Positions 1 through 64,000 of a stretch of 64,000 bases of DNA are shown piece by piece (position 1 is the stretch's first letter; the number at the start of each line of letters is the position of its first letter). The stretch is from the NCBI GenBank assembly GCA_035559535.1, contig DATMBG010000012.1, forward strand, positions 124,001 to 188,000, read 5' to 3'. The position numbers were made by a program, and so were the translations under genes. Source of the DNA: Candidatus Limnocylindrales bacterium (GTDB lineage Bacteria > Moduliflexota > Moduliflexia > Moduliflexales > JAUQPW01). The notes under the pieces are model-generated. The model saw only the letters and a list, made by a program, of their open reading frames with translations. It did not search any database and was not told the origin of the DNA.

Positions 1-73
1 GCCCTTCCCAGACAAAGAGGCTTCCAACAAAGAGGCCGATTTGATAAAGATGGAGTTTAGAGATTTTGGGCAT
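1..73 (-). CDS. ABC transporter permease, N-terminal fragment (runs off window)
   Basis: Manual translation from ATG at 73 gives MPKISKLHLYQIGLFVGSLFVWEG, a typical first TM helix; overlaps the ATPase gene stop. Confidence 0.7.
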   Translation of the reverse strand, partial: MPKISKLHLYQIGLFVGSLFVWEG

Positions 74-848
74 AACTTTTAAGTACCTCGCCTCGCAAAA
101 TATGCCATATTTCACGGTGAATTTCCAGGAATTTATCCGTCAATCGAATTTCGGCTACATCCCGAGGACGGGATAAGGGGATGGTAAACTCACCCATAAG
201 CTTTGATGCCGGTCCGGCGGATAGTACGATCACGCGATCTGCCAGGGCTACAGCTTCTTCCAGGTCGTGGGTAACGAAAAGAACCGATTTCCGGTCTTCT
301 TGCCACAGTCGAAGCAACTCGTTCTCCATCAGGTTCCGAGTCTGAACATCCAAAGCCGAGAAAGGTTCATCCATTAATAAAATTTTGGGATTGAGAATCA
401 AAATCTGGGCCAGTCCAACCCGCTTCTTCATGCCACCTGATAATTGATGGGGGTAATAGTTCTCAAATCCTTTAAGCCCTACCTTTGCCAGCCATTCCCT
501 GGCCCGTTGGCGGGCTTCTTGAACAGGAACCTGTCGAAAGATCAACCCAAGGGCGACGTTGTCCAAAGCGGTTTTCCAGGGCAGAAGGGCATCTTGCTGA
601 AAGAGATATCCAACCCATCGGTTTAATCCTTTCGTCGGCTCTTTGAAGGTTCGGATCTCACCTGAAGTAGGCAGGAGGAGACCTGCAACCACGCTTAAAA
701 GCGTGCTTTTACCACAGCCCGTAGGTCCAACAATGGCTACAAACTCGCCCTCTCCTACCTCAAAGCTTATATTTTCTACAGCCGTATAGCCTCCAAAACG
801 GACGGTGATTCCTTCGAGCTGAACAGCAGATTTGTTAAGACTGATCAT
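57..848 (-). CDS. NitT/TauT (SsuB/TauB-like) ABC transporter ATP-binding protein
   Basis: Walker A GPTGCGKS, signature LSGGM, Walker B LLMDEPF, H-loop VTHD, C-terminal RPRD motif. Confidence 0.93.
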   Translation of the reverse strand: MISLNKSAVQLEGITVRFGGYTAVENISFEVGEGEFVAIVGPTGCGKSTLLSVVAGLLLPTSGEIRTFKEPTKGLNRWVGYLFQQDALLPWKTALDNVALGLIFRQVPVQEARQRAREWLAKVGLKGFENYYPHQLSGGMKKRVGLAQILILNPKILLMDEPFSALDVQTRNLMENELLRLWQEDRKSVLFVTHDLEEAVALADRVIVLSAGPASKLMGEFTIPLSRPRDVAEIRLTDKFLEIHREIWHILRGEVLKSYAQNL

Positions 849-2308
849 CCGATTTTTTCCAACTCTCGATGCCGTAGCTCTACATTTATATCGTATTTTT
901 CCCTCAGGTGTTTAGCCAGGCATTCGGCCGAGTATACAGAACGATGCTGTCCCCCGGTACATCCGAAGCAGACCGTCAAACTGGTGAAATTTCGAGAGAT
1001 AAAGGTCTCTACGGCGGCGTCTACCAGAGCAAAACAGTGTTTCAGAAACTCCTCTACTGCCGGAATATTTTTCAAATAGGCGATAACTTCGGCATCTCGA
1101 CCGGTCTTTTGTTGATAAGCTGCTTCACGCCCGGGATTTGGAAGATATCGACAATCAAAAACAAATCCCCCACCGGTCCCCGTTTCATCCAAAGGAATAC
1201 CGGAAGATAGGTACGAGAAGCTAAAAATTCGAACGGTCAGCCTGTTTTCCGAAGGATTCTTTTTGTCTTTGTCCAGGGTAGAAACGATAGAATGAAGGAC
1301 TGTTGTTAGTTCTGGCAAATCAACGGGGAGTTGATGGGTGTAAAGGAAATGTTTAAGATTTTGTACAGCCTCCGGGATACTCAGGAGAAACCCGGATTTT
1401 CGCTGGTAGAGTCCTCGAAACCCATAAGCCCCCAGGGTTTGCATCATTCTGATTAAAACAAAACCGTGATAGTATCGGATGAAGGCGTTCCGATCCACGG
1501 GGATATAGCTTTCCAGGGCACTTAGATATTCCGTGAGTAGTCGTTGACGTACTTCTTCAGGGATTTGAGCTCTGGCCTGATTCAGGAGCGAGGCAATATC
1601 GTATTGCAAGGCTCCCCGACGTCCTCCCTGGTAATCGATGAAAAACGGCTCGTAGGGGGTGCCTGAATGATCTTTTGGGTCCGGTGTTCCAGCTCTTAGC
1701 AGGATATTTCTAGATTGAAAATCCCGGTATAAAAAATAGGGACCCCCGGCTTCCACAAGGAAATCGGCCAGTTTTTGGAAGTCATCTTCAAGCTTTTGTT
1801 CGTTAAAGGGGATCCCTGCCAGTTTCAGGAAATGGTACTTGAAGTAGTTAAGATCCCAGATCATGGACTGGCGATCATAGGTAGATCGAGGGTAACAGAC
1901 TTCGTAATTAAGATCTTTTCCTCCTTCGATTTGAAATTTAGGTAGAATTCGAACAACTTTTTTATAAATTGCTTCAATTTCAACGGGAAAATCGTCCGGT
2001 CCCCTTCGGGCCCTGGCCAATGCATCGAAGAGCGTTAAATCGCCCAGGTCTTCTTCTAGATAAATCCCATGGTCAAGATCTTCTGTATAGATTTCAGGAA
2101 CCGGTAAGCCTATTTTCTTAAAATGCCGGGAGAATTCCAGAAAAGCGATATTCTCGGCCCGATCGGCGTTAGCAACTCCGATAGCAGAACGGGTCACACC
2201 GGCTAATCGGTAAATTTTTCGATCCGAGCCGTGGGCCTTGAGCGGGGTAACGATCCTGACCATCTCTTTGAAATAAGACTGAAATAGTTCGATCAGTTTC
2301 TTTTCCAC
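845..2308 (-). CDS. AmgK/APH-like phosphotransferase fused to a RapZ C-terminal domain
   Basis: GSDRKIYR, EDLGD, YRDFQSRNI and IDYQG kinase motifs; C-terminal FSFSY..VFDCRYLPNP..GCTGGQHRSV is RapZ-C. Confidence 0.85.
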   Translation of the reverse strand: MEKKLIELFQSYFKEMVRIVTPLKAHGSDRKIYRLAGVTRSAIGVANADRAENIAFLEFSRHFKKIGLPVPEIYTEDLDHGIYLEEDLGDLTLFDALARARRGPDDFPVEIEAIYKKVVRILPKFQIEGGKDLNYEVCYPRSTYDRQSMIWDLNYFKYHFLKLAGIPFNEQKLEDDFQKLADFLVEAGGPYFLYRDFQSRNILLRAGTPDPKDHSGTPYEPFFIDYQGGRRGALQYDIASLLNQARAQIPEEVRQRLLTEYLSALESYIPVDRNAFIRYYHGFVLIRMMQTLGAYGFRGLYQRKSGFLLSIPEAVQNLKHFLYTHQLPVDLPELTTVLHSIVSTLDKDKKNPSENRLTVRIFSFSYLSSGIPLDETGTGGGFVFDCRYLPNPGREAAYQQKTGRDAEVIAYLKNIPAVEEFLKHCFALVDAAVETFISRNFTSLTVCFGCTGGQHRSVYSAECLAKHLREKYDINVELRHRELEKIG

Positions 2309-2449
2309 TTACTTTTCAAATAACTTACCCGTCTAAAGAACCAACCAGAGAGTTAAAGATTTTTATCATTTGACCTCCATATCCTTTACCTGCTTTATAG
2401 AATCATGATAAAAGAAATTATCTTCAAAAGCAAGGAAAAAGCAGAATGG

Positions 2450-2606
2450 GTATCTGTATCGATTTAGTAGGCGGAAAAAGAAACATCCCCCTGGCCCCCC
2501 TCCAGGGGGGACTGACAGGGAGTTGCTGCTGCTGAATCCCCCCTGGAGGGGGGCCAGGGGGATGTTCAGACAGAAAAAGTGACACCTACTAAAGGGTTAC
2601 AGTTAC
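2450..2606. mobile_element. MITE family A, copy 1 (157 bp)
   Basis: Imperfect 22-bp TIRs (GTATCTGTATCGATTTAGTAGG; reverse complement of right end GTAACTGTAACCCTTTAGTAGG); 9-bp direct repeat GCAGAATGG at 2441-2449 and 2607-2615; perfect internal 30-bp inverted repeat 2482-2511/2537-2566. Confidence 0.85.
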
Positions 2607-2671
2607 GCAGAATGGTTTTAAGTTTACCCCGCCCTATCTTTAAGTAGAAGATTCTCCCCTCAACAGGGGTT

Positions 2672-2959
2672 TTAAACCCCTTCAACCATAATCACATTAC
2701 CTGTTGAGGCCTTTTGGCGGATCTCTCTGGCTTTGGTATACTCGGGTGAGTTATACCACTGTTTAGCCCGCTCCACACTTTCAAATTCTAGCACAACCAG
2801 ACGCTGAGGTTGCCAATTCCCCTCCAGGGTTTCGACTTTACCTCCGCGTATGATAAATCTGCCTCCATATTTTTCAAGGGTTGGCGGAACAAGTTTTCGG
2901 TATTCTTCGTACAATGTGGGATCGGTAATATGGATTTGTGCAATTACATAGGCTGCCAT
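2672..2959 (-). CDS. DUF1330 family protein
   Basis: YGGRFIIRGG..LEG..VVLEFESVERAKQWYNSPEY pattern; AGGAGG RBS. Confidence 0.9.
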   Translation of the reverse strand: MAAYVIAQIHITDPTLYEEYRKLVPPTLEKYGGRFIIRGGKVETLEGNWQPQRLVVLEFESVERAKQWYNSPEYTKAREIRQKASTGNVIMVEGV

Positions 2960-3005
2960 TTTAACCTCCTTGCTGTTCGGTTACAAAAAAACAAGGTTAT
3001 ACCTT

Positions 3006-3145
3006 TAGTACACTGTTTACTTGGTTTTGCTTGACTTTTAACGGCCCTCACCCTCCCCCCTTCCATCCCCCCGTGGACAGGGGGGGACTTGGGAAGTTAA
3101 CCCGGAGATCCTCCAACTCCCCTCTCCCACAGCGTGGGAGAAGCC
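3006..3145. repeat. Palindromic repeat element, family C
   Basis: TAGTACACTGTTTACTT identical to 7829-7845; contains CCCCCCGTGGACAGGGGGG and TCTCCCACAGCGTGGGAGA hairpins. Confidence 0.65.
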
Positions 3146-3176
3146 TCCCTGGTTTTATTATTGGCCCCATGTTTTG

Positions 3177-4127
3177 TCAGGACCTCCAGGGTAATCGATC
3201 CAGATCCACGTTTCCCCCCGATAGAATAATACCGATACGTTTGCCGGTAAGGTCTATTTTTCTTTCAAACAGGGCTCCTACAGGGACTGCCGCAGAAGGT
3301 TCAATGATGATTTTCATACGTTCCCAGACATGCCGCATACCCATGATAATAGCCTTTTCACTGACCGTTACAATTTTTTGGACGTATTTCTGAAGGATAG
3401 CGAAAGTCAGATCACCCAGGGAGGTAAGTAAACCATCGGCTATGGTGTGGGGTTGGACCGAGGGAACGATTCGGCCTTCCTGGAGGGATCGGTAAGCGTC
3501 GTCTGCACCTTCCGGCTCGGCACCTATCACTTGAGTGGTTGGAGAAAGCTCCGATACGACAATGGCCGTTCCGCTTAAAAGTCCTCCACCTCCTACGGGA
3601 GTCATGATAACATCCAATTTTGGGACTTCAGCCAATAGCTCCAGTGCGGCTGTTCCTTGACCGGCTATAACCCGGGGATCGTTATATGGATGTATAAAGG
3701 TCGCACCTGTTTCTTCAACGATCTTAGTCAGGGTAGCTTCCCGGGCAGCCAGAGTTGGTTCACAGAAGACAATTTTTCCTCCATAACCTGCCACGGCAGC
3801 TTTTTTAACTTCAGGAGCGGTCCTCGGCATCACAATAAAGGCGGGGATTCCACGCCTTTGAGCAGCCAGTGCAAGTGCAGCCGCATGGTTCCCCGAAGAG
3901 TGGGTAGCAACTCCTCGCCGTGCTTCGCTTTCAGATAAAGATAAAACCGCATTACAGGCACCTCGAAACTTAAAAGCTCCTGCCTTTTGAAAATTTTCAC
4001 ATTTGAAAAACAGATCTGCCTGGACCATATGATTCAGGCTAGAAGAAGTAAACACCGGAGTTCGGTGTATGTAAGGCTTAATACGTTCGGCGGCCTGCTG
4101 AATTTCGATTAAAGTTGGATAAGTCAT
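3177..4127 (-). CDS. PLP-dependent serine racemase / threonine dehydratase
   Basis: FKCENFQKAGAFKFRGA PLP lysine motif, SSGNH, PVGGGGL, IILSGGN. Confidence 0.92.
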   Translation of the reverse strand: MTYPTLIEIQQAAERIKPYIHRTPVFTSSSLNHMVQADLFFKCENFQKAGAFKFRGACNAVLSLSESEARRGVATHSSGNHAAALALAAQRRGIPAFIVMPRTAPEVKKAAVAGYGGKIVFCEPTLAAREATLTKIVEETGATFIHPYNDPRVIAGQGTAALELLAEVPKLDVIMTPVGGGGLLSGTAIVVSELSPTTQVIGAEPEGADDAYRSLQEGRIVPSVQPHTIADGLLTSLGDLTFAILQKYVQKIVTVSEKAIIMGMRHVWERMKIIIEPSAAVPVGALFERKIDLTGKRIGIILSGGNVDLDRLPWRS

Positions 4128-4512
4128 TTTATCACGAATTAAGGGTTCAGATCCAGAACAAAATCAAACCATCGGTAAAAAATAAAATATCAATCCGTAA
4201 AACTACCGGTAGGTTTACTATAAGATAGGCGTTTACGTCAAGAAAAATCCCCTTTTCTCCCGGATTTACCCTCAAGCGATCCTTTCATCTTTTGAGTTCC
4301 CAGAGTTTCTTCCGGTTTTGGAATAGGATGGTGGAAGGATTTATAGCTACCCCGCCGGGTCTAAAAGATCTGAAACGGTGTCTCCAACTTATGGAGGAAA
4401 TTCAAGGAACAATCTTCCTTGACACAGATAGGAAGTTTAGTAAACTTCTTATAGATCGGGGAACCCTTTTAAACCCCCTAGATGTTGAGATTTTCAAAAC
4501 CTCAGCGGGTTT

Positions 4513-5244
4513 ATGCATTTTGAAAGATTCTCTAAACCGACTAACCTTATGTTTAAATCGTGGATTCTTCTGTTCCTTGTGGGAAGTCTGGTTTTTCTCA
4601 ATCCATTTTTCACCTACCCGGAAGTCTTTTCGGAGGATCTGATAACTTCCCTGCCCAAAATCCTGGATGGATTAAGCGAGTCGATACGGAAAGTCCGTTG
4701 TGATACAGCCATCCGGCGGGAAGAGGTTTTATATGCAACCGTTGAAAACCCCGAAGAGTTTAAGTGTCTAGAACTTTATCTGGAAATGTTTGGGGGGATG
4801 AAAGCTGAGGAATATCTGGGATATATTCTGGAAATTCAAGGAAAGCGCTACGGCCAGGAAATGACGATAGGCTTCAAGGAAGGAGATTTATTTCTCGGGC
4901 GGAAGACTCCCAAGCTGTTCCCCCAACTCTATGCCTTACGCATCCGCTTCTCCCCCTCTGGCAAAGAGGTGATCCAACACTTAAGTGATAAATATATTGA
5001 GCTTATGGCCTTCCGCTTTGATCAGGTTCCTAAGCGGATCAAACAAGAATCATTAGGAGAAAGTCTCTTGTACGAACAATTTCTCCAATATGAAGATGTC
5101 TTCTCAGAAGATGGAAAGACCACCTATACGAATTCTATTGTTCGGATTTCAACCGAAGATACCGTTATGATTCTGAGTGGAATTGATCTGAGTGAAGAGG
5201 TCTGGAAGGAAATTCTGACTGGGGTTATGAAATCTAAAAGGTAA
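4513..5244 (+). CDS. Hypothetical exported or membrane-anchored protein
   Basis: 243-aa ORF with an N-terminal hydrophobic segment; no recognised motif. Confidence 0.6.
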   Translation: MHFERFSKPTNLMFKSWILLFLVGSLVFLNPFFTYPEVFSEDLITSLPKILDGLSESIRKVRCDTAIRREEVLYATVENPEEFKCLELYLEMFGGMKAEEYLGYILEIQGKRYGQEMTIGFKEGDLFLGRKTPKLFPQLYALRIRFSPSGKEVIQHLSDKYIELMAFRFDQVPKRIKQESLGESLLYEQFLQYEDVFSEDGKTTYTNSIVRISTEDTVMILSGIDLSEEVWKEILTGVMKSKR

Positions 5245-5261
5245 GACCACTGGGCTTGCCA

Positions 5262-5807
5262 TCAAAGTTCGGAAAACCTTTCCACAGCCAGTCGCTCGCG
5301 CTTGTAAAGGTCTCTCATTTTGATGAGAAAATGATCATAAAGCCCGAGTTTAAAATCCGGAAAGCTCCATTCAAAGGAAAGAAATTGCCCTTTGTAATAG
5401 TAGAGGGTGATATCCGCATAAACCCCTTGGGACAAGTAAATTTTCTGACCACCGAATTTCCATGAAGCCAGAACCACCTTATGATAATCCAGATAACCCG
5501 GATCGAGGTTAATTAATCGTTTCCCCTCCTGTCGAAATTGGTCTTCAACCTGGGTGGTAAAATGTTTAACCTCTACGATGCAATCGGGAGAAATAAGCCT
5601 GGAGAAAGAAAGGAAAAAGCGCTGAAGACCGGTTCCCATTTCGGCTTCGTAGTAATCTGTTATAGTAAAAGGCACACCAGGACTGGAAAAGTCAAGGGGA
5701 CCGTATTGAGTTTGAAGAATCGAAGAGACTGGCTGAACCAGCGCAGGCTGCCCGGTGAGGATGGCGATAAAAAGCTTGACCGGATGGGGGGGTTGTACGG
5801 TTGCCAT
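5262..5807 (-). CDS. DUF4416 family protein
   Basis: TDYYEAEMG, RLINLDPGYL, IYLSQGVYAD, W(S/T)FPDF motifs. Confidence 0.85.
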   Translation of the reverse strand: MATVQPPHPVKLFIAILTGQPALVQPVSSILQTQYGPLDFSSPGVPFTITDYYEAEMGTGLQRFFLSFSRLISPDCIVEVKHFTTQVEDQFRQEGKRLINLDPGYLDYHKVVLASWKFGGQKIYLSQGVYADITLYYYKGQFLSFEWSFPDFKLGLYDHFLIKMRDLYKRERLAVERFSEL

Positions 5808-5973
5808 GATTTTTAATGAAGTCGTCCATGTCCGTTAGGGTGAAGATAGGTTTAAAAACCCTATATGGCTCACCCCTACTTCGATCCCTCTTCCAGACTG
5901 TGGGAAAAAAGAGAAGGTAAGAGGTGAAGAGGGATTAAGGGCTGGAACCTAAGTTTTTAGGAGCCCTAATAAA

Positions 5974-6807
5974 TTACGGACTACGAACAACGGATAATCT
6001 TTGCTGTTTCACGATCTGTTGAGCTTCTAGAATAATCTCCTCAGGAATTCCAAAAATTTCAGAGATAGCCCGAGCATAATCCGATCGAATCTTCCGCTGA
6101 TTACGCTGGCCCTCTGAGGTGACTTGTAAATAATTATCTCGCAGGTAAAGTTGAGTTTCATGGGTTACCCGGGTCACAAGCAGTGAATTCATCATATTCC
6201 AGGAAAAGGACTTGAGCCAGTGTTCTCGAAACTCTTCTACACTTACCGGTCGATCTTTGAGAGTATAACGCCACTTTTTCACCGATTTATTCAACGTATA
6301 AACCCGATAACCGGAGACGGTACCTATCAAGTTCCCAGCTTCGAGTCTCTCGAGCTGGATAAAGTTCATAGGAAATTTATGTACAGCTACAGGTTCATGG
6401 GTCAGAGGAAGAGGTCTGGAAAGTAGAAAACCTGGATCTACAAGAAATTTTTGCCTTTGGAGGAGAACGATTAAGGCACAGTGGGTATCTGGTCCGTAAC
6501 TTCGATCTGCCATAACCGGATAGCAATCAAACCCACATCCTTCGAGGATTTGCCAGAGGGTAAAGGTCAGAGAAAAACAAGTACCTCCCGTTCCATATCG
6601 GATATGATCTTCAATAACCTCATCGGGCATCCGGAGTTTACTTGTAGGATCTCCTGTGCGATAGTTTTTAAGGATCTTTGTCAGATTTTCATAGGGAAGC
6701 TGAGCAAATGCATAGACCAATTGGGACAAATACTCAAGATCCGGTCGTCTTGATCTCAGATCAAAATGGGTTAAGAACCGTTGAGTTACAGACTGGTAAG
6801 ACATCAC
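5974..6807 (-). CDS. Arylamine N-acetyltransferase family protein
   Basis: PYENL, GGTCF (Cys), THCAL (His), LVDPGF (Asp) triad. Confidence 0.85.
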   Translation of the reverse strand: MMSYQSVTQRFLTHFDLRSRRPDLEYLSQLVYAFAQLPYENLTKILKNYRTGDPTSKLRMPDEVIEDHIRYGTGGTCFSLTFTLWQILEGCGFDCYPVMADRSYGPDTHCALIVLLQRQKFLVDPGFLLSRPLPLTHEPVAVHKFPMNFIQLERLEAGNLIGTVSGYRVYTLNKSVKKWRYTLKDRPVSVEEFREHWLKSFSWNMMNSLLVTRVTHETQLYLRDNYLQVTSEGQRNQRKIRSDYARAISEIFGIPEEIILEAQQIVKQQRLSVVRSP

Positions 6808-6874
6808 ATTCTCCTCTATTTAATCTTAAAAAGATAAGGCTACCCTGTCAAGGGAAGGCAAGCTTCGACCGATT

Positions 6875-7633
6875 CTACGGCCCAAGTCTTTGCTCCAGCC
6901 AGGCAAAAATATCCTCTTGAGCCTCTGGATTCCCGTACAAAATAGCAATTCCATGGGCTTTTCCCCGATAGATTTTGGTCTCCTTAGGATCTTCTGTCAT
7001 ATTGGCGAGGCCTTCGGCAGCGACAGAGCTGGCTCCTTGACCATCCCCCAGTGTGGCCATAAACAGAATGGATTTAGGGTTAAATTTTTTAACTTCGACG
7101 CCGATGAGCCTGTCAATCCCAGGGGATAAAGCAACTGCTGCACGGATCTCCTTAAAAGTACCTGCGCTCACAAAGGCCACATTGGCTCCCAAATCCCCGC
7201 CGATGATTCCTATTTTCTTACCTTCGATCTGAGGCTGCGTTTTCAACCATTTAATGGCTGCCTTGATATCCCATACCATGTTTCCGGCTTCCTGTTGTAG
7301 AAAATCAGGGGCCTTTGCGTTCAGAACTGTTTTTCCCTTTGAAATACTCTTTCCATGACCTCGCAAATCAATGGCCAGAACGGCATATCCTTTTTCCAAA
7401 AAGGCCGGTGTAAAAGCATCCCATTGGACGCGGCTTCCACCGAAATGGTGGACTAAAATAAGGGGTATTTTTTTCCCTTTCTTTTCCCCGGCAGGGACGG
7501 TCCAAGAAGCCGAAATTTTCACCTCATCATCGGTTGTAAACCAGACCTCAATACTTCCTGGAAGATCTGCCCAGGCACCGGAGAACGACAAAATCCAGAA
7601 CAGACTAAAGAATAAAACTAAAATTTTTCTCAT
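6875..7633 (-). CDS. Secreted alpha/beta hydrolase with atypical nucleophile elbow
   Basis: Signal peptide, IDLRGHGKS, elbow GGDLGA, C-terminal AHG. Confidence 0.8.
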   Translation of the reverse strand: MRKILVLFFSLFWILSFSGAWADLPGSIEVWFTTDDEVKISASWTVPAGEKKGKKIPLILVHHFGGSRVQWDAFTPAFLEKGYAVLAIDLRGHGKSISKGKTVLNAKAPDFLQQEAGNMVWDIKAAIKWLKTQPQIEGKKIGIIGGDLGANVAFVSAGTFKEIRAAVALSPGIDRLIGVEVKKFNPKSILFMATLGDGQGASSVAAEGLANMTEDPKETKIYRGKAHGIAILYGNPEAQEDIFAWLEQRLGP

Positions 7634-7828
7634 AAAGACTCATTCTCATATCCCTCACCCTTCCCTCTAACCCTTTCTTCATATTACTAAGGAGGAATGA
7701 GAAGGGAGGACAAGCTTTGAATAAGACATTCCCGGGGAATAGGAAAGTTCCCGGAGTTGGTACGCTTTTATTTTTTTCTATTTTTAGGGCCTGAAGGGTT
7801 TTGAGGCTAAATGACCCCAAGTATGGAG

Positions 7829-7963
7829 TAGTACACTGTTTACTTAATTTTGACCTCATAGGGCTACTTTCACTCCCCAGCTCCCCTCTCCCGTCGCTAC
7901 GGGAGAAGGGCCGGGGGTGATGGTCACTTAAACATTAAGCAAAATTAAAGTAACAAAGCAGTA
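7829..7963. repeat. Palindromic repeat element, family C
   Basis: Left end identical to 3006-3022; imperfect inverted ends sharing the TTAATTTTG/CAAAATTAA core; internal TCTCCCGTCGCTACGGGAGA hairpin. Confidence 0.65.
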
Positions 7964-7990
7964 GGAGCGATGACCTGACAACAAAAAATT

Positions 7991-8929
7991 TTAAATTTTT
8001 AAGATTTCCCGTGCATTTTCATAAAGAATCCTTTTTCTGAGCGCAAGATCCTTTCCCGTTGCATCCCAAACAGCCTTCAAAGGATGGATAGGATCCCACA
8101 GGGGCCAGTCGCTCCCGAATAAAATTTTATCACCACCTACCGATTCAATAGCCTGTCGGATATGGGCGGTGGGCTGTCCACTGGTTTCCAGATAAATATT
8201 TTGATACCGCTGAGCCAATCGGATAGCCTGCCTGTACTGGGAAATTCCCATATGGCCTAAAATAAAGGTGGTTTGGGGAAACATAGGGAAGATACTTTCA
8301 AAGTTTTCCAGGTTAGAAGGAATCTGCTCAGGATGAGACTCGGTACCCTTCGTTCCGGTATGAAAAATAATAGGTAGAGAATACCGGGAAGCTTCTTCAC
8401 AAATCTCCAAACAAATTGGATCGGAGGGCTTGAAACGTTGTAAATTCGGATGCAGTTTAAGTCCCCGGGCTCCTTGTATCAGATAGTATTTGAGACGATC
8501 TTTCGCCTTTGGATCTCGGGGATCCACCGAACAGAAGGGGATTATTTCTCGATATTTCCCGCATACCCGGATCAACTCCAGAACCGAAGTCTCCTCTTTT
8601 TCAGAGGTATATTCAATGGGAAGAGCGACACTTTGATAAATCCCATATTTCTTCATACTCTTTTGTAAATTGGGAATTGTGGCGCCCTGAATCATTTTTC
8701 TTTTCCAATAAAGGACCCGAAGACCGTGCTTCAGATAGTTGAACGAAAAAGGCTGGAGGCGATTTCGATAAAACAGTTCTCTGGGATTAATCATATCCGG
8801 TGAAGTTATCATTAAAGAAGGAGGAGAGCCGGTTTCGGCCTCCAGGTCAACTCGGGTTTTCATAGGAAAAATATTCCCCAGATGGGTATGAAAATCGATG
8901 ATGGGAATTTCTAGAAGACTTGTGAACAT
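7991..8929 (-). CDS. Amidohydrolase family 2 protein
   Basis: IDFHTH, GLKLHP, IFHTG, LGHMG, LFGSDWP. Confidence 0.9.
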   Translation of the reverse strand: MFTSLLEIPIIDFHTHLGNIFPMKTRVDLEAETGSPPSLMITSPDMINPRELFYRNRLQPFSFNYLKHGLRVLYWKRKMIQGATIPNLQKSMKKYGIYQSVALPIEYTSEKEETSVLELIRVCGKYREIIPFCSVDPRDPKAKDRLKYYLIQGARGLKLHPNLQRFKPSDPICLEICEEASRYSLPIIFHTGTKGTESHPEQIPSNLENFESIFPMFPQTTFILGHMGISQYRQAIRLAQRYQNIYLETSGQPTAHIRQAIESVGGDKILFGSDWPLWDPIHPLKAVWDATGKDLALRKRILYENAREILKI

Positions 8930-9313
8930 ATTTCACAGAATAAACGAAAGAGAGTTATCAATCAAGGAAATTATATTGACTCAGGTCTTTTTATCTTATA
9001 ACTTGAAGGAGTATTCACAGGTTTCTCAAAATCCACAGAAGGTTTAAGTGCAGGCCCGGTGTACCGTGCCCCTTACCTGGAAGAAAATGGTGGTGTTATT
9101 TTCTCATGAGACCAATATTCCACACTACGGATAAGATACCGCCGTGTTCCTATAGCTTTACAACCACCGAAGTGGTATTGGGTGGGTTTAGGAAGGAAGA
9201 AATTACCTTGATACTGTGTTCATGGGAAATGACTTATAACCATGTTCCATTGGAAAACTTTATGGAGTTCCCTTATTTGAACCCATTGAAAGTATAATTT
9301 CAGGAGGTGTTAC

Positions 9314-10183
9314 GTGAATATCAATGAACATCCTGTCCGACCCCGGCGCAGTTTATTATTTGTTCCGGGTCTCCGACCTGATCGTTTTCCCAAGGCTCTG
9401 GATTCTGGTGCAGATATGGTTTGCGTGGATTTAGAAGATGCAGTTGCTTTAGATCGAAAAGCAGAAGCCCGGGCTCTTACCCTACCTTTATTTCGGAACC
9501 CAACCCATAGCCATGTGGAGCAACTGGTTCGGATCAACAGCCTCAGTACTATCAATGGGCTGAAAGATATTCAGGCCATTACGGAGAGTGACACTCCCCC
9601 TCCTGCTCTTATGATTCCTAAAGTTAAATCTGCAGAAGAAATTCAACTTCTGGAAGAGCTGTTGAGTGGTCCCTGTAAGCATATCCGATTCCACGTGATC
9701 ATCGAAACCAATCAAGGCTTAAAGAGGGTCCATGAAATTGCCCAGGCATCCCCTCGGGTTGACTCCTTAATTCTCGGTGCGGTGGACATGTCGGCAGATT
9801 TACGTTGCTCAAAAACCTGGGAAGCTCTGCTTTATACCCGCTCCCGTATGGTCCATGCTGCCGCAAGTGCCGGCATTGATCTTCTGGATGTACCTTATTT
9901 AAACCTCGAAGATGAAGCCGGTCTACGTCAGGAAGCTACCGCCAGTGCCAGTCTCGGTTTTACCGGTAAAGCTGCCATTCACCCCAAACAACTGGCTATT
10001 ATCCACGAGGCGTTTTCTCCAAGTGAAGCCCTGATAGCCCGGGCTCGAAAAATCATTGAAGCTTTTAACAAAAACCCCGAGGGTCTTCTGGTTGTAGAGG
10101 GTGAACTGATCGAGCTACCTGTTATCCGATCCATGTATCGGATACTTGCCATTGCAGAGCGGATTTCCAGGAAATCAACCTGA
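9314..10183 (+). CDS. CitE/HpcH family CoA-ester lyase (citryl-CoA lyase beta-like)
   Basis: RRSLLFVPG, DLEDAV, VRIN, IIET, GFTGKAAIHPKQ. Confidence 0.9.
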   Translation: MNINEHPVRPRRSLLFVPGLRPDRFPKALDSGADMVCVDLEDAVALDRKAEARALTLPLFRNPTHSHVEQLVRINSLSTINGLKDIQAITESDTPPPALMIPKVKSAEEIQLLEELLSGPCKHIRFHVIIETNQGLKRVHEIAQASPRVDSLILGAVDMSADLRCSKTWEALLYTRSRMVHAAASAGIDLLDVPYLNLEDEAGLRQEATASASLGFTGKAAIHPKQLAIIHEAFSPSEALIARARKIIEAFNKNPEGLLVVEGELIELPVIRSMYRILAIAERISRKST

Positions 10184-10304
10184 TCGGCCCCAAGAGCTCT
10201 GTTTGAGGATAGGGTTTTCCCGGAACAGGAGGAAAGGGTTAGAATAAAGAGCTACTCTTGTATAAGAAAGAGCCCTGGAAGGCCACCCCGATACTTATTT
10301 TCTT

Positions 10305-10333
10305 AGTAGGGCGAGACATCGCTTCGCCCTACT
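10305..10333. repeat. GTAG-type REP hairpin between convergent genes; possible bidirectional terminator
   Basis: AGTAGGGCGA-9 nt-TCGCCCTACT, perfect 10-bp stem. Confidence 0.7.
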
Positions 10334-10339
10334 TGGGGG

Positions 10340-11227
10340 TCATGTCCGCAGGCCCGAGAAAAAAGAAATAATCTCTCGATTTGCCAGTTCGGGTTGTTCG
10401 TAGTGTACGAAATGCCCGGCCTCTTCAGCAGGGTCAAAGCGATAATTCATAAAGTAATCTCCAAGACGATCGGCCCATTCCACTTTAAGCACTTTATCAC
10501 TGACCCCCCAAAGTACCCGGGTTGGAGTCTCGATTTTCGGTAGTTTGGGTGGGCCATGGCGGATAATCTCTGTTCTGGCTTTATGGGCACTGATATACCA
10601 GTTGAATCCACCCTGGAGGTTACCCGGTCTCATAAAGTTATCGATCCAGGCATCGAAGTCTTCATCAAAGGAACCAGCTTTATGGGCCCAATGATCCAGG
10701 AAGTGGCGAAAGTAGATTTCGCAGGTTTGTCTGCTGAAACCGACTAAAGAAGCTGCCCAGGGTTGTTGATGGAAGGATTGATACCAGATTTCTTTGAGAT
10801 GATCTGGATCCGCCCAACGCTGGCCGATTCCCGGATAAGGGCAGTTGAAAAAGAATAGCCCCAGGAGACGGTTCGAATATTTCCGGGCAAAAGCCTGAGC
10901 CACATAAGCGCCCACGTCGTGGCTGACAATTCCGAATTTATCTAAACCCAGGGCATCCGCCAACCCCTGCAGGTCTTCAACTAAAACTTCCAGTCCATAA
11001 AGATTGAGGTTTCGCACATCCGGTTTCTCGGTATCTCCAAATCCCCGTAAATCTGGAACGATTACATCAAAATGCTCTGCCAGGGGTAAGATGTTCTTCC
11101 GCCAGGTTAACCAGAATTCTGGCCAGCCATGCAGAAGCACAAGGGAGATCCCTGAACCGTGGCGAACATAGTGAATTTTAATGCCGTTTGCCTGAATATA
11201 ATGGTGGTTCCAGGCGGATTCTCTCAT
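10340..11227 (-). CDS. Alpha/beta hydrolase, epoxide hydrolase/fluoroacetate dehalogenase-like
   Basis: LLHGWPE, PDLRGFGDT, Asp nucleophile SHDVGA, AGHFVHYEQP. Confidence 0.9.
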   Translation of the reverse strand: MRESAWNHHYIQANGIKIHYVRHGSGISLVLLHGWPEFWLTWRKNILPLAEHFDVIVPDLRGFGDTEKPDVRNLNLYGLEVLVEDLQGLADALGLDKFGIVSHDVGAYVAQAFARKYSNRLLGLFFFNCPYPGIGQRWADPDHLKEIWYQSFHQQPWAASLVGFSRQTCEIYFRHFLDHWAHKAGSFDEDFDAWIDNFMRPGNLQGGFNWYISAHKARTEIIRHGPPKLPKIETPTRVLWGVSDKVLKVEWADRLGDYFMNYRFDPAEEAGHFVHYEQPELANREIISFFSGLRT

Positions 11228-11544
11228 GGTTAATCTCCTTTTTTTATTTATTGTTTTTTACTGTAAATATCATCCTCTTTACCCACTCCTTTCTTCAAGG
11301 ATGAAGGATAGACCAAAGAGGGTCAAGGGAAAATTCAGGGAAAAGGAGGTTTTTCTTGGGATGGGTGGAGCTATTTGACCCCTTAATATTTCTCTTCTCC
11401 ATACCGGCTTAGGGTTATGAAATACTTCAAATATAGTGATTTTTTATAATGACATGGCTAAGGTTCAGAAGTATTTTACAGAATAACAAAAATGGAAGAA
11501 GGTAGTAAGGATACTCAACCAAATACTAGATAGAAAGGACTCAT

Positions 11545-11754
11545 ATGTTTAGTAATGAAGAATTTGAAAACCAAATAAAACTATATCAGGAGTGGTGTGA
11601 AGAGCGTAACATTACAGAGGAAGAACAGGATATGATCTGGAACACGATGGCGATGATTTGCTTCAGGCATATTGTAAATAAACAAGGTGCATTTTACGAA
11701 GCTGTTAAGAACTTATTACCAGAAAATGAGGAAGATGACTTTGCTTCGCCCTAA
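11545..11754 (+). CDS. Small acidic hypothetical protein
   Basis: 69 aa with AAGGA RBS in an AT-rich context; no motif. Confidence 0.5.
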   Translation: MFSNEEFENQIKLYQEWCEERNITEEEQDMIWNTMAMICFRHIVNKQGAFYEAVKNLLPENEEDDFASP

Positions 11755-11932
11755 TCGCACTTCTGAGGTCTTGAAGGTTTTCGATCTGCATGGGAGCGGA
11801 ACGTCATCCGAAAGGAAAAGTATCTGGATGACCGGCAGGCACCTGGGCTATGGCCTTACGGCATAATTCCTATAAGGGAAAAGAGCAAGTTTTAAGCCAG
11901 TTTCTGATACCCATTTACCTTTCATGAAATGG

Positions 11933-11953
11933 GGGCAGGTTTCAAACCTGCCC
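11933..11953. repeat. REP-like palindrome GGGCAGGTTTCAAACCTGCCC
   Basis: Perfect hairpin, near-identical to 46945-46967. Confidence 0.75.
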
Positions 11954-12016
11954 TCACATGGAAACTCTGGGATGGCTCATGGGTATGAGATAGCGAAGGG
12001 GTATGGAGGGAAGATT

Positions 12017-13510
12017 TTAGCCTTCCGAAGGTTTTCTCTGGAGTAAGGATATAAACAGGGGGAACAGCCAAACGAGGATGGTGAGAACTCCCAGGATGGC
12101 ACTGATGGGGCGGGAGAAGAAGAGGGTTAAGTCCCATCCGGTTTTAATCATGCTGATCATAAAGTTTTGTTCGACTATCGGGCCCAGGACCAAACCGAGA
12201 ACCACCGGTGCTACGGGGATTCCATTAGCCTCCAGGAAATATCCCACAAGTCCCATAACCAACATAACTCCCACATCAAACAGGCTATTATTAATGGCAA
12301 AAGAACCTACAATAGAGAACAACAAGATCAGGGGCATCAAAATATTTCGGGAAGCCCGGAGCATCTGGCTGCTGAATTTTATGGCCAGGTATCCAAAGGG
12401 GATCATGAGGAGGTTGGCCAGGATGAAAGTAATATAAACTGCGTAGATGATCTCCGGTTGCCTTTCAAAGATCGTGGGACCCGGGCGAAAACCCTTCATG
12501 AAGAGAACGCCGATGACGATGGCGGTGATAGAATCCCCTGGAATTCCAAAGACGAGGGCAGGGACCCAGGCTCCTGCCAGGCAGGAATTATTAGCGGTTC
12601 CCGCATCGATGATCGGTTCAATATGTCCTTTCCCGAACTTCTCCGGCTCTTTGGAGAACTTTTGGCTGACCGCATAGGCAATCCAGGCTGCAATATCCGC
12701 CCCGGCTCCAGGGAGAATCCCGATAAAAGTACCGATCAATCCAGAACGGATCGTGTTTATTTTATATTTCTTTAAAAGCGTCCCCATCCCTTTGAAAATA
12801 CCTTTCACTTTAACTCTTACAATGGGATAGTCTATTTCCCCCTGAAGGACATTTCGAATGACTTCGGAAACTCCAAAGAGGCCGATCATGGCCGGAATGA
12901 AGTTGACTCCGTTGAGGAGTTCCACATTACCGAAGGTAAAACGGGGATAACCTAACGTGATATCTACTCCGACGGTGGAGAGAAAAAGGCCGAGAAGGAG
13001 AGCTATGGCCCCCTTTAACTGAGATCCTCGGGAAACCATGACGCTGGCGCTCAGTCCCAGAACACCTAACCAGAAGTACTCATAGGAGGTGAAGTTAAGG
13101 GCAAATTCGGCCAGGAGCGGGGCAGCGATCATGAGGATGAAAGCCCCTATTAATCCCCCAATGACGGAAAATACGACATCTGCCCCGAGAACCTGCTCCG
13201 CTTTCCCCTGTTTAGTAAGCTCATAGGAGTCGTCTGTATAAGCCGCTGAAGAAGGGGTTCCCGGCATACGAACCAGTGCCGCCGGAATATCCCCGGCAAA
13301 AATAGCCATCGCTTCCATAGTGACAATCGCTCCCAGGGCAGGAACTGGATCCATGAAGAAGGTGAAGGGAATCAGAAGCGCAGTAGCCATAGTGGCCGTA
13401 AGACCCGGCATCGCTCCGATGAACAGACCGTAAACAGCCGAAAGTATCATGACCATGAGAACATAAGGACTTGATAATAACAAAAGCGCTTGAAGAATAT
13501 GGTCAAGCAT
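12017..13510 (-). CDS. tctA: Tripartite tricarboxylate transporter large permease
   Basis: GAMPGLTATM, MPGTPSSA, GILPGAGA, FGIPGDSITA motifs; last gene of tctC-tctB-tctA. Confidence 0.93.
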   Translation of the reverse strand: MLDHILQALLLLSSPYVLMVMILSAVYGLFIGAMPGLTATMATALLIPFTFFMDPVPALGAIVTMEAMAIFAGDIPAALVRMPGTPSSAAYTDDSYELTKQGKAEQVLGADVVFSVIGGLIGAFILMIAAPLLAEFALNFTSYEYFWLGVLGLSASVMVSRGSQLKGAIALLLGLFLSTVGVDITLGYPRFTFGNVELLNGVNFIPAMIGLFGVSEVIRNVLQGEIDYPIVRVKVKGIFKGMGTLLKKYKINTIRSGLIGTFIGILPGAGADIAAWIAYAVSQKFSKEPEKFGKGHIEPIIDAGTANNSCLAGAWVPALVFGIPGDSITAIVIGVLFMKGFRPGPTIFERQPEIIYAVYITFILANLLMIPFGYLAIKFSSQMLRASRNILMPLILLFSIVGSFAINNSLFDVGVMLVMGLVGYFLEANGIPVAPVVLGLVLGPIVEQNFMISMIKTGWDLTLFFSRPISAILGVLTILVWLFPLFISLLQRKPSEG

Positions 13511-13607
13511 AATTCACATCATTTAATGGTAAATTGCAAATCGTAAATGAGGGGTTACCCACCAACAATAGATCTTCAATATACAATTTGCAATTTTCGG
13601 TTGTGTC

Positions 13608-14108
13608 CTACCAGCCTAAAAGGCCCCATGGGAGAGGAACTCTGAGGATCTTGGCAAATAGTATGTAAACCCCAACTGTCGATAAAAGGGAAACAATGCT
13701 GCTTTTCCAGATCGGAACTTTTAACTTTATCATCAATAAAGTTAGAAGAAGGAATCCTGTAATGAGAAATCCCAGGATCTCAACGAAAAAAATGTAAAAC
13801 GCAATGGCTGCAACCACACAAAGGGCATTGAGGAAACCTTGAGGAGAATAAGTTCTCTGCAACGGCAGGTCTTTGCCTTTATCTTGAGATGAGGCAAGAG
13901 GGTCTGTCCCCGAACGGCTTCGGGCTCTCAAGCTTTGGATCAAGAGAAAAGCTCCAAAAGCAATAAATAATCCGGCTAAGATGCCGGGAAACAGAGCCGG
14001 ACCCGGGTGTCCGTCATCCAATCTGGGAAAGTCTCGAATAAGGAAGAAAACAACACCTCCCCAAAGTATGGTTCCTATCCCAATCAAGATATTATTGTTA
14101 GCACCCAT
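13608..14108 (-). CDS. tctB: Tripartite tricarboxylate transporter small subunit
   Basis: GPALFP, four TM helices, C-terminal LRVPLPWG. Confidence 0.88.
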   Translation of the reverse strand: MGANNNILIGIGTILWGGVVFFLIRDFPRLDDGHPGPALFPGILAGLFIAFGAFLLIQSLRARSRSGTDPLASSQDKGKDLPLQRTYSPQGFLNALCVVAAIAFYIFFVEILGFLITGFLLLTLLMIKLKVPIWKSSIVSLLSTVGVYILFAKILRVPLPWGLLGW

Positions 14109-14151
14109 ACCTCAGCACCCATAAAAGAAGTATGATAGGGACATGGCCTCT

Positions 14152-15132
14152 TTACTTTATAATCCCTACGTCTTTCATAAGCTGGCCCATAGTTTTGTCC
14201 TGTTCGACAAGGAAAGGACCAAACTCACGGGCAGGTTTAAAGAGAATACCAAAACCGTTCTTGTTCATGAAATCGATAAATTCTTTATCCTGTACAATTT
14301 TCTCCAGGGACTTTTCCAGTACAGCCACGATCTCATCGGGAGTATCCTTTGGGACCATAATTCCTCTCCAGGCACCGATGGACCAATCAATCCCTTGTTC
14401 CTTCAACGTTGGCACATCGGGAAACGTGGGATTACGCGTTTCAGCCATAACCGCAAGGGCTTTAACTTTTCCAGCATCAATCAACGAGGCGGCCTCTGGG
14501 AGGCTACAGGGAACGACATCCACGCCTCCGGCGACCAACTCTTGTAAACCTGTAGCAGCACCGGTACTGGGAACCCACTGGACAGCATCCACTGGCAGCC
14601 CCATGGCTTTTTGCCACCCGGCCCTGGCCAAATCCCATATCCCACCTTTACCGGTCCCGGAAGCTTTCAACTTGCCCGGATTATTTTTGATGTATTCTCC
14701 CAACTCCTGGACACTTTTCCAGGGAGCATCAGCCCGTACGTTGATCGCCGCCGGATCGATATTCAGCAAGGCAACGGCTTTAAAGTCTTTATAGGTAACC
14801 TGGGCGAGGCCCATCCAATGCATCATGGTAAGCTCTGAAGTTACCATGGTGAGGGTGTAGCCATCAGGCCGAGCCGTAGCCCCTGCTGTGTGCCCTACGG
14901 CACCTCCTCCTCCCGTTCGATTGACCACCGTGACAGGCTGACCTAATTCCTTTTCCAGAAGAACGGCGATCATCCTGGCAACTCGGTCGGTTCCTCCTCC
15001 GGCAGCCCACGGGCAAATTAACGTGATAGGTCTCTCGGGATATGCCGCAAACGTGAATGGAACAGTAAGTATAAAACTTATGAGAAAAATAATCCAGAAA
15101 AACCAAATTTGTTTGATTTTTGTCATAAGCAT
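14152..15132 (-). CDS. tctC: Tripartite tricarboxylate transporter substrate-binding protein (Bug family)
   Basis: YPERPITLICPWAAGGGTD, NRTGGGGAVG, PDGYTL, PDVPTLKE. Confidence 0.93.
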   Translation of the reverse strand: MLMTKIKQIWFFWIIFLISFILTVPFTFAAYPERPITLICPWAAGGGTDRVARMIAVLLEKELGQPVTVVNRTGGGGAVGHTAGATARPDGYTLTMVTSELTMMHWMGLAQVTYKDFKAVALLNIDPAAINVRADAPWKSVQELGEYIKNNPGKLKASGTGKGGIWDLARAGWQKAMGLPVDAVQWVPSTGAATGLQELVAGGVDVVPCSLPEAASLIDAGKVKALAVMAETRNPTFPDVPTLKEQGIDWSIGAWRGIMVPKDTPDEIVAVLEKSLEKIVQDKEFIDFMNKNGFGILFKPAREFGPFLVEQDKTMGQLMKDVGIIK

Positions 15133-15253
15133 CTCTCCTCAGTCTTAGTATTTTTTCTTCCCTTTTTTGAATCTCCTTACCGCGGTTTTGGTTCTGAGAC
15201 TTAAGCTATCTAATAGCAACATCCCTCCAAACTGTCAAGGCTATAAGAATCCG

Positions 15254-15575
15254 GTATCTGATCTGTATCCATTTAGTATGGGGAAGAGGATATTCCCCCC
15301 CTGGCCCTCATACGCACCGGGTTAAACTGAAGAGTCCGGTCAGGGGCGAACTGTCGGTAGCCCCCAACACAAGTCGGAGGTTTCAGTCATTCAGAATTTT
15401 TTCAAGCTCAAACAGGTCACCCCGCTAGGGCTAACCTTCTTATCCTGGCGCGTAGGTCCTTGAGTGGGAGACTTCAGTAAGAACAATCCCTCCCCCCCCC
15501 TAACCTCTCTCCCAAGTTGGGGTTAGGGGCATAGGTGCCAGAATAAGAAGGTTGGCTCCAGCGGGGTAACCTGGG
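15254..15575. mobile_element. Nested mosaic: family A left end interrupted by a family B cassette (15309-15456), plus an inverted duplication
   Basis: ATCTGTATCCATTTAGTA matches family A; ends CATACGCACCGGGTTAA and rc CCTACGCGCCAGGATAAG match the 24378-24548 element; ~15413-15456 is an imperfect inverted copy of ~15530-15573. Confidence 0.7.
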
Positions 15576-15607
15576 GATAGCCTCTGGTACTCATTGCTCT
15601 TTATCTA

Positions 15608-15637
15608 TTGACAGAGAGGACCCTCCCCTTTTAAAAT
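15608..15637 (+). promoter_or_regulatory. Sigma70-type promoter for the Hfq-like/MTase operon
   Basis: TTGACA-N18-TAAAAT, ~45 nt upstream of ATG 15681; GAGGT RBS. Confidence 0.55.
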
Positions 15638-15680
15638 TTATTTTTAGTTTCTCTTAAAAAACGTTGAGGTACCTTGGATT

Positions 15681-16109
15681 ATGTTACTTACATCACAAAC
15701 CCCAATCATCATAAAGTTAACTAACCGAGAGACCTTGAGCGGTCTCTTTTTAAAACTGGATGAAAATAGTCTTTATATTCGGGATCAGGGACAGATCCGG
15801 GCTATTCCTTTCCTGGATATTCAGTATGGCTATCTTGTTCAAGAGCAAGAACTCGTCCAGAGAGCCCTTCGCCATATGAAGAACCTGGAAGGGGTTGATT
15901 TCAAACCCGGTAGCCTCAAAGTTCCCGACGGCTTTCTTCAAGATGCTATTATAAAGGGTTACCCCATTGGATTAACAACCCTGGATGGAACGGTCATCTC
16001 AGGGAAACTCCTTCAGTTCGATCCCCTCTGTCTCTTTTTGGAATTACGTAAGGGTGGTAAAATTTGGGTTTTCCGTTGCGCGCTCACGAGCTTTTATAAA
16101 ATTTTATGA
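15681..16109 (+). CDS. Tandem Sm/Hfq-like domain protein
   Basis: C-half PDGFL..YPIGLTTLDGTVISGKLLQFDPLCLFL..WVFRCALTS aligns by eye with Hfq QDPFL..[36 protein letters not shown]; N-half has a weaker Sm1 pattern. Confidence 0.65.
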   Translation: MLLTSQTPIIIKLTNRETLSGLFLKLDENSLYIRDQGQIRAIPFLDIQYGYLVQEQELVQRALRHMKNLEGVDFKPGSLKVPDGFLQDAIIKGYPIGLTTLDGTVISGKLLQFDPLCLFLELRKGGKIWVFRCALTSFYKIL

Positions 16110-18394
16110 ATCTTAAATCCCTGCGATCCCTGGTTCAGACTTGTAAAGGGTACCTGGAAGAAGATTTGAGCCGTCAGTTGGTAGGAACATGGAAAGATAG
16201 AGACCAGCAGATGCAGAGACGCAGGGACCCGGAGACATGGAACCATGCAAAGGGACTAATTCTTCCTTTGGCTCCGGAAGATTCCTGCCGGGCGGTCGAC
16301 CCGGCTGTTAAGACCTATGTGAAGGAACTTGCCCTGAGTTTTTTCCTTCAGCAGGTTATCTCCCATGTTTGGGAACAGATTTCTCTATCTCCGGGTTCCT
16401 GTATTTCTACCGTTTTGCCTTCTTCAATTACTCCTTCTGAGTCTACCTTAAAAAAGGTTCAGACCTGTCTGAGAGAAGGAATCTCATCTGCCGATTGGCA
16501 TCTTCCGGATATATTGGGCTGGATTTATCAATTCTTCATGGAGGAGACTGAGGAACAGATCCAAAAAGGCCAGTTTTATACCTATCCCTGGATAGGGAGT
16601 TATCTGGTCGAAAAAACTTTGAAAACTTTTTGGGAAGAAATCAAAGCGGGGCAACGGGATTTGAAGCGGGTTAAGGAAATCAAACTTTTAGATCCTGCTT
16701 GTGGTTGTGGAAGTTTGTTAATTCAAGCTTTTGAGGTATTTTATCAAATGTATCAAGAGGAAGGGGAAATTTCTGAAGGGGAGATACCTCGATATATTTT
16801 AAAGTACAATCTCTATGGAATCGACATAGATCCACTGGCCTGTCAATTGGCAACCCTGAACCTTTACCTCAAAGCTAAAGAAAAAGATCCTGGGTTTTCC
16901 ATGGAGACCCTCCCTATCCTTTGTGCGGATACTTTACTGGGAGAAGAGAGTCGGAGGGGAAGAATCCCTGAAATCGCCTATCAGATTGGAAGTTATATCC
17001 ATCAACTTTGCCAGGACTTTTCCTTTTCTACCCTTTGTTTCTCCCCCCCTCCCCTGCTCGCGGGGGAGCCCTCCCGTGGACGGGGGGAAGGGGGGCTTCT
17101 ACCGCAGATCCGGGGCAACGGACTACAGACCACGGATAGTGACCCACATGCTTTTTTCCGGCAGCGTTATGAGTGTATTGTTGGAAATCCTCCCTATGTG
17201 GTTATCAATCAGCTCAAAACTCCACCGGAGGTGGTTGCCAGATATAAACGGTATCGGTCTGCAACTTTCAAGATCAACACCTTTGCCCTCTTCCTCGAAC
17301 GGGGAATCGAACTTTTAGCTCCCAAGGGGCTCCTCAGCTATGTGGTCCCAAATACCCTATTCACCCAGGTTTACTTTGAAGCGTTGAGAAAATATCTTCT
17401 GGAGAAGACCCGAATTCTAGAAATCATGGATACCAAAGGTCTTTTTCAAAATGCCTTTGTAGAGAATTGTATTATTTCCCTGGAGCGAGAATCTCAAGAA
17501 GAACAGAGGAAAAATCAGGAAGTCCAGATCAAAGTCCCTCCTGCTGAGAATTTACGAATCCTCCAAGGTCCTGGAAACCCTGTTTTTTCCTGTTACCAGA
17601 CCCACACGATTCGGCAGAGTCAATTCTATAGGACTCCCGGTGCCCTGTTCAACATCTATCTTAAAGGTGCGGAGATTCAACTCATGGATAAAATCGAAGC
17701 CGGATGCTGGGCTCTGGGAGAAATCTGCGAAAGCCATGATGGGATCAATCCGGGAAATGTAAAACGAAAGTTGATTTCTACCCGGAAACTAACCGAACAT
17801 CATAAAAAGGTTTTAAATGGAAAGGATATCTGGCGATATGGGCTTCGGTGGAGCGGCCTGTACATTTGGTATGATCGGCGTATTCTGGAACCTGGAGATA
17901 ATATGCGATGGGGATCTGAGAGGGCTTTAAAGTCTGCAAAAATTCTTACCCGGCAAACAGCCGATCGAATCATCGGAACTTTCGATGAAGGGATCTATTA
18001 TGTTACAAATACCATTCACACCACCATTCTTCGAGAAGGGGTTCAGGGAGTTGATCTGAAATACATCCTGGCCCTGTTGAACTCCAAACTTCTTTCTTTC
18101 TACTATCGAAAATTGATTCCAGAAACCGGCCAGCTTTTTTCCCAGGTTAAGCTGGTTCATCTCAGAAAGTTACCTATCAAAAAGGTAGAACTCCAGGTTC
18201 AGAAGGAATTCGTAACGCTGGTAGACGCCCTTATGTCTGCCCATCAGGTTCCGATTAATCAGAGGAGTAGAGAAGAAATCCACCAGATTGACCTGTTGTT
18301 GGATCGGAAAGTTTATGAACTTTATGAATTAGAAGAAAGTGAAATTCAGCGCATAGAAGCAGCAGGGAAGATATCCCATAGCGAAGGGCAATAA
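16106..18394 (+). CDS. N6-adenine DNA methyltransferase with PglX/Eco57I-like core and TaqI-like C-terminal specificity domain
   Basis: ILGWIYQFF, GQFYT, LLDPACGCGSL (motif I), ILKYNLYGIDID, VGNPPY (motif IV), KILTRQT..YILALLNSKL..LRKLPI..VYELYEL. Confidence 0.88.
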   Translation: MNLKSLRSLVQTCKGYLEEDLSRQLVGTWKDRDQQMQRRRDPETWNHAKGLILPLAPEDSCRAVDPAVKTYVKELALSFFLQQVISHVWEQISLSPGSCISTVLPSSITPSESTLKKVQTCLREGISSADWHLPDILGWIYQFFMEETEEQIQKGQFYTYPWIGSYLVEKTLKTFWEEIKAGQRDLKRVKEIKLLDPACGCGSLLIQAFEVFYQMYQEEGEISEGEIPRYILKYNLYGIDIDPLACQLATLNLYLKAKEKDPGFSMETLPILCADTLLGEESRRGRIPEIAYQIGSYIHQLCQDFSFSTLCFSPPPLLAGEPSRGRGEGGLLPQIRGNGLQTTDSDPHAFFRQRYECIVGNPPYVVINQLKTPPEVVARYKRYRSATFKINTFALFLERGIELLAPKGLLSYVVPNTLFTQVYFEALRKYLLEKTRILEIMDTKGLFQNAFVENCIISLERESQEEQRKNQEVQIKVPPAENLRILQGPGNPVFSCYQTHTIRQSQFYRTPGALFNIYLKGAEIQLMDKIEAGCWALGEICESHDGINPGNVKRKLISTRKLTEHHKKVLNGKDIWRYGLRWSGLYIWYDRRILEPGDNMRWGSERALKSAKILTRQTADRIIGTFDEGIYYVTNTIHTTILREGVQGVDLKYILALLNSKLLSFYYRKLIPETGQLFSQVKLVHLRKLPIKKVELQVQKEFVTLVDALMSAHQVPINQRSREEIHQIDLLLDRKVYELYELEESEIQRIEAAGKISHSEGQ

Positions 18395-18506
18395 AGCTAA
18401 AAGGGAAGAATTCAGCTATGGCCGATTTAGCAATACTGTTGTTAATCCCCCACACGAAAGCCACGAAGATCAGGAATATATCTGCCAGTAAGTGTTTTTT
18501 TCCCAT
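18354..18506 (-). pseudogene. Truncated EamA/DMT transporter (first two TM helices only)
   Basis: MGKKHLLADIFLIFVAFVWGINNSIAKSAIAEFFPFSFIALRYGISSLLLL is a typical EamA N-terminus; similarity stops where the MTase 3' end begins. Confidence 0.75.
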
Positions 18507-18702
18507 ACGACTGCCCATCCTTTATATAATAAGCCGCCCTTTGGCTTAAGGATGAAAATTTTATTAAAATTTCCTTGCCAGAAACTGGGATTTTTTAATA
18601 AAATCGAAGAATCTAAAGCATATCCATTCGTCATGAAAAGGAGGTATCCTTGCATAGGAACGAAATATGAAGTTCGTATAACTTATCTAATTTAATAGAG
18701 GA

Positions 18703-18795
18703 ATATCATTACGAGGAGCGGAAGTGACAAAGTTATCTGTTTGAGAGAAATAAAATCCGGCAGATGAGGTTGTTTCTTTCGTCCCCTGTAATGTC
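18703..18795. repeat. Degenerate TCATTGCGAGGAGCG-type palindromic repeat
   Basis: ATCATTACGAGGAGCGGAAGTGAC...CGTCCCCTGTAATGTC; related remnant TGTCATTGCGGAAAAG..GAAGCAAT near 57619. Confidence 0.45.
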
Positions 18796-18818
18796 CGGGA
18801 TAAGAAGATTCCATTACC

Positions 18819-20162
18819 ATGAAGGTGTTACAGAATGATCATCTAAATCAGGAAAAAGTCCCTCCGGCCTCTGAGGTCAGCCGAAGAGACTTTATTAAAA
18901 TAACCGGTACGGCAGCTCTCAGTGTGACGCTGGCCGAGATTCTTTCCTCTAAGAAAGCTCCGGCTGCCCTCAAGGGAGGGAAACTTTATATCTTAAAAAC
19001 TCCTAGTTTTGCTGTGGGAACCGATGAAGAATTGAAAAAACAGGCTGAGGAATGGGGAAAGCAGAACAGATATGAGATTACCATTGAAATGATTAATGGA
19101 AATGATCTCCAGGCCAAAACGGCGGCTTCTATCCAGAATAATACAGGCCCGGATATAATTGAAGTACTCCATAACTGGCCTCATCTCTATGCCAGTGGTT
19201 GCGTGGATGTCGATGACATTTGTGAAGAGCTGGGTCAGAAATTTGGGGGATTTTACGATCAAATTGTAGGTCACTGTAAGGTAGAAGGGCGATGGAAAGC
19301 AATTCCCAACGTTTTTATTAACAATGCCCAAACTTATCGGGTGGATTGGTTTGAAGAAATAGGTGTTAAAGAATTTCCAGATACCTGGGAAGAATATCAT
19401 AAAGTTGGAAAAATCTTAAAAGCAAAGGGTCGGCCCTTCGGACAAACCTTTGGTCATACTTATGTAGATGGCTACTCCATTCACTATCCCTATTTGTGGA
19501 GTTTTGGTGCTAAAGAGGTAGAAGCTGATGGGAAAACCGTAGCTCTGGATAGTCCTGAGACGCTTCAAGCCGTAGAAATGGTCATTCAATTATGGAAAGA
19601 TTGTTATGATGAAACCGGCTTGTCTTGGGATGATACCAGTAACAATCGGGCTTTTCTGGCCGAGCAAATTTCCTGTACGCTCAATGCCGCCAGTATTTAT
19701 GTAGCGGCTAAAAAAGATAATCCGGAATTAGCTTCCAAAATTCGCCATGCAGCAAATCCCCGGGGTCCTGCCGGCAGGTTCCACTTCCACAATACCTTTG
19801 AATACGCCATCATGAAGTATTCCAAACAGGTCGATGCAGCTTTGGACTTGATTCGCTGGTTCATGGAACGAGAGAACTTTTATAAATGGTTATCCATCGG
19901 TGGGGGTTTCTATACCGCAGCAACCCGGGCGTATGAAAATGACCCCATGTGGGAACGGGATCCGATAGTCCTTCCTTATAGAGATTTAGCCCAGTATGGT
20001 CGATCTCCCGGGTATGCCGGTCCTCCCAGCCGGAAGGCTTCTGAAGTCCTCTCCAAATACATTATTACCGATATGTTTGCCTTTGCTATCCAGGGTTTAA
20101 AGTCTCCCCAGGATTCCATCAAGTGGGCCACGGAAGAATTACGGCGGATTTATGAAACTTAG
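18819..20162 (+). CDS. Tat-exported ABC extracellular solute-binding protein (family 1)
   Basis: SRRDFIK twin-arginine signal; GPDII, FPDTWEE, WDDTSNNRAFLA; no adjacent permease. Confidence 0.88.
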   Translation: MKVLQNDHLNQEKVPPASEVSRRDFIKITGTAALSVTLAEILSSKKAPAALKGGKLYILKTPSFAVGTDEELKKQAEEWGKQNRYEITIEMINGNDLQAKTAASIQNNTGPDIIEVLHNWPHLYASGCVDVDDICEELGQKFGGFYDQIVGHCKVEGRWKAIPNVFINNAQTYRVDWFEEIGVKEFPDTWEEYHKVGKILKAKGRPFGQTFGHTYVDGYSIHYPYLWSFGAKEVEADGKTVALDSPETLQAVEMVIQLWKDCYDETGLSWDDTSNNRAFLAEQISCTLNAASIYVAAKKDNPELASKIRHAANPRGPAGRFHFHNTFEYAIMKYSKQVDAALDLIRWFMERENFYKWLSIGGGFYTAATRAYENDPMWERDPIVLPYRDLAQYGRSPGYAGPPSRKASEVLSKYIITDMFAFAIQGLKSPQDSIKWATEELRRIYET

Positions 20163-20282
20163 CTTTATCCGTTGTCCATCGTCCATTGTTGTTGGTAAGA
20201 AACTTTATGACCGTCTTGGGGGAGACTTTAAAATACTCTGTGACCAACAAAGGACAAGGGATAAAGAATAAAGGACCATTTC

Positions 20283-21161
20283 GTGATAAGGTGGTTGTTT
20301 AGAGAGTTGGTTTTCTTTATCCTGGGTCTCATTAAGAATATAATCGTGACCCTGGTGCTTCTGGCAGTTCTTTTTGTGGGAATTAAGTACCTGGCAGGAT
20401 ATTTATTTCCTTCTAGCCTGGGGATCTTTTCCCGAGAAGTTCCTTCTTCGGTGAGTGGTCCACGATGGTGGGAGTTCTGGAAGAAAATTCCAGAATTGGG
20501 TCGATCCCCCGATAAGGAGGAGATGGATCCCCGGGCCGCCAGGGAAATAGCCAGAAATCTTCTGGAAAACGGTGAGTTTAAAAATCATTGGTCTAAGGGA
20601 TGGCGTAAGGAAACCCAATTTGATCCAGAAGCTGTCATTCAAGCCGGAGTTAAGGATGGGATTTTATCTGTTACTTTTCAGTGTAAATTTTGTGCGCTCT
20701 CTCAGTCTGTTTCTGTAAATACCCTGAGAAATCTTTATTTTGATGGTAGGGTCAAGTTAAAGGGTAAGCGTCCAGATGGATTAGGAAGTGTCTTCAGTAT
20801 GGCTGAGGTCGCTGTGGATATAGAGTTGTTCCATGGTAACACCCTGCTGGGCCGATTTTGGATTACGAACCGGCAACCTTCTGTCCTGGAGCAACTCCCT
20901 CTAAGAGGAATTCCTCGAACAGTCCAAAATCAAAAGCAGATACGGGTAATCTCCATCGAAGATCAGTGGCAACGGATTCATCTTAACCTTTACCAGGAAG
21001 CTTTAGATTATTTGGTTTTAGACCCTGATAAGGTAGATGGCGTGGTAGTGAGTTTGGTTACAAAAACCTCCGGTCAAGGAGCCAGTGCAGAGGCCTGGGT
21101 GGATTATCTGCGCCTTTATTATAAAGAGAATCCTCTTTCGGAGGATCGTAAGGATTCTTGA
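20283..21161 (+). CDS. Membrane-anchored hypothetical protein, possible carbohydrate-binding-like jelly-roll domain
   Basis: N-terminal TM, NLLENGEF..W, C-terminal AWVDYLRL. Confidence 0.6.
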   Translation: MIRWLFRELVFFILGLIKNIIVTLVLLAVLFVGIKYLAGYLFPSSLGIFSREVPSSVSGPRWWEFWKKIPELGRSPDKEEMDPRAAREIARNLLENGEFKNHWSKGWRKETQFDPEAVIQAGVKDGILSVTFQCKFCALSQSVSVNTLRNLYFDGRVKLKGKRPDGLGSVFSMAEVAVDIELFHGNTLLGRFWITNRQPSVLEQLPLRGIPRTVQNQKQIRVISIEDQWQRIHLNLYQEALDYLVLDPDKVDGVVVSLVTKTSGQGASAEAWVDYLRLYYKENPLSEDRKDS

Positions 21162-21181
21162 GGATAGAGAAACAGGGGGTA

Positions 21182-21619
21182 TTAGAGATTCCATCGATCT
21201 CCAGAATTCGTAGAGGGGGGTAAAGTAGACTCCCCGGAAAAGACATCTATCAAATAATCCACAGATACCCAGATGGCTTTTGAATAAGGAAGAAACCAGA
21301 AACTAAAAAGTGCGGCCAGGGGAGCACAGATAGCGATGGAAAAAGTCGGCGACCAATCGGTAAACACCCAGACCGAAACAATAAGCAGAATGGCAAAGGC
21401 CTGGGTAATGGCTGCACTGACATACATACCGCCTATCATAGCTCCCCCTTCGCGGGAAAATTCCTGCTTGCAGATGGGGCAGACGATATTCATTTTAAAT
21501 AGAGAGTGAAATATCTGTCCCTGCCCACAACGAGGACAATACTTGCGAAGCCCCCTCCAGAGAACTGTTTTTATAAATTGAGTTTTATTCATACCTCTAA
21601 AAATTAAGGGTAAAGTCAT
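21182..21619 (-). CDS. DUF983 family protein
   Basis: CPRCGQGQIF..CPIC followed by two TM helices. Confidence 0.8.
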   Translation of the reverse strand: MTLPLIFRGMNKTQFIKTVLWRGLRKYCPRCGQGQIFHSLFKMNIVCPICKQEFSREGGAMIGGMYVSAAITQAFAILLIVSVWVFTDWSPTFSIAICAPLAALFSFWFLPYSKAIWVSVDYLIDVFSGESTLPPSTNSGDRWNL

Positions 21620-21788
21620 AAGCTTTACCCTTACTTTCCCTCTATTTAATAAAAATAGCTCCTGTTAATAAAAATAACTCCTGCCCAGGTCTTCACAAGG
21701 AGTTCTGTTTAGGATCTCTGAATTATTCAGATTGAGAGAGTAAAAGCCTCCTCTGAGAAAGGGCAAACCCGGATCTACCCTGTATTTT

Positions 21789-22736
21789 TTATCCTTTGGG
21801 AACCAGGGGCATAACTTCCCTGGCAAACCGCTCTACCCCTTCCAGGATGGCTTCCATACTCCCCAGCATAAAGTCCACAATCAGGTGACGAACTCCTAAG
21901 TTTCGATAGTGTACAATGTCCGCAACAATATCTTCAGGCTTACCCGTGAAAGGTTTCCTGGGAGAACCTGGATTATCGGTAAATTGGAGAGGCACCCGGA
22001 AAGAGATGGTGATCATATCCGGATTACGACCGGCTTCAAGGGCACAATCCCGAAGGTATTTGACACGGTTCGCGAAATCATCGGGGGATAAATCGGCCGG
22101 TGGTCTTAATCCGATGGGATGCCAGCCGTCGCCCAAAGTAGCCGCCCGACGGATGGCCGGTTTGGTATGACCACCGATCCAGATAGGAGGACAGGGTTTT
22201 TGAACGGGTTTAGGAGAGAATCCAATATTGGAGACCTGATAGTATTTACCCTTAAAACTGGGATTCTCTTTAGTCCAAAGCTCTCGAAAGAGTTGAATGT
22301 ACTCATCGGTTACCGCGCCCCTTTCCTGATAGGTATTAAGCCCTAAGGCCTTGAACTCTTCCTCCATCCAACCTATTCCCGCTCCAACAATAACCCTTCC
22401 ATTGGAAAGGTAATCCAGGGTAGCAATAATCTTGGCCGCAAAAACCGGATTTCGATAAGGAATGATAAGTACCGAACTTCCCAAACTTATCCGTTGGGTA
22501 CAGGCTGCCAGATAAGTCATCAAAGTCAGGGGTTCCACATAAGGCTCTGTAGGTTTGGCAGGAAATTCTCCCCCAACACTGTAAGGATATTTGGAGTAAA
22601 TCTCCGTAGGGACCACAATATGGTCTGAAATCCAGACAGAATCAAAATTCAACTCCTCTGCTTTTTGGGCCAATCGAACCATGTTGTCTCGTGTCGCTAA
22701 AGGACCTCGATTTACAATAGAAGTACCGAATTTCAT
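21789..22736 (-). CDS. LLM-class F420-dependent oxidoreductase (Rv2161c-like)
   Basis: WISDHIV, ATLDYLSNGR, GIGWMEEEF, PKPVQKPCPPIWIGG. Confidence 0.9.
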   Translation of the reverse strand: MKFGTSIVNRGPLATRDNMVRLAQKAEELNFDSVWISDHIVVPTEIYSKYPYSVGGEFPAKPTEPYVEPLTLMTYLAACTQRISLGSSVLIIPYRNPVFAAKIIATLDYLSNGRVIVGAGIGWMEEEFKALGLNTYQERGAVTDEYIQLFRELWTKENPSFKGKYYQVSNIGFSPKPVQKPCPPIWIGGHTKPAIRRAATLGDGWHPIGLRPPADLSPDDFANRVKYLRDCALEAGRNPDMITISFRVPLQFTDNPGSPRKPFTGKPEDIVADIVHYRNLGVRHLIVDFMLGSMEAILEGVERFAREVMPLVPKG

Positions 22737-22834
22737 GAAACCTCCTTATAAATAATGAACCCTGAACTATTCCTGATAGCCGATAAATCAAAAACCAAAT
22801 TCATGGCTCAGGGTTCAGGATGAAAGGTTGTAAT

Positions 22835-23254
22835 TTATACGGCTCCCCAACTTTTTACACTGATCGGCGTAATCTTGATGACAGGCTTATCTTCCAGGGC
22901 CATAGTTTGGTATTGCGGGTATTTTTCCCGCAAAAGTTTAATGGCCCTTTGTTGTTCGGTTCCCATGGATAAAATCTGCGCATTTCCCTGAATCAATACA
23001 AATCCTAACCGACTCCAATCCTCATTATAGTCATCGATAACCAGAGCTACTTGAGGATTAATTTCAATGTTACGGACCCGTCTGAGCTTATAGGGAGCTA
23101 CTTTTTTGGGTTTTTCATCAATAACCGAATATAAAAATCCCCCTTCGTAAGCATAACAGATGGGAACCACATGGGGTTTGCCGGTTTGGTCTGCCGTTGC
23201 CATGTGGGCAATCCGATGGGAACGAATAAAATTTTCTTCCCTTTCCGTTAGCAT
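22835..23254 (-). CDS. PPOX-class F420-dependent oxidoreductase (Rv0121-like)
   Basis: ATAD..GKPHVVPIC, IDEKPK, LRRVRNIEINPQV, DDYNEDWSRL, KYPQY. Confidence 0.9.
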   Translation of the reverse strand: MLTEREENFIRSHRIAHMATADQTGKPHVVPICYAYEGGFLYSVIDEKPKKVAPYKLRRVRNIEINPQVALVIDDYNEDWSRLGFVLIQGNAQILSMGTEQQRAIKLLREKYPQYQTMALEDKPVIKITPISVKSWGAV

Positions 23255-23477
23255 AGGAGATAATTTTTCAATACCGTTCCAATTTAATAAATCACCTTCA
23301 TGAATCGGTTATCGGTATAACAGGCAGGACGAATCCGCTATTCGTCCCGGACAAGATGGTATTTCCCTCTATGGTCCTAAGTCAACCCCGTTAAGGTGAC
23401 CTCTGGAATAGACTGAAACGGGAACGAAAATTTATAAAGTGCCGCCAAGAGTTTAATGCCTTACTTTAAACTAAAAG

Positions 23478-24236
23478 TCAATAGTTAAAACAGGTCAGTA
23501 AATTTTGATGGAAAAGACGCACCTGTTGATTAATCCATTCGGCAACTTCCTCTTCAGGATACTGAGAAGTATCGATTTCGATTACCTTGAAGGGCGCCAT
23601 TTTTTGGGCAACCATCAGGGTTTCCCGGAATCTCTCACTCAAATGGTTTAGGATGGTTTCTTGTTCATGGAGGTGCAACCAGTATTCTCGGGACTGTGAC
23701 TCATAACCAGGTTCCCTGGCAATACGCTTGTAGATGCGTTCCATGGCTATCTGAGCGGGAGTATTTAAAAAAATATACAGATCCCGAAAGGGAAGTCGGG
23801 AAAGGGATCGTGCGATCCGGAGTTTCTGTTTGAGGCTTAAGCGGTTACCTAACCGGGGGTAATAAAGGTGGCTATAAATAGCCGGGTCGATAATCATGCA
23901 TCGAGTATTTATAACCAGGTCCGGCTGATACTTACGGATCATATAGGGTTCTAACCATCCCTGATAAAGTACGAAGAGGATACGACTCATGCCGATCCAG
24001 GATCTTTTTTTGGTGGCATCCACAGATTTAAAGAAGGACTCGAAGAACCGGGAAATCCTGGGCAAGCAATAGGTAATCTGACCACCCTGGAGGGCAAAAG
24101 GATCCCGACCCGGTTTACAGATGGAAAAGTCGGAGCCCAACTGGAGAATGGCTCGAAGGGTCGTAGAACTTTTCCCGGAACCGTCAATACCGATTACGGA
24201 AACCCGCAAGGGTTTTTTCTGAAGGGAAGTGACCAT
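23478..24236 (-). CDS. Thymidylate-kinase-like P-loop NTPase
   Basis: GIDGSGKSS Walker A; R..IDPAIYS; DLYIFL; AMERIYKR. Confidence 0.7.
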   Translation of the reverse strand: MVTSLQKKPLRVSVIGIDGSGKSSTTLRAILQLGSDFSICKPGRDPFALQGGQITYCLPRISRFFESFFKSVDATKKRSWIGMSRILFVLYQGWLEPYMIRKYQPDLVINTRCMIIDPAIYSHLYYPRLGNRLSLKQKLRIARSLSRLPFRDLYIFLNTPAQIAMERIYKRIAREPGYESQSREYWLHLHEQETILNHLSERFRETLMVAQKMAPFKVIEIDTSQYPEEEVAEWINQQVRLFHQNLLTCFNY

Positions 24237-24377
24237 AGCTATTTTTTAAGTATAATCTTAGTTCCTATGACTCTGTCAAGGGAAAGGTATAGGTTGAAAG
24301 GTGTATCAAGATATTACTTAAGCATAACATTTCGGTCCATAGCTTCATTAAAAGCCTCTTCAAAGGGGGAATGAGGG

Positions 24378-24548
24378 CCTAGGCGCCAGGTTAAGGCGCC
24401 CTCCACTCTGCCTCCCTGTGGTCCCCCCGTCCACGGGAGGAGTAGGGGGGGAGGCAGGGGATGGAACTTCGCTTCAAAGTTCCTTCCCCTGCAAAGCGGG
24501 GGAAGGGGGCCCTCCCCATGGACCTCACTCCTTATCCTGGTGCGTATG
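24378..24548. mobile_element. MITE/cassette family B (IS4/IS231-like ends), 171 bp
   Basis: TIRs CCTAGGCGCCAGGTTAAGG and rc CATACGCACCAGGATAAGG (15/19 identical); 10-bp direct repeat GGAATGAGGG at 24368-24377 and 24549-24558; GC-rich palindromic cargo. Confidence 0.8.
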
Positions 24549-24641
24549 GGAATGAGGGATGTTAGGAGTGATAAAGTGCTTACAACGGTGTTGAGGCTGG
24601 AACCTGAAAACGAGGTATGGACGAAAATGTTCGGCAAGGAT

Positions 24642-25370
24642 ATGTTACCCCGGGTTACTATTTCAATTACCTCATACGCCCAACAACAGGGGCGTATACA
24701 TTCTCACAAGCCGAGCCCGACTTTGATTGGCTTAATCCTGGAGGAAAATATTCAAAATAAATGGCTTTTAGATATAGGCTGCGGAAGTGGTGGTTTAACC
24801 TTTGAGCTGGCTCCCTATGCCCAATATATTGTAGGCGTGGATATTTCCCAGGAGGAAATCCATCGAGCAAGGGGACTGGCAGATCAGAAGGCCTTGGCCC
24901 ATGTAAAGTTTGTCCAGGGAGATGCCGAGAAAACTCCTTATCAGGAATTTCTCCAGGGAAGAAGACCGGATCTGGTCGTGGCTAACCTCTGTCTGTCAAA
25001 TGAAATTATTCACAAGTCCTTTGAAGCTTTGGAAGAGGGATCTTGCCTGATTTTTGCATGCTTTCATCATGATCAGTGGCTTGAATTAGGTATTCCTTCT
25101 CGATTTGCCTATACAGAGGAGCGTTTAAAAGAGGTTTTGGAAAAGACCGGCTTTACCCTAGAATTCTTCCAAATTGAAAAGGAAGTTATAAAATTTGAAA
25201 GCCCGGAGGAAATGATCGACTTATATTTTAAGAATAGTCCCTTAAAAGTAAAGTGGATGAAAGACGGACGGTGGGATCGGTGGGTCCAGTATGTTCAACA
25301 AGGAGGGCGCTTTTTGACGGTAAAAAGTCATCATATTGTTAAGGCGAGGAAAAAGGGGAAAAATCCATGA
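24642..25370 (+). CDS. Class I SAM-dependent methyltransferase
   Basis: LLDIGCGSG, GVDIS, FVQGDAE; start moved to ATG 24642 (AAGGA RBS) because the track start lies inside the MITE. Confidence 0.85.
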   Translation: MLPRVTISITSYAQQQGRIHSHKPSPTLIGLILEENIQNKWLLDIGCGSGGLTFELAPYAQYIVGVDISQEEIHRARGLADQKALAHVKFVQGDAEKTPYQEFLQGRRPDLVVANLCLSNEIIHKSFEALEEGSCLIFACFHHDQWLELGIPSRFAYTEERLKEVLEKTGFTLEFFQIEKEVIKFESPEEMIDLYFKNSPLKVKWMKDGRWDRWVQYVQQGGRFLTVKSHHIVKARKKGKNP

Positions 25371-26266
25371 AAATCATTGCACTTTCCGATCTTCATTACC
25401 CCAGACATAAGGACCATCTGGAAAAGATTGTCAAAAGGATATGTGACTCCGAGGCAGAGGTTTTAATTCTAGGTGGGGATATCTCAGAGATTCAGGAAGA
25501 GCGTTACCACCGGTGTTTGGGACTTTTTGAGAAGTTTAGAGGGCTTAAAATAGCGACCGTAGGGAACCATGATCTCTGGGTCTTGAAGGGAGGAGACTCT
25601 TATCAGCGGTATAAGCAGTGGTTCCCTGAGCTTTTTAAAGATTATGGCTTTCATTATCTGGATCAGCAGATTACCCCTTTTATCTACAAAAACATCGCCT
25701 TTGTAGGCAATATAGGATGGTACGATTACTCCTTTCGGCAAACTAAAATTCCTTTTTCAGATGAAGTTTTCGTCGGTTACCTGGATAAAGAAAAAGGAAA
25801 GCGGATCTACAAACCATGGTCTCAACTGAATGACGAAGACTATGCCCGAAAGGTTCTTCTCTATATCAGGGATAAAAAACTAGGTGTGGTGACCTGGAAC
25901 GATGTAGTGGGTATTTCCTGGAGGTACTCCGATGATACCTTCTGCAATCTCATGCTGGAACATCTAAAGGCCCAATTAAACTGGTGTCAGCAGAATCCGA
26001 CTGTTGAAAAAATTATCTGTATTACCCACCATGTTCCCTTTAAAGAAGGAATCAAAGAACGACCGGATCCCGGACTCGCCTTTAGTAATGCTTACATGGG
26101 AAGTCATCGGATGGGTGAGTTGCTTTTAAATTATCCTAAGGTCAAAGTGGCCCTTTGGGGACACAGCCACAACTGGATAGATCGGAATTTCACTATTCAG
26201 CATATTCAAGGGATCAATATGAGCCTGAGTCCGGTTCTGGAAGAAGTTGTTCAATTAGAGATTTAA
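25367..26266 (+). CDS. Calcineurin-like metallophosphoesterase
   Basis: SDLH, GGDI, GNHD, THHVP, GHSH. Confidence 0.9.
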   Translation: MKIIALSDLHYPRHKDHLEKIVKRICDSEAEVLILGGDISEIQEERYHRCLGLFEKFRGLKIATVGNHDLWVLKGGDSYQRYKQWFPELFKDYGFHYLDQQITPFIYKNIAFVGNIGWYDYSFRQTKIPFSDEVFVGYLDKEKGKRIYKPWSQLNDEDYARKVLLYIRDKKLGVVTWNDVVGISWRYSDDTFCNLMLEHLKAQLNWCQQNPTVEKIICITHHVPFKEGIKERPDPGLAFSNAYMGSHRMGELLLNYPKVKVALWGHSHNWIDRNFTIQHIQGINMSLSPVLEEVVQLEI

Positions 26267-26344
26267 TCCACTGTCTCTTGTTAGTTGTCCTGACTCAGGG
26301 TTAGCAAACAATAGGCAACAGGCAGCGGATAACCAATAGTCAAG

Positions 26345-28033
26345 GTGTTTGAACACATTAAACAAGAACGAGATCCCTTTTATCACTACGTATCTCTGGC
26401 TTTAGCTCATCAATCTAAAGGAGATTATAATCTGGCACTGATCTATTGGGACCATGCCGTTAAATATACTCCTCCAGGCCTTTCCTTAAAGCCTCAGATC
26501 GTTCGAGAATATAACCGAGTTATTCAAGACCTTTTGAACCGTCAGAATCATGCAGAGGCTGAAAAGATCAGGAATCAACTGGCTAAGTTTGCGCCGAACC
26601 TTGAAGGACTCTCTGAGAAGCCAGAGTGGATCCCTCTCCAGCAATATCTTTACTTAGGAATCCTTCATCAGTGTCAGGGTAATTATCCCCTTTCTTTTGC
26701 CTACTGGAAACAGGTTATGGCTCATTCTTCATTGGAATCCATGGATAGTGAACTCTCCGAATTGATACGTAGAGCTATTAAAGATTATTGCTGGATTGCA
26801 GATCAGCACTGGAAGAAAGGGGAGATCCGTAAAGCTAAGGAGATCTATCGGGGTCTCATCGAGGTCTATCCTCAATTTCTGGAGGGTTATATTAACCTGA
26901 GCCTGATTTATTATAATAGCGGAGAAAGCCAGAATGCCATCAGTCTTTTGGAGAGATTCGAAATGGAACATCGAGAAAATCTCCTGATTTCCAGGTATCT
27001 GGAACTCTATAAAACCATTGAGGAATTAAAGAACCAATTTGATGGCGTTCCTTACGCCGCTATTGAAAAGCTTGTGGAGCAAATTCGAGTTGAAAACATC
27101 TTTTATCCCTTCGTGCAGGAAGCTTATCTGAACCTTTTGGTGAATCATCTCATAGAAAAGGAGAAGAAAAGTTTTGAACAGAGAAGACTGGAGGTTCAGG
27201 AGAAAGCTATTCTGGGTACCAGCAAAGTCCTGGCCAAGGAGGGGATCTCCCTGGGTGAGCGTATCACCATGGCCCGGAATGCCACAAAAGCAGAGATTCC
27301 GAAATTTCTCCATGATAACGACCCAAAAATCATTGAAGCCCTTTTGGTTAATCCCCATTTAACGGAAGAAGACGTATTGATTATCGCTCAGACCAGCAAG
27401 GTTTCAGAAATACTCAACCTCATCGCCCATCACTCTCGATGGTCCCATCGCCATGAGATTCTGCTGGCTATCGTTTGCAACCCCCAAATGGATCCCACCT
27501 CCTTAAAGAAAATTTTGCCTTCCCTGCGATTGAAGGATCTCGCCGTCGTTTTCCATAGAAAGAAAATAGCCGCAGAGGTTCGTCTGGAAGCTAAGAAAAT
27601 AGCCCGAGAGATTTTTATCCATCTCTCACTATCCGATCAGATAGCAGTCATGGAGGCTTCTTCCGGGGATATTCTCAGGATGCTGGATCAGTTACCTCCG
27701 GAGAGCCTTACCTTCTTAGATTTTATTCTGAAGCGGTTCTTTGACGATGCCGATATGATTCTAAATCTTTCCAGGTGGTTGGAAACTCCCAGCCACATTC
27801 TAAATAAAATCGGAGAAAATCCTCAATGGCAGAACCATCCCCAAATTCGCTTTGCGCTTCTTAACAACCCTCGAACCCCCCCCCATCTTATTTTAAAGTT
27901 GTTGGAAGGTTTCGAGCCGGATGAACTTAAGTGGATGTTGGAAAACAAGGTCATGCTTCCCTATGTGAAAGGGGTGATTGAGAAAAAGATTCACGGCTTT
28001 CCGGTGGCGCGTTCTGATTCCGAGTCCGGGTAA
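26345..28033 (+). CDS. TPR protein with C-terminal LRV/HEAT-like repeats
   Basis: N-terminal TPR helices; repeated ALLVNPHL / AIVCNPQM / ALLNNPRTP. Confidence 0.7.
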   Translation: MFEHIKQERDPFYHYVSLALAHQSKGDYNLALIYWDHAVKYTPPGLSLKPQIVREYNRVIQDLLNRQNHAEAEKIRNQLAKFAPNLEGLSEKPEWIPLQQYLYLGILHQCQGNYPLSFAYWKQVMAHSSLESMDSELSELIRRAIKDYCWIADQHWKKGEIRKAKEIYRGLIEVYPQFLEGYINLSLIYYNSGESQNAISLLERFEMEHRENLLISRYLELYKTIEELKNQFDGVPYAAIEKLVEQIRVENIFYPFVQEAYLNLLVNHLIEKEKKSFEQRRLEVQEKAILGTSKVLAKEGISLGERITMARNATKAEIPKFLHDNDPKIIEALLVNPHLTEEDVLIIAQTSKVSEILNLIAHHSRWSHRHEILLAIVCNPQMDPTSLKKILPSLRLKDLAVVFHRKKIAAEVRLEAKKIAREIFIHLSLSDQIAVMEASSGDILRMLDQLPPESLTFLDFILKRFFDDADMILNLSRWLETPSHILNKIGENPQWQNHPQIRFALLNNPRTPPHLILKLLEGFEPDELKWMLENKVMLPYVKGVIEKKIHGFPVARSDSESG

Positions 28034-28148
28034 TTTTATCGGTATAATCCTTGAGGTTTTCATGAGTTCGATAAAATTTGCTTCCCCATCCCCTATTTAA
28101 GAAACCAAAACCGATGCCCTCAACTTCAAAAATGCTACCAGGCCCATC

Positions 28149-28544
28149 CTATTCTCCCAGCGCAATACTCAGCGGCCAAGGCCTTGGAATGGCCAGAAAC
28201 ATCAAGGCGGCTCCCACCAGGGCCATGTTCTTTGTGAAATTAATCATGTCTGCCATCTTCATTTGTTGATCTTCAACTGCCCAAAAATTATGCATTATGA
28301 AGGAGACAGGAACCAAAAAAGCTATGATCAAGATAATACCCACAACAGGATATGTCCCAAGAAGTATGCTCAACCCGCCCAGCAGGATCATAATACCTGA
28401 AACTATCACTGCTGCTGAGGGAGCTGGAGTGCCCTTCGATTGAGCATAGCCCGATAACATGGGAAGATTTTTAAAATGGTTTAAACCACTTAAAATGAAA
28501 TATCCCCCGAAAATAATTCTTCCTAGGAGAAACAAAAGGTTCAT
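28149..28544 (-). CDS. DoxX family membrane protein
   Basis: LGRIIFGGYFILSGLNHF, HNFW, FTKNMALVGAAL; AGGAGG RBS before ATG 28544. Confidence 0.9.
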   Translation of the reverse strand: MNLLFLLGRIIFGGYFILSGLNHFKNLPMLSGYAQSKGTPAPSAAVIVSGIMILLGGLSILLGTYPVVGIILIIAFLVPVSFIMHNFWAVEDQQMKMADMINFTKNMALVGAALMFLAIPRPWPLSIALGE

Positions 28545-28580
28545 GGTTGCTCCTCCTTTCTCCAAAAGCGAGCAGGCTTT

Positions 28581-28719
28581 CAGAGGTGACTACTCTATTT
28601 GCAACACCTGGTTGGTCCCTGCAGATAACGTATTCCCTACCGTCTACCGTCTAGCGGGATCAAGATTGCCCCTGTCCCGCAGACAGGTCTGTGATGCTAA
28701 GTCGAGTGGATCACCTCTG
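28581..28719. ncRNA. Candidate structured RNA (unassigned)
   Basis: Nested pairings CAGAGGTGA/TCACCTCTG, CTACTC/GAGTGG, GCAACAC/GTGATGC, GCGGGA/TCCCGC. Confidence 0.35.
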
Positions 28720-28750
28720 TGAGAATTTCCCTGATTTACGGTCAGGTGTT

Positions 28751-29935
28751 TTATATTCCAAATTCTTTTTTGACTTCGGCAAACATTTCTACGGCAAAAT
28801 CCAAATCTTTCCGGGAGTGGGCTGCCGAGATCTGAACCCGAATTCTGGCCATTCCTTTAGGCACCACGGGATAAAAGAAGCCGATAACATAGATTCCTTT
28901 TTCTAGTAATCTGGCGGCCATATTTTGGGCCAACACCGCATCACCCAGCATGATCGGTACAATGGGGTGGATACCGGGCTTAATGTTGAGTCCAATTTTG
29001 GATATTTTTTCTCGAAAGTAGCGTGTATTTTCCTCGAGCTGATCCCGTAAAGTGGTTGAAGTCGAGATCATCTCTAGGGCTTTGAGGGATGCGCACACGA
29101 TGGCGGGTGCAAGGGTATTGGAGAAAAGGTAGGGTCGTGAGCGCTGGCGCAACAGTTCCACGATCTCCTTTCTTCCACTGGTATAACCACCACTGGCTCC
29201 ACCCAGAGCCTTTCCGAGAGTACCTGTAATGATATCTACCCGATCCATGACTCCCCAGTATTCATGGGTACCCCTTCCTCCCTTGCCGAGGACTCCTACG
29301 GCATGGGAATCATCGATCATGACCAATGCTTTGTATTTATCTGCCAGATCGCAGATCTCCGGTAATCTGGCGATGGTTCCGTCCATGGAAAATACCCCAT
29401 CGGTGGCTATGAGGCGGAAACGGCAGTCGGCGGCTTCCTTGAGTTTAGCCTCGAGGTCCTCCATATCGCAGTTCCTGAAACGAAATCTTCTGGCTTTACA
29501 GAGCCTTATACCATCGATAATGCTGGCATGGTTAAGTTCATCGCTGATGACTGCATCTTCTTCGGAGAGCAGAGTTTCAAAAAGTCCTCCATTGGCATCA
29601 AAACAGGAAGTATAGAGGATGGTATCTTCTGTACCTAAAAATTCGGAGATTTTTTGCTCTAAAATTTTGTGAATCTCTTGAGTTCCACAGATGAAACGGA
29701 CCGATGAGAGTCCGTAACCCCATTTGTCCAGTCCTGCTTTAGCCGCTTCGATAATCTCAGGATGATCGGCCAGGCCCAAATAGTTATTGGCACACATATT
29801 TAGAACACTCTGGCCTGTCTTCACACGGATGTTGGCCTGTTGGGGGCTGATGAGGATCCGTTCGACTTTATAGAGTCCACTTTCCTCAATTTGCTGGAGT
29901 TGTTGCCTCAGGTAAGGTTTCATGGTCTCAAACAT
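28751..29935 (-). CDS. kbl: Glycine C-acetyltransferase (2-amino-3-ketobutyrate CoA ligase)
   Basis: [48 protein letters not shown]; adjacent to tdh. Confidence 0.96.
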
Positions 29936-30157
29936 GGGTATTTTCCTCCTTTTTAGGAGTTACTGACCAACAGGGATTAATCCCAAGGATATAAAAGCAC
30001 CAGTAAGATACGAGGACTCCTGAGACACTGGGACGCGGGGACATGGAGACGGGGGGAATTCTCACGTCTCCGTATCCCCATTTCCTCCTGTCCCAGAACC
30101 GTGTCAGAGAGCCGTATTTCAATATCCCAAAGCCATATTCCAGAAGTCCTCCCTCTC

Positions 30158-31195
30158 CTAGTCGATCCAATTAAGAATAACCTTTCCGGATTTACCGGAG
30201 CGCATGACTTCAAAGCCTTCTTGAAAAAATTGATATCGAAACCGGTGGGTGATGACCGGAGAGACATCCAGGCCTGTCTGGATCATACTAGTCATTTTAT
30301 ACCAGGTTTCGTACATTTCCCGTCCATAGATACCTTTAATTGTTAATCCGTTAAAAATGATCTGGTTCCAATCAATGGCGAAGTTGTTTTTATGGATTCC
30401 CAGCATGGCGATTTTACCACCATGGCACATATTGGCCAGCATACTTTTGAAAGCTTCCTCATTTCCAGACATTTCAAGCCCCACGTCGAAGCCTTCTTTC
30501 ATTCCCAGCTCTTTTACCACATCTTCGATATGCTCTTTGGTGACGTTGACCACCCGGGTAGGCTTCACTTTTTTAGCCAGCTCCAGTCTATAGGGATTAA
30601 CATCGGTTATCACTACATAGCGGGCACCGGCATGTTTGGCGATAGCTGCGGCCATGATGCCGATAGGACCAGCTCCGGTTATCAGCACGTCCTCACCCAG
30701 CAGATCAAAAGATAAGGCCGTATGGGTAGCGTTGCCCAGGGGATCGAAGAAGGCAAGGATATCGGTCGGGATGCTGGGATCGCAATACCATACATTGGTT
30801 ACAGGAATACAGATATACTCTGCAAAGGCTCCATCTCGATCCACTCCCACCCCCCGGGTCTTCCTACACAGGTGTCGGCGTCCGGCCAGGCAGTTTCGGC
30901 AGCGCCCACAAACAATATGCCCTTCACCGCTTACCAGATCCCCTTTGTTAAAATCGTGGACATTACTTCCCACTTCTTCCACGGTTCCCACAAACTCATG
31001 ACCTATGATCAAGGGAATCGAGATGGTCTTTTGGGCCCATTCATCCCAATTGTAGATATGAACATCTGTACCACAAATAGAAGTTTTATGAACCCTTATC
31101 AGGACGTCATTAATGCCAACTTCCGGAACCGGCACTTCTTCCAACCACAGGCCGGGTTCGGCACGTTTCTTAACCAGGGCTTTCATTTTTTTCAT
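30158..31195 (-). CDS. tdh: L-threonine 3-dehydrogenase
   Basis: [48 protein letters not shown]; start trimmed to [10 protein letters not shown]. Confidence 0.96.
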
Positions 31196-31208
31196 AGGAA
31201 TCATTACC

Positions 31209-31988
31209 TTAATGCCCGAATTTTTCAGGATCCGGTTTCCGCTTTTCCTGGAACGAAGCCCCCAGCTCTTTGGACTCGGCCGTATCCAGGTAAAGTCGGA
31301 GTAGCAGATCATGGGATAGCCGGGCTAAACCGGATACTCCCCCATGTCGAGCATTGAAGGCCGCCTTGATGGAAGCCAGGGCAAAGGATCCTCGCTCTGC
31401 AATTTCCAGAGCCATTTTCCTGGTTTCTGCGACAAGTTGATCATCCGGGACCACTTTATTAATCAGGCCCATTTCAAGAGCTTCCCGAGCCGTTATTTTG
31501 GCATTTCGAAACCAGATTTCCTTGGCCCGTTTTTTCCCCACCAGGTCTTCCAAATACCAGGTTCCATACCCGGCATCGAAGCTTCCCATGGCTGGACCTA
31601 CCTGGCGAAAGATGGCACTTTCTTTGGCAATGGTGAGATCACAGACCATTTGTAAGACGTTACCACCCCCAACGGCATAACCATTAACCGAAGCAATCAC
31701 AGGCTTTTGCAACTTTTCGATGCTTTCGTATACTTCCAAAGTAGGTAAGACTCCGGCATATAAAAGGGAATCCTCTAACTCTTCTTTCCTTCCTCCAAGA
31801 CAGAAAAATTTATCTCCGGCTCCTGTGATAACCAGAACCCGGGTTCTGGTTTCTCGACGAATCTGGTTAATGCAATCCCTTATTTCATGGCACATTTCGG
31901 GATTGAACATGTTCCCATCGTGGGGACGATTTAAAGTTAAAGTGCCGACGGGACCGTCTTCAGAATATAAAATTGTGTTATAAGCCAT
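31209..31988 (-). CDS. Crotonase-family enzyme, MenB/BadI-like
   Basis: [36 protein letters not shown]. Confidence 0.85.
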
Positions 31989-32123
31989 GGGAAATCAGAA
32001 GTCAGAAGTCAGAACAGCGAGAGAGGATCTTTATACAAAGGGTGGATAGATAAAGTTTAGAACGACCCCTTCATTCTGACTTCTGGATTCTGGTGATTAA
32101 TCTTGAGCAGTTCCGATAAAGTT

Positions 32124-32939
32124 CTAAATAACCTTTCTGGCCAGATAACAGACCCGTTCCCGGTCTTCTTCGCTGAACCAGGGTGGATTTCCGGCCTGGG
32201 CATTTTCGGTCATTCGTCCGATTTTTGAAGTAGCCGGGATGGCTACATGGACCCGAGGATCACTGAGAATCCACTTTAATAAAATTTGGGGCCAGGTCTC
32301 GACTCCGTATTTCTTAAAGGGCTCCAGCTCCGTAACCCCGGGTTGACGCCTGACCAGCATCCCTTCTCCTAAAGGGCGCATCACAATGACCCCAAGTTTT
32401 AGGGATTCGGCCAGGGGCAGGATTTCTCGTTCGACTGTACGTTCCAGGGCATGGTAGGGAATCTGAATGGCCTCAATCCTTCCGGTCTCCATAACTTGCC
32501 GAAGTGCTCCAAAGGCCGAAGGACTGTAATGGGTAGCCCCGATTACCTGAATTTTTTTCTCAGCTTTTAACTCTTCCAATACCGGTAGATGTTCCTGCCA
32601 GGCAAGCAAGTTATGGATCTGGTAAACCTCCACACGTCCTTGAAAAAACCGAAGCGCACGCTGAATTTGATTTTTTCCTTCCCGAAGGGAATTGGCCCAT
32701 ACCTTGGTGGCCACCAAAGCCCGGTCTCGAGACTCTCGAAGGGCTTCTCCCAGAACCCGTTCCGCCTCCCCATACATGGGGGAAGAATCAAAAAAATTTG
32801 CTCCGACCCTTAAGGCCTCGTCAACAATCTGGTAGCGCCGTCGTTCTTCTTCCCCTCCCCGCACATCAAAGGTTCGCCAGGTTCCCATTCCGATGGTGGG
32901 AACCCTTAAGCCGGTCTTACCAAAAATTCGCTTTTCCAT
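32124..32939 (-). CDS. Aldo/keto reductase
   Basis: IGMGTW, FDSSPMYG, VATKVW, QIHNL, AIPATS. Confidence 0.92.
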   Translation of the reverse strand: MEKRIFGKTGLRVPTIGMGTWRTFDVRGGEEERRRYQIVDEALRVGANFFDSSPMYGEAERVLGEALRESRDRALVATKVWANSLREGKNQIQRALRFFQGRVEVYQIHNLLAWQEHLPVLEELKAEKKIQVIGATHYSPSAFGALRQVMETGRIEAIQIPYHALERTVEREILPLAESLKLGVIVMRPLGEGMLVRRQPGVTELEPFKKYGVETWPQILLKWILSDPRVHVAIPATSKIGRMTENAQAGNPPWFSEEDRERVCYLARKVI

Positions 32940-33050
32940 ATTTTTATCCCGTTCCTAAAAATAAAATGATTGACTTTCCCTCATAATGCAAGTTAAAACA
33001 AATTAAAATCAGTCTCTAGATTTTGGATTAATGAGGAAGGAACCGTTTTT

Positions 33051-34112
33051 ATGATTCCAGTATCTAAACTTAAACTATCTCCTACGCTGGTAACTCTTTT
33101 TTTTATCTTTATGGGAGGAGTCCTTTTTTATTTCTTCTCTTCCCCCCTCCGCCCCTTTTTAGCCGCTATGGTGGTGGCTTATCTGCTCAATGAACCGGTA
33201 ACGCGTTTGGAGCTTCTGGGGATCCCCAGGATCTTAGCCATTACCCTGGTTTTTATCCTTATTATAGGGTTTTTGATCATTGTCCTATTCTGGCTCCTCC
33301 CCCTATTTATCGAGCAACTGACCAATCTCCTCCAGGATATCCCCTTTTATACCCGGGAGGTCCGACAGTATATCCTTGATTTCCAGGCAAGACATCAAGA
33401 GGTTATTAATACCACCTATGGCCAGCAAGTTTTAGATCGCATATCGGCTGAAACCGAAAAGGTTATAGCTAATTTTATCTCGCTGGTTCTGGCGGCTATT
33501 ACCGGAGCTATTACCAATGTGGTTGATCAACTGGTCATTATGTTTCTGGTTTTTTTCTTTTTGAAGGACAAGGATCTCTTCTGGACCTGGCTCACACGAC
33601 ATTTACCGGGGAATCAAGAGCTAGTTCTCAATATTTTATATGATATCGACCGGCAAATGGGTAATTTTGTTAGAGGTAAGCTCGCCGTGATTATGATACT
33701 TTGGGGATTTACCACCGTGGCTTTTTCTCTGAGCGGTCTTAACTATTCTCTTTTCTGGGGGTTTTTAACCGGACTTTCTACCCTGGTCCCTTATTTCGGT
33801 CCCATTATCGTGAGTATACCCATTTTCCTGGTAGCATTTTTGCAATTCGGAACCTGGTGGGGATTTGTTAAAATCGGCCTGATTTACATCGGCTTTCAAA
33901 CCATTGAAGGAAACATTTTAACCCCTTTTATTACAGGTAAAACAACGCATATTCATCCAGCCATTATTATCTTATCCATCTTAATCTGTAATTACCTGTG
34001 GGGATTCTGGGGAGTTGTATTTTCAGTGCCCCTGACTATCTTTATCAAAAGTGTTTTAACCCAGGTGATAGCAACATGGGAGGTGGAAAAAAATTCTCTC
34101 ACCTATAGGTAA
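33051..34112 (+). CDS. AI-2E (PerM) family transporter
   Basis: AYLLNEPV, FVRGKL, VPYFGP, EGNILTP, HPAIIILS. Confidence 0.9.
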   Translation: MIPVSKLKLSPTLVTLFFIFMGGVLFYFFSSPLRPFLAAMVVAYLLNEPVTRLELLGIPRILAITLVFILIIGFLIIVLFWLLPLFIEQLTNLLQDIPFYTREVRQYILDFQARHQEVINTTYGQQVLDRISAETEKVIANFISLVLAAITGAITNVVDQLVIMFLVFFFLKDKDLFWTWLTRHLPGNQELVLNILYDIDRQMGNFVRGKLAVIMILWGFTTVAFSLSGLNYSLFWGFLTGLSTLVPYFGPIIVSIPIFLVAFLQFGTWWGFVKIGLIYIGFQTIEGNILTPFITGKTTHIHPAIIILSILICNYLWGFWGVVFSVPLTIFIKSVLTQVIATWEVEKNSLTYR

Positions 34113-34184
34113 TACGAACCGCCGTCGAGGTATAAATATGGTGATTCGCTTTACCATGGCACCTCCGATTTTGCAACCATTTCT

Positions 34185-35960
34185 ATGCAAATCCTTATCG
34201 TCTTGGCTATTTTGCTTGCTTCGGTGGTGTTATTTGTAACAGAACTGGTGCCCGCCGATCTCGTTGCTTTGGGGATTATGATCGGTTTGATCCTCACCGG
34301 TATTCTAACCCCCGAGGAAGCGATCGCCGGGTTCAGTAATCCGGCCCTCATTACCGTAGCAGCCATGTTTGTTTTAAGTGCCGGTCTCCTCCGAACCGGA
34401 GCCGTGGGATTTATTGGGAAGAAGATTATACAGATCTCCGGAAAGGATGAAAAAAAGCTTCTCTTATCCATCCTGCTGGTCGTTACCTTTATCTCGGCCT
34501 TCATTAACAACACTCCGGTTATGATGGTATTTCTTCCCATCATTTTAGGTATTTCTTATCAGACCGAGATAAGTCCCTCGAAGCTTCTCATCCCAACTTC
34601 CTATGCAACGATTATTGGAGGAACCTGCACCCTGATCGGAACTTCCACCAATGTCCTGGTCAGCTTTTTGATTAAAAAATATGGATTCCCTGAGTTGAAG
34701 ATGTTTGAATTTACCCAATTGGGAATCATTTTCGCCGTAGCCGGTATTCTCTATATCTTTTTTATCGGTTATCATCTGCTACCCCGACGGGCCAGTGTAA
34801 CGGGTTATATCTCCGGTAACTATATCAAGGAATACCTGACCGAGATGGAAATCATTAAGGGGTCTTCACTGGCCGGAAAGACACTGTCCGAAGCCATCCT
34901 AAAAAAATACCCCGACATTAAAATCCTTCAACTCATTCGAGGAGAAGAAATCCTCTGGACCCCCCTTCCTTCCCTGGTATTAAAAGAAGGGGATGTTCTC
35001 TTGGTTCGGGGCAGTGTTACAGATATTGTCTCCCTTTATAACAAAGATGATGTAGAATTACTTCCAGATTTATCTCCCGGAGAGATTAAATTTAAAGAAC
35101 AAAACAGTACTCTGGCCGAACTGGTTATTACCCCTAATTCCTCTCTTATTGGCCGCACCACACGGGGAGTCGGATTTAGAAACCGATATGGCGTGACCGT
35201 GGTAGCTATCCAGCGTCACGGAATTCACATTCGGGAGAAAATCTCACAGATCCGGCTTCGACTCGGAGATACCCTCCTCGTTTTGGGAGATGTGGATTCC
35301 ATTGTAAAACTTCGGGATTGTGAGGATTTCCTCTTATTAGAAGGTATTGAAGAGACCGTCATCTATAAAGATAAGGCCCCTATTGCCATTGGAATCATGT
35401 TGATGGTTATTGTTCTGGCTGCTTTGGATTTTATGTCTATCCTGGTTTTATCCCTCCTAGGGGTCATGCTGATGATTTTAACCCGATGTATCCCCCTCAA
35501 GGCTGCTTATCGCTCCGTAGATATGTCGGTAATGATCTTAATTGCAGGAACTATTGCCCTTGGAACGGCTATGGAAAAAACCCATGCAGCGGAATTAATT
35601 GCCCATCACCTGATCTCTATGGTCGGATTTCTAGGCCCTACAGCGGTCCTGTCTGCTTTTTATCTTCTAACCAGTTTCCTTACCGCCGTGATGTCCAATA
35701 ACGCTACAGCGGTACTTCTGATTCCTATTGCGATTTCCACCGCTACCTCCCTGGGAGTAAATCCTAAACCCTTCATTCTGGCCGTTATGTTCGGAGCCTC
35801 CGCCGATTTCTCCACTCCTATCGGATATCAAACCAACACCATGGTCTACGGACCTGGAGGATATAAGTTCATCGACTATGTGAAGGTGGGAACGCCTTTA
35901 AATGTTCTATTCTGGATTTTGGCCACTCTATTTCTTCCGTATTTTTGGCCTTTAAAATAA
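34185..35960 (+). CDS. SLC13 family permease with two TrkA-C domains
   Basis: GFSNPA, SAFINNTP, GGTCTLIGTSTN, MSNNAT, TPIGYQTNTMVYGPGGYKF. Confidence 0.92.
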   Translation: MQILIVLAILLASVVLFVTELVPADLVALGIMIGLILTGILTPEEAIAGFSNPALITVAAMFVLSAGLLRTGAVGFIGKKIIQISGKDEKKLLLSILLVVTFISAFINNTPVMMVFLPIILGISYQTEISPSKLLIPTSYATIIGGTCTLIGTSTNVLVSFLIKKYGFPELKMFEFTQLGIIFAVAGILYIFFIGYHLLPRRASVTGYISGNYIKEYLTEMEIIKGSSLAGKTLSEAILKKYPDIKILQLIRGEEILWTPLPSLVLKEGDVLLVRGSVTDIVSLYNKDDVELLPDLSPGEIKFKEQNSTLAELVITPNSSLIGRTTRGVGFRNRYGVTVVAIQRHGIHIREKISQIRLRLGDTLLVLGDVDSIVKLRDCEDFLLLEGIEETVIYKDKAPIAIGIMLMVIVLAALDFMSILVLSLLGVMLMILTRCIPLKAAYRSVDMSVMILIAGTIALGTAMEKTHAAELIAHHLISMVGFLGPTAVLSAFYLLTSFLTAVMSNNATAVLLIPIAISTATSLGVNPKPFILAVMFGASADFSTPIGYQTNTMVYGPGGYKFIDYVKVGTPLNVLFWILATLFLPYFWPLK

Positions 35961-36191
35961 AATTTATAAAACGTCAGTTACTCCCCTGCCGGATTTTTAT
36001 GTTTTACGTTTTACTTTTGCTAAACCTTTTTATGGCTCTATATGTCTAAAAATTGACAGATATTCTTTATAGTTTACCCTGGGTTCTGTCTCTTCTACGG
36101 TAAAACCGGGCTTTAAGGTCGTTGACTTAAAGTTTAAGTAGACCCCATGGGGCATCCTGATGATAGCCATTAGAGAATCTGAAAATCTCTC

Positions 36192-36293
36192 AGCTCCAGC
36201 AGGAGTAACCTGTTGGAACAGGCTGCTTCTCCTGGAACTAAGAGGTTTTTAGGCGTTAGTTTTTGCCATAAATAGATTGCTCCCGGTGGAGCT
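36192..36293. repeat. AGCTCCAGC-GGAG-type palindromic repeat cluster (family D)
   Basis: AGCTCCAGCAGGAGTAACCTGTT (36192-36214) with inverted copies at 36217-36239 and 36271-36293; related copies at 15411-15432 and 15554-15573. Confidence 0.7.
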
Positions 36294-36420
36294 AAAAAGA
36301 GATTAGACTTTTTTGCTCGTTTTTAAGTCAATGGCAGGGGGACAGGGCCTGGAAACGAGGTAGGGACGGAAGTATTAGATAGAATTTTAACCTTCTTAGA
36401 TTTAGGAGAATGGTTCCTTT

Positions 36421-39400
36421 ATGAACTTGGATTTAGGCGGACTTTTCTCAGGGGGAGGTAAAAAGAAGCTGGTGAAAAAGATAGCTCAGTATAAGGATCA
36501 GTTGAACAAGGATCCTTATAACCCAACCCTTCATGTTGAGCTGGGGGATCTTTTAGTAAAACTAGATCAGCCTCAAGCAGCTATAGAACATTACCACCGG
36601 GCGGCTAACCTTCTTACCCAACAGCATAATCCTTCTAAAGTCAGTACCCATCTCATTGAGATCTACAAAAAGATTTTATCTCTTGCTCCAGATGATCAGG
36701 CCTGTGAAAATCTGGGTGCAGAATATAATCGCATCGGAAAACATACCAAAGCTTATGAACTTTATCTTTCCGTAGCAGAAAAACTATACCAACAGGGCTT
36801 TTATGAGAAAGCCCTCAGGCTTTATCAATCTGCTCTCATTCTGGTCTATAACAGTGCTATTGCTCATACCCGATGCGCTGAAATTTATCAGCATCTGGGG
36901 CAGTTGGAAAAAAGTGCCTTTGAATATTTCACGTTAGGAGAGTTAAGCTCAAAACGGCAGAAGCCGGCAGAGGCCCTGGAGTATTACCAGAAAGCTCTAA
37001 ATCTACTTCCTTCTAACCTCGATATAAGGGCTAAAATGGCCGAAACCTATCAACAGCTAGGTAAAAGGGAAGAGGCACTGAATGAATACTTAAACCTGGC
37101 AAAAATCTGTTTGGAAAAAGAAGAGGCGGCCAAGGCTTTAACCTATTATCAACGGTGTCTGGCCATCTACCCCGATCATCCTCAAGCCTTGGAAGGAAAA
37201 AAGAAAGCCATTGAGTTATATACCCCGACATGGGAAGGGGAAAAATCCTCAGAACCCCAACCCACTGGATCTTCGAAAAACATATCGGGTTCCCAGGGAG
37301 AGGATGACCTTTCTCCTCAGGCCGAAACCTTTTCTCCAAATTCAAATCAGGCCCCTGAAATGGAAGAGAGCCTGGACCTGTATGCACCCTTAACATTCCC
37401 TCTGGTGGAAGAAAAAGAGGCTAAATCTACCAGAAATATTTCTTCCAGATCTGAAGACAACCCCCTGGAAGAGTCCAGTAAAGTCCAGGCCCTTATTCAG
37501 GAAAAAGCACTCCTCGAAGCTGAAGTTAGAGAACATCTGAGAAATCAGGAACTTCTGAAAGAAAAAATGGAAAAGATCCTGGAGAGCAAAAGACGACTTC
37601 AACAGGAATTTCAAGAACAGCTCTCCCAATTGGAAGAAGAAAGAAATAATCTGGTCGGTAAATCCAGGCGAGTCGCCGAATCTGAAGCCTATTCGATTAA
37701 TGATTTAAAGTCTCTTCAAGATAAAATACGGATTTTACAAGAAAAGCTCTCTCAGGCCGGATATGAAAAAACAGAAATTCAGCAAAAATTCTCCAGGCAA
37801 ATTGAGGAATTGAAACTGAAAGAAAAATCCCTCAAAGCCGAATTGTCTCAAATCTCCCGGGAAAAAAAGGAACTTGAGGAAAAACTGGAAGCTCTTACGG
37901 TGACCTACCAAGAACTTCAGGAGGCTAAACGCGTCAGCGAGGAACAGTTTAAAGAAGCTATTGCAAAACTCCAAGCCAATCAGCAGGAGCTTCAAGATCA
38001 ACTCGACACTTTACTTAAAGAGAAAATTATAGCCAACCAGAAGTTAAAGTTGCAAGGAGATAAGCTTAAGGTTGCAGCTAAATTATTAAAAGAAAAGCTA
38101 GATCAGGTCAATGAGCTTAAACGGCAACTGGAGCTGAGGTTCAGTAAGCCGGATAAAAAAGGAGGACGAAGCCAGGAGGAACTTGTAACGGAAATAGCCC
38201 GATTAACCGAAGAAAAAACTCAGCTTCAGAATCGGCTTCAGGCCATTATCGATGCTAAGGAACACATTGAAAGGGAATTTGCAACCTTAAAGAATGAGCT
38301 GAATAGTCTCCAGCAGACTAAAAAGAAAGATCATCTCAAATTTGCGGAACTCGCCCGGAAACATATCCAACGTGGAAAAGCTTTGGTACGTTTGGATCAG
38401 GAAAGAAAGAAATTAGCCCAACAGCTTGCCGACGAGGAGGCCCAGAAGAGGCGAATTGCCCGGGAGCTTGAACAGGTAAAACAGGCCGAGCAGCAACTTC
38501 AAAAGACCATCTGGGAAAAATTAGAGTCCGAAAAGGCGCTGAAAGAAGAATTGACCAGATTTCAAACCCGGGGGGCGAATTTAAGCAAACAGCTTGAAGA
38601 ACATCAGAAAAAAGAGGCCGAGCTGGAAACTCAACTTGCTGAGCTGCTCGTCAAAGGCCGAGAAGTTGATGCGTTAAGAAATCAACTTAACGAGCATCTT
38701 AGAAAAGAAGAGGAATTAAATCAGAAGTTGAATTCTATTCAAGTCCAATATAAGCAAACCGAAGCCCAGATGCTGGAAGAAAAGGCTCAGCTTATGGAGA
38801 GGGTTCAACAGCTACAGGCCGAGATGGATCAAACCAAGGCTCTAAGCGCTCAGCAGTTGGCCCAGATCAAAGCAGAGCTGGAAGAAAGGACTAAAAAAGA
38901 GAAACTTCTCATCGGAAAGTTGAAACAGCTCGTTAAAGCCAAAGCCGCTGCAGATAAGTCCCTCTCGGAGGAAACTAGAAAAAAACTGGCCCTCTATGAA
39001 AAACAAATCTCTGCTTTGCAAACAGACCTGGAAGAATCCCGAATTAAAAATCAGCAGTTGCAGGAAGAAATTCAAGTCCTGGAAAGTAATTATAAAAAAG
39101 AACTGGCTTCCAGGCAAAAGGAGATTGAAGAACTCAAGAAACTCAGGACGTCGAGTCCTGCTATGATAACCGATGGGATCGTTCAGCGCCTGGAGAAAAA
39201 ACTGGAAGAGATTCAAGAAGCCGACAGAAAAATGGAAGCCCTTTTAAAGGAAGCACGAATTCTGGAAGAAGAGAAGAATCTTCAACTAAAGAAGGGACTG
39301 ACCCAGGTCCTGGCCGGGATAGAAAGGCTGGAAAGAGATTTCAAGGAGAGAATCTCTTCCCTGGAAGATAAGAATCTTCAAACAGAGACCTGGCTTAAGG

Positions 39401-40332
39401 AAGTTCTCAATCCTCAAAGCCTCAAAACCCTCTTAAAACAAGGGCTCAGCTCCACTCTAACTTCCGGTAAAAATCGTTCCACCAAATGGTTGAGAGGAAT
39501 TCGCTTCTTATCTGTGGGTGTAATTATTCTCTTAACAGTTCTTTTCCTTCTCAGACATATATCCTACAATGAAGAATTATCCCTCCGTCTGGATAATTTG
39601 GATCCCATTGTCCTTCAATCGGAAAGCGCGGTTGCCGAACCTTCGGGGCTGATTCCTTCTTCATCCCCTGCAATCGAACCCGGGACAGACTCCAGTAAGC
39701 CTAAAACCTCATCTGCCCCCCTAACTAAGAAAGGATCTCCCTCTAGAACTTTGAACAAATCCCAGAATTTACCTGCCACATCCGAATTCGATGATGGGGT
39801 AAACCTCGATAAACAGCCTGTTGAATCCCATTCACCGGGTCCAGAGCTAAAAACCGCTCAAATTGAGAATAAGCCGGAGGTTAATTTACTTCCTCGAAAA
39901 AGGGAAAAGAATCTAAAAAAAGAGACCTACAGATCCGAATCTTACGGGGAGAGAAAAAGAGTTAAGCCTCCTGTTCAATCCCCCGAATCTCCCCAATCTG
40001 ATTCCCAATGGATTTCGATGAACTCGGAACCCCAGACTTCTGACAGGATTTCACTCCCATTGGATTCCAACCCTTATTCAGAAATAGATATCCCGTCCCG
40101 TGGACCTGATTATTCTCAACTCAGGGCCTATCGGACGTATTTATTACGTTATCGGAATCAAAACCCCCAGACTTTTATCCGCTACAATCCCTTAGAAAAC
40201 CTCTACCATTATGAATTATACCCGTTTGAGGGAAGGGGTTTTCGCCGGCCGGAACGACCTTTTCGTTTCCAGGACTTCCGGGGACCTATTCGATACCCGG
40301 GGGGATACCGGCCAGAACGACCTTTTCATTAA
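36421..40332 (+). CDS. Large TPR / coiled-coil / single-TM protein
   Basis: ~270 aa of TPRs, ~650 aa E/K/Q/L heptads, TM FLSVGVIILLTVLFLL, S/P-rich tail. Confidence 0.8.
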   Translation: MNLDLGGLFSGGGKKKLVKKIAQYKDQLNKDPYNPTLHVELGDLLVKLDQPQAAIEHYHRAANLLTQQHNPSKVSTHLIEIYKKILSLAPDDQACENLGAEYNRIGKHTKAYELYLSVAEKLYQQGFYEKALRLYQSALILVYNSAIAHTRCAEIYQHLGQLEKSAFEYFTLGELSSKRQKPAEALEYYQKALNLLPSNLDIRAKMAETYQQLGKREEALNEYLNLAKICLEKEEAAKALTYYQRCLAIYPDHPQALEGKKKAIELYTPTWEGEKSSEPQPTGSSKNISGSQGEDDLSPQAETFSPNSNQAPEMEESLDLYAPLTFPLVEEKEAKSTRNISSRSEDNPLEESSKVQALIQEKALLEAEVREHLRNQELLKEKMEKILESKRRLQQEFQEQLSQLEEERNNLVGKSRRVAESEAYSINDLKSLQDKIRILQEKLSQAGYEKTEIQQKFSRQIEELKLKEKSLKAELSQISREKKELEEKLEALTVTYQELQEAKRVSEEQFKEAIAKLQANQQELQDQLDTLLKEKIIANQKLKLQGDKLKVAAKLLKEKLDQVNELKRQLELRFSKPDKKGGRSQEELVTEIARLTEEKTQLQNRLQAIIDAKEHIEREFATLKNELNSLQQTKKKDHLKFAELARKHIQRGKALVRLDQERKKLAQQLADEEAQKRRIARELEQVKQAEQQLQKTIWEKLESEKALKEELTRFQTRGANLSKQLEEHQKKEAELETQLAELLVKGREVDALRNQLNEHLRKEEELNQKLNSIQVQYKQTEAQMLEEKAQLMERVQQLQAEMDQTKALSAQQLAQIKAELEERTKKEKLLIGKLKQLVKAKAAADKSLSEETRKKLALYEKQISALQTDLEESRIKNQQLQEEIQVLESNYKKELASRQKEIEELKKLRTSSPAMITDGIVQRLEKKLEEIQEADRKMEALLKEARILEEEKNLQLKKGLTQVLAGIERLERDFKERISSLEDKNLQTETWLKEVLNPQSLKTLLKQGLSSTLTSGKNRSTKWLRGIRFLSVGVIILLTVLFLLRHISYNEELSLRLDNLDPIVLQSESAVAEPSGLIPSSSPAIEPGTDSSKPKTSSAPLTKKGSPSRTLNKSQNLPATSEFDDGVNLDKQPVESHSPGPELKTAQIENKPEVNLLPRKREKNLKKETYRSESYGERKRVKPPVQSPESPQSDSQWISMNSEPQTSDRISLPLDSNPYSEIDIPSRGPDYSQLRAYRTYLLRYRNQNPQTFIRYNPLENLYHYELYPFEGRGFRRPERPFRFQDFRGPIRYPGGYRPERPFH

Positions 40333-40347
40333 GGTTCGGTTACAGAT

Positions 40348-41448
40348 CTATCTAAGTACCTGGATTGTGTTTCGCTGGATCAGATCCCAGTCGATTTCAT
40401 ACCCCAGTCCAGGACCTTCCGGCGCATGGACCATTCCTTTATCATCTACTTCGATATCCTTCACTAAACCGTATTTATTGGCGCCTGTGGCTGGAAAAAA
40501 CTCGTAATAATCACAGTTGGGAATAGCCATGGTGACATGGAGATTGGCCACGTTATTGAGGGAATTACCTCCGTGATGGATCTCACACTTCATATGAAAC
40601 GCATCGGCCAGATGAGCTATCCTTACCAGGGGAGTGATACCCCCCACCACCGCCACATCACCCCTTAACATATCGGTGGCTTGTTGCTGTACCCACTGGG
40701 CCATACCGTAGAATCCACCCGGGGCATATTCCGTGCATAAGAGGGGGATATCCAACTTTTGGCGGAGTTTAACGTAGTTGTAGAGGTCTTCTTCAGAGAG
40801 AGGATCTTCATACCAAAAGTAATTTAATTCTTCGATGGCCCTCCCCACCCGAACCGCATCTTCATAACCGTAAGCCCACATGGCATCCAACATCAGGACC
40901 ATATCCTCGCCTACCGCTTCACGAACAGCCTGGCAGATCTCTATATCTTTTTGGGGTATGCCATGGGGATGGATCTTGTAGGCAGTCCAGCCCAAGGACT
41001 TAAAATGTAGGGCCTCTTGGCCATACGCTTCTGGTGTCGGAAGCCAGGCAGAACTGGCATAAGCCGGAACCTGGCTTTTACAGGAACCGAGTAACCGATG
41101 GATGGGCAAACCCGCAGCTTTGCCTGCTAAATCCCAAAGGGCCACATCTACTGCCCCTATCGCCCTTAAAGATACCCATCGGTGTATCCCCCACATCTGT
41201 TGCCATAGGGCACCGATATCCAATGGGTTCCGACCTATCAGCATGGGTTTTATCAAGGTCATCAACGGACCGACATAAGCATCGGCTCCTTGGCCCGAAG
41301 AGCCCAAAAAGGAATGTCCTTCCAGCCCTTCATCGGTCTGAACGGTTACCACCCCGAGCTGAATATTTCCCCCAAATCGCATTTTCCCGGCTTTCCACGG
41401 TTCAATAAGCCATTTGAATAAGGTTGCGGTTAGATTGGTAATTTTCAT
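40348..41448 (-). CDS. Mandelate racemase/muconate lactonizing enzyme family protein
   Basis: VDVALWDLAGK, AYKIHP, LMLDA, WYEDP, EIHH, PEGPGLG. Confidence 0.92.
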   Translation of the reverse strand: MKITNLTATLFKWLIEPWKAGKMRFGGNIQLGVVTVQTDEGLEGHSFLGSSGQGADAYVGPLMTLIKPMLIGRNPLDIGALWQQMWGIHRWVSLRAIGAVDVALWDLAGKAAGLPIHRLLGSCKSQVPAYASSAWLPTPEAYGQEALHFKSLGWTAYKIHPHGIPQKDIEICQAVREAVGEDMVLMLDAMWAYGYEDAVRVGRAIEELNYFWYEDPLSEEDLYNYVKLRQKLDIPLLCTEYAPGGFYGMAQWVQQQATDMLRGDVAVVGGITPLVRIAHLADAFHMKCEIHHGGNSLNNVANLHVTMAIPNCDYYEFFPATGANKYGLVKDIEVDDKGMVHAPEGPGLGYEIDWDLIQRNTIQVLR

Positions 41449-41496
41449 AGTTGCCTCCTTGCTTGGTGAGAGGGCGAGGTTTAAGGTCTCCCTCCG

Positions 41497-41748
41497 TTAA
41501 GATTCTCCCCGTAGATAATAAAGCAGGCCAATTCCAATACCGACTATGAAAAAAAACGGGAAACTGATGATAATCACTTTAATTAATTCCACGGCACTGG
41601 CGTAAAAAGCTTCCTCTACACTAAACTGGTGGGGATAAAATGACTTTAAGTAGTGGATCTCTTCAACCGAGTGCCAACAAACAGCCGAAACAACCAGAAT
41701 GCTTATTCCCATTGTAGATAAAATCAATACCTGGTAGGTTCGCTTCAT
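41497..41748 (-). CDS. Small two-TM hypothetical protein
   Basis: GGAG RBS, two hydrophobic segments, directly after the kinase gene. Confidence 0.55.
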   Translation of the reverse strand: MKRTYQVLILSTMGISILVVSAVCWHSVEEIHYLKSFYPHQFSVEEAFYASAVELIKVIIISFPFFFIVGIGIGLLYYLRGES

Positions 41749-41765
41749 GATCAGACCTTTCTCCG

Positions 41766-44495
41766 TTAGTTCAGGATATCCAGTATGCCGCGTAAAGCGG
41801 CGGGATCTAGGGGTTTGGTAAAGTGGTAATCAAATCCTACCTCCCGAAATTGATCTGGATCTTCTCTCTGTCCGTATCCTGTGAGGGCTATAAGGATGGT
41901 TTGGGATAAGCCGGCTTCTTGTCGAAGTTTTCGGGCTACTTCATATCCGTTCATCCCCGGTAAACCAATGTCCAGTAAGATAACATTTGGTTGGTAGATG
42001 GGAACAGTCTCTAAGGCTGCCAGGCCATCGTATACCACTCTGACGTCGTACCCCCACATCTTTAACAATTCACTGAGTGTCGTTGCAGCATCCACATTAT
42101 CATCCACAATCAGGATGCGGCGAGAGGAGGGCCGGGTGGTACGGTGATTTTCTCTTTCCTGGGTCTCTGCGTCTGTGTGCCCCCCACCCCCCACCCCTTC
42201 CCTCCCCATGGACGGGGAGGGAGAGAGGGAGGGGGTGGGAAGACGCACCGTAAACTCACTTCCCTGACCCAGGCCTGCACTATAGGCCGATACCTTTCCC
42301 CCATGCATCTCCACCAGACTGCGTACCAGGGTTAATCCAATTCCAAGTCCCCCTCGGGATCGAGCAAGGGATTGATCTATTTGGGTGAATAGATCAAAGA
42401 TTTGATCTAACATTTCCGGTGGGATACCTATGCCGGTGTCCCGTACACGAATGACTACCTCTTCTCCTTCCGGTTCACAGGTCACCCAGATGCGCCCCCC
42501 CGGATCTGTATACTTTGCTGCATTAGTGAGAAGGTTAACAACCACTTGTTCTAACCGAATGGGATCGGCTTCCACATAAACAGGTCTTTCGGGCAGGGAG
42601 ACTAAAAGTTCATGTCTGTGGATTTCAACCAGTGAACGGCTTGTTTCAACGGCATGGGTCAGGAGGGTTCCGAGTTCTACAAGCTCCTTTCGAAGGGTGA
42701 TTTTACCCCGGGTGATTCGGGATATATCCAGCAAATCATCCACTAATCGGGTTATGTGCTGAACTTGTCGAGCCATTATATCCAGGGACCGTTTTAAGAC
42801 TGGATCCTGGGTGCCTCGAAGCTGCATGAGTTTTAAGGTATTACTGATAGGAGCAAGGGGGTTACGGAGTTCGTGGGCCAGCATGGCCAGGAATTCATCC
42901 TTACGGCGGTTTGCTTCCTTTAGGGCTTCTTCTGCCTTCTTACGATCGGTGATATCTTGAATGATGCCTATAGCCGATTGAGGATGACCCTGCGGATCCT
43001 TTATCACCGACATACTACTGCTCACCCACACGTAGGAACCATCGGGGCGAACATATCGTTTCTCTGTAACGAAAGTCGGTCCTCCGGCTACCATACGTTC
43101 AAACAAAGCAAGTGTATTGGGAAGATCATCAGGATGGGTTAAATCCCGCATCCTCAAGTTTAACACTTCCACCATCGGGCGACCTACAATCTCACAATAC
43201 CGTTGGTTTACAAGTAAAAATCGACCCGTCAGATCAGTTTGGGCAATTCCCACCGTCGTTTGGTTGAAGATGGCTCTCAACTGCTCCTCACTCCTGCGAA
43301 GCTCCTCCTCAGCTCGCTTACGTTCGGTGATGTCTCTGGCAATCTTAGAAGCCCCGATAATTTGGCCGGTAGCATCACGAATTGGAGAAACCGTGAGTGA
43401 AATCATGATTCTCTGACCATCTTTTCTTCGACGTACGGTCTCATAATGGTCGACCCGTTCTCCGGATCTGATCCTTTCCAGAATTTTAGGTATTTCGTCA
43501 ACACGCTCGGGCGGTGCCAGGATAGAGATATGCCGACCTATCACCTCTTCCGCAGAATAGCCAAAAATCCTTTCTGCACCTGCGTTCCAACTCATGATAA
43601 TTCCATCCAGGGTCTTACCGATGATCGCATCGTCTGAAGATTCAACAATAGCCGCCAAACGGAGATTTGCTTCTTCTGCCTGTCTACGCTCGGTTACATC
43701 GCGAAAAATCAAAATCACCCCCAAAATATTTCCATGGTTATCTTGAATGGGGGCAGCACTGTCATCGATCGGTCGCTCTGTTCCATCCCTTGCAATGAGC
43801 ACCGTATGGTTGGCCAATCCTATGATAACACCCTCTTGGAGTACTTTAGCTACCGGGTCTTCAATCGGTTTCCGTGTTTCCTCGTTTATGATTTTGAAAA
43901 TATCCTTCAAGGGCCTCCTTAAAGCCTCTTCTTGCCTCCATCCGGTTAATTCCTCGGCCACAGGGTTCATAAAAGTCACCTGACCTTCTCGATCCGTACT
44001 AATTACGGCGTCACCGATACTGGCAAGTGTAACCCGCAGCGATTCACGTTGCTCGTATAACATAGCTTCTATTCGCTTGCGTTCGGTAATTTCCCTGGTC
44101 AAATCGGTTATCTTCTGATCCAATAGGGTAAATCGATGGATGGCCTCTTCTTTGGGACGACAGCGTAAGAGAATACACGCGGCCGTATCACCGGATCTCG
44201 GTTGAAGAACGGCACCTTCGCAGCGATAAGGGAGAAGTTGACCATCGCAGGTACGCCAGGTTAGCGAACCGGGTATCAACTCCCGGCTTCTGGAACAGAC
44301 TTTGAGGTAGCGGGCAACTTTATCGGCGGGGTCGGAGACAAGCTCATCAAGCCGTACACCCCGAAGATCTTGATAGTTTAGTTTCAGAAGATCGGCGGCT
44401 GCCGGATTGGCTACCAGGATGACCCCATTTCCGGAAACAAGGAACATAGGCTCTGGTAAAGGTCGGGTAATCTGCAGAAAATCTTCGGAGTCCAT
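41766..44495 (-). CDS. Multi-PAS hybrid sensor histidine kinase / response regulator
   Basis: Four PAS/PAC regions; LAHELRNPL H-box; NLLTNAAKYT, DTGIG, GLGIGL; REC domain IVDDN..LDIGLPGMNG..TKP. Confidence 0.95.
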   Translation of the reverse strand: MDSEDFLQITRPLPEPMFLVSGNGVILVANPAAADLLKLNYQDLRGVRLDELVSDPADKVARYLKVCSRSRELIPGSLTWRTCDGQLLPYRCEGAVLQPRSGDTAACILLRCRPKEEAIHRFTLLDQKITDLTREITERKRIEAMLYEQRESLRVTLASIGDAVISTDREGQVTFMNPVAEELTGWRQEEALRRPLKDIFKIINEETRKPIEDPVAKVLQEGVIIGLANHTVLIARDGTERPIDDSAAPIQDNHGNILGVILIFRDVTERRQAEEANLRLAAIVESSDDAIIGKTLDGIIMSWNAGAERIFGYSAEEVIGRHISILAPPERVDEIPKILERIRSGERVDHYETVRRRKDGQRIMISLTVSPIRDATGQIIGASKIARDITERKRAEEELRRSEEQLRAIFNQTTVGIAQTDLTGRFLLVNQRYCEIVGRPMVEVLNLRMRDLTHPDDLPNTLALFERMVAGGPTFVTEKRYVRPDGSYVWVSSSMSVIKDPQGHPQSAIGIIQDITDRKKAEEALKEANRRKDEFLAMLAHELRNPLAPISNTLKLMQLRGTQDPVLKRSLDIMARQVQHITRLVDDLLDISRITRGKITLRKELVELGTLLTHAVETSRSLVEIHRHELLVSLPERPVYVEADPIRLEQVVVNLLTNAAKYTDPGGRIWVTCEPEGEEVVIRVRDTGIGIPPEMLDQIFDLFTQIDQSLARSRGGLGIGLTLVRSLVEMHGGKVSAYSAGLGQGSEFTVRLPTPSLSPSPSMGREGVGGGGHTDAETQERENHRTTRPSSRRILIVDDNVDAATTLSELLKMWGYDVRVVYDGLAALETVPIYQPNVILLDIGLPGMNGYEVARKLRQEAGLSQTILIALTGYGQREDPDQFREVGFDYHFTKPLDPAALRGILDILN

Positions 44496-44503
44496 AATAA
44501 TTT

Positions 44504-45037
44504 TTAACTTTTGAAGTATTCTCTCCCTTCACATGTCTGGGTTTGTGGGGTTTGTCTTAAATAGATGACCACTCGACAATGGGGATATCCTTTGGCAATG
44601 GTTTCTTTTAACTCCACTTTGGCATAACCTAAATTCTCGGCAGCAATGGCTCCAAATACATTGGAAGTCATCATGCACATGGAAGTACGACCTAGTACTT
44701 TATCTCCAAACGGACAAGCCCGATTCCCCAAAACAATCTTCTCATCATCCTGCTCAATAATGTAAAAATCACCTTGAATGCGGCGCTTCAAATCGACCAT
44801 TACGTCAGCTACTTGCTCCCGGGTCAGTTGAGAAACCGACAGGGCTTCCTTGTAATCTTTATCAATCTGCTCACCTATAGCCTGACCGACTACACTGATA
44901 AATCCAGAAGCCTCCTTGACTCCTACGACCTCTTCCAATGTTCCGGCCAGTTCCCGAATGAGGGAACGCAGGAAAAGGTCCCGATCTAAAGGTATCAGTA
45001 AGTTTTTAATATCTTCAGAGGTAGAAGAGTTCTCCAT
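44504..45037 (-). CDS. Methanogen output domain 1 (MetOD1/V4R-like) protein
   Basis: [46 protein letters not shown]. Confidence 0.75.
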
Positions 45038-45235
45038 AGTTACTCCTTCAAGATTATTCCCTTTAACTCATGGTAACAACCCTAACATAGCGAAGACCGT
45101 GGAAGGATCAGGTTGGAAAATACAAATAGTTACTCGGTTCCTTAAGCATCAGATCATGAAGTTTATCAACTATACGAAAAAAAATATTCTTCAACCTGTA
45201 ACACCGAAAATGAGAATTTAAACATTTCGGGGTTT

Positions 45236-46003
45236 CTAGAGCCTGGCCGTGTATCCTCCATCGATGATTAAGTCAATGCCCGTTACCCAGGAAGCATCAT
45301 CTGATGCCAGATAGAGAATACCTTTGGCAATATCCTCTGGAGTTCCAAGTCGTTTCAACGGGTAGAGGGGGATCCAGTATTTTTCGGCCATTTCCTGCCA
45401 CGTCTGACCCGGTTTCAATCGGGTTCGTGAAATTTCCGTTTCAACCAGTCCCGGTAGAACTGCATTGACCCGAATATTATAAGGTGCATAATCTACGGCC
45501 ATTGCCCTGGTTAAATTACAGACGGCTGCCTTGGCTGCAGAATAGGAGTGGGCATCGGATTGTCCTCTCAGGGCCGATATGGAAGATACATTGATAATAC
45601 ACCCGCCTCCCTGCTTGATCATCTGAGGAATAGCATACTTAGAGGTCAAAAAGATAGCCTTGACATTAACAGCCATAATCCGATCCCAATCCTCTTCCGT
45701 AGAATCGACCAGTTTGGTTCGATCTATGGCCCCTGCATTATTGACCAGAATATCTAATCGTCCCCAGCGTGCTATGGTTTCCATTACCATCTGCCGGGCA
45801 TCTTCATGCCGACTCACATCTCCTGGAATAGCCAGAGCCTCTCCACCTTGAGAGGTGATAGCAGCAACGGTTTCTTCTAACTTTTCTTTACGTCGTCCAC
45901 TCACCGCTACCTTAGCCCTTTCCCTGGCAAACAATTCGGCAGTAGCTCTTCCCATTCCGGTGCCACCTCCGGTAATTAAGGCAACTTTATCTTTTAGTCT
46001 CAT
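45236..46003 (-). CDS. Short-chain dehydrogenase/reductase
   Basis: TGGGTGMG, NNAG, YSAAK, IDGG. Confidence 0.95.
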   Translation of the reverse strand: MRLKDKVALITGGGTGMGRATAELFARERAKVAVSGRRKEKLEETVAAITSQGGEALAIPGDVSRHEDARQMVMETIARWGRLDILVNNAGAIDRTKLVDSTEEDWDRIMAVNVKAIFLTSKYAIPQMIKQGGGCIINVSSISALRGQSDAHSYSAAKAAVCNLTRAMAVDYAPYNIRVNAVLPGLVETEISRTRLKPGQTWQEMAEKYWIPLYPLKRLGTPEDIAKGILYLASDDASWVTGIDLIIDGGYTARL

Positions 46004-46473
46004 TCTGCCTCCCTTATGAAAATCTGGTTGGTTTAAGATGCCATCTCTTTACGAGGGAATTATCTTATTTAAGGATCAGGTGTCTGTCAAGATTAAACCA
46101 CCTTCTAAGATCTGAGGGCTTGAAGGAATGTGGGAACCAATTGGTTTCCACGGGGATCCGGATTGCCTTCCAGAAGAATGGGTCCTGTCGGAATCTGGAT
46201 CGGAATTTGAATCCCCCCACTGCTTCTTCGCTTCCTCTTGACAGGTTCTTCATAGTTCTATCCTTCCCATTTCATAGCCGATTAAGATTTGATCTCTCCT
46301 AAGATTTTAATATCTGTAAAACTTATATCCATCGCCAATATAAAAGTATTAAAATCTTATCAGCTTGCACCTTCTATAATTGGGGTTCATATTATGAATA
46401 GGTATTCAAGAGGTATTTCTGGCCGATTGATAAGTAATAAGATAAAAAACCGTTAAAATGTTAAGTGTGAGGA

Positions 46474-46851
46474 GTGTTAATCATGTATTTAGGGAAGAAA
46501 CTTAAGCTCTGGATGGTTATTTTAGTAGTTTGGGTGATGGGTGTAAGTTGTGGGCTACCTCAACGTACTTCTCAGCAGGTTACTGCAGATGAGTTAATTA
46601 CAAAGAGGGTTCAGGCAAAACTGGCAGAAGTTCCTTTGAGACCTCCTCCTCAAGATTATTTAATTGTAACGACTCATCTGGGTGTCGTACACCTGAGGGG
46701 AGTGGTTGAAGACCAATTCACGCGGAACAAAATTCTTGAACTGGCCAAGAGCGTTGAAGGTGTCAAAGAGGTGACCGAGAATATACGAATTGAGCCGGAA
46801 AGAGGTGGTGGAGGTGGAGCCTCTACCCAGCAAGCTGCCAAGACTCGATAG
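46474..46851 (+). CDS. BON-domain lipoprotein
   Basis: Lipobox-like GVSC; DELITKRVQAKL..GVVHLRG..SVEGVKEV. Confidence 0.85.
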   Translation: MLIMYLGKKLKLWMVILVVWVMGVSCGLPQRTSQQVTADELITKRVQAKLAEVPLRPPPQDYLIVTTHLGVVHLRGVVEDQFTRNKILELAKSVEGVKEVTENIRIEPERGGGGGASTQQAAKTR

Positions 46852-46944
46852 GGGATTTATGAAACGGTCAACCCTGGGTTTAAGCTTCCAGAGTTAGCTT
46901 GAACAGAAGGAGATTCCAACTCCTTAGGTAGAAACTTCCCTATA

Positions 46945-46967
46945 GGGGCAGGTTTTAAACCTGCCCC
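46945..46967. repeat. REP-like palindrome GGGGCAGGTTTTAAACCTGCCCC
   Basis: Perfect hairpin; sister copy at 11933. Confidence 0.75.
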
Positions 46968-47224
46968 GTCCATTCGGGTGAGTTTCAAAATAAAATAATA
47001 CCCCCTCTGTGGGAATGAAACAACAGGTAAGGGACTTCCCACAACCGTTTCCATGCATTCCAAGGGACGTTTTTTATTTTCATAACTTTTAACGCTTTCC
47101 CTTCAAAAGAAGAGGACTAATCCCTTATCACCGGATAAAGATCCTGTCTGGTCGGTGGGAGCCTTGTCGATGAAGTGATAGATCTGGATAAGGAAGGACG
47201 GATTGGAGGATAACGAGAAAAGGG

Positions 47225-48892
47225 ATGCCGAAAAAATCTTTACAAGAATATTTTACCACCAGTTCTCGGATTGTGAATTGTATGGTTTCATTGCTTCAAC
47301 TTCCTCCTGGAAGTTTAATCCTCGAGCCGTGTGCAGGTACCGGTCACTTTATTCGGGCCCTTCTAAAAAAAGCTTATCGGGTTTTTGCCGTAGAGCTCTC
47401 CCGGGATCATTACCTTTCTCTCCATCGCCGGTGGGGAGATTGTTTGTCGCTTCTTCAAGGCGATTTTCTGGAAATGGCCCTTCCTTCGACTTCCCACCCT
47501 GTGATTTTTCAAAACGTAGCCTTCGATGGAATCATCGCCAATCCACCTTACGGTATGTATCTGGAACCGGTACGAAGAAGACAATTCAAGAAGGTTTTGG
47601 GCCCTTTTTATACCCGGGAAACCTATGGACTCTTCCTCAAGCTTTCTGCCCCTTTACTTCGTGAGGGAGGGAGGCTGGTTTATATCATTCCAGATACGTT
47701 TCTTAGCGTTCGTATGCATTTCCCTTTAAGAAGGTACTTATTTAAAGAAATGAAAGTAACCCATCTGATTACCTTTCCTTCCCATTTCTTCCCGGGAGTG
47801 GATTTTGGATATGCCAGACTTTGTATTCTGGGGGCTACCCGCGTGAAACCAAAGCCGGAAGATGTTATTGAGTGGATCCAGCTCCATTCCTCAGATGGTC
47901 CGGAATCCCTCGTTTCGCTGGATTCCCTTCCTTCTAGGAAACACCTTCCCATTTTTTATAAAGACTTATGGCTTTCGGAGGATTTGAATATAAACTATGT
48001 CCGAAGCTACCTTACGGCTATGCCCCTGCGTTCCTATTTCAGTGTCCTGTTAAAGGATAAAGAAAACCCAAGAGAAAGTAAATCCCCTTCAGACTTCCCT
48101 TTCTTAAAGAAAAAACCGGAAGTTTCTCCCTTCCTGCCGGAGGGATTTGTTATGAACTGGTCTCCAGGTTTGGAATTGAGAAGGATTGACGGGCTACAGA
48201 GATGGGTCCCTCTGGGTGAGCTGGCCACCTGCAAGACAGGGATTTACACGGGGGATAACTCGAGATTTCACTACTGGAATCGGGATCATCCTCCAAGGAA
48301 AAAATCGGGTCAACCCCTGGATTGGAGGCTGGTCCAAGATCCCAGGACTTTATCTACCGAGGAAAAGACCTTTGGAATCGAAGGGGATCGGCATTTCGTC
48401 CCTTTAATCAAGGGGGGACATTATCCCCCGGTGGGAGAAACCCGCTGGGCCATCGACTGGTCCCGAGAAGCTCTCCGATTCTATCAAACAGATAAGAAAG
48501 CCCGATTTCAAAATAGTTCCTGGTACTTTAAAAAAGGATTGGCCGTTCCTATGGTCACGTCGGGCCGATTATCTGCTTCCTTAATGGAACATAGTGTATT
48601 CGATCAGGGTGTAGTAGGAGTTTTTCCTTATGAGGCACATCTTATCCCGTTTTTATTACTTTATCTCAATACTTCCTTAGCTACTCAATGGATGAAGGAA
48701 GTCATTAACCCCTCAGCCAATAATTCCGCCAATTATGTTAAGAAACTTCCCGTACCTGTTCCGAAAGATCAACAGGTTGAAGCCTGCCGAATTAAGCTGG
48801 CCGAATTAACTACCCAAATCGTAGATACCCCTGAAAAGGTTATTCGGGGCTGGATAGATAAATTCTTTCAGGAAATGTTTCAACAGATCTGA
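47225..48892 (+). CDS. Orphan N6-adenine DNA methyltransferase (Eco57I/TaqI-like, C-terminal specificity domain)
   Basis: QEYFT, ILEPCAGTGHF, IIANPPYG, IIPDTFL, CKTGIYTGDN, LLYLNT..VKKLPVP. Confidence 0.88.
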   Translation: MPKKSLQEYFTTSSRIVNCMVSLLQLPPGSLILEPCAGTGHFIRALLKKAYRVFAVELSRDHYLSLHRRWGDCLSLLQGDFLEMALPSTSHPVIFQNVAFDGIIANPPYGMYLEPVRRRQFKKVLGPFYTRETYGLFLKLSAPLLREGGRLVYIIPDTFLSVRMHFPLRRYLFKEMKVTHLITFPSHFFPGVDFGYARLCILGATRVKPKPEDVIEWIQLHSSDGPESLVSLDSLPSRKHLPIFYKDLWLSEDLNINYVRSYLTAMPLRSYFSVLLKDKENPRESKSPSDFPFLKKKPEVSPFLPEGFVMNWSPGLELRRIDGLQRWVPLGELATCKTGIYTGDNSRFHYWNRDHPPRKKSGQPLDWRLVQDPRTLSTEEKTFGIEGDRHFVPLIKGGHYPPVGETRWAIDWSREALRFYQTDKKARFQNSSWYFKKGLAVPMVTSGRLSASLMEHSVFDQGVVGVFPYEAHLIPFLLLYLNTSLATQWMKEVINPSANNSANYVKKLPVPVPKDQQVEACRIKLAELTTQIVDTPEKVIRGWIDKFFQEMFQQI

Positions 48893-48894
48893 GT

Positions 48895-50352
48895 TTAAAA
48901 GATCTGTTTCAACAAAAATCCCAATTTTCCTATTAAACCGAAAGGTCTCAGTACGATAAGATTATAGTGGGTTTCCTGGATATATTGGATTGCAACCCGA
49001 TGGACCTCTTCAAGGGTAACCGAATTTATTTTCGAAAAATACGCCCCCTCACTCTCCAGGCTGTTGAACAAGGCCCTTTCACCTAAATAGGAAGCCAGAT
49101 CCCGATTCGTTTCTAGCACTCTGGCCAGCCGCCCTTTTAAATAATCTTTAGCTTCCTCTACTTCCTCTTCTAAAGAAGAACCCTTATCAACCGTTCGGAT
49201 TTTTTTTAATTCCTCAAAGAGAACCTGTCTGGTTCGATTCTCTTCTTTTCCTTGAACTTCGATATAAATCTTCCAGATTCCTGTATCGGAGAGAGGTACG
49301 TAATCTGAGTTGACCACATAAGCAAGTCCGTGGGTTTCTCGAATGGAGTCAAAAAGCCGAAGCTGAATTATACCGGTCAGAACTTCCATGGCCGGACGAT
49401 CGGCGTCCTGCAGACCCATAACCCTGATAGCCAGGAGGATTTTGGCCTGTTGAAGGAGGATGCTTCCCAAAGAAATCTCGCGGAGTTGAGATTGTTCGGG
49501 ATACCCAGAGGAGGAGGGGAAATGAGAAGAGCCCGGCTCATTCTGCCATTGCTCCACTCTTCCATTTCCCCATTTTTCTATTTTCTCACTTATCGCTTCC
49601 GTTACTTCTTCCGTTTTTACATTTCCCACGGCAACAATAACCATATGGGTTGGAAGATAATGGGATTGATAATGGGCGATAAGGGCATCCCGGCTAATTT
49701 TTTTCAGATCCTCTTCTTTACCTCTGATGGGATTCCCCATGGGATGACCCTTGAACACTTCTCGAAGAGCTAGTTCATCGACGTAGGACTCTGGAATATC
49801 CTTCAATCGACCTATTTCGGTCAAAACGACCTGCCGTTCTTTGGCAAGGTCTTCTTCCCGCAACGCCGGACGGGTCACCATTTCTACCAATAGTTTCAAC
49901 ATTTCCCGATAGTTTGTAGCGGGTACCTCGGCATAGTACTGACTATATTCCTGAGATGTTCCTCCCCCTATTTGTCCTCCCAAAGAGGCTACCTTCTGGG
50001 CTAACTCCGGGGCCGGGAGGTCTTCTGTTCCTTTAAGGATCAGATGGGCTAACAGGTGAGAAATCCCAAACTGGCCTTCCCGTTCATCTCGGGAGCCAAC
50101 CCTGACCCAAACTTGTAAGGCCGCAGTTTGGGTCTCCGGGCGTTCCCTCACAATCAGCCGAAGCCCATTTTTTAAGGTAATTAAAGAGGTCGTCTGAAGG
50201 TCTTTAATCCCCGCCGGTGGTTTATTACCCATACCCATGGTTGATTGTTCACTGCCCACCGTCGATTGTTTCTGGAGGCTAACTGCCTCTGACTGCATCG
50301 TAACGAAACCAATCAAGATAAGAACGCTTAAAAGACTCAGGGGGATCTTCAT
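48895..50352 (-). CDS. M16 peptidase-like subunit, probably non-catalytic
   Basis: GSRDE..GISHLLAH (HxxEH Glu replaced by Ala), IRETHGLAY; N-terminal signal. Confidence 0.88.
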   Translation of the reverse strand: MKIPLSLLSVLILIGFVTMQSEAVSLQKQSTVGSEQSTMGMGNKPPAGIKDLQTTSLITLKNGLRLIVRERPETQTAALQVWVRVGSRDEREGQFGISHLLAHLILKGTEDLPAPELAQKVASLGGQIGGGTSQEYSQYYAEVPATNYREMLKLLVEMVTRPALREEDLAKERQVVLTEIGRLKDIPESYVDELALREVFKGHPMGNPIRGKEEDLKKISRDALIAHYQSHYLPTHMVIVAVGNVKTEEVTEAISEKIEKWGNGRVEQWQNEPGSSHFPSSSGYPEQSQLREISLGSILLQQAKILLAIRVMGLQDADRPAMEVLTGIIQLRLFDSIRETHGLAYVVNSDYVPLSDTGIWKIYIEVQGKEENRTRQVLFEELKKIRTVDKGSSLEEEVEEAKDYLKGRLARVLETNRDLASYLGERALFNSLESEGAYFSKINSVTLEEVHRVAIQYIQETHYNLIVLRPFGLIGKLGFLLKQIF

Positions 50353-50383
50353 GTTGGGTCCTTTTTCTCTACTCCTTTGACGG

Positions 50384-51964
50384 TTAAAACAAATATCCCA
50401 AACCGGCTAAAACTTTCTTGATTCCACTTACCGGTTTTACAATAAATAGATTATATTTGTTTGGCTGGAAGTACCGACGAGCGACTCGTTGAACATCTTC
50501 TTGAGAGATACTATGAATTTTCTCCAGATACTCTTCCATGCTTTCTGCATGATGGATCGTTTCGAACCATCCGTAAAAATCCGCCTGGCTAAGATTATCC
50601 TCCCGTTCAATGAGAAAATTACCGGCCAGGGTTTGCCTGGCAGTTTCCAGTTCTTTATCAGATAAGGGCCTATTTTTAAGAGTTTCAAACTCTTGGAAGA
50701 TAAGCTCTTTGACCCGTTCGATGTATTTGGGAGAAGTTCCTACATAAATTCCCCAGGCCCCAATATCCGATAAAGGTAAGTAAATCGAATCGATTTCGTC
50801 GGATAAACCCTCCTGTTCTTTGATACGCTGATAGATCCGGGAGTTTTTTCCCGACCCCAGGATAACATTGATCAGATCCATGACGTAACGATCTGGATCC
50901 TTTACTCCCAGGGTAGGAATTCCGATGGCTACATAAGCCTGAAACAAAAGCCGCTCGATGGTTACACTACGAAAAGCCTGCTGGGGTGGAGGAGGTTGGA
51001 GTTGGATTTTTGCACCAGGGTCTGAACGCAAAGTGGAAAACTTCCGGCTGACAAGTTGAATAATCTGTTCGGGATGAAGATCTCCCACAATAACCAGGAT
51101 GAGGTTAGGGGCCGTATAATGAGCCTGATAAAAGTTGACCAGTTGAGAGTGGGTTATTTTCTTAACTATTTTTTCGGTACCTATTACGGGTCTTCCTAAA
51201 GGATGTCCAGGAAAAAGGGTTCGGGTCACGATATTTAAGGCAAACAATCGAGGATCATCCTGGAATCGCTTAATTTCCTCGAGAATGACCTTCCTTTCAG
51301 TGGCGACATCTTCCGGTCGAAGGAGGGGATTCATCACCATTTCTCCTATTATCTCAATGGCTGTATCCACATGATCGGCTGGAACAATCGTATAATATTT
51401 AGTATATTCCCAGAAGGTCTCTCCATTCAGGTAACCTCCTACCCTTCGTATTTTTCTACGAATTTCTTCCCCTGTATACTTCGACGAACCCTTAAATAAC
51501 ATATGTTCCAGGAAATGAGAAATACCGTTCAAAGATTCCGTCTCATATCGAGAACCTACCCGAATCCAGGCTTCAACGGCTACAGTTCCAGTTCCCGAAC
51601 GCTTCTGGGTTATCAGGGTAAAGCCATTGGAGAATATTGTTTTTTGTAAGGTAGGAGAAAGCGAAATGTCCTTTACGGGGATTAGCCCCTCTGTCCCCTT
51701 CCCTTCAAGGGAAGGGGAAGGAAAGGTCCCTGGCCGGTCATCCTTTTCGCTATACCTATGGGGAGAGTCCGGGGAAAGATTTCTTTCGGACAGAGAACCT
51801 GGGAGGGGGCAGCTACAGGTAACGACCACAGAGAGAAAAAGGAAGATGGAAAACCCAAGCTTGAACTTTCGGGTTGTTGGGGAGCGAAACAGGTAGTTTA
51901 GGAGTGTGTTCGCCACTGTCTGTAAAGAAGGGGATGCGCAAACTGTTCGTATCTGGCTGCCCAT
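50384..51964 (-). CDS. M16 (pitrilysin) zinc peptidase, catalytic subunit
   Basis: GSRYE..GISHFLEHMLFKGS, ERKVILEE; N-terminal hydrophobic segment; start uncertain (GTG at 51916 plausible). Confidence 0.9.
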   Translation of the reverse strand: MGSQIRTVCASPSLQTVANTLLNYLFRSPTTRKFKLGFSIFLFLSVVVTCSCPLPGSLSERNLSPDSPHRYSEKDDRPGTFPSPSLEGKGTEGLIPVKDISLSPTLQKTIFSNGFTLITQKRSGTGTVAVEAWIRVGSRYETESLNGISHFLEHMLFKGSSKYTGEEIRRKIRRVGGYLNGETFWEYTKYYTIVPADHVDTAIEIIGEMVMNPLLRPEDVATERKVILEEIKRFQDDPRLFALNIVTRTLFPGHPLGRPVIGTEKIVKKITHSQLVNFYQAHYTAPNLILVIVGDLHPEQIIQLVSRKFSTLRSDPGAKIQLQPPPPQQAFRSVTIERLLFQAYVAIGIPTLGVKDPDRYVMDLINVILGSGKNSRIYQRIKEQEGLSDEIDSIYLPLSDIGAWGIYVGTSPKYIERVKELIFQEFETLKNRPLSDKELETARQTLAGNFLIEREDNLSQADFYGWFETIHHAESMEEYLEKIHSISQEDVQRVARRYFQPNKYNLFIVKPVSGIKKVLAGLGYLF

Positions 51965-52059
51965 ACTTTGGCAGTAGCTCGATTAACACCTATCTTTACG
52001 AGGAAGCAGTGTACATGTAGCGCATTTAGACGATGTTGTAACCTTTGCACTATTTTCAT
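51898..52059 (-). CDS. Small basic hypothetical protein (53 aa)
   Basis: GAGGAG RBS before ATG 52059; overlaps the M16 gene start; QHRLNALHVHC motif. Confidence 0.65.
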   Translation of the reverse strand: MKIVQRLQHRLNALHVHCFLVKIGVNRATAKVWAARYEQFAHPLLYRQWRTHS

Positions 52060-52084
52060 ATCGTTCTCCTCCTCAGTAATAATA

Positions 52085-52100
52085 TGCAAACTTCATACCG
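52085..52100 (-). promoter_or_regulatory. Sigma54 (-24/-12) promoter candidate
   Basis: Minus strand CGGTATGAAGTTTGCA = GG-N10-GC with TTGCA -12 box, ~26 nt upstream of ATG 52059. Confidence 0.55.
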
Positions 52101-52162
52101 CTTTACGCAACCCCTCGGAAGGTTGTTCCTTCAGTTAGGGATATTATTAATCCACCTATCAA

Positions 52163-52262
52163 AGTCTGGGAGTATGGGGGTATGGGAGTGTGAAAGTATT
52201 TGCACTTATACTTCCCTACTTCCCTACCCCCACACTCCCATACCCCCATACTCCCAGACTTC
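52163..52262. repeat. Short 8-nt tandem repeats in inverted arrangement (STRR-like)
   Basis: GGGAGTAT/GGGGGTAT units facing ATACTCCC/ATACCCCC units. Confidence 0.75.
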
Positions 52263-52323
52263 TCTACTCTCCAGAAAAACTACGCATACAGTTCACTTTA
52301 AAAAAGCGAGAATCGTCTGAAAA

Positions 52324-54723
52324 TTAGATCATTTTTAGAGCTATCAGATAGAGCAAAAGGGCCAATCCGATAACCACATGAAAGCCCCAGGAAATCGCCA
52401 AAGTGGTGGCCAGGATTGAACTGATGACCGAGGCGTATCCGTTAATTCCCCAGGCCCATGGGATCAACTCCGGAGCTTTAAGAGATACCTTGCTAAGGCC
52501 TATTGGAAAAGGCATTCCCATAAAGAAAGCCAGAGGTGCGACCAGCAAGATCGTTATGGCAATTCTAACTCCACTACCATACGCCATAAAATACTGGAAA
52601 ATGAATTTTAAAGTCAAAAAATATACCAACGAAATTCCAACCATGGCCAAAATAGGAAGGGAGGGTCTGGAGAACTTCTTCGAATAAAAACTTCCCAGGC
52701 CTGAAAAGAATAAGAAAGAGAAGATGATGACAGAAATTGCATAAATAGGATTCGCCAAAAACAGAATAAACTTTTGAATATAAACCATTTCCAGAAATAG
52801 AAATCCAAGTCCCAAACAACCGAAGTAAATGAATACTCTCAACTTATAGATCCCCCATGTGGAACTTGTGGGTAGCCGGAGTAAGGGAAGGATGATCAGA
52901 ATGAGACTTACCGGGATACTCTGGATTAAAGCTGCAATGAGGATGATATAGCCCCATTCTATAAAGGGTATCCACTCCCTGCCCATGGAGGCTATTAAGG
53001 TAGGCAAAGCCTTCCATTTAAAGAAATGGAAAAAATAGGGTTGATTGTCGGTTGCAGGCTTTATGTTAAAAAGATAATCCTGATAAAACTTCTGCCGATC
53101 TCCAAACAGAATTTTTTGAACCCCATGATAGTGATGGGGCGAAGGAAGCTGGTTGTATTTGTTATCATCCGCCTCGGTGATACCGGGAAAATAAACCGTA
53201 TCGAAAAGCCGGGTTCGACAGAATTCTTTGACCCTGGCTATTTCTTCCCCGGAGAAAGGCAACAGGCTGACCAGAAGGGTGGCCGTAGCCCAGCTTCGGA
53301 TTAAAATGAGATGTCTGGGGATTTCCGGAGTCCCTATCTCCTCTAAAGCCTGTACGGCGGTGGCAAAGACTTTTAGATTATCCCTGGGAGGGAGTTTAAT
53401 CCAGCGGGTTATAGACAAAATTCCGTTGGGAGTGAGTCGTTCTAGATATTTTTTAAAGGCTTCAACCGTATAAATATAGCTTTCATTCAGTGCATAAACG
53501 CCGGCCGATGAGGCACTAAAAGCATCCAGGAGGGTTACTTGAATAAGATCGTAGGCGTCCGAGGTCGACTCCACATAACTACGGGCTTCAGCTATTTTTA
53601 CCTGAACCTGGGGTAAGGTATAGATCCCTCGGGTAAAATCTTTAAAGGGTCCATTTACCAGATCCACAATCTGTCGGTTAAGTTCAACGGCATGGATTTG
53701 CCCGGATTGGTGGTAAAGGGCTGTTAGAACATCGGTTCCTCCGCCCGCTCCCAGTATCAAAACTTTATCGGGAGAACGAACATGATAAGCCAGGGCAGAA
53801 GAAATATAATCCAGATATTGCAGGTCGGAGAGATCTTCCTTAAAGTGTGTCATAGCTCCTGCTTCAGAGGCATCTATGTAAAGTCCCAATTGGGGCGGAG
53901 GAGCCTGGGTATATTTAAGACTGAGTCCTGGAGCATAGCGAATGGCAGGACTTTTGACCACATCTATTAAACCCAAAGGCCCATGGGTCTCTTGAACGAT
54001 TTCGGCGTGGGGAAGATTCAGGGCTATACTAAGACCTTTATACTGGGAAATACGTAATCGAAGTGGAACGGTATATAAAAGGCCAGTGGTTCCCAGGAGA
54101 AGTAAAACAATCAGAACAGGGAGGAGGGAGGTGTGCAGCCATGGGAGCGTTATTTCCCTTTCTTTTTTCCCTTCTCCTTTTAGAGGAAAGGAAAAAGCTG
54201 CAGCCAGAAGCGCTGACCCGGAGATCACGTAAAGAATACGGAGGGGATGCAAAAGATAGAGGAGCCAGACCGAGGTAAAAGCGCCTGCTCCAGAACCCAA
54301 CAGATTATAAAAGTAAATCTGACTGATCTTTCCAGGATATTTAGAAAAAGCCAGTCCGATGCAGGTAGCTCCAAAGAAGAAGGGAATAAACAGGATCAGG
54401 TAGTACGCCAGCAGGTAGAGATACTGCCTTTTATCCCAAACGATAAGGAAGGGATCGAAAGGAATTTTCTGACTCATCCAGAAACCCAAGGGCAGGGAAA
54501 GGGAAAAGAGGTAAGCAAAGACAAAGTAATAGATGGAAAAAGCCTTCTTCAACCGATTTTGAAAGAGGGAGATAAAACTTCCGCTGGCCCCAAATCCAAG
54601 CAGGGCAATACTCATCACCAGGTAAGCAAAATGATGCCATTGGGTAATGGAGAAAATCCGCATGAAAATTATTTCATATGTTAAAATGGAGAGGGAAATA
54701 AGGAAGATAGTGGGGTACAACAT
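52324..54723 (-). CDS. Membrane protein with spermidine-synthase-like SAM-binding domain
   Basis: N- and C-terminal TM bundles; VLILGAGGGTD, AVELN, EARSY, YTVEAF, ATDNQPYFF, WAWGING. Confidence 0.88.
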   Translation of the reverse strand: MLYPTIFLISLSILTYEIIFMRIFSITQWHHFAYLVMSIALLGFGASGSFISLFQNRLKKAFSIYYFVFAYLFSLSLPLGFWMSQKIPFDPFLIVWDKRQYLYLLAYYLILFIPFFFGATCIGLAFSKYPGKISQIYFYNLLGSGAGAFTSVWLLYLLHPLRILYVISGSALLAAAFSFPLKGEGKKEREITLPWLHTSLLPVLIVLLLLGTTGLLYTVPLRLRISQYKGLSIALNLPHAEIVQETHGPLGLIDVVKSPAIRYAPGLSLKYTQAPPPQLGLYIDASEAGAMTHFKEDLSDLQYLDYISSALAYHVRSPDKVLILGAGGGTDVLTALYHQSGQIHAVELNRQIVDLVNGPFKDFTRGIYTLPQVQVKIAEARSYVESTSDAYDLIQVTLLDAFSASSAGVYALNESYIYTVEAFKKYLERLTPNGILSITRWIKLPPRDNLKVFATAVQALEEIGTPEIPRHLILIRSWATATLLVSLLPFSGEEIARVKEFCRTRLFDTVYFPGITEADDNKYNQLPSPHHYHGVQKILFGDRQKFYQDYLFNIKPATDNQPYFFHFFKWKALPTLIASMGREWIPFIEWGYIILIAALIQSIPVSLILIILPLLRLPTSSTWGIYKLRVFIYFGCLGLGFLFLEMVYIQKFILFLANPIYAISVIIFSFLFFSGLGSFYSKKFSRPSLPILAMVGISLVYFLTLKFIFQYFMAYGSGVRIAITILLVAPLAFFMGMPFPIGLSKVSLKAPELIPWAWGINGYASVISSILATTLAISWGFHVVIGLALLLYLIALKMI

Positions 54724-54776
54724 AATTTGGATATCCTATTTGTGATTTAGATGGCCTTAATCCTTCTCTATCCCGC

Positions 54777-55544
54777 CTAATGCGGTCCTAATAGAGGTAC
54801 AAACATGACCGGTAGAATATTTTTAACGGTAATCTCTCCATTCTCCAATTTTCGCACCAGCATTAAGTTTTGGGTTTGAAAAGGGTTTCCCACTGGAATA
54901 ACCATCCGACCACCGGGTTTGAGTTGCTGGATTAGAGGAGGAGGAATATGATTAACGGCTGCTGTAACTACGATCGCGTCGAAGGGGGCATGTTCTTCCC
55001 AACCGTAGTAACCATCCCCTATTTTAACTTCCACCTGGTTATAACCCAGTCTTTTCAAGCGATCTCGAGCTTTTTCCCCGAGTTCCTGAAAGATCTCGAT
55101 GGTGTAGACTTGCGTATCAAGTTCTGCCAGAACGGCGGCTTGATAGCCAGAGCCGGTTCCGACTTCCAAAACAACATCCCCGGGTTTTACTTCCAGAAGC
55201 TGGGTCATTAGGCCTACAATATAGGGTTGAGAGATCGTTTGTCCCTGCCCAATAGGTAAGGGTCGGTCTTCGTAAGCTTCCTCCCAAAGATCCCGGGACA
55301 CAAACAGGTGACGGGGAACTTTGCGCAGAGCCTTTAGAACCTCTTCATTCCGTATACCCCGCTCGAATAGCTGTTCCCGAACCATCTTTTCCCTCCTTGT
55401 TTGGAACTCTTCATTTTCTTGTTCCTGATAGGGTTCTGAGCCATCTGGGGATGGCTCTGAAAGAAAAGCGTTTGCAGGAGGTTCTTCGACATGCTGGACG
55501 GCCAGGAACAAAACAAGATTGAAGATCGTTAAAAATCTTTTCAT
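54777..55544 (-). CDS. pcm: Protein-L-isoaspartate O-methyltransferase
   Basis: VPRHLFV, GQTISQPY, LEVGTGSGYQAA, GDGYYGWEEHAPFD, FVPL. Confidence 0.95.
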   Translation of the reverse strand: MKRFLTIFNLVLFLAVQHVEEPPANAFLSEPSPDGSEPYQEQENEEFQTRREKMVREQLFERGIRNEEVLKALRKVPRHLFVSRDLWEEAYEDRPLPIGQGQTISQPYIVGLMTQLLEVKPGDVVLEVGTGSGYQAAVLAELDTQVYTIEIFQELGEKARDRLKRLGYNQVEVKIGDGYYGWEEHAPFDAIVVTAAVNHIPPPLIQQLKPGGRMVIPVGNPFQTQNLMLVRKLENGEITVKNILPVMFVPLLGPH

Positions 55545-57104
55545 TTAAGGACTCCTCAGTGTTACCTCGGGAAGGTACCATCCCTCCCATTCACGCCGCC
55601 ACCAGGTACCTTCGGTGCGCCGGGTAATAAAATCGGTAAAGTGGTAGTTATAAAGTGCAGCCCGAACATACCGGGGTGGTGCGTCAGGGAAAGGATTTTT
55701 ATCTAAAAGCGCAAGCACTTCAGGAGAACCCCGTAGCAATTGCGCCATGAAATTCGTGAACCAGGGATTATGGGTATAGCTTCCCAATGCTGCAAACCAC
55801 ATCTGCCAATCCAGACGGGGCTGATGAGGTGCTACCCAAAGCGGCGCGCGCTTTACCTCTCCGGGCTTGTATTTAAATTCATAAGGAAACCATTTCTCTC
55901 CATCCTGACTTCCTTCCACGATAATCTCGGGCCGTGATGTGGTCATAACGGCAAACAATCCATAGGGATTTACCAGGCGGAGTGGGGCCACCTCCATAAG
56001 AATTTCTGCAACCGGTTCCGGTAAGTTTCCCCGGGGTAGAAACAGGCCTATCATTTGAAGTCCGCTTATGAAAAGAATCCCAATGGCAAGGATAACCCTC
56101 AGAAAGTCTTTGAAGGAAGATTTTTTCACCGTCCTGCCGGAAGGATCCGTCGTGTTGATGGTCGGAACAGATGGGACAGTTGATGGACCCATAACTCGCC
56201 TGGGAAGAAATCGACCTAAGAAGGTATCATCCACTAATAACAGGCATAGAGTCAGGGTGAGAAGATTAAAAAAAGCATAGTTTCCGGTCAACAGAATGCA
56301 TACCTGTAGAAAAGCCAGCAATCCGGCCCCTATAAGTCGTAATCGCCGGGATGCAAAGATTAAAAAAGGAACTATCAGCTCGATGATAAACATAACCATA
56401 ACTGAAATTTTTTGAAACCAGGCAGGTAACTGATGCATATACCAGGCAACAGGGGTAGGCAAGGGTTGAGTCTCGTAATGATATTGAAGGGCTGTCAGAT
56501 TACGCCAGGTCGGATCCCCACTGGCCAGCTTTACAACCCCAGAAGAAAACATCAGGCGAAACAAGAGCCATCTCAATAACCATAACACGATAAGAGGGGG
56601 AGGGGATTCACGGGAAAAGTCAGGTAAGATTTGAAGCGGTGCAAAAAAAATAGCCAGGAAACCGGTTTCCAGAAGTAAAATATCCCACTGAAAAGACAAA
56701 AAATCTTGACCAACAGTTACGAGCGATAGATAAAACATCCAACATAACACCAGCGCAGGAACTGTTAAAATTCCCATAACCACAAAGATCGAAAAAACGG
56801 CCCCTCCCAGACATAAAAATTTTAAAAAGGAATCACTTCCATTCAACCAGACCAGGGTCGGAAAAAACCAGTAGCCTGAGAGGCCGATCTGTTTCTTGAC
56901 CTCCTGTAAAAAGAGATAGGCCGGTAAAATTCCCTGGCTACCTATCAATCCGGTTACCTGCGTCCAAAGGGATATAAAGGCGATGAAGTAGATGATACCC
57001 AACAATCTTAAAAATAACCAGCGGGTAAATAGGTAAGAAGTAGGTTCTACAGGCTTTTTCCGGGGAGTTTTTTTTACCTTATGGAAAAGGCGTAAGAATA
57101 ACAT
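55545..57104 (-). CDS. Lipase maturation factor (LMF) family protein
   Basis: FQWDILLLETGF, GVVKLASGDPTWR, HYETQPLP, YGLFAVMT, PHQPRLDWQMWFAA. Confidence 0.93.
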   Translation of the reverse strand: MLFLRLFHKVKKTPRKKPVEPTSYLFTRWLFLRLLGIIYFIAFISLWTQVTGLIGSQGILPAYLFLQEVKKQIGLSGYWFFPTLVWLNGSDSFLKFLCLGGAVFSIFVVMGILTVPALVLCWMFYLSLVTVGQDFLSFQWDILLLETGFLAIFFAPLQILPDFSRESPPPLIVLWLLRWLLFRLMFSSGVVKLASGDPTWRNLTALQYHYETQPLPTPVAWYMHQLPAWFQKISVMVMFIIELIVPFLIFASRRLRLIGAGLLAFLQVCILLTGNYAFFNLLTLTLCLLLVDDTFLGRFLPRRVMGPSTVPSVPTINTTDPSGRTVKKSSFKDFLRVILAIGILFISGLQMIGLFLPRGNLPEPVAEILMEVAPLRLVNPYGLFAVMTTSRPEIIVEGSQDGEKWFPYEFKYKPGEVKRAPLWVAPHQPRLDWQMWFAALGSYTHNPWFTNFMAQLLRGSPEVLALLDKNPFPDAPPRYVRAALYNYHFTDFITRRTEGTWWRREWEGWYLPEVTLRSP

Positions 57105-57217
57105 AACCTAAATAAGGTTTTTTAAAAAACAACCTGAAAACAATCCAACGTGTCAAAGATTATGATTTTCATGGTAAACCCTAAAGGATAAATTAGTCAA
57201 ATGATATATTTTGGGAG

Positions 57218-57326
57218 GTATCCGTATCCATTTAGTAGGTGGAAAAAGAAACACCCCCCTGGAGGGGGGCCAGGGGAGGGTTCAGACAGAAAAAATGACA
57301 CCTACCAACTAAATTATTATAGTTAC
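57218..57326. mobile_element. MITE family A, copy 2 (internally deleted), followed by a degenerate copy at ~57337-57412
   Basis: GTATCCGTATCCATTTAGTAGG...ATAGTTAC ends; 10-bp direct repeat ATTTTGGGAG at 57208-57217 and 57327-57336. Confidence 0.8.
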
Positions 57327-57680
57327 ATTTTGGGAGGTCTCTGTATTTATGTAGGGGGTGGGAGAAGAAACATCCTCTGCCCCCCTTGAGGGGGGAAGGG
57401 AGGTGTTCAGATCGAGCATGAGGCTTTTCTCCTTCTTAGCTTGATGCATGTGGGATGGCTTCACAGAGTTTATCCGGAGATGATATCGAAGGGTTTACCA
57501 TGGCCCTCGGACGAAAATGTTAGCTTCTGAAATAATACTTTTTACTTTGACAACCTTCAGAGATATGATATATCAACTTCGGCACGGTTCAGAGAGCTTT
57601 ATATTATCCTAAAGGACATGTCATTGCGGAAAAGCTTCCATGAAGCAATAACACGATCCCTTCTGAAGATTTGAAACTAT

Positions 57681-59858
57681 ATGGTATTGGATATTGCCCA
57701 AAAAATTGCAACAGAACTTAATCTCAAATCGCACCAAGTTGAGAATGTAATCCAATTACTGGACGAGGAAAATACCATTCCTTTCATCGCCCGGTATCGG
57801 AAGGAAATGACCGGAGAGCTGGACGAAGTGCAATTGCGTCAGATTGACAAGCTCTTAAAATACCTTCGTCATCTTCAGGTCCGGAAGGAAGAAGTTATTC
57901 GCCTTATCCAGGAACAGGGAAAACTGACCCCGGAACTGAAAGAGGCAATTGAGAAAGCGGAGAAGCTTCAAGAAGTCGAAGATCTTTACCTGCCTTACAA
58001 GCCTAAACGGCGGACCCGGGCAACGATTGCTAAGGAGAAAGGGTTGGAACCGTTAGCTCAACTGATTTTACAGCAAGAATTAGAGACGGGGACTCCGGAA
58101 GTCGTTGCCGAGTCTTTTGTTAATCCCGAGAAAGGGGTTCCAGATTCCGAAGAGGCGCTCAAGGGTGCTATGGATATTGTAGCCGAGATTATTTCAGATG
58201 ATGCGGAAGTTCGAAAGCAGGTCCGGGCGATTACAAAAAGTAAGGGAGTTCTCAGATCGACCCGAAAGGAAAAGGTCGAACCAGAAGATTCAGTAGAAGC
58301 AGATGTTTATCAACTGTACTTTGATTATCAAGAACCTGTTAAGACGATCCCACCCCATCGCCTTCTGGCCATTAATCGAGGAGAAAAGCGTGGGGTTCTC
58401 CGGGTAACTCTTCAAGTACCGGTTGAAGACGTTCTTCAAGCTATAGAGGCCTTGTATGTAAAAAATCGCAAAAGTATTTTTACCCCTTACCTTTTAAACG
58501 CCATTCAGGATAGCTACAAACGACTGATTGCCGGTTCCATAGAGACCGACATTCGAGCTGAAGCTACCCTGATGGCCGAAGAGCATGCCCTTAAAATTTT
58601 TTCTTCCAACTTAAAAAACCTGCTTCTTCAACCGCCGGTTCGGGATAAAGTGGTTTTGGGGATCGATCCAGGGTATCGCACAGGTTGCAAAGTGGCCGTA
58701 GTCGATGAAACTGGAAAACTTCTTGCTACCGCCACTATTTATCCCCATCCCCCCCAATCAAAGGTCGAAGAAGCCAGGAAGACTTTGGAAGCTTTGATTG
58801 AACACCATAAGGTGGATATCATTGCCATTGGGAATGGTACGGCTAGTCGGGAGACCGAGGTTTTTGTTGCCGGCCTTATCAAAAGTCTTCAACGTCCGGT
58901 TAAGTATATCATTGTGGATGAAGCGGGAGCCTCTGTGTATTCAGCCTCGGAAGTCGCTGCAGAGGAATTTCCGGATTTAGATGTAAGTTTACGGGGTACC
59001 GTCTCTATTTGTCGGCGGTTACAAGATCCTCTGGCGGAGTTAGTTAAAATTGATCCCAAATCTATCGGAGTGGGCCAGTATCAACACGATGTGGATCAAC
59101 GGCTTCTTTCCGAGGCTCTGGACGCCGTTGTAGAGTCTTGTGTGAATTATGTGGGAGTGGATGTCAATACGGCTTCTGTTTCTCTCCTGAAGTATGTTTC
59201 AGGTATCACCGCTGCCGTTGCTAAGAATATCGTGCAGTATCGAAATACCCATGGAAAATTTACTTCCCGGGAGGAACTGAAACAGGTCCCTCGTTTGGGA
59301 GAGCAAACCTTTGTTCAGGCCGCCGGATTTTTACGTATTGCCGGTGGAACCAATCCTCTAGATAATACTCCCATCCACCCGGAGTCTTATGAAGCCGCCC
59401 GGGGGCTTTTAAAACACCTGGGTTTGAAACTGGAAGATCTTAATAATAAGGCCCATCTCATTGCTTTGGCCACCAACCGAAGAGGTTTGGATTTAGTCAA
59501 GATTGCCCATCAACTCCATGTCGGACTTCCTACCCTGAAGGATATCCTGACTGCTCTGGAAAGACCCGGACGCGATCCTCGAAGCGATCTGCCTTTGCCC
59601 GTATTCCGGAGCGATGTCATGGAGATAAGCCAGTTGAAAGTGGGTATGGTGTTAAAAGGAATCGTAAGGAATGTGGTGGATTTTGGGGTTTTTGTCGACA
59701 TTGGAGTCAAGCAAGATGGACTCATTCATATTTCGGAACTATCCCACAAATATATCAAACATCCCATGGATGTAGTCTCTGTAGGGCAGGTGGTCGATGT
59801 AAAGGTGATTAACATCGATGAGCGGCGAGGTCGGATTGGCTTAAGTATGAAATTTTGA
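57681..59858 (+). CDS. tex: Tex transcription accessory protein (S1 domain)
   Basis: TIPFIARYRKEMTG, GIDPGYRTGCK, EAGASVYSAS, IGVGQYQHD, C-terminal S1 domain. Confidence 0.97.
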   Translation: MVLDIAQKIATELNLKSHQVENVIQLLDEENTIPFIARYRKEMTGELDEVQLRQIDKLLKYLRHLQVRKEEVIRLIQEQGKLTPELKEAIEKAEKLQEVEDLYLPYKPKRRTRATIAKEKGLEPLAQLILQQELETGTPEVVAESFVNPEKGVPDSEEALKGAMDIVAEIISDDAEVRKQVRAITKSKGVLRSTRKEKVEPEDSVEADVYQLYFDYQEPVKTIPPHRLLAINRGEKRGVLRVTLQVPVEDVLQAIEALYVKNRKSIFTPYLLNAIQDSYKRLIAGSIETDIRAEATLMAEEHALKIFSSNLKNLLLQPPVRDKVVLGIDPGYRTGCKVAVVDETGKLLATATIYPHPPQSKVEEARKTLEALIEHHKVDIIAIGNGTASRETEVFVAGLIKSLQRPVKYIIVDEAGASVYSASEVAAEEFPDLDVSLRGTVSICRRLQDPLAELVKIDPKSIGVGQYQHDVDQRLLSEALDAVVESCVNYVGVDVNTASVSLLKYVSGITAAVAKNIVQYRNTHGKFTSREELKQVPRLGEQTFVQAAGFLRIAGGTNPLDNTPIHPESYEAARGLLKHLGLKLEDLNNKAHLIALATNRRGLDLVKIAHQLHVGLPTLKDILTALERPGRDPRSDLPLPVFRSDVMEISQLKVGMVLKGIVRNVVDFGVFVDIGVKQDGLIHISELSHKYIKHPMDVVSVGQVVDVKVINIDERRGRIGLSMKF

Positions 59859-59929
59859 TACGTACAGGGTAGAGAAGGATGGAGGGAAGGGGATCATACT
59901 TCTTCCCCCATTTTCCTGTATCCCTTTTC

Positions 59930-60961
59930 TTAGTAACTGGAAATCTGAGCTCCTTTTATTTTTAAACTGGTAGTCTGATTTTCTTTTATAATCACCTCGG
60001 TAGATATCGGAAAACCCGGAAGGTTTTCAGGACTGGTTTCAATCTGAAGTCGATATCTACCTGGAGAGAGATTATGGAGTATAAGGGTTCCGGCACGAAT
60101 AGACTGCCGGGCTACTACTTCGTTTTGGGTATTATAGAGGGTATAAATATAGGAGGCAAAAGGGGAGTGGAATGCAATCTTCTTAGGACCTTCTCTTTGC
60201 ATCTTTCTAAGAGATCCTTTAGCCGTCAAATTAGCCACGCATTCCAGTTGTTTTCGAGTTTTATCGTCGGGTAAGGGGCCCACCACCCGAATTAAAGGTT
60301 TTTCAATCCCGCTGGCCATGACCTGAGAGATGACCTGGCAGAGATTTCCCGAACAGGTTTCTTTTCCATCTGTGATCAACAGGATGAGTTTACGCCCTTC
60401 CAATTTTTCCAGGTCTTCTTTGGCTTTCATAATTGAAAAAGCCACAGGGGCCATTCCGCCTCGGGTCTTGAGGGATCGAACCTTCTCCCGGAGGGTTGCC
60501 ATATCCGCTTTCCCCATGGGAATCAGGAGTTCTGTATCCTGACAGTTTTTGGCTTTCTGGGAAAATCGGGAACCATAAATACGTAATCCAAAGATTGGAT
60601 TTTGGAACCGCTTGTTTATTTCCTGGATGGCCCTCAAGGTTTCTTTCTTGGCTTCTTGAAACTGGGTTTTTCCCTTTTCATCTTTTGTCAGCATGCTTCC
60701 TGATGCCCCCACAATAACTTCAACGTTCACCTTGGGCGGAGAACCTGTCTTCTTTTCCAGGGTCTTAGGCCTTTTTATTCCCCTTAGCTCCTCCTCACTA
60801 GTCTGGAAGGAGAGGGATAATTTACCAGAAGGAGGTACCTTACTGAAGAGGGGAGGTTTACCAGTTGGAAAGGTTTGAGTACAGCCTATCAGGAGGAACA
60901 GGATAAAACTTGTCAGGCATACCGTGACTCTGAAAGAATCTGCCCATCTCCACCATTCCAT
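59930..60961 (-). CDS. VWA-domain lipoprotein
   Basis: Lipobox LIGC; VIVGASGSM, GLRIYG, LLITDGKETC. Confidence 0.8.
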   Translation of the reverse strand: MEWWRWADSFRVTVCLTSFILFLLIGCTQTFPTGKPPLFSKVPPSGKLSLSFQTSEEELRGIKRPKTLEKKTGSPPKVNVEVIVGASGSMLTKDEKGKTQFQEAKKETLRAIQEINKRFQNPIFGLRIYGSRFSQKAKNCQDTELLIPMGKADMATLREKVRSLKTRGGMAPVAFSIMKAKEDLEKLEGRKLILLITDGKETCSGNLCQVISQVMASGIEKPLIRVVGPLPDDKTRKQLECVANLTAKGSLRKMQREGPKKIAFHSPFASYIYTLYNTQNEVVARQSIRAGTLILHNLSPGRYRLQIETSPENLPGFPISTEVIIKENQTTSLKIKGAQISSY

Positions 60962-60978
60962 AGACTTTTCATTCTATA

Positions 60979-61986
60979 TTAGAGTCCGGCTAGATCGTTT
61001 CTAATGATTCTGGTCAGGTCTTCTACTTTAGTTTCCCAGGATTTCCCATCCATATCTTTATTTTTCGCACAAGGAAGGGCAGGTATTCGGCTGATAATCA
61101 ACAATGCTTTTTGCTCGTCTCCGCTCAACCTGGCCTTAAGTCCAGAGGTCCATAAACTTCGACATTTATCCAAAGTAGATGATCTGGATATTCCGACTTC
61201 TTCTACAGGATTTGCAGAGTTAAGGCCCAGGGACGATACCCTTGCACCGGCCTCAGATTTAGTCATTTTAATCGATTCCGCAGATTTATTTCCTTGGAGG
61301 GTTGGCTGGGTCTCAGGTCGTAGGGGTGAAGTCATTTCATTCTTGCTCTCTTTGCCAGGATATTCCGCAGGAGCTTGTTCTTCTGAAGCTGAAAATATCT
61401 CAGATTCCTTTTCCTTTGAAGTGAAGGATTGAAGTTGTTCTGGGGGAACCTGTACCAGTTTGCTATTTAAAGGATCATCCTTCAACGGCAGGATGGGGGG
61501 TGAGGACGGAGCTATTTTCAGTTTATCTTCTCCATTTTTGGGGGGAAATTGTTCCTTTAGATCAATAAAGCCTTTGGTTTCAGGGAGATTCTGGTTAAGA
61601 AATTCTACCCTTCCCTGAATCTGTTTAATCTGGTCTTTCAACTTGAGGGAGACGGCTCCGGTTATAAAATACAGAACAATAACCAATCCTATCATCAGGT
61701 TTTGCTTGGAGTGGAGAGACTTTTTAAGACCCTCGATTTGATCGGTTACCTTCTCCAACGGGTCCGGTTCAGAGGGAAACAAAAAATCCTCTTCTGTTTC
61801 CCCCTCGGAATTTGAAAAACCTCCGGCAGCTAATTCAGAGTGGAAAAGTTCTGACTTGATTTTCAGGGTATTCAATTTACTCTCAAACTTGTTGATCTGA
61901 CTTTTTAGCTGGGTAATTAATTGGTCTTTAGCCAGGATTTCGGCTTTGAGCCTTTCTATCTCGGTAGGAGGTCCATTTGATTTCAT
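60979..61986 (-). CDS. Coiled-coil, single-TM hypothetical protein
   Basis: N-terminal heptads, TM LMIGLVIVLYFITGAV, S/P/E-rich linker; GAGGAG RBS before ATG 61986. Confidence 0.7.
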   Translation of the reverse strand: MKSNGPPTEIERLKAEILAKDQLITQLKSQINKFESKLNTLKIKSELFHSELAAGGFSNSEGETEEDFLFPSEPDPLEKVTDQIEGLKKSLHSKQNLMIGLVIVLYFITGAVSLKLKDQIKQIQGRVEFLNQNLPETKGFIDLKEQFPPKNGEDKLKIAPSSPPILPLKDDPLNSKLVQVPPEQLQSFTSKEKESEIFSASEEQAPAEYPGKESKNEMTSPLRPETQPTLQGNKSAESIKMTKSEAGARVSSLGLNSANPVEEVGISRSSTLDKCRSLWTSGLKARLSGDEQKALLIISRIPALPCAKNKDMDGKSWETKVEDLTRIIRNDLAGL

Positions 61987-62161
61987 GGCTTCTTCTCCTC
62001 GTCTATTCTCTCTCACCTGCTTCCAGATAAGCAGTGTTCATGATTTTTCCTTATTTAGCTCTTTAAACTAATCGAGCGATAATGTCAACTTGAAATTTTC
62101 GAATAAATTAACAAAAAACCTCTTGAGGGAACTTTGAAAAAGGAATTTAGTCTAATTAGAC

Positions 62162-63031
62162 ATGAAAGGCTTAAAACCCCGTAAACTTTCTTCAGAAGCA
62201 CCTACAGATAAAATGTTAAAACGTTATCTTCAAGAAATTGGGAATATCCCTTTAACAACCCGAGAGGAGGAAAAAAAACTCGCCGAGGAAATCAAAAAAG
62301 GTAATCAGCAAGCCCTCAACCGTTTGGTTGAAGGTAATCTCCGATTCGTTGTCAAAGTAGCCCAGGACTATATGGGATATGGACTGTCTTTCGCAGACTT
62401 AATTACCGAGGGAAATTTAGGTTTAATTGAAGCAGCTAAACGTTTTGATCCTTCCCGAGGAGTTAAGTTTGTTTCCTATGGAGTTTGGTGGATTCGGCAG
62501 TCCATTTTGCGGGGCTTGTCTGAGCAAAGCCGGACGATCCGGTTACCTATCAAGCAGGGAGATCTCCTTGCTAAATTGAATCGGATTTATCATGAATATA
62601 TCCAGGAGAAAGGAGGTCAGGAACCTTCCCTAGAAGATCTGGCGGATCGGTTGGGAATGAAAGAAGAACAACTCCGACAAATCTTGGAAGTTGCCAGAGA
62701 ACCTTTATCCCTTGATGCTCCCATGATGGAGGATGATAATGCCACGCTCTTGAATATCATCAGCAGCAAGAATAACCTGGGACCTGAAGAAACTTTAGTC
62801 AATCTTACCTTAATTGAGGAGCTTGACAAACTCCTGAATGAGATGAATCCCCGGGAAGCCCTGATTCTAAGATTAAGATACGGAATCGGGGAAGAGGGTC
62901 CTATGACATTGGAACAGATAGGGAAAAGGTTAAATCTGAGTCGGGAACGAATCCGCCAGATAGAGCAGCAAGCCAAAGCAAAGCTAAAAAAACGTGCCTG
63001 CGCTAAGAGCCTGGGAGATTACTTAAACTAA
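62162..63031 (+). CDS. RNA polymerase sigma-70 family factor (RpoD/RpoS-like, no region 1.1)
   Basis: YLQEIG, NLRFVV, DLITEGNLGLIEAAKRFDP, YGVWWIRQSI, TLEQIG..SRERIRQIE. Confidence 0.95.
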   Translation: MKGLKPRKLSSEAPTDKMLKRYLQEIGNIPLTTREEEKKLAEEIKKGNQQALNRLVEGNLRFVVKVAQDYMGYGLSFADLITEGNLGLIEAAKRFDPSRGVKFVSYGVWWIRQSILRGLSEQSRTIRLPIKQGDLLAKLNRIYHEYIQEKGGQEPSLEDLADRLGMKEEQLRQILEVAREPLSLDAPMMEDDNATLLNIISSKNNLGPEETLVNLTLIEELDKLLNEMNPREALILRLRYGIGEEGPMTLEQIGKRLNLSRERIRQIEQQAKAKLKKRACAKSLGDYLN

Positions 63032-63073
63032 GATAAATAATAAATTTTCAGAAAAATTTATAAACTTCAAGAG

Positions 63074-63103
63074 TTGACAGTTGAGAAGTCTTGATAGTAT
63101 ATT
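63074..63103 (+). promoter_or_regulatory. Sigma70-type promoter
   Basis: TTGACA-N18-TATATT. Confidence 0.5.
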
Positions 63104-63109
63104 CTTCTT

Positions 63110-63242
63110 GAGAAGAGAAAGCTAAAAGTATGCCCTCCTGAAAAGGGGCTTACAGGGCTGACTGTCCTGTTCGCCAACGGGTTCCCCTAAGCTGACCAAG
63201 AGGGAAAGTCCAGCGGCAGGTACGGTTAGCCCTTTGATTTTT
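63110..63242 (+). ncRNA. Candidate small RNA or structured leader of queG
   Basis: Promoter just upstream; long G-U-containing hairpin 63155-63232 followed by a T-rich tract. Confidence 0.45.
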
Positions 63243-63330
63243 GCCGGTATCCCCCTGCCAAGGTTGATGAAACCATTCTTACCTGTTTCTGATTGCTTTG
63301 TCAAGTTTATTTTTTCGTCTCCATTCAAAT

Positions 63331-64000
63331 ATGTCCTTTACGGAGAAAATTAAGAGCTATGCAGAGTCTTTAGGTTTCGATCTTGTGGGAGTTTCTCCTG
63401 TAGAAGTTCCTTCCCCGGATCGCAAGAAATTTTTTTTACAATGGTTGGAGGAAGGATCTGCAGGAGAAATGGGCTATTTAAAAAAAAATGCAGAGAAACG
63501 TATAGATCCGAGATTAGTTTTACCTCGCGCTCAGTCGATTATCTCCGTAGGCATGAACTATTTTACCGATATTCCCCTCCGGGCCACCTTTTTGGAGAAA
63601 GGAAAGGGATGGATCTCTCGTTATGCCTGGGGAGAGGATTATCATGACCATCTCAAGGAGAAATTGCTGAAGTTATTGGCTTTTATTAAAGCTGAGTCCC
63701 GAAAGCCGGTAGAGGGAAAAGTCTATGTAGATACAGGCCCTGTTTTAGAACGTGAGGTAGGAAGTCAGGCAGGCCTGGGGTGGCAGGGTAAGAATACCAA
63801 CCTGATCTCTCGAAAAATAGGTTCCTGGTTTTTTCTGGGTGAAATTCTCCTGGATGTGGAGCTTACTTACGATGAACCCATCCCAGATTTTTGTGGAACC
63901 TGTAACCGGTGCATCGAAGCCTGTCCCACAGGCGCCATTACCAAACCCTACGTTTTGGATCCTCGTCGTTGCATTTCTTATCTGACCATTGAAGTTAAAG
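63331..64000 (+). CDS. queG: tRNA epoxyqueuosine reductase (partial, runs off window)
   Basis: Manual translation MSFTEKIKSYAESLGFDLVG..GEMGYL..ISRYAWGEDYH..VDTGPVLER..GSWFFLG..CGTCNRCIEACPTGA..CISYLTIE. Confidence 0.95.
   Translation, partial: MSFTEKIKSYAESLGFDLVGVSPVEVPSPDRKKFFLQWLEEGSAGEMGYLKKNAEKRIDPRLVLPRAQSIISVGMNYFTDIPLRATFLEKGKGWISRYAWGEDYHDHLKEKLLKLLAFIKAESRKPVEGKVYVDTGPVLEREVGSQAGLGWQGKNTNLISRKIGSWFFLGEILLDVELTYDEPIPDFCGTCNRCIEACPTGAITKPYVLDPRRCISYLTIEVK

What the first reader, a model, noticed from the sequence alone, without database searches (positions are those of the whole stretch)
15608..18394. Tandem Hfq-like protein translationally coupled to a solitary PglX-like DNA methyltransferase
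Seen: a promoter candidate, then a 142-aa ORF overlapping (ATGA) a 762-aa adenine MTase. The small protein appears to hold two Sm-fold repeats; the second follows Hfq closely but has FRC in place of the RNA-binding YKH. The MTase core (ILGWIYQF, LDPACG, ILKYNLYGIDID..LYLKA) resembles BREX PglX, while the C-terminus is TaqI-like. No brxC, pglZ, brxL or restriction nuclease lies nearby. Known: Hfq/Sm rings bind RNA and DNA; PglX normally acts within BREX. Inference: a two-gene defence or epigenetic module in which an Sm-fold oligomer assists or regulates the MTase. I know of no description of this pairing.
Basis: partly seen in the sequence, partly recalled or inferred. Interest (0 to 1): 0.8.

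Follow-up and report, generated by a model that had tools for sequence, protein, structure and literature searches.

The report
Tandem Hfq-like gene before orphan methylase
A small protein made of two Hfq-like barrels overlaps the start of a stand-alone DNA adenine methylase gene, but the two occur together only in one small bacterial family, so this looks like a local operon, not a new defence system.

Summary
A 142-aa ORF (15681-16109) overlaps by ATGA a 762-aa Eco57I/TaqI_C-type N6-adenine DNA methyltransferase (16106-18394), behind a good sigma-70-like site. Both halves of the small protein are Sm/Hfq-like by model. The C-half is also Hfq-like by sequence, with FRC where Hfq has YKH.

The defence reading is not supported. 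The MTase falls far below the PglX cut-off, no PglZ was found in the genome, and the neighbours are metabolic genes.

The MTase has one orthologue in 8 of 9 genomes of its phylum (names on hits: KSB3, Moduliflexus, Vecturithrix). Its specificity domain is the best-conserved part, as expected of a housekeeping orphan methylase. The small gene was found only in the window's family: 5 assemblies, with DNA seen for 3, all with ATGA. Sister-family orthologues follow a glycosyltransferase or a phosphoesterase gene instead.

The small protein is under purifying selection. It is a free-standing copy of a two-barrel module that elsewhere is fused to cold-shock domains, and in this genome also to a ParB-like domain. 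None of 9 such loci has a DNA methylase nearby.

Best reading (about 0.5): an Hfq-like nucleic-acid binder in an Hfq-less lineage, linked to the methylase in expression only. A dedicated partnership stays possible (about 0.2).

The parts
15608..15637 (+). sigma-70-like promoter candidate, TTGACA-18-TAAAAT
   Evidence: 11 of 12 matches, best site in the region. The same DNA aligns in the sister species L021, which matches from 15593 on. No transcript data.
15666..15670 (+). Shine-Dalgarno-like GAGGT, 10 nt before the small ORF's ATG
   Evidence: Read from the sequence.
15681..16109 (+). 142-aa tandem Sm/Hfq-like protein gene
   Evidence: ORF. dN/dS 0.12 against the sister species. Model pLDDT 78. 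The Atlas holds a model with pTM 0.85.
15681..15851 (+). domain 1 (res 1-57): five-stranded Sm/SH3-like barrel without an N-terminal helix
   Evidence: Strands at 8-52. Z 7.5-8.1 to Hfq, tied with other small barrels.
15918..16106 (+). domain 2 (res 80-142): Hfq-type helix plus five strands, FRC at the Sm2 position
   Evidence: Pfam Hfq_1 27.1 bits. Profile against PDB E 8.1e-5, 35 of 35 hits Hfq. rmsd 0.8-1.8 A to Hfq.
16106..16109 (+). ATGA start/stop overlap (inferred translational coupling)
   Evidence: Present in the window, L021 and L023, 3 of 3 loci with DNA in hand. No Shine-Dalgarno-like run before the MTase ATG.
16106..18394 (+). 762-aa solitary gamma-class N6-adenine DNA methyltransferase (Eco57I-family core plus TaqI_C specificity domain)
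   Evidence: Pfam. Best PADLOC model is MTase_II. One orthologue in each of 8 of 9 phylum genomes.
16688..16711 (+). motif I, LDPACGCG (AdoMet binding)
   Evidence: Translation. L195, D196, C199, G200 and G202 are invariant in the 11-sequence alignment A2.
17040..17096 (+). in-frame G+C-rich palindromic insertion (about 16 extra residues) between the two catalytic lobes
   Evidence: Absent from the G001 and P0133 proteins. Similar DNA at 8 other places in the genome.
17186..17197 (+). motif IV, NPPY (catalytic)
   Evidence: Translation. N361-Y364 invariant in A2.
17807..18178 (+). TaqI_C target-recognition domain (res 568-691)
   Evidence: Pfam 78.1 bits. 63-69% identical to 7 sister-family-type orthologues, the best-conserved region.

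Best explanation
This is a two-gene operon confined to one family of a small phylum. Hit names for that phylum are candidate division KSB3, Ca. Moduliflexus and Ca. Vecturithrix.

Gene 1 encodes a free-standing two-barrel Sm/Hfq-like protein. By analogy with Hfq rings it would assemble three copies into a six-barrel ring and bind single-stranded nucleic acid. I favour RNA, because the same module is fused to cold-shock domains in other phyla and because this phylum has no canonical Hfq.

Gene 2 encodes a solitary N6-adenine DNA methyltransferase. It is inherited across the phylum with a conserved specificity domain, so I read it as a housekeeping epigenetic enzyme in the manner of Dam, CcrM or CamA.

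The link between the two is at the level of expression. They share one promoter, and the methylase has no ribosome-binding site of its own, so it is translated by ribosomes that finish the small ORF at the ATGA overlap. The methylase does not need the small protein to work.

Shown: the gene structure, the folds, family membership of the MTase, the distribution, and purifying selection. Inferred: the ring, RNA binding, translational coupling, and the housekeeping role.
For: Folds and homology of the small protein.

It is a real gene. dN/dS against the sister species is 0.12 (dN 0.031, dS 0.258), compared with 0.20 for the MTase. Against L023 its dN is 0.169, compared with 0.263 for the MTase.

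The module occurs elsewhere. Profile A4 found matches spanning both barrels in 5 of 392 genomes outside the phylum, at E 5.9e-4 to 1.7e-25; four of the five are at 4.1e-17 or better and G136 is the weak one. Four of these proteins carry an N-terminal cold-shock domain (CSD 50-74 bits). The Atlas's structural neighbours agree (TM 0.90 to part of a CSD-bearing cluster).

No canonical Hfq: PF17209 passes its cut-off in 0 of 9 phylum genomes, while the control genomes ring.

The MTase is ancestral and works without the small gene. There is one orthologue in each of 8 of 9 genomes, behind a GT4 glycosyltransferase or a metallophosphoesterase gene in the sister family. No module was found in those loci.

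The TaqI_C domain is the best-conserved part: 63-69% identity, against 54-57% for the NPPY lobe and 33-39% for the AdoMet lobe.

In the sister species the small ORF carries an in-frame TAA at codon 56 while the MTase is intact.

The ATGA overlap is kept in 3 of 3 loci, with no Shine-Dalgarno-like run before the MTase.

The neighbourhood is metabolic: TctABC, an aldolase, a hydrolase and a solute-binding protein.
Against: - No binding, oligomer or transcript data exist.
- The window's protein has Cys where relatives and Hfq have the Sm2 His. A classical uridine pocket is therefore doubtful here.
- This genome's paralogue is fused to a ParB-N-like domain and a lysine-rich region, which hints at DNA as much as RNA.
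- The pair stays together, with ATGA, in L023 although the upstream flank differs.
- MTases of the family that has the small gene carry an extra segment (about res 23-60) that sister-family orthologues lack. Both observations would also fit a real partnership.
- All pairs descend from one ancestor, so adjacency can neither prove nor disprove a link.
- The 'housekeeping' label rests on distribution among only 9 genomes.
Confidence: 0.5

Rival explanations
1. Dedicated partnership. The Hfq-like ring is a subunit or regulator of this methylase. It could tether the enzyme to single-stranded DNA or RNA, or bind the operon's own mRNA to set methylase levels.
For: - The ATGA overlap is conserved in 3 of 3 loci across 26% (small protein) and 40% (MTase) protein divergence.
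- The pair is retained where the upstream flank differs.
- A family-specific insert in the MTase N-terminus co-occurs with the small gene.
- The small protein is more conserved than the MTase.
- The Atlas places FljA-type clusters near it by features (0.92) and by structure (TM 0.72). FljA is, from memory, an mRNA-specific translational repressor. The tool itself marks this family call as probably wrong.
Against: - Orthologous MTases in 6 of 7 sister-family genomes exist without the small gene.
- 0 of 9 module loci elsewhere have a DNA MTase within about 6 kb.
- In the sister species the small ORF is interrupted while the MTase is intact.
- All instances trace to one evolutionary event.
Confidence: 0.2
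2. The small protein is a DNA-binding, nucleoid-associated factor rather than an RNA chaperone, and is unrelated in function to the methylase.
For: - The only paralogue in the genome joins the same module to a ParB-N-like end and a basic low-complexity region.
- E. coli Hfq bound to dsDNA (5uk7) is among the structural matches.
- The Sm2 His is lost in the window.
Against: - Outside the phylum the module is fused mainly to cold-shock domains, in 4 of the 7 proteins examined. These are classically RNA and single-stranded-DNA binders.
- The ParB_N match is below its cut-off (17.4 against 26.3 bits).
Confidence: 0.15
3. Anti-phage or restriction-type module: a BREX-like or R-M-like system with the Sm protein as a sensor or accessory.
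For: - The AdoMet stretch (res 190-262) is closest to solved PglX/BrxX chains.
- PADLOC PglX models score up to 148 bits.
- Weak structural echoes of WYL regulators such as BrxR and CapW appear at Z 4.5-5.0, with rmsd 3-6 A.
Against: - The PglX model scores 176.9 against a cut-off of 500 bits, and the protein is 762 aa against a 1210-position PglX model.
- The best PADLOC model is a plain type II MTase.
- No PglZ was found in the genome, there is no nuclease domain and no defence neighbour.
- The gene is vertically conserved with a conserved specificity domain.
- The small protein is absent from PADLOC, PHROGs, phages, plasmids and viral contigs.
Confidence: 0.03
4. The small ORF matters mainly as a translated leader that delivers ribosomes to the methylase start, and its protein product is dispensable or decaying.
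For: - There is no Shine-Dalgarno-like run before the MTase and the ATGA overlap is kept.
- An in-frame stop occurs in the sister species.
Against: - dN/dS is 0.12 overall, and 0.145 and 0.128 for the two halves.
- The fold is confidently predicted, with homologues in other phyla.
Confidence: 0.05

Closest known systems
Hfq, including the cyanobacterial 'Hfq-related' branch (Pfam PF17209, PF21979; NCBIfam NF047718)
   Same: Domain 2 has the Hfq helix-plus-five-strand fold, at 0.8-1.8 A rmsd over 57-61 residues. It aligns in sequence through the Sm2 region. It reaches the PF21979 cut-off by 0.1 bit.
   Different: There are two barrels in one chain, and the first lacks the N-terminal helix. PF17209 scores 15.1 against 27 bits, and NF047718 scores 28 against 52. 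FRC replaces YKH. Ring formation and RNA binding are untested.
Two-domain Hfq proteins (NCBIfam NF010691 'PRK14091', 176 positions; Atlas clusters of 164 and 194 aa carrying PF17209 and PF21979)
   Same: Same two-barrel layout. NF010691 aligns to res 3-134. The Atlas gives TM 0.72-0.73.
   Different: The sequence match is negligible (16 bits against a cut-off of 270). Those proteins carry canonical Hfq domains.
Uncharacterised cold-shock-domain plus tandem Hfq-like fusion proteins (L041-L044) and the ParB-N-like fusion in this genome (L002 601..2214)
   Same: They share the same 140-residue module, collinear over both barrels (E 1e-17 to 1e-25 with profile A4; 16-24% identity). They also share QTP, IP, TTL-G and [F/L]RH positions.
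   Different: The window's protein is the bare module with no extra domain, and its genus has Cys for the His. I found no paper on these fusions among the listings.
BREX PglX / BrxX
   Same: Same Eco57I-type gamma-class adenine MTase core. The best solved-structure match covers res 190-262.
   Different: About 440 residues shorter, far below the family cut-off, with no BREX partners.
Solitary housekeeping adenine methylases (Dam, CcrM, CamA; the roles are recalled, and the PDB 7lni family matches res 351-466)
   Same: No nuclease partner, present in nearly every genome of the lineage, and a conserved specificity domain.
   Different: Different subfamily and domain order. The target motif and biological role are unknown. 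The lineage sample is only 9 genomes.

Membership tests
Hfq / Sm superfamily | Sm fold: N-terminal helix followed by a strongly bent five-stranded sheet | tested here: met
   Domain 2: helix 83-92 plus strands 95-141. All 50 of the 50 listed entries are Hfq, at Z 6.5-7.2 and rmsd 0.8-1.8 A. Hfq fills the top 7 of 48,161 chains. Domain 1: barrel only, Z 7.5-8.1 to Hfq but tied with other small barrels.
Hfq (Pfam PF17209) / Hfq_1 (PF21979) | Score at or above the curated gathering cut-off | tested here: inconclusive
   PF21979 scores 27.1 against 27 bits on the protein, but 18.5 bits in the six-frame genome search. PF17209 scores 15.1 against 27. NF047718 scores 28 against 52.
Hfq | Sm2 motif [Y/F]KH lining the proximal uridine pocket | tested here: not met
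   FRC in the window. LRH in P0003 and [F/L/M][R/K]H in module relatives.
Hfq | Homo-oligomeric ring and RNA binding | not tested
   No oligomer prediction was run. It needs SEC-MALS or a structure, and binding assays.
Gamma-class N6-adenine DNA methyltransferase, Eco57I family with TaqI_C specificity domain | Motif I (xDPxxGxG) before motif IV (NPPY), followed by a TaqI_C domain, with Pfam scores above cut-offs | tested here: met
   Eco57I 95.9 against 25.3, N6_Mtase 74.2 against 20.4, TaqI_C 78.1 against 26.5. Motifs read and invariant in A2.
BREX PglX | NCBIfam BREX MTaseX model above cut-off | tested here: not met
   BREX-1 scores 176.9 against 500. BREX-6 scores 104.3 against 900. BREX-5 scores 98.3 against 900. 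BREX-2 scores 34.4 against 400.
BREX PglX | Encoded with PglZ, BrxC and other BREX genes | tested here: not met
   PF08665 was not found in the own genome, which is 95.8% complete. Neighbours within about 10 kb are metabolic.
Type IIG restriction-modification enzyme (Eco57I / MmeI type) | N-terminal nuclease domain fused to the MTase | tested here: not met
   No nuclease family was found at E <= 1 on res 1-133. Longer relatives carry PF04313, PF20465 or PF13588, but this clade does not.
Lineage-conserved orphan (solitary) methyltransferase | No adjacent nuclease, near-universal in the lineage, conserved specificity domain | tested here: met
   8 of 9 genomes have one match each. TaqI_C is 63-69% identical across families. 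No nuclease neighbour in the window. Upstream genes in the sister-family loci are GT4 or Metallophos.
   The pair occurs only within one family. It is apart in 6 sister-family genomes and in 9 of 9 module loci from other phyla.

The most novel reading that the evidence does not exclude
In one Moduliflexota family, a free-standing tandem-Hfq ring was recruited as a dedicated nucleic-acid-binding subunit or mRNA-level governor of a phylum-wide housekeeping adenine methylase. That would tie DNA methylation to an RNA or single-stranded-DNA signal, and would be the first Sm-protein/DNA-methyltransferase partnership.
Probability: 0.12. Interest if true: 0.7.

Novelty: new variant of a known kind. 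Interest (0 to 1): 0.35.

Why it matters
If the best reading is right, three modest points follow:
1. A phylum with no canonical Hfq in the 9 genomes searched has, in one family, two divergent two-barrel Hfq-like proteins. These are candidates for its RNA-chaperone function.
2. The same two-barrel module recurs in other phyla fused to cold-shock domains. I found no description of that protein family in the listings searched.
3. The methylase looks like a lineage-wide orphan enzyme with a fixed target. It would be a candidate Dam/CcrM-type regulator for an uncultured phylum.

Only if the two proteins truly cooperate would this be a new kind of epigenetic module.

Tried and rejected
- **Complex prediction of MTase (A2) with the small protein (A1):** score 0.00, verdict 'no answer', controls not run. 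This is neither for nor against binding.
- **RNA sequencing runs for 15300-18500:** no RNA holder was listed.
- **First AF2 model from 5 near-identical rows:** poor, pLDDT 55.7. It was replaced by a 9-row alignment with paralogues, pLDDT 78.
- **Foldseek PDB search with the poor model:** Hfq on top, but only at E about 3e-3.
- **Single-sequence searches for distant relatives of the small protein:**
  - The word-indexed search found only 3 clusters.
  - The exhaustive phmmer search found 3 hits at E <= 0.001: the protein itself, a 55-aa fragment, and a 1769-aa repetitive protein (P0125). I set P0125 aside as a repeat or composition artefact after reading it.
- **A hit in G040 (E 0.0028):** it lies antisense to an acyl-CoA synthetase gene and was dropped.
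- **Rfam on the 5' intergenic region:** nothing near a gathering score.
- **No tRNA in the window and no G+C anomaly around the pair:** no sign of an island.
- **Other collections:** Genome contigs and metagenome scans with the MTase alignment gave only 2 and 6 loci. The viral scan with the module gave none, and tblastn against phages and plasmids gave none.
- **FljA (PF03614) as a relative:** suggested only by the Atlas, with no Pfam match at E <= 1. Kept as a lead.
- **WYL-domain resemblance** (Z 4.5-5.0, rmsd 3-6 A): too weak to use.
- **Literature:** four searches. I saw only listings and abstract starts. None described an Hfq-like gene paired with a DNA methylase or cold-shock/tandem-Hfq fusions. 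No paper was opened.
Full report
**What is there**

Two ORFs on the + strand share ATGA. One is 15681..16109 (142 aa) and the other is 16106..18394 (762 aa). The best sigma-70-like site of the region, TTGACA-18-TAAAAT, lies at 15608-15637. The total count of such sites is 8, against 5.2 +/- 2.3 in shuffles, so the count itself is not remarkable. A GAGGT precedes the small ORF by 10 nt. No comparable purine run precedes the methylase ATG. Base composition around the pair is flat and the window has no tRNA.

**The small protein**

Pfam places res 86-136 in Hfq_1 at 27.1 bits (cut-off 27). PF17209 Hfq reaches only 15.1 bits and NCBIfam's cyanobacterial Hfq-related model 28 against 52.

A first AF2 model from five near-identical rows was poor (pLDDT 55.7). 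Its N-half nevertheless aligned to Hfq at Z 7.5-8.1, about 2 A over 50-57 residues. That was tied with a BirA C-terminal barrel and a cytochrome domain.

Adding five paralogue rows gave a much better model, with pLDDT 78 and pTM 0.74. It shows strands 8-52, helix 53-67, a disordered linker 68-82, helix 83-92 and strands 95-141. In this model res 80-142 superpose on Hfq at rmsd 0.8-1.8 A over 57-61 residues. All 50 of the 50 entries listed are Hfq. In a search of 48,161 representative chains the top 7 are Hfq, followed by Sm/Lsm proteins.

A sequence profile of the protein with its paralogues hit only Hfq chains in the PDB (35 of 35, best E 8.1e-5). It aligns the window's VFRC position with Hfq's VYKH. 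The ESM Atlas holds the sequence with a confident model (pTM 0.85), and its structural neighbours include two-domain Hfq clusters. The two halves have no detectable sequence similarity to each other.

The 'tandem Sm/Hfq-like' observation therefore stands. It is firmer for domain 2 than for domain 1.

**It is a real gene, but a narrow one**

Against the sister species (G001/L021) dN/dS is 0.12 for the small gene and 0.20 for the methylase. Against L023 its dN is 0.169, compared with 0.263.

Single-sequence searches found only close relatives. The word-indexed search found P0002 (87%) and P0003 (74%). The cluster look-up added P0130 (142 aa) and P0131 (77 aa). The exhaustive phmmer search added only a 55-aa fragment and a 1769-aa repetitive protein, which I regard as spurious.

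In the sister species codon 56 is TAA where the window has CAA. This falls exactly between the two barrels, and both halves still show low pN/pS (0.145 and 0.128). The 77-aa C-half ORF is on record from 4 contigs, which may be re-assemblies of one sample.

**Relatives of the module**

The same genome encodes a 537-aa protein (G000:C32; L002 601..2214). Its res 295-440 align collinearly with the whole small protein (BLASTP E 1e-5, 22%). This paralogue ends in a ParB-N-like stretch that is below its Pfam cut-off. It too is confined to the family.

I searched a 146-position profile of the module (A4) over 401 genomes, and 35 had a match. Outside the phylum (392 genomes):
- 5 genomes (6 loci) match across both barrels: G280 (twice), G223, G056, G371 and G136.
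- 8 genomes match from within barrel 1.
- 20 genomes match only barrel 2, in short frames that look like ordinary Hfq.

I examined seven of these module proteins:
- Four are cold-shock-domain fusions of 233-324 aa (L041-L044), with CSD at 50-74 bits.
- Two have no CSD hit (L045 by Pfam; L046 is its close homologue and was not itself scanned).
- One (L056) has weak sub-cut-off TPR hits at its N-terminus.

All relatives carry [F/L/M][R/K]H where the window has FRC.

**The methylase**

Pfam gives Eco57I 95.9, TaqI_C 78.1, N6_Mtase 74.2 and MmeI_Mtase 36.9 bits. Motif I (LDPACGCG) precedes NPPY. No nuclease domain was found.

The BREX-1 PglX model scores 176.9 against a cut-off of 500. The best PADLOC model is a plain type II MTase (161.9 bits), ahead of PglX (148.4). 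Among solved structures, PglX/BrxX chains match only res 190-262. The 7lni family, TaqI and BseCI match the NPPY lobe. PglZ was not found in the genome.

The neighbours are TctABC, an HpcH aldolase, a hydrolase, a solute-binding protein, a luciferase-like oxidoreductase and others.

**Distribution of the methylase**

The phylum holds 9 genomes in the collection. Names on homologues are candidate division KSB3, Ca. Vecturithrix and Ca. Moduliflexus. Eight of the 9 have exactly one match at E <= 1e-40. G002 (93% complete) has none.

In the sister family the gene upstream of the methylase is a GT4 glycosyltransferase in genus g3. In two g3 loci it is separated from the methylase by a terminator-like hairpin. 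In genus g4 the upstream gene is a metallophosphoesterase.

A six-frame search of 12 methylase loci with the module profile hit only the two from the window's family.

Region by region, the window's enzyme is 63-69% identical to seven sister-family-type orthologues in the TaqI_C domain. The figures are 54-57% in the NPPY lobe, 33-39% in the AdoMet lobe and 15-22% at the N-terminus. There, the window's family has an extra segment of about res 23-60.

A specificity domain that is the best-conserved part of a near-universal, nuclease-less enzyme is what one expects of a housekeeping orphan methylase. It is not what one expects of a diversifying restriction or defence component. This is an inference.

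**Is the pairing meaningful?**

For a link:
- ATGA is kept in 3 of 3 loci with DNA in hand.
- The methylase has no ribosome-binding site of its own.
- In L023 the pair persists although the upstream gene differs.
- The family-specific insert in the methylase co-occurs with the small gene.

Against a link:
- All pairs come from one family, so from one event.
- The methylase exists without the small gene in 6 sister-family genomes.
- 0 of 9 module loci in 8 other genomes have this methylase type within about 6 kb at E <= 1. None has any Pfam DNA-methylase family among 92 ORFs at E <= 1e-6. Two have an unrelated class-I SAM methyltransferase next door.
- The small ORF is interrupted in the sister species while the methylase is whole.

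**Verdict**

The sequence-level observation is confirmed. The defence reading is rejected. The 'epigenetic module' reading remains a minority possibility.

My best explanation (about 0.5) has three parts. The small protein is a free-standing tandem Hfq-like nucleic-acid binder, probably for RNA, in a lineage without canonical Hfq (0 of 9 genomes over the PF17209 cut-off). It is co-transcribed and translationally coupled with the methylase. The methylase itself is a phylum-conserved orphan adenine methylase that does not depend on the small protein.

The ring, the ligand, the coupling and the housekeeping role are all inferred, not shown.

Noticed in passing
window 15413-15459 and 15527-15573: A 47-nt inverted repeat (81% complementary, 67 nt apart) sits upstream of the promoter candidate. 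It belongs to a dispersed repeat family, with 61 matches across many contigs of the same genome. The stretch 15507-15592 does not align with the sister species.
   Followed up: partly
window 17040-17096 (inside the methylase ORF): An in-frame G+C-rich palindromic insertion adds about 16 residues between the two catalytic lobes. It is absent from the G001 and P0133 orthologues. Similar DNA occurs at 8 other genomic places, some beside copies of the repeat above.
   Followed up: partly
window about 18358-18518: Relative to the sister species, 743 nt are missing. This removes most of a convergent EamA transporter gene (87-aa remnant against 299-306 aa) and replaces the last codons of the methylase.
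   Followed up: partly
L005 / L021 (sister species G001), small ORF codon 56: An in-frame TAA (CAA in the window) lies exactly at the linker between the two barrels. It leaves a 55-aa ORF and a 77-aa ORF, and both halves are still under purifying selection.
   Followed up: partly
G000:C32, L002 601..2214: A 537-aa family-restricted protein. It has a lysine-rich low-complexity N-terminal half, two copies of a short I-x-D-G-x-x-T-L-E-E-Y motif, the tandem Hfq-like module, and a ParB-N-like C-terminus below its Pfam cut-off.
   Followed up: partly
L041-L044 (G280, G223, G056, G371): Cold-shock domain plus tandem Hfq-like fusion proteins of 233-324 aa occur in unrelated genomes. No dedicated Pfam or NCBIfam model exists for them, and no paper appeared in the listings searched.
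   Followed up: partly
window 47225-48892 (+): A second, shorter Eco57I / N6_Mtase-type ORF (555 aa) lies 29 kb downstream on the same contig.
   Followed up: no
all 9 genomes of the phylum: No canonical Hfq (PF17209) passes its cut-off in any of the 9, while the control genomes ring.
   Followed up: yes
L017 and L018, just upstream of the methylase start: In genus g3 a perfect terminator-like hairpin followed by a T run separates the glycosyltransferase gene from the methylase orthologue. The methylase may therefore have its own transcript there.
   Followed up: no
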